Shown piece by piece: positions 1 through 52,960 of a stretch of 52,960 nt of DNA; position 1 is the stretch's first letter; each line of letters opens with the position of its first letter. The stretch is taken from NCBI GenBank assembly GCA_033442325.1, contig JAWQFM010000026.1:740228-793187 (forward strand). Reading direction: 5' to 3'. Below the pieces are notes generated by a model, which made no database searches, was not told the origin of the DNA, and worked only from the letters and a program-made list of their open reading frames with translations. This stretch comes from Salpingoeca rosetta (Eukaryota > Protista > Choanoflagellata). The translations under genes were made by a program, and so were the position numbers.

Positions 1-310
<310 letters not shown>

Positions 311-421
311 GGACCTTGTTTCCTTATTTGCGGATGTGATGGCATTGCTGACCCAAGTCCTCGCACCACCACCACCACCCTGAATCTCACCACCACAATG
401 ACTTTGTGCCATCGGCTGCAG

Positions 422-10980
<10,559 letters not shown>

Positions 10981-11643
10981 CGCCAACATCGCTTGTCGTC
11001 TTGCCCGCGCAAGTAGATGTGGTGGATGAGTGAACATAGACGTTGCATGTCCCTGCTTGATGTGTGCTTTTTCTTGCTTGCTTGGATTGCTTGCTGTGGT
11101 TTCTTGATAGTGCATGCTTCTTCTCTTCTTTCATCATATGCCTGCCCCCCCCCGTGTTCTTTTTGCCCTTTTGTTCTTCATTTCGCTTGAGTGGGGTGGT
11201 TTCATCTTTGAGTACGTTGACCGTCCCTTCCGTAAGTACATGACCTGATTCCCGCCCATTGATTTGCCAACCACAAGCAAGACATGTGAGATGTGTGACG
11301 ACTGTTGAGCCAGTGTTGAGCCACAGCCGTCACAACCACAACCACAACACACCTTGCTCGTTGCCATTGTAGAAAGTTGGTGGATAATTTACATCAGTCA
11401 TCGACCGCTGATGGCAAACCCGGCAAGCACCACCACCACATTGATTGAACGTTGTGGATTGGTGTGACATTGACCACAACCACTAGCAGCAGCAGTAGCA
11501 GCAGTAGCAGTCGCAAGGACGAAGGCTTTTTTTATCTCTGCCTTCCCCCCCCCCTCTTCTTCTGTGGAAGTGCATCTCTGTGTTTCTTCATTGCCCTTCT
11601 TTCTTGCCGTCCTTCTTTGTTTCTGTTCATTGTTGTTGCCATC

Positions 11644-12707
11644 ATGGGCATGAAGCGCATGGTGGCGGTGCTGGTGGCGGCCGTGACGGCCGTGGCCATG
11701 GTGGGCGTGCTGGTGGCGACGCACTGGTCGCACGCCGTGCCGCCGTCGGTGGCTGCGCAGGGCGGCTACGCCGTGCACAACGGCCAGGTGCTGCCAGGTG
11801 TGCGGGGGAAGCGCGTGCAGGTGGTGGACGCCCAGGGCGTCGTGGACGTGATGAACCAGCTCGTTGGAGAGATGAACCAGCGCATCGAGGTGCTTCAGAG
11901 CGAGATCGACACCCTGGCCCAGCGGCAGGAAGTGCTCATCCAGGCCAACGCCGATGTGTCCGAGGTCAGTGCAGCCCCTGGTGGTCACGCTGGAAATCAG
12001 CAGCAACAGCAACAACAACCGCATGCACAACACATGGAACCACATCACCAACAACAGCAGCACGAGCAGCAACGGCGAGATGCTGGTCAACAACAAGCGC
12101 CACAAGCGCCGCCACAGCAACATCAGAAGTCGCTCAACATGGATGTGAGCGCGCTGCGGCAGCGTGCGGCAGCAATGAACCGTGCGCAGACGATCCAGAA
12201 CCCAGCGATATGCAAGCAGCACTTGCTGAACAACAACGACGATCTCGTTGTGTTTGTTGTCATGGCCCACAACCGTCTCAACTACTTTGAGGCCCTGCTG
12301 CAGTCCATGCGGGCTGTGCGCTACATCGAGGACGCCGTGCTTGTGGTGAGCCAGGACATGTTCAGCTCGGAGCAGGACGCACTGCTGGACAGCATCGACT
12401 TTATGTGCGTGATCCGCGTCTTCTACCCGGGCTCCTTACAGCTGAACCCGGACCAGTTTCCCGGCACAGATCCAAACGACTGCCCACGTGACATTTCCAA
12501 GGAGGAGGCGCTGCGGATTGGCTGCAACAACGCCCGCAACCCAGACCAGTATCACCACTACAGGTGTGGGATTTGTGCTGCTGTGTTGTGTTGTGTTGCG
12601 TGCGTGTGTGTAAACGAGTGGATGCAAGAGTGTAGTCTCGCTGCTTGCCCTGCACGCATGCACCCGCTGATTTCATCAATGCAATTGCGGCCGCTTGCCT
12701 CTCCTGA

Positions 12708-12782
<75 letters not shown>

Positions 12783-13232
12783 GGAGGCGCAGTTTACGGT
12801 GATCAAGCACCACTGGTGGTGGAAGCTCAACTTTGTCTTCGACCACGTACGTGCGATCACGCAATGCTGTGATAATGTAGCAGTGGTGATGTGGCGGTTT
12901 GGTGATGATGGTGAACGGCGTGTCGACGCTGACCGAACAGTTGAAGTGCTCTCCTGCGTCCTACGTGCTCCTTTTTCACGGCATTGTTTACACACACACA
13001 CACGCGCACACTCACTCACACACACACGCACACTCACTCACTCACTCACTCACTAACACCTCCAACAGATGCCTGTGCTGAAGAATCACAACGGATTGAA
13101 AGTCCTTCTTGAAGAGGACCACTATCTTGCACCAGACACAATTCACATGCTGTTGAAGACGTGGCGCGTTGCTCAAGAACAGAAGCACACCTCAGACATC
13201 ATCGTCCTAGGTATTCGGGGAGAGAGTTGTGC

Positions 13233-13312
<80 letters not shown>

Positions 13313-13644
13313 TCGCACATGTATGTACATGTGTATCAATCAAGTTCTCTCTCAATCTCAATATCTTGTCCCTGTGTCTCTTCGACATCGTGCTGTGCCT
13401 ACTTTGTGCTTTTCTCTTCCTTCTGTTCCCTCTTCTCTACCTTGCCCTCCCCACCCCGCCTGTTTTCCTCTTATCATGTCCACAGGCGACTATGACGCTG
13501 GTCACGGTGCGTTTGCCGGTAACGTCGTGCACCGCCAGCCGTGGGTGTCCACGAAACACAACATGGGCATGGCACTCTCACGCCAGCTCTTTGACAAGAT
13601 CAAGCAATGTGCACGCATGTTCTGCGAGTTTGACGACTACAACT

Positions 13645-13703
<59 letters not shown>

Positions 13704-13934
13704 ATTGCATCCGCTTTGCTTGATGTCCGCGCCTCGCTACACTCTTCGTTGTCACTCATCTTCTCCTTCAACTTCATGCCTGCTGTCGACTTCACTCACG
13801 TCGCAGGGATTGGTCACTCTTCGTAAGTGGGCGTCGGCTCTGAATCTCCAAGACATTTAACCGCATTTTTCTTTTCAGTGCATTCGCTCTCACGAAATTA
13901 CACGTGGCTTGCACGCATGTACTTGCTAATTGCG

Positions 13935-13993
<59 letters not shown>

Positions 13994-14738
13994 ACACACA
14001 CACAGGCGGTGTCTGCTCGCGGCTGCATCGATCAGATGGCCATCCATGCGCTTGGTGAGGACATACATGTGCCCCGTGTACACACACACGCACGCGCACA
14101 CATACATAAACACACGCACACTTGCCTCTCGTGCTGTCTTTAATCGTGTGCACACACTCCTTTGCTTATTTGCGCAACACACACACGTGGCTGTGCAGTG
14201 ATGGCTGGTCAGCGGATTCAGCACCTGGGCGTGTGCGGCGTCCACAGTGCCGGCAAGGACTGCTCTGGCACAGATGCCATTGAACGTCAGTGATGCTGAT
14301 GATGATGATGATGACGATGATGATGATGATGATGATGACAATGTCGCTGTTGGTTGCAGTGGTGTCAGTGATCGCATGAGTGCAGTGCCATGCCAACAGT
14401 TGCAGGAGTCCACCCCACACCCAAACGTGCTTGTATTGTAGTTCAGCCTCGCCCCTCCACTTCTTGTCACCACTCACGCGCACATGCACTTCTTCTCTGA
14501 CTCCCCTTACTTCACAATCCCGCCCTTTCATGTCCTCCCTTTACTCTCAGGTGCAAAGCGGTTCAACGCGGCAAATGCTGCGCAAATGTTCCCACAATCA
14601 TTGCAGGTCGTGACAAAGACAGGACAGGCGCCGTTTGTGCGTGCAGGTTATGGGGGCTGGGGTGACCCGAGAGATGTGAACCTGTGCTTGTCGTTTGCGG
14701 GCATTGATACGGGTGACAGCAACACCAACCTCTTCTAG
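11644..14738 (+). CDS. MGAT2: Alpha-1,6-mannosyl-glycoprotein beta-1,2-N-acetylglucosaminyltransferase (GnT-II, GT16)
   Basis: Type II signal anchor and stem. Motifs VMAHNRLNYF, FPGTDPNDCPRD, HYREAQF..KHHWWWKLNFVF, LLEEDHYLAPD, KHNMGMAL, FCEFDDYNWDWSL, HLGVCGVH, GGWGDPRD..LC. Phase-consistent exons: 11644-12563, 12783-12846, 13069-13210, 13486-13645, 13807-13822, 14006-14054, 14199-14285, 14551-14738. Confidence 0.96.
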
Positions 14739-15180
14739 ACAGGAAACTGCCCGCCACAGACAGGCACCAACTATGTGACATGACCCCATCGTAACCACAA
14801 TACGAACATGGGATCATGCATGCGTGTGTGCGTGTGCTGTGCGTGTTTGTGTGTGCTATGTGTGGTTGTGTTTACGTGTGCTGTGTGTTTGTGTGTGCTG
14901 TGCGCGCACGTGTGTGGGTCGCAAGCTGTGTTCTGTTGGGGCGTGTGTGTTTCTGACCTGTGATACCTGTCATGAGCGTGTTTGTTCCAGTACTGTTGTC
15001 AGTTCCTTCGAGCTTTGTTTGTTTGTTTATATGCAACCTCTTGGGTTCACGAAAAGAAGACCGTAGCATACAACCGAGCAAGATCAACAGAGTGAAAACG
15101 CCAAGCCCCGTCAGTGAGCACCACCAACACCACCACCATAACACGAACTTGTGCATGCAGGCAATGCTGTTCATAATTAA

Positions 15181-17238
15181 CTACGTTGGGCACGCGTCGT
15201 GGCGTGAGAGATGAAGCGGAAACTTGACCACACCGCCACCACCGCCAGCGCCACGATCGCCGGGCGTCAGTTCCACCATCAGCCGCACGCGCCCTTTTTT
15301 TGCAGCACTGAGCGAGCACTCATCGCAACGCACGCGGAACGACGACCACATGCGTTCGTGCCCAGCCAGCAGCGTGCTGAACAAATGCATCGTGTGCGTT
15401 GGCTGCTGCGCACTGTCTGCAATGGCATGCGTGACGATAAGGGTGTTGTTGTCACTGGCATGCCGGTGCAACGTGCACGAGCTGCTGCTGCTGCTGCTGC
15501 TGCTGCCAGCACCATCAAAGCTGCCCTTGCCTGCTGGCTCTGTCCGCACTCCAATGTCTGCATCCACCGCAATCGCAGGGGCCACCATGAGTTTGTGCCC
15601 GGCCATCGTTGATGCCGTGGGTGGCACCGCCGCTTGCGGTGTTGGCGTTGGGTCCCAGGGGAATGTGCTGCGAAACTGCTGCTCCACTGTGCCTGAGACG
15701 GGCGCCGAGCCGGTGCTTGCAAGCATCGCCATGTCGATGAGAATCAGCGTGTCGGGAAATGGCAGAAACGCCACGCGCACGCTGCACTGCAGGTTTGGAT
15801 GGCGACCCATGTGCGTTGGCGTTGTTACAGCAACAACCAGCGCCTGAGACGCAAACGCAGACGAATACAACAGCCGCGGGTGTGCTGGTGGTATTGGCAC
15901 GGTTGCATCTGTCTCATCTGCTCCTGCACCTGCAGCTCCTTCTGCTTCTTCCATCAACATTGCCCGCACACCGCGCCAGTCGCCCGCCGCCGGCCCCAAA
16001 TGCTCGTACAAATCCGTGTCCAGAACTGGCACCAAGTCATCATTGCCCGCGCACATGTGAAACGCTGCTGCTTCATCCTCGTCTCGCTCCACATCCACAG
16101 GCTGTTCAACCGGCTCCTGCGGCAGTGGTGGTGATGGAGACCGCACAAGCATGACATTGCCCGTGACACCCCGTGGTGCAATGATGAACGGCGCTCCTCC
16201 GGGCGAAAACACAAACGACCCTGAAACATGGGAGCGTGGTTGCGCGTTGATGGCGGGTTGTGTGTTGGTGGAGGTAAGTGGGACAGGGGGGCAACAAACA
16301 GAACGGTGAAAGCTAGAACACTTATTCTCCACAGGGTGCGGTGATAAGGGCATACGGTGGTCTCAGCACTCATGTGCCTTTGTCGTCTCGGCTCACCTTC
16401 TTGGTGTGCGGTGGAGTGGATGAGAGAGACGAGGTCAGGGATCATGTGTGCGTATGCGCTGTTGGCGATCGTGCGAGCGATAGCAGCAACGTCGCCAGAG
16501 GGAAACCCAGCTGTGTTGAAGATGAAGGGACAGGAGTAAGAGGGTGAGTGTAGATTGAACTTGGGGGAGTGGCTGGTGTTGTTATTGGTGGTATGTTGCG
16601 TTGTGTTGCGTTGTGGTGCAATGTGTTGTGGTGTGGTGTGGTGCGCTGTGGTGTGTTGTGTTGTGTTGTAGTGTGTGAATCCAAATATCAACAAAGCGCA
16701 ATAAGCGTAGCGGCCGCTCACATCGCATGGCAAACAGGGAGGGTGCGGTGTTGTCTTGTGCTTGCAGGCTCAACACGGTCAGGCCTTGGTGGTGAAAGCG
16801 ACGAACCCTGCCAATGCATGTGTATGTACGTATTTGTGTGGGGATCGGTGCAGATTGGTGCAGTCACACAGTCACGCAGTCACACAGTCACGCGGTCACA
16901 CAGTCACGCAGTCACGCAGTCACGCAGTCACACAGTCACGCAGTCACAAGCTGGCACGCCCAGGCACTTCTGCACTTGCTTGCGTGCAGGCACGCAAGTT
17001 CATCATACCAGGCGTTGCGAGTGACGGAAAAGGGGGTGATGGACGGCTGCTGTGGGTCAAAGGAGGCGAGCTCCATCAACAGCGAGAACATGCACACGTT
17101 ATCGGCGCTGCCTTTGCCCTCGTGACGTGATTCAAACTGCATGCTGGCGTCCCCTTCACCATGAGAGCTGTCAAGCCCAAGCTCAGCCTCTGATACGCGG
17201 TCTGCAGTGTGCACGTGCATGAGAGAGTGTGTATGTGT

Positions 17239-17302
<64 letters not shown>

Positions 17303-18857
17303 GTGTGCGTGCGTGCATATCGGTGTGAGTGAGTGGGAGAGTCGAGATGTGTGCGCAAGGAAAGAAACACACAGCTCGCAGCTCAACGTGCAAGGCAACC
17401 TGCAACATGCCATCTGTGCATCTGCCGCACACAAGCAGTCCCATCCCCTTCCCTTGCATCATCTCTCCCACCCTCAATACACAAACACACAACACCATAC
17501 CTGCAAGCCAGGTTGCCTCGCCGTTGCGAAGGAGGTGCGTGTCAATGAAGCGGAGGTGGGCCGCGGGGCTGCAGGCCAAGTGCGTCACACACGTTTGGCC
17601 AAGGGGCAGGGAGGGCGGTGCCTCGCTGTTGCTGTCCCGAGAGCGTGCAGTGTTCCTTCTCAAGTGGGGCCAGACGGTGGCCTCAATGTACTGCAAATGT
17701 GCTTTGACCCACGCCATGGGGAGCGTGGCCAGCTTTGGCGCAAGCACGCTGCGCTGGGCCATAAGCATGGCCTCGAAGAAGCACTGGGAGAGCAGGAGGG
17801 TGCGACCGAGCCCGCCATCCAGGCTCCCATCGCGCATGTGGTCGTTGAGCAGCAGCAGGCCCGTGCGGAGGTGGGACCACGCGTCTCGCACCCACGTCTC
17901 GGCAGCTGCAAGCGCATCCATAGAGAGCAGGGAAGCTGATACGCGGGCAGACACCGCGGCGTGGTTGTGGCGCACATGGGTGAGGAAGAGGGAGCCGGCA
18001 AAGATGGCCTCGTTTGTCGCCACCCAGGCCGGATCCAGAGACAGCGACACGGACTGCAGGCACTGGCGCGCTCGCAGCAGGCTGGCAACGTCTCGCAGCA
18101 CATGCTCAGCGATGAAGGCCTGCTCGTGGGGGGCGCACGCTTCGAAGATGAGGTCCGCTGTGAGCACGACGTTCAGCACTGCACGGGCTGCGCGAACTGC
18201 AGCAAGTACGTGATGACACGGCTCCTCGCACGTTTCCTCGGAGGTGCACAGGCACGCACCATCGTTACTAGCGCGATCGCCCCACTGCCGCTGGCGCAAG
18301 CCCAGCTCCACGATGGCGGCGAACCGCCCGCCTGTTACCGCAGCATGCGCGGAGCAATGCGGGTCCTGCTGTGCACCGTCACCGCCACCAAACAGCACGC
18401 CATCTTCCCCAGCGCCACCACCACCGGCGACACCACCGCCATGGTCGTGGTGGCCTTGTTGTTCCGTTGTCCAGTGGGCGTCAAGCACCTGGATCAACGC
18501 AGAGATGGCGTCCGTGTCGGTGGTGGGCCGCCGGATGCGTGCTGTCAGCGCTTGCAGCGGCCACATGTCTGTGGGCTCCACAACCTGCGGTGGTGCGCTT
18601 GGTGCAAGCCAATGGTGCAGGTTGAGGCTGCGGTGCTGCTGCCAGTTGTGCGTGCGTGCAAGCAACGCCGCCAGCTTGCGTGCAGGCAAGGACGACGATG
18701 ACCCTGACGCGCCGCTGCTGACACCATCCTGCCTCAGCTCCCCCAGCGTCTGCTCATCAAACAACAACAGTGGCAGCCGCTCTGCGGCGCACAGCCGAAC
18801 CAAGAGGAAGAGCAGGAGGAAGACAAGGAAGGGAAGAGGGTACGTGGTCATCATCAT
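15181..18857 (-). CDS. Secreted/luminal ~929-aa protein of the dermatan-sulfate epimerase (DSE/DSEL; heparinase II-like fold) family, divergent
   Basis: Exons 18857-17501, 17201-17009, 16807-16722, 16510-16397, 16220-15181 (2790 nt, all GT-AG, phases consistent). Signal peptide MMMTTYPLPFLVFLLLFLLVRLCAA. Collinear blocks resembling recalled human DSE: PLLLFDEQTLGEL~PMLYFSRAEVAEL; AIFAGSLFL~ALLTGSLVL; RDGSLDGG~TDGSLYEG; WVKAHLQYIEATVWP~WLKQHFAFMYRTILP; HLRFIDTHLLRNGEATWLADRV~[28 protein letters not shown]~LSFKSG; SFVFSPGGAPFI~SFTFAPNGVPFI; FPDTLILID~HPQLLLLVD. Confidence 0.78.
16861..16947. repeat. Intronic 8-bp tandem repeat (CAGTCACR)n
   Basis: About 11 copies of cagtcaca/cagtcacg. Confidence 0.85.
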
Positions 18858-19040
18858 CGTTGGTTGGTCGTGTGTGTGTGTGGTTTGTATGCTCTTCTTC
18901 TTCTTCTTGCTGTCCTTTCTTTCCCCACCACTCATTGTTGTGCCTTCTTCTTCTTCGTGCCCATTCACACACCAACAACAACAACAACAACAACAACAGC
19001 AGTCAATACACAACAAGCACAAGACACACGCACTCTCTCC
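18858..19040. promoter_or_regulatory. Probable bidirectional promoter between the DSE-like and sulfotransferase genes
   Basis: Only ~183 bp between divergent start codons; contains (CTT)n and (CAA)n tracts. Promoter function is inferred. Confidence 0.5.
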
Positions 19041-20073
19041 ATGATGACAACACGAGAAGCGTGGCTCGGGTGTGTGCGGCGGTCCTGCGCCCGTCGGCGG
19101 CTGGTCGTGCTTGTGGCGGTGGTGTTGGGGGTGACGGCGACGGCGATGCCACGGAGCGAAGCGCAGGCAATGAACGTGCATGCCTGCACGCAACAGTTTG
19201 TGTTGTCAGTGTCCACGGGAAGGACAGGGAGCACGCTGCACATGCAGGCGCTGAGCGCATTCCAATCCACGTTTGCCATCCCGGAGCCATTCCGCTACTG
19301 GCGACAGCACCCAGAGGCAACGGACTCGCCATCCTACATGGATCTCTTCAGCTGCAACTTCCTCAAGCACGACGGGCTCACACGGCGGGTGCGTTGGGGG
19401 AGGGGAGGGGGGTTGGAGGGGTGAGGTGAAGTGTCTGTGTGTCTGTATGTGTTTGGGGGGTGAAAGGGGTTGCTTGCTTGTGCCTCTGTGGCCGTCTGTG
19501 TGTGTGTGTGTGTGTGTGTCTGTTTGTGTTTGTGTGTATGCGTGTGTGTGTGTGTGTCCCTCTGTCTGTGCGTCTATTTGTGTGTCTGTCCATCTGCCCG
19601 TGTCTGTGTGTCCCTGTGTGTTTGTTGCTGCTCACATCATGAGAGAACCTGTGACTGCGTCTGTGATGAGCTTGCCATGCCACTCACAAGTGCCCTTGTA
19701 TGCTGATGTTGCGTTGCCATCTGCGTTGAAAGGTGTTCTGGGTGTATGCGTGCTCGAATAACCGTGTCATCGCCCACGACAAGGAGCTGCTCAAGCGCTG
19801 CAAGCGAAGCGAGTTGACGGCGGCTGACCGCGCACTCCTCTTTGATGTGTGCGCCCGCGCGTGTGTCAAGATTGTCAAGACCATCCGCTTCACATCCTTC
19901 CCACTCACAGACGACGATGCACAGCAGCTGCAGCTCCTCGGCCACCTCCACATGGTCCACCTCGTCAGGCAGTACGTTTCTGTTGGGGAGGATGGAAAGA
20001 AGGGATTGCTGAAGGGAACCGGAAGAGGAGGGAACCCTTGTGTGCGTGTCTCTGTGTGTGTGTGTGCGTGTCT

Positions 20074-20150
<77 letters not shown>

Positions 20151-20941
20151 TGGGTCTGTGTGTGCGTGGGTATGTGTGTGTTGTGTGTGTGTGTGTGTGT
20201 GTCTGGGTCTGGGTCTGTCTGTCTGCCCATCTGTCTGTCTGTCTGTTTGTGTCTGCGTACTTCTCTGTCTGTCTCTCCGTCTGTCCGCCTGCCCTATGTG
20301 AACGTGTCTGTGTCTGTGAAACAGCTCGTTGTCGCCTTAATGCCCCCTGAAATTCATACACATGCACACACATACACACACACACACATGCACACACATG
20401 CACACACATACACACACATGCACACATGCACACAATTCCCTCCCCCTCCCCCCCCCCAAATCACACACATACACCCGACCCACCACCGGTTCTCGCTAGG
20501 CCGTGGAACGCTGTGGTGTCCAAGCACAAGAGCGGGTGGAGGTACGATCCAACGGAGGAAGGCATCGGTGGCGCATTGAGATCAGAGTGCAAGAACATGC
20601 TGCAGACAACGGAGATTGCACACGGCATTGCCGCCCCACCCATGCTCACGCTGTGGCACGAGGACCTGGTCAGCAACATGACTGCGTCACTCACCTTCAT
20701 CTTGGGCCAGCTGCGCTGGAACAAGAACGTCATCGATCACACCGCGCCCGCGCTAGCCAACCACCTCAGCAAGCACGAGTTTGCCGCCTTGCACCGCAAG
20801 CACCTCAAGCCACTCAACGTCACTCAGGAGCAGGCGCTCACGTGGATCAAGAACAGGCAGGCCACCCTCAACCAAGCCGACCCTTGCGTTGCTGCGTACA
20901 AGGCATTCAACTACGCATATCCGGAGGAGAGGGTGGGCTGA
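19041..20941 (+). CDS. Golgi-type PAPS-dependent carbohydrate sulfotransferase (CHST Gal/GlcNAc/GalNAc-6-O-ST-like), ~342 aa
   Basis: Exons 19041-19388, 19733-19971, 20500-20941. Basic tail plus TM ([16 protein letters not shown]). 5'-[11 protein letters not shown] followed by F.IPEP; VKTIRF; 3'-PB VHLVRQPWNAVVS (cf. IHLVRDPRAVxxS); LWHEDLV (cf. RYEDL); C-terminal C...KAFNY. Confidence 0.85.
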
Positions 20942-21242
20942 CGCTGACATGTATTGCGTGAACGACCATGTAATTGACAAAACAAGAGTAAACGACACAC
21001 AGCTACAACAGCAGTAACGGAAAGGAACAAACAATGGCATTGCGGTGGTGGTGGGTGGGGGGGGGGGGGGTGGGGTGGGAGAGGGGAGTGCTTGAGACAA
21101 GTAACCGGTGAAGTGAAGGGGACGCTGAAGACGGGGGGAGGGGGATTGGAACAGAACACCAGAAGGAAAAACGTCGTTTCGTGCAATTGTATGCACGTCA
21201 TGAACAAGTGAGCCCACATGCATGCAGGCAAGTGCGCATGTG

Positions 21243-24200
21243 TCAGCTTTGAGTACGACTGGCCATTGCACGGGCTCCAAGGAACAAGTCTTCGCGGAGC
21301 AAGCTGTTGAGCTCGTCCATGACGCCCTCCTTCCCACCGCTTCCATCATCACGCGGGGTCATTCGAGATACGCGTATTTGTCCTGCACCAAGGGCGTGCT
21401 CGATTTGCTCCAACGGATAGGCAGCGGGGCTTGGGCGGTACGACGCAAGGTGGGCGTGGCTCAGGACAAGCTGGTCGTACGCAATGCCTTTGGCTTCTTC
21501 TTCGGCTTCAAACAGCACCTGTTGGCACAGGGATAGGGAGGTAAACACGAGGGGAATGGGAGAGTGAATGAAACAGCTGCCAACTGCGCGGGGAGATTGG
21601 AATCGCACAACCTTCGCCAAGGCAAGGCGCAGCATGACACCCAATAACCCCACGTTCACTTACACGTATTCAAGTATGTAACTCACTCACACACACACAC
21701 ACTCACTCACTCACTCACTCACTCACTCACTCACTCACACACTCACTCACTCGCTCACTCACTCACTCACTCACTCACTCACTCACTCACTCACTCACTC
21801 ACTCACTCACTCACTCACACACAAACACACACACTCACTCACTCACTCACTCACTCACTCACTCACTCACTCACACACACACGCACACACACGCACACAC
21901 ACACGCACACGCACACTCGCATGTACACATTGTTTACCATTGAGAGTGCCAGCCAGGCAAGTTCTGCTTCGCCTTGCATGCCACGAACCCAGAGGTCGAT
22001 GCTGCTGTCGCCATCAATGCGACCAAAACACTCGATGGTGTCAAACAGTCGGCCATGGAAGCCTTTCCGCCACAAGCTGGTGCTCCCTGCATCAAACAGC
22101 GCTGCGACCCTTGTCTGCAGGCGAGGAAACAGGCCAGGTGGAAACAGCATCCCGCTCGATTCACGAATGAGGAAGCGGCGGCCACCAAACACGTGCGCCT
22201 GGCCGTCATCTGCCCATTCAACGCCTTCGGTCGCTCCCAGTCGAAATGGCAGCATGTAGCGGGGAGTCGCTGCTTCATCATTCCCAGGTGGTGGAAGCTC
22301 GTAGCAGAGCAGCATGTTGGACAGCACATCCACGACCTGCTCTGCCGGCACAAGATCGCCATACACCGCCCTGATCTCCTGCAGTGTCACTTCCCCATCA
22401 CGCGGTCTCAGCTGTTTGATGTCGTGAAAGTCTTCAGGTGCGAGTGCGGGCCCAAGGATGGTACTGAGCAGCCAGAAGGGCGAGATGAAGACGTGGTCGC
22501 GAAGGGACGGCATTGACTGGAACCACAGCAGGTTGCCGCGCACGTGGAGGTGGCTGACAACAGCACGAGCCACCCCGCAAGAACAGAGCACGCACAACGA
22601 AGTCATGAGTGCACCAGAAAGCGAGGCACTTCGCAAAGCAATACACGCAGTGAAGCAATACACTTCATGCAGCGAGAGACTTGGCAGAGCAATACACACA
22701 GTGAAGCAATCCACACAGTGAATCGATCCACATTGTGAATCAATACACTTGGTGAAGCAAGACGCGTGCCCCCATCCGCTGGACAACCGCACCAGATCAA
22801 AACCCAACCCCCACATGCCAAGCAATTTGTACGGCGAGATACCTGAGCGAGCTTCTGATGATGGTTCTGTCGGCGTCGGGGATGAACTCCAAGTCAGGTG
22901 CGCTTTCAGCCAGATCCTGCATGAGGTTCTGGATAGTCCACAGTCCTTCCTTGGTTTGCTCGCAAGCTTCACCAATGGCACGTGCCACTATGGGAACCTG
23001 ATTCTCGCGTGCTCGCACGTCCTCCCATATGTTGTGAAGTAAGTTTCCCAGCTGCCTCAACTCGTCGCTGCTGGTGTCGTGGCAGTTGAGGGCAACGACG
23101 TGCGGGTGTAGCTCCATGCTGCCGCCAAACCAGCTCGCCACTTCCTCGCTGGCAAGAAGGGCGTCGCCCTGCTCGAAGCGCAGGACATCGGCCGTGACAC
23201 CAATATCAATGGCAAGTCGGTGCCCCGGATGCGGCTGGTCCGCCCTCGTGCCAACCACGATGACCTTGGGCGGCGGTGCATGGGAAGAGTGCGCGGCTGC
23301 TTGGTGCAGGCGAGTCTTGATGAACCTGAGCCAGCGGTAGAGGGACGAGCGGAACGTGTTGAAGTCCGTGCTCAGGGCAACGCACACGACGAAGACGGCG
23401 TTGTGGTCGGACAGCATCAGCTCGTGCGCGACGTGGTACTCCGCTGTTCCGGCAAAGTCGAACACGTGGAGATCGCAGTTGGCGGGGTGGTTGGCGTCTT
23501 CCCCACTGCCAAGCGTAGCGCCAGAGAACAAGGCCGCCGCCCCCCTCTGGCCAAAACCAACTTCGTCAAGCGCAGGTGCGGGCATGTTTGGGGCAGGAAT
23601 GCGGACCCTGCGCAACTCGACGCCAACCGTTCTCTCATCTGGCCGGTCAGCCTCGTCTCGTGACGACTGCTGTGGATCATAGGGTGTTCCAATCACTTGC
23701 AGCGAGCGCACGAGCGTGGACTTGCCGGTCCCCTGATCGCCACACACAAAGACGCTCATTGTGGTGTGCGAGGTGAGTTCATGTTGAAGGAATGAAGGAA
23801 GGGCCTCATGGTGCCTTCTGTTTCGCGCCACAGCAGCGTTGATGCTGGTCAAGATGCTGTCAGAGATGCCCCAAAATCGGTTCAGCCTACACGGACAAAG
23901 GGGAGAACGATATCGCCGTCAAGTGTCATGCAATAAGTAATAAGCTTGTGTACTCAAGTCCGAGTCAAAGTCATGATGTAAAAACTCAGCGTTGCACAGT
24001 AGATAGACCTGTAAACGTTTACATCCAGACATCCGTGAATGAAACAAGTGCGAGGCGCCATATGTGTAATTTGTTCGCTTACTCGAGCGCACGAAGGGTC
24101 TTGTTTTGCTGCAACGACTGAGCAATGGCTGTCCCGGCGGTGTCGCTCAAGAAGTTGCAGTCCAGACTAGTGAAACAAGAACACAAGCAGGGCGCATTTG

Positions 24201-24464
24201 TTATGATGTGCCAGCCTCAAGCGCGAATGCTGGAGTGTCTTACTTGCATCTTCAGTATGCATCAACACACGCACACACGTGTTTGCAGATCATGCTGTCA
24301 TTATTCACCTGAGCACGTCACAAGAACACGCGCAAGAACGGTTTCCTTACTCGAGCGTGTGCAGTGTGCGGTTCTCTTTCAATGCCCCGGCAAGTGCAAG
24401 TGCGCCATTTTCACCCAATAACGTGCTGCACAAGCTGTGTGTGTGTGTGAGTGTACGTGCGTGC

Positions 24465-24528
<64 letters not shown>

Positions 24529-26715
24529 GAGTGCGAGACAGACACACACACACACTTACACACACACACACACACGCACACACACACGCGCGCGCGCGCA
24601 CAGACAGAGGGGGATGGACAGGTGGCGCCATTCGCTCAGGCTGCGTACACTGAACCAGCTTGCATGCAGTTCATTCCAAACCACCTCCCCCAACCCTTGC
24701 CAACCGCATGAGCACATCATTGTTCGTACTTGAGGGTGTGAAGCGTCTGGTTCTGCTTGAGTGCCAGGCAAATTAGATATGCTCCATCCAGTCCAACCCG
24801 CGTTTCACTCAAGCTGGAAAGCCAAGATCAAGCAAGCAAGCCAGTTGCACACAGGCAGGAACACCTAGTGAGCCAGGATCCCAAATGCTCTGGATCCGAG
24901 TCAAATGGCAACACAACGACTTTCGACTGTGTCACCGGTGAAACTCAGGCGACAAGTGCACTTACTTGAGCGTGTGAAGTGCCTGGTTCACCTTCAACAC
25001 TTCGGCAATGTGGTGCCCGCCAGCCTCCCCAAGGTCGGCGCCGCTCAAACTGAATAAAAGCAAGCAGCAAGTGGCAGAGCCATGAGTGCAGGAGTGCCGT
25101 GGCAGATCAGCCAGGCAGAGGCATTTATGCACATGAGCACTTGCGGCACTTTCATCAGAGTAGAAGCCGTCAACGTTTCTTGCAACAGAGACCAATATCC
25201 CACATACACTCAAACATGCATTATTCATACAGACACATGTACGTCTACATAGATGAACATCCACGCACATGTGCATGCACGCTCACTCTCACTCACACAC
25301 TCACACATAGACATGCACATATGCACACATGCACACACATGCACACACATGCACACACACATGCGCATGCACACATGCATGCACACATGCACACACACGT
25401 GCATACACACACGTGCATACTCATGTATGTATGCTCATGCTACTCACTCAAGTGCGTGAAGCGTGTTATTCTCCTGCAGTGCCTCGGCTAGTGCCAGTGC
25501 ACCAGCCTCGCCCAACCGAGCTTTGCTCAGGCTGTAACCATGACAAAAAGGCGAAATCGTGTGTGAGAAAGATGTGCGTAGCGCTGTAGCGTGGCACGGA
25601 CAGGCAGGCCACTGCTCACACACTAAATGGGCAGCGCAAACCAACCTCAGCTCGGGGCCACAGGCGTTGTTCCAGATGCTGAAGATTTTGGTGAACACGT
25701 CCGGTTCCACGTCAACATACTGCAAGCGTCCCAGAATGTAATCTGTACGGTCTGCATCAGGATGTGGAGCATCTGCCTCTTCCTGCATCTGGTTTCCCTG
25801 CTGCCCACTTTCTGCAGCAGCTTCCTCCTCCTCTTCCGCTTCTTCCTCTTGCTGTGCGTCGCTTGTGTCCATCGGGGCTCGTGCACCATTGTCATCCTGA
25901 ACTGCATTCCCGCGCCACGTCTGCAGCTTGCATGCTCTCACAAACCGTGCAATCTGTGCCGGCGCCAGGGGCTCTCCGTTGACCCGTGCCTCCTTCAGCA
26001 TGCTTTCAAGCACCTGGCCAACGTTTTCGCCGGGTTTATATTGATGGAGGGCACTTGGGTTTCTTTGGATCTTTCTGCGCAGCTTCGTGCACCTGAGGGC
26101 CGCCGTCGCCTGCTCCAGCCTGGGGATGCTTGTGATGTCCAGACGCTTGAGCACGTTGCCAATGGCGTCGCTCAGCTGGTGCGCAGCGAGCCACTGTTGC
26201 AGAGGCAGCTGCTCGGTTTCGCTGGGGGATTCTGACTGTCTCTCGGCATCTGCTGGGCAGGGCGAGGGCTCTTTGAGCCTGGCCGCGTGGAAATGTTGCA
26301 GGAGCTCGTCCATCAAGGCTGGCGGGACGCAGCCTACGCTGTCCGCAGGGTTGACAAACCACCAAAACTGCGGCTCCCAGCCCTTCAAGATCTCGCGCGC
26401 GTACTGGTGCCTAAAGTCGCACTGGCGCACGTTGATGAGGAAGAAGGGTTTTCTGTTGTGGACGATGTACTGCAGCTGGTCGTGGGTGTCCCAGGAAAAC
26501 TCGGTGTTCCTGCCGTAGTCCGTTGTGCCCAGAATGATGGCGAGCTGACAGTTCCGCACGGCTTCGTGGGTTGCGGCTTGTTCTTCAGGTGTAGTTTGGC
26601 GCTCCATATCCTCCATGTACACGTGGACGTTGCTTGTCTGCAGCTGCTGGAATAGCACCATCGACTCATGCGCAGCCTCCTGCAGTCGACTCGAAATGAA
26701 GATGAGCCCGCTCAT
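21243..26715 (-). CDS. ROCO-family protein TIR-(SAM-like)-LRRx5-Roc-COR, ~1141 aa, no kinase domain
   Basis: Exons 26715-25646, 25531-25448, 25049-24966, 24813-24730, 24434-24351, 24166-24083, 23886-22843, 22553-21938, 21518-21243, phases consistent. TIR-like N-terminus (IFISSR..VYMED..EAVRNCQLAIILGTTDY..W..QL). RI-class LRRs (LGEAGALALAEALQENNTLHALE). Roc G1 GDQGTGKST, G2 ERTVGV, G3 DFAG, G4 GTRAD. COR motifs VFISPFWL, FPPGLFPRLQ, LWRKG. Confidence 0.9.
21680..21920. repeat. (ACTC)n/(CA)n intronic microsatellite
   Basis: Long ACTC array grading into CA repeats. Confidence 0.92.
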
Positions 26716-27120
26716 CTTCCCTCCTGCAGCGGACAACAAGGGGAGGGAGAGAAGGCTGGAAGAGAAGGGGCTGAGGTGGCGCTCAAACCAAAACGTGCAG
26801 CGGAAACAAGGAAACAAGGATACAACCTGACAGCACACACACTGGCTCACTGGGAGACGGGCTGAAAGAAGTGATTTTGATGTCGATGTGAGTGCGTGGA
26901 AAATGAACAGAACGAAGGCTACCGCCAGTGTGTCAACTCAATGTGGCCTCTGTGCTGTGAGGGACTGAGGGAAGCAGGGATTGAGGGAGGCAGTTGTGCG
27001 GTCAGGGGGTGACACAAAAACTCAAGCACATGAGTGACTGTGTGGAAATGGACGCACACGACACTGACAGGTTGTGACAGGGTGTGCGGACACAAACAAA
27101 CACCCGTCACCCTTCAAATC

Positions 27121-27280
27121 ATGGTGTCGCCGTTGGTTTTGGACGGCGGCTTGTCCTCGCTGTTGGAGTTGGAACGCGGACCACTGCACCCGACCTTGTG
27201 GTCAGCTGCACTGCTGGTTGCGAGCACTGGAGGACAAGGCAAAGAAGCGGGGGAACGAGCGGGGAAGGATGGCCACAACA

Positions 27281-27318
<38 letters not shown>

Positions 27319-28726
27319 ACTAGCCATGTCTTTTCCGACACCAACCATCGCGCCGTCATCGACGCCCACCGCGTCAGTAAATATGTGTGTGTGTGTTTGT
27401 GTGTTTGTTTGTGTGTGTTTGTGTGTGAGGGTACAACCTTACAACTTTTGTACCTGTTTTGCTCCTCATGTCTTCATGTCTTTGTCGTGTTGTTGCACTG
27501 CTACTGCTGCACTGGCGTTGTGGTGTCTCCTTCCTACTTCTCAACTTCTGCCCCCTTGCCACCTCCTCTTTGCCACACTTCATACGTCATTTTAGGCCTT
27601 TCTGGAAGCGGGTGCTGACATCCTGACGACTGTGAGCTACCAGGGTACAGTAGCGGGCTTCAAGCGCGACATGGGCTTGTCGGAAGAAGAAGCAAGCCAT
27701 GCCATCGCCCTCAGCGTCACCCTCGCGCGCACCGCCATCCATGAGCATCAACAAGCACAACAACAACAACAACAACAACAGCACATTGAGCGCGACAAAC
27801 ACTCTTCCTCTTCTTCACAAGCACCACGAACGCTATCGTCATCGTGGGCGTCGTCCCGCCATCTTCTCCTCCATCCACCACCTCACGGCACTCAGCAGCA
27901 CCCACAGGAACAACAACACGAACAACAACACGAACAACAACAGGAGCAACAGCCGCGTCCGCTTGTGGCTGCGTCGATTGGGCCGTATGGGGCGTTCCTT
28001 GCGGACGGATCGGAGTACAGGGGTGGTTACGATGCTGAGCGCCTGGCACAGTTCCACCACGAAAAGGCGCTCATCCTGTGGCGTGCGCGTCCTGACGTAC
28101 TCGCCTTCGAGACCATCCCACAGGCCAGCGAGGCCCTGGCCATCGTGGGCATGATGCAGGAGACGCTGCCGGAAGCGCCATACTGGCTCTCCTTCCAGTG
28201 CTGCGATGCGCACCGCCTGGCGAGCGGAGACGACGTGACAGCGGCCGTTGCATCCTTAGTCACCGCGTTTGATGAGCAGCGGGCTGGGTCGCTGATTGGC
28301 ATCGGAGTGAACTGCATATCGCCGGCGATTGCGGCGCCGCTCGTCACCGCCATTGCCCGCTGTGTTGGGCGCCGTAGACTGCACGTGCTCTGCTACCCGA
28401 ACAAGGGCGAGGCCTGGGACGCAGACACGCGCACCTGGGGGCCAATTCCCACTGCCGATGTTGGTGACGGCGATGGTGTTGGTGGTTTTGGCAATGGTGG
28501 TGATGGTGGTGATGTTGGTGATGGTGGTGATGGTGGTGATGGTGACACAGCGGGGCCATGTGCACTGACGTCGAGGGCGTGGGTGCGGCGCATCAAGGCA
28601 GCGGGCTGCACCGTTGTTGGCGGCTGTTGTCGCGTCTTTCCAGCAGACTTGGCGCAGATGGTCCGCTGTGTGAAAGGTGACATTGAGGGCGGAAACAGGA
28701 GGGACAAGGCTGGCGTACACGGATAG
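27121..28726 (+). CDS. HMT: Homocysteine S-methyltransferase (MmuM/plant HMT/yeast Mht1 type), ~460 aa with low-complexity inserts
   Basis: Exons 27121-27372 and 27596-28726. Motifs VLDGGL, LWSA, AH.AFLEAGADILTT.SYQ, VAASIGPYGAFLADGSEYRGGY, DVLAFETIP, GVNC, YPN.GE.WD, VGGCCR (Zn-binding Cys). Confidence 0.95.
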
Positions 28727-28916
28727 GAAGGGTCTGTGTGTGTGTGTGTGTGTGTGTGCATGCTGGTGGCTTCGTTGCAGCTCCGCAGTTGTGCGTTTCC
28801 ATTTGTTTATTTCTCCTTTACCCACGTGTCCATCACTTAACCAACCCTCACCTAATGCTGTTGCATGTGTTCACCAATACTAAAATCAACCCTTCCTCCT
28901 TCTTTCCCAATCCAAG

Positions 28917-29555
28917 TCATGGTGTAGCAGGGGCGGGGTTGTAGTGGCAGCAGCAGAGCGTGTGCATGTGCGGCGATGACCACTGCTGAAACGGTGGCTC
29001 CATCGTGTGTGGCGGGCAGGCCAGCATCACGTCTGTGAACTGCGTGTGTCGCTGCTGCCGGCAGTGCCAGAGCAAGCGCAGCACGCTGTCATCGTTGCAT
29101 AGCGCTGCCGATGGCTGGTGCGCGCACGATTTCATCTCCTCAGCTGTTGCGCACTGCTGCAGCACGTGCCACGTGTCATCCTGCTCGTCCCTACGGTGTT
29201 GAAACCAGCGTGAACGCGGTCGTGAGCTGAGGTCGTCACAATTGCGACTGTGCATGCAAGCACGTGAGCAGATGAGCAAAATGCAACAGCGTCATAGCAT
29301 GTGGCATATTTCTTCTTCTCCCCCCCCCCCGCCTGTGTCTGAGCTTCCAATACACGCAAAGCGCTCACATGACTCACAACATGAGCAGCGTGCGCGTGTG
29401 CCTGAGCAGACGCATGTGTACGGCGTCGTTTGTCGGATGCTGCGGCGTGTACAGTTCTGGGCTGTGGTTCACCTACGCATGTGTGTGTGTGTGTGAGTGA
29501 GTGAGTGAGTGTGAGTGAGTGAGTGTGTGTGAGTGAGTGAGTGTGCGCGCGTGAG

Positions 29556-29619
<64 letters not shown>

Positions 29620-30168
29620 TCAGTGTAAACATTGATGTCTACTTCTGCCCACGCGGGACATGCTGGAACGCCATGGGTTCTTGAGGTAACAACCCCGAAC
29701 ACGCGCGCGCGCGCACTTCTCGTCCCGTCACCTCGAGAAGGACGGGTTTAAGGCGACCGCTGGCCGTTGTTCTGTGAAAGGGTGGTGGAAGCATGACGCA
29801 GGGGTCAACGTATGATGAACTGCTGTTATCCTCACAAACGCGCTCGCAGTGGACATCATATCTTTGCCATGATATCATCGTCATCGCATCAACATCGCAG
29901 GACTAACACCACCATCATCATCAGCAGCATCGTTGCTACCATCGTAAAAACACACATGCATGCAACAGCATTCTCTTCACGCACAACAAGATGTCGACGC
30001 CGTGGATTTCAAAGCAGTCCAGTCCACACGGCGGCAAGTGGCGCTACCAATGTGCAAGTGTGTGAAATGGATGTCAGGCTGCATCGGTGAACATCACGCA
30101 AGCACACACACATAAGCACACACAGAAGCAAAGCACAAGCAAGCACACACAGAAGCAAAGCACAAGCA

Positions 30169-30212
<44 letters not shown>

Positions 30213-30596
30213 CTCTCCCACCGATCGAATGGTTGGACTTGACATGACGACGCGGCGGAGAATGGCTTTGACGTCCTGCATCACCGTGTGCGTGTTCGCT
30301 TCACCCACTTCGGCATGCTGCCAGTACTTGTGCAGTGGCTGTGGGCACTCTGGGGAAAATGAGCTGTCGCTGGCTTGGTTGCTGGTCTTGCACTTGTTTG
30401 CGTGCTTGCTCACGGCTGCATTCGTCAGGTGTGACGCTGTCTGCCTGCAATCACACCCATATAGAAGTTGAGCAAGTAACGTGTGTGTGTGTCTGTGTGT
30501 GTGTGTGTGTGTGTCTGTGTGTTTGTCTGTCTGTGTGTGTATTGCTACTCCTTCACTTTCCACTGCAAACACTCCCACCGCCCGCCCCTCCCCCTC

Positions 30597-30628
<32 letters not shown>

Positions 30629-30760
30629 NNNNNNNNNNNNNNNNNNNNNNNNNNNNNNNNNNNNNNNNNNNNNNNNNNNNNNNNNNNNNNNNNNNNNNNN
30701 NNNNNNNNNNNNNNNNNNNNNNNNNNNNCTGAAACACAGACAAAACACACACACACACAC

Positions 30761-30815
<55 letters not shown>

Positions 30816-31544
30816 CACATGCACATGCACACACACCAAATGTCGTTGCGATTGTATGGGCTGGAAGCGGGGAGGTAGAGCCCGTCTTTGTAGAGGAATG
30901 CATGCACCGGCGACACGGACGTCGTCACCTGTATTACACATGACATGACATGAAGTGATGTGATGTCAGCCCTTAAACAACAGCAACCCAACAAGCACCT
31001 TCTCCAACAGCGTCCACATACGACAAAGCACTGCTCTCTCGGCAACAACCCTCGCCTTTCACACGCCTCACCAAGTAGAGACGAAGGTGGTGCTTGTGCC
31101 CTTGGAGAAGGAACGGGTTGTCCACATATCGCTGAACGACACCCTCTGCCTTCAGCACGCAACACAAGCATGTGGGTCATGGGGCCACACAACACAACCG
31201 GACACCTTAACCACGCCCAGTTTCGACAAGCGCGCATATGCGGCAGCAGCTTACCTGCAGCGTTCGTGCAAGCTGTTCATGGTCGCTGTCGCCAGGGGTG
31301 AAGATCTTGATCCCCTGTGCCCTTGATCCCAAATCTGGCTTGAAGATGAACGCGCTGCGCGTGTTGTTGTGTGGCTGCTGCTGCTGTTCATGACGTAGCA
31401 TTGTCATCACGCGGTGCGCATCCCGAGGCATGATCCAAGTGTCGGGCATGTACGCATGGTACAGATCCCGTCCATATGCCGCTCGCATCCCATCGTACAG
31501 CGTGTACTGCCAAGTCGAGTGTGCGTGTGTTTGTGTTTGGGAGG

Positions 31545-31578
<34 letters not shown>

Positions 31579-31765
31579 GGAGGTGGAGAGAATCAGCGCA
31601 ATAAGCGAGCATGGACGGCTGCAGAGAGAGCACGCCGATGCATGCACATTGGTGTACATTGACACATACATACATACATACATACATACATACATACATA
31701 CATACATACATACATACATACATACATACATCATACATACATACATACATACATACATACATACA

Positions 31766-31799
<34 letters not shown>

Positions 31800-32327
31800 C
31801 ATACATACATACATACATATATACATACATACATATATACATACATACATACATACATACATACATACAAACATACATACATACATACATACATACATAC
31901 ATGCACACCAAAGGCTCACTTGATGTGACTTGCGACCGGCAATGTTGTTGATTGGGTTGTGAAAGCAGTGGTTCACGAAGCGGCGCTGGCGTTGATGTGG
32001 AGCTTGTGTGGCCTCGCACGGCAGGTGCGGCTGGTGCTTGAAGGTCCAGAGCACCCGCCAGAGGGGAGGTGCCCGGCCACCCACAAAGCTCGTGCAGCCA
32101 AGCTGCTTGAGGCACACCTGCGCTCCCGTGCCAGCATAGCCAACGTGCCTGCGTTCGTTTGCCCCATATGGTTCATACCGACACACCATCTCCCCCTGCT
32201 GCTGTCGCTGCCCCTGATCAGACGACGACGACGACGACGACCACCACCACCACCACAGCACTGTCACAACAACAACAACAACAATCCGCCGCACACGCAC
32301 AGCGTACCATCTGCCCTTCCTCCTCAT
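28917..32327 (-). CDS. Tubulin-tyrosine-ligase-like (TTLL) ATP-grasp protein with N-terminal signal anchor, ~525 aa
   Basis: Nine phase-consistent exons: 32327-31920, 31506-31255, 31149-31072, 30928-30837, 30444-30222, 30043-29985, 29771-29732, 29472-29378, 29247-28917. Motifs VNH, MPDTWIMP, IFKPDLGSRAQGI, VVQRYVDNPFLLQGHKHHLRLYLVV, FLYKDGL, HLTN, CFEIHGVDILL, PVLLEVNHSP. Confidence 0.9.
30629..30728. other. Assembly gap (100 N) within a (CA)n intron
   Basis: Run of exactly 100 N flanked by CA repeats. Confidence 0.99.
31663..31902. repeat. (TACA)n tetranucleotide microsatellite in intron 1 of the TTLL gene
   Basis: About 60 TACA units. Confidence 0.96.
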
Positions 32328-33145
32328 CACTGTCCGTTTTTTTTCTGCATTGCTTTTTCTTTCTTTCTTCTCTTGCTGCTTGCTTGCTTGTTGGCTTTGG
32401 CTTTGGTTGTCGTTTATTGAGGTTGTGATGGGGTGTGCGCGCAGCAACAACGAACCTTTTCATTTCGGGGTGCATGGCAAGCAGGCAGTCAACGGGCATG
32501 AAAGGAAGGCATTGGAATGGCAAGCAGGCAAAGGGCAAGCAGGCAAAGGGCAAGCAGCAACGCTGTGTAAAGCATACACAATACAGGCCATCATGGGTGG
32601 TGCGTATTCACGCCAGCAACACAACCCAGTTGTGCAAGCACAAACACACAAAAAGACTGCACGCATGCGTGCGTGTGCGGTTGCGGTATGGGTGCTTGCT
32701 TGTGGGTTCGACAGCACCAAGACAGGTGGCGTCGTAACGAGCCACCCGCACACGCAGACCACAGCAACGCAGCACAGAACAGAGCGTGTTGTGCTTGTCA
32801 TCAACAAAGAGTCATGTAACCGATGTGAATAATAACACGGAGGGTCAGCAGGAGGAAAGAGGGCGACGGGAAAGGGGCAGGAGGGGAGGGGAGGGGACAA
32901 AGAAGAAGGGTGCAAAGGAGTGAAAGGGAGGGGGGGAGAGAAACACAGGTGTGGGAAGAGGAGGAGAGGGAATACACGAGGGAATACAGGGAAGGAAAAC
33001 AAAACACACACTCACTCAGACGCGGGGTGGGTGACAACAGAGGCAAGTGCGCAACATGAAGGGAGGGAACCGAGCGAGCAATCGCCACGGGAGGGGGGTC
33101 AGCAGGAATAGAGAGGGGGCGGGGGACAAAGTTATCAGGCGGGCA

Positions 33146-33582
33146 TCACTCGCTATTCGAAGACGTCGTCTTGATGGCATCATCTAACTGTCTCATGTCT
33201 TCTTCCGACACTGCACAAACAAAGCAAAACCGCAAGAGCAAAACAAGAGGAGGCGGTGAGCAAAACATCAAACCTGTGCCAAGAGACAGACATGCGGTCA
33301 GAACAAGGCGTGCGCCTACGCGCAAGCAAAACAAGCCAACGTACGAGAGCTCATGATGACCAGGGACTTGGAATGGCGCTGAAAATCGGGTGGGGGGTGG
33401 GTGGCAGAAGAACAACACGCATGAAACGACGATGAGCGCTGACCGCAGGCACACAACACGCGCATACGCACCGCACTACACTACACATGACATGATCTGT
33501 CTCATCCCTTGCACTTGTGTCTCACCATGAGCATCGCGTGGATCTTGGAAACAGCCTTGCGGCCTCCGACGGTGAAAGGCAT
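33146..33582 (-). CDS. Putative three-exon 51-aa microprotein MPFTVGGRKAVSKIHAMLMRHSKSLVIMSSLSEEDMRQLDDAIKTTSSNSE
   Basis: Exons 33582-33526 (57 nt), 33378-33345 (34 nt), 33210-33146 (65 nt). Donors GTGAGA and GTACGT; acceptors TTTTCAG and TTTGTGCAG. Phases join into ATG..TGA. Confidence 0.6.
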
Positions 33583-34142
33583 CTTTGGGGGTGGCGGGCG
33601 GTTGCGAAGCAGGCAATTGGATCGAAACAAAAAGAGAGGGAGCGGGGACGGAAGAAAACAAATGACAACACGTGTGGTGGTAGTGGACACGGTGAGGGAG
33701 AGGTGGCTAGCCACGCGATGACGGTTTGGTTGGTGGCAGTTTGGGGATAAGGGAGATGGGAGGGCGAAGGGATGAATGAATGATGGAAAGGGTGAGTCGC
33801 AGCGACGCAACCAGCAGAGCGGATTGCTCGATATTGGGGTGTGTGTGCGACAACTCGTTTGTCTTTGAGTTTTGCGGTGCTTCCGCCAATCGAAGGAGCA
33901 GTCGCACATTGTGCTGCTTCGATTTTCGCAATATCTTCCTGCGATTCCACTGCGGTAGCGTTGATGCGACAGGCGACATACAGAAATGTGGCAGTTTCAA
34001 CAAAGCGACAAAACGCAAAAAATAAAACAAAACAAAAAAAACGGCAAAGCAAGAGAGAGAAAGAGAGGACAGCAGTGGACGCACAGTCAGCAGTGGACGC
34101 CGGGTCAGGAGCGTCAGCAGCAGCGTTGTTGTTTTTATCATC

Positions 34143-35383
34143 ATGGGTGCTGTGCTTGGTGTTGGGGATGCGACACGGGCGCATGTCACTGGCAGTGCGG
34201 TGACGGTGATTGTTGGCGGCTTGCTATATGCCAACTTGCTGGTGTGGCAATCCTACCTGCAGGTCGTCTTTTGGGCGTTCCTGCTGTCGCAGGCCCTGCG
34301 CCCTCTCAAATCGGCAGTGGTGCGTGAGTGTGTGTGTGTGTTGCGTATTGTATCTTGTGTATTGTGTGTGTGTGTGTGTGTACTGTGTTGGGTGCTGCGT
34401 GTGTGTTGTGTACGATGTGTATGGGTGTTTTTGTGTGCGTTTGGCAGCTGCTTCAGCTGGGATACAGCAACGCGCGTTGCCACCTCCTCCCCTTGGTTGT
34501 GGTTTGCCGCCCACGCGAACATGCATTCAGACTCACGCGCACACACATGCACTCAAACACACGCACTCAATACGCAGCTGGAAACCATTGGTGATCTCAG
34601 ACAGAAGGACGTTCCCGAGGATGATCGGTCAGTCGCCGTGTCGCTCTGCATTGCTGCTGCTGCTGCTGTATGTGTGAGATTGTCACAATGCATTGAACCA
34701 AGGCCGAATCTTTGTCTCATCTGTTCATGCACACGCACATACTCACATTCACACCCACACATACATGCACACACTCACATACATACACGCGCGCGCATCC
34801 ACGCACACTCTCACTCACACCCTCTCTCACTCACATGTCGCTCCGCAGGCTGTCACTGTTGGACGCATTCCACGAGTTTGTGCTGCAACGCATGTGGCAG
34901 AACGCTGCTGAAGGCTACAACGACCGCCACAGACGCCACGCCATCCTCGGCGCGCTTGTCAACAACAGGTGCTGGTTGAGTGAAGGAGGCGCGGGGGTGG
35001 CGTGCGTGCGTGTGTACGTGTGTGTACGTGAGTGTGTTGTGTGAGAGGGAGTGCTACCTCTCTTCACTCTGGCATGTTTCACGCAACTAAGCGCAGTTGC
35101 GCTGAGGCGAGTGTTCTCTTCGTTGTGTCCTTTGATGGCTGTCTCTCTCTGTCTGGCTGTCTGACTGGCTGGCTGGCTGGCTGTCTCTCACGCTCTACTC
35201 TCCTCTTCCTCCTCCTCCTCTCTCTCTCTGTCTCTCTGTCTCTCTGTCTCTCTCCTCTCTTGTGCACTACATGCAGCTTCATCTTCTTTGGATTTGTGCT
35301 GCTGTTGATCACGTGGCACAACAGCATGGGCCCGGTGCAAGTTGCAAGCGGTCTCTTCATCCTCGCTACAACAGGCAAGCTGT

Positions 35384-35431
<48 letters not shown>

Positions 35432-37392
35432 GTGCGTGTGTGCGTGTGCATGTGTGTGTATGCGTGTGTGGGCTGCTTCAGCCTTCGGTTGTCGTAGCTG
35501 TTGAGATATCACCACCCTCATTGCTGCTGTGTTGTGGGACACGCGAATGCGGTGCAGTGTATGTGGCTGCGCGGGTGTTGGATCGTCACCTCCTCAATCT
35601 TCATCGCCTCTTCCTCACAGACAACGCCCTGGTACTTGAAATGTGATGTGATGTGGTGTAATGTGGTGTAAACTGCTGAGTGTTTGGTATGAGCATCGTC
35701 ATCCCCAGCACCCCATGCCCTCTCATTCCTTCATTCTACTGCCATGCCTTGCTAACGCGTCTCTGCTCCACCATTCTTGCTTACTGCCAATCGCCAACCA
35801 CCAATCAATCAAATCAATCACGGACCACGCATCACCCGTCACCCATCGCGACAGGTGACGCTAACGCTGACGTTCGGCTCTGTGTTTATGGTCGGGTTTG
35901 TTATTTTCTTTCTTGGCATCGCCTCCCTTTCCGAGGGCATACACGCTGTCGACGAAACCTATATCTGGGTCACCGCCTACATTCACGGTGTGTGTGTGTG
36001 TGTGTGTGTGTAAGTGCGTGTGTGCATGTGTGCGTGTGTGCATGTGTGCATGTGTGCGTGTGTGCGTGTGTGTACGTGTGTGTTCATGTGTGTGTGTCTT
36101 TGTGTGTGTGCGTGTGTCGGCGCATGTGACACCTCCCCAACTACGTTCCATCCCTTGTTGTATCGTGCTCCAATAGCGCCTAACATCACGTGCACACTGC
36201 TGCCCTGCACCGTCATCACCAATCACGAACCACTTGCAAGAGAACAACGAGTACATGCAGAGCTCGTGGTCACATCTCTCCAGCACCGCATACACCGCCT
36301 ACCAGGACGTATGTCACTGAGATGAAGTTGAGTGCGCGTGATTGTGCGCGGTGCTGTGAAGCCGTGTACGTGGCATTGGTGTGGTCCTTTGCATGCATTG
36401 TTTGATGGTGTTGCGGTTGCAACTTTGGGCAATTCTCTCACACACCTCTCACATATCTGCTCACACACTCCACCTGCCGTCTTGCCTCCAGTATGTCAAG
36501 GAGAATTTCAACAACACGGAATGGTGGGTGGAAATGAAAACGAAAACTATGTATGCGTGTGTCTGTAGCATAGAGGCCTGTCAATGCTACGTAGCAACAT
36601 GCTAAGGACTTCTTTGTCTGTGTGTGTGTGTGTGTCTCTCACTCACACACACATCCTCATGGTGGCAGGTGGCCTGCGGTTGAGAATGTGGAGCGGGCGA
36701 TATTGGAGGAGCAGAACATTACGCAAGCCATCGAGGGCAGCAGGGAATACCTGGACGATCTTTACGGCGCCGAGCCCTGGTGGTGCGCCTTCTACACTGT
36801 CCTGTGACGTGATGTAATGTAGTGTGTTGTGTAACACATGCGAGTGCGTGCAGTGCGTCAGCCGTACGAGCACCCGATACCATGTCACCATCGCATCTGT
36901 TTCGTCTTCTTTCTTGCTTGCACGCCCGTACATGCGATTCCACCCTATTGTGTGCGTGCAGGGGCGTGGTGGACCGGGTGGTTGAGCTTGGCATCCGCCA
37001 GCAAGGATCAGCCCACGATCAGGCAAAAGGATTCTTCAACGACATGCTCGAGGTGCTGTGGTGCTCGCGTGTGCGTGTGCGTATGCGTGTGTGTGTGCGT
37101 GCTCGTGCGTGTGCTCGTGTGTGTGTATGCAAGTGCGTGTGTGTGTGTCTGCGTGTGCAAGCGATTGCCGTTTGCTTGTCATTGTACCATTCCTTCATCG
37201 CCTCGTCCTCACGTCACACACACACGTGAATACAGAACATTGATGTCCTTCAGCACATGGGCACGCATCTCCTCTCGCAGATCTCAAACCCGGCGCAACT
37301 CGCCTTCAATGTGTGTGTCTGTGTAAATGCGTTTGCATGATCTTCCTTGTGTGTGTGTGTGTGTCTGTGTAAATGCGTTTGCATGATCTTCC

Positions 37393-37424
<32 letters not shown>

Positions 37425-37685
37425 ATTCGTCTGCATCATGCACATTCCCCCACTGCTCATTCCGCAACAACACGCCACCACCCACCACCACATCACGTGT
37501 CGTTCGTCCAAGGTGATGTTCCGCATGTCGAGTGCCATCAGCGCCGTCAGCACATTTGGATCGCAGGTGAGACGTTGCGACGTGTGGTGGTGTTTGGTGA
37601 TGCGTGTTGGTGATGGCGACAGTGGAACGTGGTGACTGGCGCTGCTGTTGCAGACACCCACACAGTGCTCGTCGCTTCCCCACCG

Positions 37686-37764
<79 letters not shown>

Positions 37765-38745
37765 ACACCCAGCTGCTTGTGTTTGGGATCTTCTTCTATG
37801 AGTTTACGGCGGCCGACGACGACCTCCTGTCCACAATCATCCACGTGCTCGTCCCGGCCTCGCGACACACGCGCAACCTCGTCATCAGAAACTGCCAGAT
37901 GGTGTGCCTCCCCCCCCCCTTGCCGCATGTCTTGTGTGCCGTCGCTCGTACGTGTACATGGACCTGTTTGTTTGTGTGTGTGCCTGCGTGAGCGTCACTG
38001 CCAGAGTACTGATATCTTGCATGCGTGTGCGTTTCACGCGTCCATCGATGTTGTGGGCGCCGCCCTCCCCTCTCACCACATCCGACCACCATCACTCACC
38101 ACCCCATCATCACTCCCATGATCACTGCCACGATCACGGCTACAGGTGATCTCGGCCGCGTTCTTCATCCCGCTGTCCCTGGCGTCGCTGCACGCGCTGA
38201 CGACCCTCGTCATGACCACTGTCCTCGGCATCCGCTTCCGCTTCTTCGCCACGTTCCTCAGCTTTGTCGTCACGCTCGTCCCCATTACAGACCCGCTCGT
38301 TGTGCCCATTGTTTGGGCAGTTGCCCCAATCATCCACGTCACCATCAGTGAGTCGCTCGTGTGTATGTGTGTGTGTGTGTGTGTCTGCGTCTGTGTGTCT
38401 GTGTCTGTGTCTGTGTGTGTATCTCTGTCTCTGTCTCTGTGCGTGTCTGTGTTCTTGTGCTGTGTTCTTGTGCTGTGCTTTTGTCCAGCATCGTCTCATG
38501 ATCAAGCATCCAACAACGCACCATGCCCATCCCTCTAACAACGCACCATCGCTTCTTCTGCGACAGCGTCGACGGGCCTGACATCGCTTGTCAAGGCCGT
38601 CGTGTTCCTGCTTGTGTGCGTGTACACGTACAGCTACGCAAACCGCCTTGTGTTGGAACAGCAGCGCGTGCAGGTTCGAAGACGAGGAGGTGGTGAAAGG
38701 GCGCCAGGAGGGGGGTTGAGTATGTGTGGAGAAAGCTGTGTGTGG

Positions 38746-38793
<48 letters not shown>

Positions 38794-39417
38794 ACGTGTG
38801 CGTGTGTGAGTGCTTGTGAGCGCGTATGAATGTGTTTGCACACACATACACATATGCACATACATTTCGACGCACGCACTGCCGTGATGCATTCACGCAT
38901 CGCTCTGCTTGTGCATCCCGTGAGGACCGCAGGAAGTGACAGGCAATCCTGTGCTGACGCTGTTCAGCGTCCTGTTGGGCTGCTACGCGTTTGGCATTGC
39001 CGGCTTTATTCTCGGCCCGCTCGCCCTATATCTCCTCATGATGGTTGTCAGGCTGGTGAGTCGGGTGAAACTGTGTGCTGAGTGTGTGTGATTGTGTTGG
39101 GAGAAATTTGTGTGTGTGTGTGTGTGTGTTTGCACGACCTGATGTGGTTCTTACGCCGACACACACACACGCACGCACACACACACACAAACACGCACAC
39201 ACACACAAACACACGCACACACAAACACACGCATGCGCACGCACACGCACACATGCGCACGCACGTGTCTGTGCAGTGTGCGCGTGCGACGTTTGAGATG
39301 GACGCGATGGAGGCGGATGTGCGGGAAACGGCGGGGACGACCACACCGCCATCAGCAACAGCATCACGGTCAACATCACGCTCGTCGCTGTTTGCACGGG
39401 CGAGCGAGCGGACGTAG
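34143..39417 (+). CDS. TMEM245: Multi-pass membrane protein, TMEM245/AI-2E-like; many exons, start codon uncertain
   Basis: N-terminal [25 protein letters not shown]. Several hydrophobic exons (~35277-35374, ~35854-35987, ~38146-38347). C-terminal [26 protein letters not shown] matches the AI-2E/TMEM245 signature (P..T...V.GG...G..G.I.GP). TAG at 39415-39417. Confidence 0.75.
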
Positions 39418-39803
39418 GGTGGTGGTGGGAAAGAGCCAGAGGGATTGAGTGGGGGACGCTTGTGGATGGATGTGGTTACGCAGGAAGATGTGGCATATGG
39501 GTGCATGGATGGATGTGGAAGGTGTGATGCTGAAAAGGGTAGTTTGATTGAAGTCACTTGACACACGTGATCCGTTTAAATACATTACATTATGTTAACG
39601 GGACGGAAGCAAGCAAGCAAGGCGCATGTTCGTTTCCTGAGTCGAAACACAAACCAACACAAATCACACATACACCACAGTCACACACAAACACACGCAT
39701 ACATGCACGCTACATACACACATACACATACACACATACACATACACACAAACACACATACACATACACACAAACACACATACACATACACGCACACAAA
39801 ATG

Positions 39804-44876
<5,073 letters not shown>

Positions 44877-44953
44877 GACTTTCAAAGGCACCGTGATGAT
44901 GACGGTCTGAGAGCTGATGCAGACACATACAAGACGCTAGCGACGCTCATTCA

Positions 44954-45002
<49 letters not shown>

Positions 45003-45076
45003 AGAGGGAGAGGGAGGGGGAGAGAGAGGACACAGCACACACAACACACGCACACACACGCACACACACACACACA

Positions 45077-45140
<64 letters not shown>

Positions 45141-45208
45141 AACGTTGTCTTGTTCCGCTGGCCTGCGGAAGTTTTGTGAGCATTTTCGTTGAATTTTCTA
45201 CAACCGAG
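44877..45208. promoter_or_regulatory. Short divergent intergenic region ITFG2/LIN9 with (GA)n, (CA)n and (CT)n tracts
   Basis: About 330 bp between divergent ATGs; promoter role inferred. Confidence 0.45.
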
Positions 45209-51393
<6,185 letters not shown>

Positions 51394-51560
51394 TGCGCCC
51401 TGCGCAGTTTACGTGTGTGTGTGAAAGAGGGATTTCGCTGTTGCCCACACCACCCACCACCGCCTTGCGTCGTTACTTTCACTGCCCTCTTGTTCTGGTT
51501 CTGGTTCCGTGGCTGAGTGTTCATGCTGTGTCGTGTCATCCACAGTAAAAGCCCGCCAAC

Positions 51561-51647
<87 letters not shown>

Positions 51648-51868
51648 TACACCCCCAACATACGAATTTTGGCGCGGCAAATCCCGACAGCATAAAATTA
51701 CTCTGGTTCACTCTTCCTTGTTTTGTTTGTTGTTTTCCCCGCCGTCATTCTTGACAACAACACCTCCCCCCCCCTCTTCCTTACACCCCCGCCTCCCCCA
51801 ATACACAAACACACACACACACACACACATACGCACGCATACACATACAAACATACGCACCGTCCATC

Positions 51869-52574
51869 ATGATGTCCTCTTCGAGCAGCCTGCCGAGGTA
51901 CACGCGGAGTGTGGTACTTGATGTGTGATGCGAGTTAACGCTATCTTCGTTCCGGCTGCTGCTGTTGCCGTCAACTTCTGTGACAGTGTGTGTGTGTGTG
52001 TGTGCGTGTTTCACAGAACTCACTCACAACGCTGCTATGCACTCGTTTTGGCGCGATGCACCTTTTACTGCTCAGTGTGCACAAGAACTCGGCCACGCCC
52101 TCGTCTAGGAAGAACAGCATCATCTTTGAGGACGACGAGTTCCCAGACAAGGTTGTTGTTGTTTGAGTTGTTGTTGTTGTGTTGTTATTGTTTCGGTACG
52201 TGTTTGCACAACTATACTCCACCACCCGCCTCACACCCAGCCCACGCTACATGACGTGCAGCTGCCTGATATTAAGCTGGGCAGCGGAGACAGAACAAGG
52301 CGACGGCCAACACGCGGGTCATTCACAGTCCCCAAGCCCTTCAAAGTCGCAAACGTACGTACACAAGCACGTTTCGATGCCTGCTTTGCTATGGCTGGCT
52401 GAGCAGGCGCCCGTGCCCACTGATGAAGAGCACTCACATTTCGTCTCTTGCTTGCTGATGTGCACAGCGCCGGTTGTCTGTGCGCGAGCAAGAGTTCTTA
52501 AAGGAGCAGGAGATTATCCGCAAGAACCGGCAGCAACTCGACGACATCTGGCGCCTTGGCATTGAGATGGAAAG
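51869..52574 (+). CDS. 5' part of an unidentified gene running off the window (basic, FTVPKPF motif, coiled coil)
   Basis: Phase-consistent exons 51869-51897, 52076-52151, 52262-52354, 52468-52574 give MMSSSSSLPSVHKNSATPSSRKNSIIFEDDEFPDKLPDIKLG..GSFTVPKPFKVANRRLSVREQEFLKEQEIIRKN. Confidence 0.6.
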
Positions 52575-52608
52575 GTGTGCGAAACATGCGCGTGCAAATG
52601 TGTACGTC

Positions 52609-52639
<31 letters not shown>

Positions 52640-52733
52640 GTGCGTGTGTGTATCGAAGACTGAAAGACACTGCGTGTAGGTTCTTTTCCTTCGTGCTCAT
52701 GCACACACCTCCTGCCATGAAATCGTTTCCCCC

Positions 52734-52960
<227 letters not shown>

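What the first reader, a model, noticed from the sequence alone, without database searches (positions are those of the whole stretch)
21243..26715. TIR-SAM-LRR-Roc-COR protein: NLR-like logic built on a ROCO GTPase switch
Seen: an N-terminal TIR-like domain (~26715-26280), a SAM-like segment (LQQWLAAHQLSDAIGNVLKRLDITSIPRL..PAQIARFVRAC), an acidic linker, five RI-type LRRs and an intact Roc-COR with no kinase. Established: TIR plus SAM is the effector pairing of SARM1, and LRR-ROCO families have been proposed as immune receptors in non-animal eukaryotes. Inference: a cytoplasmic sensor in which LRR sensing and GTP-dependent dimerisation cluster a TIR effector. I do not recognise this domain order from any characterised protein.
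Basis: partly seen in the sequence, partly recalled or inferred. Interest (0 to 1): 0.8.

Follow-up and report, generated by a model that had tools for sequence, protein, structure and literature searches.

The report
Choanoflagellate TIR-SAM-LRR-Roco gene, disabled copy
This is a real, already annotated but unstudied gene of the choanoflagellate Salpingoeca rosetta that joins a TIR domain and a SAM-like module to leucine-rich repeats and a Roc-COR GTPase; it is the odd one out of seven such genes, because it alone has lost the glutamate that TIR enzymes need.

Summary
A nine-exon, all GT-AG gene on the minus strand (26715-21243) encodes 1141 aa. My model is identical to Salpingoeca rosetta PTSG_08667 (F2UKC0), a "hypothetical protein".

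- **TIR:** residues 1-150 fold as a TIR domain, shown by AlphaFold2, Foldseek matches to SARM1 and plant TIRs, and a family profile that hits the Roq1 TIR.
- **SAM-like:** residues 170-269 have no SAM sequence signal. A moderate-confidence model matches almost only SAM domains.
- **Rest of the protein:** five 84-nt exons encode RI-type LRRs. Roc and COR follow, with no kinase.

The architecture is not unique. The genome holds seven such loci, and the scan has already reported paralogs on other DNA. Roco proteins with TIR domains have been catalogued in molluscs, flatworms and red algae. A 2026 preprint shows that a TIR from another S. rosetta Roco family makes cADPR.

This copy is the most diverged. 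The glutamate kept by 99 of 101 family members, and by all six paralogs, is glutamine (Q80). The Roc switch II glutamine is threonine. I therefore read it as a GTP-gated scaffold or regulator, not an NAD-cleaving effector. An immune role is untested. Splicing could not be checked with reads.

The parts
21243..26715 (-). Whole coding region of PTSG_08667: 9 exons, 1141 aa
   Evidence: Model built from GT-AG sites. Identical to the database protein P0001.
25646..26715 (-). Exon 1 (aa 1-356): TIR, SAM-like module, acidic linker, LRR N-cap
26266..26715 (-). TIR domain, aa 1-150
   Evidence: AF2 pLDDT 85-96 with five beta-alpha units. Foldseek top matches are TIR domains, with SARM1 TM by target 0.69-0.71. 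Family profile against PDB gives Roq1 4e-6. 77 of 101 family members hit TIR_2.
26476..26478 (-). Codon CAG = Gln80, at the position where 99 of 101 family members and all six paralogs have Glu
   Evidence: It lies in the first turn of predicted helix alphaC (77-86).
25909..26208 (-). SAM-like helical module, aa 170-269, with a variable loop (about aa 219-230) before the last helices
   Evidence: Conserved in five paralogs. AF2 pLDDT 72.7. VIA-align top rows are SAM domains, Z 7.5-5. The atlas search returns SAM_1/SAM_2 clusters at rmsd 2.6-2.8. No sequence-level SAM hit.
25750..25863 (-). Acidic low-complexity linker, aa 285-322
   Evidence: Read directly from the sequence.
25448..25531 (-). 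Exon 2: LRR 1 (84 nt, phase 2)
   Evidence: LRR_6.
24966..25049 (-). Exon 3: LRR 2 (84 nt, phase 2)
24730..24813 (-). Exon 4: LRR 3 (84 nt, phase 2)
24351..24434 (-). Exon 5: LRR 4 (84 nt, phase 2)
24083..24166 (-). Exon 6: LRR 5 (84 nt, phase 2)
22843..23886 (-). Exon 7: LRR C-cap, Roc GTPase, start of COR-A
22977..23765 (-). Roc GTPase domain, aa 538-800. It carries a roughly 45-aa insert between switch I and G3.
   Evidence: Pfam Roc scores 29.4 bits against a cut-off of 27.
23718..23741 (-). P-loop GDQGTGKS (aa 546-553)
23445..23459 (-). G3 / switch II DFAGT (aa 640-644). The five paralogs examined have DFAGQ.
23238..23252 (-). G4 GTRAD (aa 709-713). P0002, P0167, P0168 and P0169 have GTKAD; the C1 paralog reads GTKVD.
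21938..22553 (-). Exon 8: COR-A and COR-B
   Evidence: COR-A E 1.1e-4 and COR-B E 1.2e-3, both below Pfam cut-offs. 43-59% identical to the paralogs' COR.
21243..21518 (-). Exon 9: end of COR-B and the conserved C-terminal tail, then the stop codon
   Evidence: The tail is 48-53% identical to three paralogs.

Best explanation
**Shown.** The stretch is the intact gene PTSG_08667 of Salpingoeca rosetta. It encodes a cytosolic 1141-aa protein: a TIR domain, a SAM-like helical module, an acidic linker, five RI-type LRRs (one per exon), a Roc GTPase and COR. It has no kinase. It belongs to a family of seven loci in this genome with the same layout, and it is the most diverged member.

**Inferred.**
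- By analogy with other Roco proteins, COR dimerises the protein. The nucleotide state of Roc sets the conformation. The LRRs bind a ligand or hold the protein in an autoinhibited state. The TIR-SAM head is the part that is presented or clustered.
- In the six paralogs the TIR keeps the glutamate and probably cleaves NAD+.
- In this copy that residue is Gln80 and several other family-invariant TIR residues are changed. I therefore expect no NADase activity.
- The Roc switch II Gln is Thr and the G4 Lys is Arg. GTP binding is probably kept, while hydrolysis is probably slow.

The most likely role is a GTP-gated scaffold or regulator that works through TIR/SAM protein contacts, possibly with its active paralogs. 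It probably does not generate a signal itself. A role in defence is plausible but untested.
For: **Gene model and identity**
- The nine-exon GT-AG model is identical to EGD77569.1.

**Domains**
- TIR fold.
- SAM-like fold.
- LRR_6, 39 bits.
- Roc above the Pfam cut-off, plus COR-A and COR-B.
- No membrane helix.

**Family**
- The six nearest Roc-COR matches each have the same TIR type 3-10 kb upstream on the same strand.
- P0002, P0167, P0168 and P0169 carry TIR, the SAM-like module, LRR and Roc-COR in one annotated protein.
- The C1, C17 and C29 loci were mapped.

**Disabled sites**
- Position 80 is Glu in 99 of 101 family members and Gln here.
- All six paralogs keep Glu.
- DFAGT here against DFAGQ, and GTRAD here against GTK(A/V)D in the paralogs.

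**Divergence**
- The TIR is 30-32% identical to the paralogs. Roc is 42-47% and COR 43-51%.

**Background on TIR chemistry**
- Mutating the catalytic Glu abolished cADPR production in every eukaryotic TIR tested in 10.64898/2026.04.20.719644.
- One of those TIRs comes from an S. rosetta Roc-COR-TIR gene.
Against:
- A search for spliced protein fragments found none.
- The match between Gln80 and the catalytic Glu rests on three things: the position in predicted helix alphaC, the motif pattern, and near-invariance in the family. It does not rest on a residue-level superposition. The profile-to-PDB alignments stop before it.
- COR-A and COR-B score below Pfam cut-offs.
- The SAM-like model has only moderate confidence, from an alignment of five sequences. 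Its Z scores (7.5 and lower) lie in the range where helical models can match by chance.
- No binding, GTPase or NADase measurement exists for any member of the family.
Confidence: 0.55

Rival explanations
1. The protein is an active sensor: ligand binding at the LRRs and GTP-dependent dimerisation cluster the TIR, and the TIR then cleaves NAD+ or makes a nucleotide signal, as in SARM1 and plant TNLs.
For: The TIR fold and SAM-like module are present. The paralogs keep the Glu. A TIR from another S. rosetta Roco family makes cADPR.
Against: This copy has Gln at the Glu position and has lost several other family-invariant residues: FISLRF is now FISSRL, FLC is YME, and KMC is RQC. In the tested eukaryotic TIRs, mutating the Glu abolished activity.
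Confidence: 0.12
2. It is a Roco signalling scaffold unrelated to defence, for example in cytoskeletal, developmental or cell-state signalling as in Dictyostelium Roco proteins. The TIR and SAM-like parts would serve only as protein-interaction modules.
For: Most characterised Roco proteins are not immune receptors. The TIR lacks the catalytic residue. The LRR exons are old, only 40-67% identical to each other at the DNA level, and show no sign of recent shuffling.
Against: The family is expanded within one lineage (seven loci). The same TIR type has at least 34 copies with many different partners. Such expansion is typical of conflict genes. TIR joined to LRR and an NTPase is the layout of known immune receptors.
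Confidence: 0.2
3. It is a paralog drifting towards loss of function. It is still open but under relaxed constraint, with no specific role.
For: It is the most diverged member in every domain. Conserved residues are lost in both enzymatic centres.
Against: The 3426-nt frame is open across nine exons and all splice sites are canonical. The P-loop, the G4 Asp, the COR core, the SAM-like invariant positions and the C-terminal tail are all conserved.
Confidence: 0.1
4. The gene model is an artefact. Exon 1 (TIR and SAM-like) would belong to a gene separate from the LRR-Roc-COR exons.
For: No read-level evidence for the exon 1 to exon 2 junction was obtained here.
Against: - The end of exon 1 carries the conserved motif (K/I)I(F/L)SIWNN, which leads directly into the first LRR in all five annotated paralogs.
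- The same order and strand recur at seven loci.
- The frame and splice phases fit exactly.
- Several probable RNA data sets hold 0.46-0.65 of the stretch's words. The exonic share is 0.63.
Confidence: 0.03

Closest known systems
Paralogous S. rosetta TIR-SAM-like-LRR-Roc-COR genes (PTSG_12838, PTSG_12575, PTSG_07288, the PF00814-fused model P0169, and unannotated or unretrieved loci on C1 and C17)
   Same: They share the same domain order and the same TIR subfamily. The SAM-like module is conserved, with 30 invariant positions. Roc-COR is 41-59% identical.
   Different: All six keep the TIR Glu, and the five examined keep the switch II Gln. This copy has Gln80 and Thr644. It is the most diverged member, with its TIR only 30-32% identical to theirs.
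SARM1 / TIR-1 (ARM-SAM-SAM-TIR NADase)
   Same: The TIR fold matches (TM by target 0.69-0.71; profile E 1e-3). A SAM-like fold sits next to it, and SARM1 SAM2 matches at Z 6.0.
   Different: - The order is reversed, with the TIR first.
- There is one SAM-like module, not two.
- There is no ARM domain.
- An LRR-Roc-COR follows.
- The catalytic Glu is absent.
- There is no SAM sequence signal.
Kinase-less LRR-Roc-COR Roco proteins (Chlorobium tepidum Roco, human MFHAS1/MASL1, brown-alga LRR-ROCOs)
   Same: They share the LRR-Roc-COR core without a kinase. As in brown algae, there is one LRR per phase-2 exon (PMC11378527).
   Different: The LRRs here are the 28-residue RI type (LRR_6), each in an 84-nt exon. 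The brown-alga repeats are 23-24 residues in 72-nt exons. This protein also has an N-terminal TIR-SAM head and a Thr at the switch II Gln position.
Other Roco-TIR fusions: the S. rosetta Roc-COR-TIR family (F2UB80, whose TIR makes cADPR), Aplysia TIR/LRR/ROC/COR proteins, Macrostomum LRR-Roc-COR-TIR, Chondrus TPR-ROCO-TIR
   Same: All join a Roc-COR switch with a TIR, and often with LRRs.
   Different: - In F2UB80, Macrostomum and Chondrus the TIR follows COR. Here it is at the N-terminus.
- The TIR subfamily differs. hhalign between the two S. rosetta TIR types gives only a 37-column local match at 2% probability.
- The tested TIR keeps its Glu.
Plant TIR-NB-LRR receptors (Roq1, RPP1, L6)
   Same: They have an N-terminal TIR, a nucleotide switch and LRRs. 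The best sequence-profile match of the TIR family in the PDB is the Roq1 TIR.
   Different: The switch here is a Roc GTPase, not a STAND ATPase. The LRRs lie between the TIR and the switch, not at the C-terminus. No catalytic Glu is present in this copy.

Membership tests
TIR domain superfamily | Flavodoxin-like fold of five parallel strands alternating with five helices, about 140 residues | tested here: met
   The AF2 model has strands at 4-8, 31-34, 58-63, 91-96 and 116-119, alternating with helices, at pLDDT 85-96. Foldseek finds L6, L7, SARM1, TIR-1, RUN1 and BcTIR among the top matches.
TIR domain superfamily | Sequence-profile similarity to known TIR domains | tested here: met
   The test is met at family level. 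The profile of 101 homologues hits the Roq1 TIR at 4.3e-6, RPV1 and RUN1 at 3-6e-4, and SARM1 at 1e-3. 77 of 101 members hit TIR_2. This protein alone gives only TIR_2 at E 0.14 and DUF4062 at 21-24 bits, below the cut-off.
Enzymatic (NAD-cleaving) TIR domains | Catalytic glutamate in helix alphaC | tested here: not met
   The family position is Glu in 99 of 101 sequences. This protein has Gln80. The link to the catalytic Glu of SARM1 or ThsB is inferred from fold position and motif, not from a superposition.
SAM domain | Compact five-helix bundle of about 65 residues | tested here: met
   In VIA-align against 48,161 chains, nearly all top rows are SAM domains. They cover 59-63 residues of 61-69-residue targets, with Z 7.5-5.0 and rmsd 2.1-3.0. 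The atlas search returns SAM_1/SAM_2 clusters at rmsd 2.6-2.8. The model has pLDDT of only 72.7 from five sequences, and Foldseek gave nothing significant.
SAM domain | Match to a SAM sequence family (SAM_1, SAM_2 and others) | tested here: not met
   No Pfam family matches at E up to 10. No PDB sequence hit was found with the single sequence or the five-sequence profile. Language-model look-alikes include SAM_TNK, SAM_1 and SAM_NCD1, but only at 0.76-0.79, below the 0.9 level.
SAM domain | Self-association into dimers or polymers | tested here: inconclusive
   Complex prediction on two copies gave 'no answer'. This is not evidence either way.
Roco proteins | Roc GTPase with G1, G3 and G4 motifs | tested here: met
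   Pfam Roc scores 29.4 bits against a cut-off of 27. The motifs are GDQGTGKS, DFAG and TRAD. Two deviations exist: Thr replaces the switch II Gln, and Arg replaces the G4 Lys.
Roco proteins | COR domain directly after Roc | tested here: met
   COR-A matches at E 1.1e-4 (aa 841-939) and COR-B at E 1.2e-3 (aa 981-1100), both below Pfam cut-offs. The region is 43-59% identical to the paralogs' COR. UniProt names the protein a COR domain-containing protein.
LRRK / DAPK-type Roco kinases | Protein kinase domain | tested here: not met
   No kinase family appears in the Pfam scan of the whole protein or of the C-terminal tail.
RI-type leucine-rich repeats (LRR_6) | 28-29-residue repeats matching LRR_6 | tested here: met
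   LRR_6 matches at E 5.4e-10 with 39 bits, against a cut-off of 23.4, on aa 340-535. There are five 28-residue repeats, one per 84-nt exon.
NLR / STAND receptors (NACHT, NB-ARC) | STAND ATPase domain | tested here: not met
   Only short P-loop matches of 20-30 residues to NACHT and AAA models were found, all far below cut-offs.
SARM1 orthologues | ARM-SAM-SAM-TIR order with a catalytic Glu | tested here: not met
   There is no ARM domain, only one SAM-like module, the TIR comes first, and Gln sits at the Glu position.

The most novel reading that the evidence does not exclude
PTSG_08667 may be a catalytically inert partner in a paired system. Through its TIR and SAM-like head it would co-assemble with the six Glu-bearing paralogs. 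It would then either act as the ligand-sensing member that switches on an active partner, or cap and restrain their assemblies. Plant sensor/helper NLR pairs such as RRS1/RPS4 work in the first way. If true, division of labour between sensor and executor receptors would have arisen on a Roco GTPase chassis in the closest relatives of animals.
Probability: 0.15. Interest if true: 0.7.

Novelty: new variant of a known kind. Interest (0 to 1): 0.45.

Why it matters
Choanoflagellates lack NLRs (Richter et al. 2018, PMC6040629) but hold large families of TIR proteins. Roco GTPases fused to TIR domains are candidates for the missing cytosolic sensors.

The family with a TIR-SAM head in front of LRR-Roc-COR has not, as far as I could find, been described in a paper. 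It pairs the two modules that SARM1 uses for oligomerisation and NAD+ cleavage with a different switch.

This copy adds a natural control. It has the same architecture, but both enzymatic centres are altered. That makes it a direct way to separate scaffold functions from enzymatic functions in the family.

The general idea is already in print or already reported by this scan: Roco plus TIR, and an active TIR in an S. rosetta Roco protein. The added value is therefore moderate.

Tried and rejected
It sat in a local BLAST subject file in two scripts and was never used as a query.
- **Spliced protein fragments.** A word search with aa 250-600 found only generic RI-type LRR proteins.
- **Orthologues elsewhere.**
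  - Word searches with the Roc-COR half of P0001 and the TIR-SAM head of P0167 returned only S. rosetta proteins. The second search missed P0001 itself, so its sensitivity is limited.
  - The exhaustive HMMER search found 185 TIR relatives, but only the P0002 cluster shares the SAM-like part.
- **Residue-level alignment of the Glu position to solved TIRs.**
  - The full profile aligns only up to strand C.
  - A profile of the second half hits no TIR.
  - hhalign against the experimentally active S. rosetta TIR aligns only 37 columns at 2% probability.
- **Foldseek with the SAM-like model** gave nothing significant.
- **Complex prediction** on two copies of the SAM-like module gave no answer. 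This is not evidence for or against binding.
- **PADLOC** gave no match for the TIR or for Roc-COR.
- **NACHT/AAA hits** in the Roc exon are P-loop-only and were rejected.
- **Literature search for PTSG_08667** found no paper.

Full report
**What is there.** The window is eukaryotic, with about 55% GC and microsatellite-rich introns. On the minus strand between 26715 and 21243 I assembled nine exons, all with GT-AG borders. They give an open 3426-nt frame of 1141 aa. The translation is letter-identical to P0001, returned by the exhaustive protein search. P0001 is Salpingoeca rosetta PTSG_08667 (EGD77569.1, XP_004990457.1, UniProt F2UKC0), named only 'hypothetical protein' or 'COR domain-containing protein'. 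The public record comes from an assembly whose contig lengths differ from those of the window's genome. Two assemblies therefore agree on the protein. No paper in the library mentions the locus tag.

**TIR domain.**
- On its own the protein gives only sub-threshold hits: DUF4062 at 21-24 bits and TIR_2 at E 0.14.
- The exhaustive HMMER search with aa 1-290 found 185 relatives.
- A profile of 101 of them hits solved TIR domains and little else: Roq1 at 4.3e-6, RPV1 and RUN1 at 3-6e-4, SARM1 at 1e-3.
- 77 of the 101 match Pfam TIR_2 and 19 match TIR.
- AlphaFold2 with this alignment gives five strand-helix units over residues 4-148 at pLDDT 85-96.
- Foldseek against the PDB puts the L6, L7, SARM1 (TM by target 0.69-0.71), TIR-1, RUN1 and Bacillus TIR domains at the top. 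The structurally related MilB and DNPH1 nucleotide hydrolases appear alongside them.

**The missing glutamate.**
- The family has a strong motif: FISLRF.EA ... FLC ... LGT.TYG..T...FST..EL ... KPFFL.KMCD.
- At the Glu of 'EL', 99 of 101 sequences have Glu. This protein has Gln80, encoded by CAG at 26478-26476.
- It also departs at other near-invariant positions: FISSRL, YME and RQCD.
- Residue 80 lies in the first turn of predicted helix alphaC, after strand C and a loop. From established knowledge of SARM1 E642, RUN1 E100, Roq1 E86 and ThsB E85, this is where TIR NADases carry their catalytic Glu.
- I could not obtain a residue-level alignment to a solved TIR. The equivalence is therefore inferred, not shown.
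- In the Sorek-laboratory preprint (10.64898/2026.04.20.719644), mutating this Glu abolished cADPR production in every eukaryotic TIR tested. Their supplementary table also records a TIR with Gln at this position (an Albugo protein).

**SAM-like module.**
- Residues 170-269 have no Pfam match at E up to 10 and no PDB sequence match, alone or as a five-sequence profile.
- The segment is conserved in the four annotated paralogs, with 30 invariant positions. These fall in two blocks, L.QWL...G.VL..L.IT...LEQAT.A.R and L.PA.IA.F.RAC...TW, separated by a variable basic loop.
- An AF2 model from these five sequences has pLDDT 72.7.
- Foldseek found nothing significant with it.
- An exhaustive VIA-align search of 48,161 chains returned almost only SAM domains at the top: EphA2 at Z 7.5 (rmsd 2.3, 62 residues), EphA1 at 7.4, CASKIN2, p73, BICC1 and SARM1 SAM2 at Z 6.0. 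These matches cover whole SAM domains.
- The ESM Atlas search also lists SAM_1/SAM_2 clusters, at rmsd 2.6-2.8.
- Language-model look-alikes include three SAM families, but only at scores of 0.76-0.79.

I accept a SAM-like fold with an inserted loop, at moderate confidence. Membership of a SAM sequence family is not shown, and self-association is untested (one search gave no answer).

**LRR, Roc and COR.**
- Exons 2-6 are each 84 nt, in phase 2, and each encodes one 28-residue repeat. LRR_6 scores 39 bits.
- The five exons are 40-67% identical to each other at the DNA level, so the duplications are old.
- Roc passes Pfam's cut-off. It has G1 GDQGTGKS, a switch I Thr, G3 DFAG and G4 TRAD, with a roughly 45-residue insert before G3.
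- The five paralogs examined have DFAGQ and GTK(A/V)D. This copy has DFAGT and GTRAD. The Gln that corresponds to Ras Q61 is therefore lost. From general GTPase knowledge I infer slower hydrolysis with binding retained.
- COR-A and COR-B match below Pfam cut-offs. They are 43-59% identical to the paralogs' COR.
- There is no kinase, no other catalytic domain, no signal peptide and no membrane helix.

**The family.**
- The TIR type has at least 34 copies in the 55.4-Mb genome. Relatives are fused to ARM, SH2, PDZ and other domains.
- The six closest Roc-COR matches in the genome each have this TIR 3-10 kb upstream on the same strand. They lie on contigs C1, C2, C17, C19 (twice) and C29.
- Four of them are annotated as single proteins with the same layout: PTSG_12838, PTSG_12575, PTSG_07288 and a model fused to a Kae1-like gene.
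- All six keep the Glu.
- This copy is the most diverged in every domain, and most of all in the TIR: 30-32% identity there, against 42-47% in Roc.
- Neither the exhaustive HMMER search nor two word searches found the TIR-plus-SAM-like head outside S. rosetta. Sensitivity is limited, and transcriptome fragments could have been missed.
- The scan's own notes describe paralogs of this family on other DNA of the same genome: s1-436004, s1-435961, s1-436025 and s1-436109.

**What is already known.**
- Roco proteins with TIR domains have been listed in Aplysia (PMC9334734) and in Macrostomum (preprint supplement).
- They are also noted in Chondrus and in 'different organisms' with N-terminal TIRs (PMC11378527).
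- The S. rosetta TIR shown to make cADPR (F2UB80) maps to locus L013, where it directly follows a COR-encoding frame. A Roco-TIR protein of this species therefore already has a demonstrated TIR activity. It belongs to a different TIR subfamily, and its TIR comes after COR.
- One LRR per phase-2 exon is known from brown-alga ROCO genes, which have been proposed as immune receptors.
- Richter et al. (PMC6040629) reported no NLRs in choanoflagellates and many cytosolic TIR proteins. They did not mention Roco fusions.

**How it most likely works.**
- *Shown:* the architecture, the family context and the altered residues.
- *Inferred:* COR-mediated dimerisation, a Roc nucleotide switch, LRR-mediated sensing or autoinhibition, and a TIR-SAM head whose contacts form the output.

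Because both enzymatic centres are altered only in this copy, I favour a scaffold or regulatory role, possibly together with the active paralogs. The rivals are an active NADase sensor, a non-immune signalling scaffold, a drifting paralog and a mis-joined gene model. They are scored in their own sections.

**Limits.**
I worked beside those places afterwards.
- The only hint of expression is indirect. Six data sets from two studies, guessed to be RNA, hold 0.46-0.65 of the stretch's words. The exonic share is 0.63, and DNA-like runs hold 0.93-0.98.

**Verdict.** This is a new variant of a catalogued but uncharacterised kind (Roco-TIR fusion proteins), and it has already been seen by this scan on paralogous DNA. 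Its own distinguishing feature is a disabled TIR and an altered GTPase.

Noticed in passing
L013 (G000:C13:1704983-1708153), minus strand, ORFs 3136-1457 and 1875-799: The S. rosetta TIR that the 2026 preprint showed to make cADPR (F2UB80) maps here. It starts at the end of a COR-encoding frame and continues after a short intron, so it belongs to a Roc-COR-TIR gene. This TIR type has at least 38 copies in the genome.
   Followed up: partly
Own genome, 34 places listed (for example C4:1718159, C30:546075, C22:920964, C10:914037): The N-terminal TIR subfamily (motif FISLRF...LGT.TYG..T...FST.EEL...KPFFL.KMCD) is expanded to at least 34 copies. Relatives carry ARM, SH2, PDZ, DUF5074 or receptor-like ectodomains. 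Most are annotated without a TIR name.
   Followed up: partly
P0169 (locus G000:C2, about 396000-402300, minus strand): The annotated model of this paralog carries a Kae1/Peptidase_M22 family hit (PF00814) and is named as a threonylcarbamoyladenine synthase. The Roc and COR matches sit in one open frame of 3172 aa. This is probably a merged gene model or an unusually long gene.
   Followed up: no
G000:C17:477500-491500 (L015, L018): This paralog has about 7 kb between its first LRR exons and the Roc exon, much more than the others. It may hold extra LRR exons or an insertion.
   Followed up: no
window 21519-21937 (intron 8), 24435-24729 (intron 4), 25050-25447 (intron 2): The introns carry long (GAGT)n, (GT)n and (CA)n microsatellites. 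The one in intron 2 (25302-25420) tripped the read tool's filter.
   Followed up: no
window 23445-23459 and 23238-23252: Roc switch II reads DFAGT and G4 reads GTRAD. The paralogs have DFAGQ and GTK(A/V)D. This is a second altered active centre in the same copy.
   Followed up: yes
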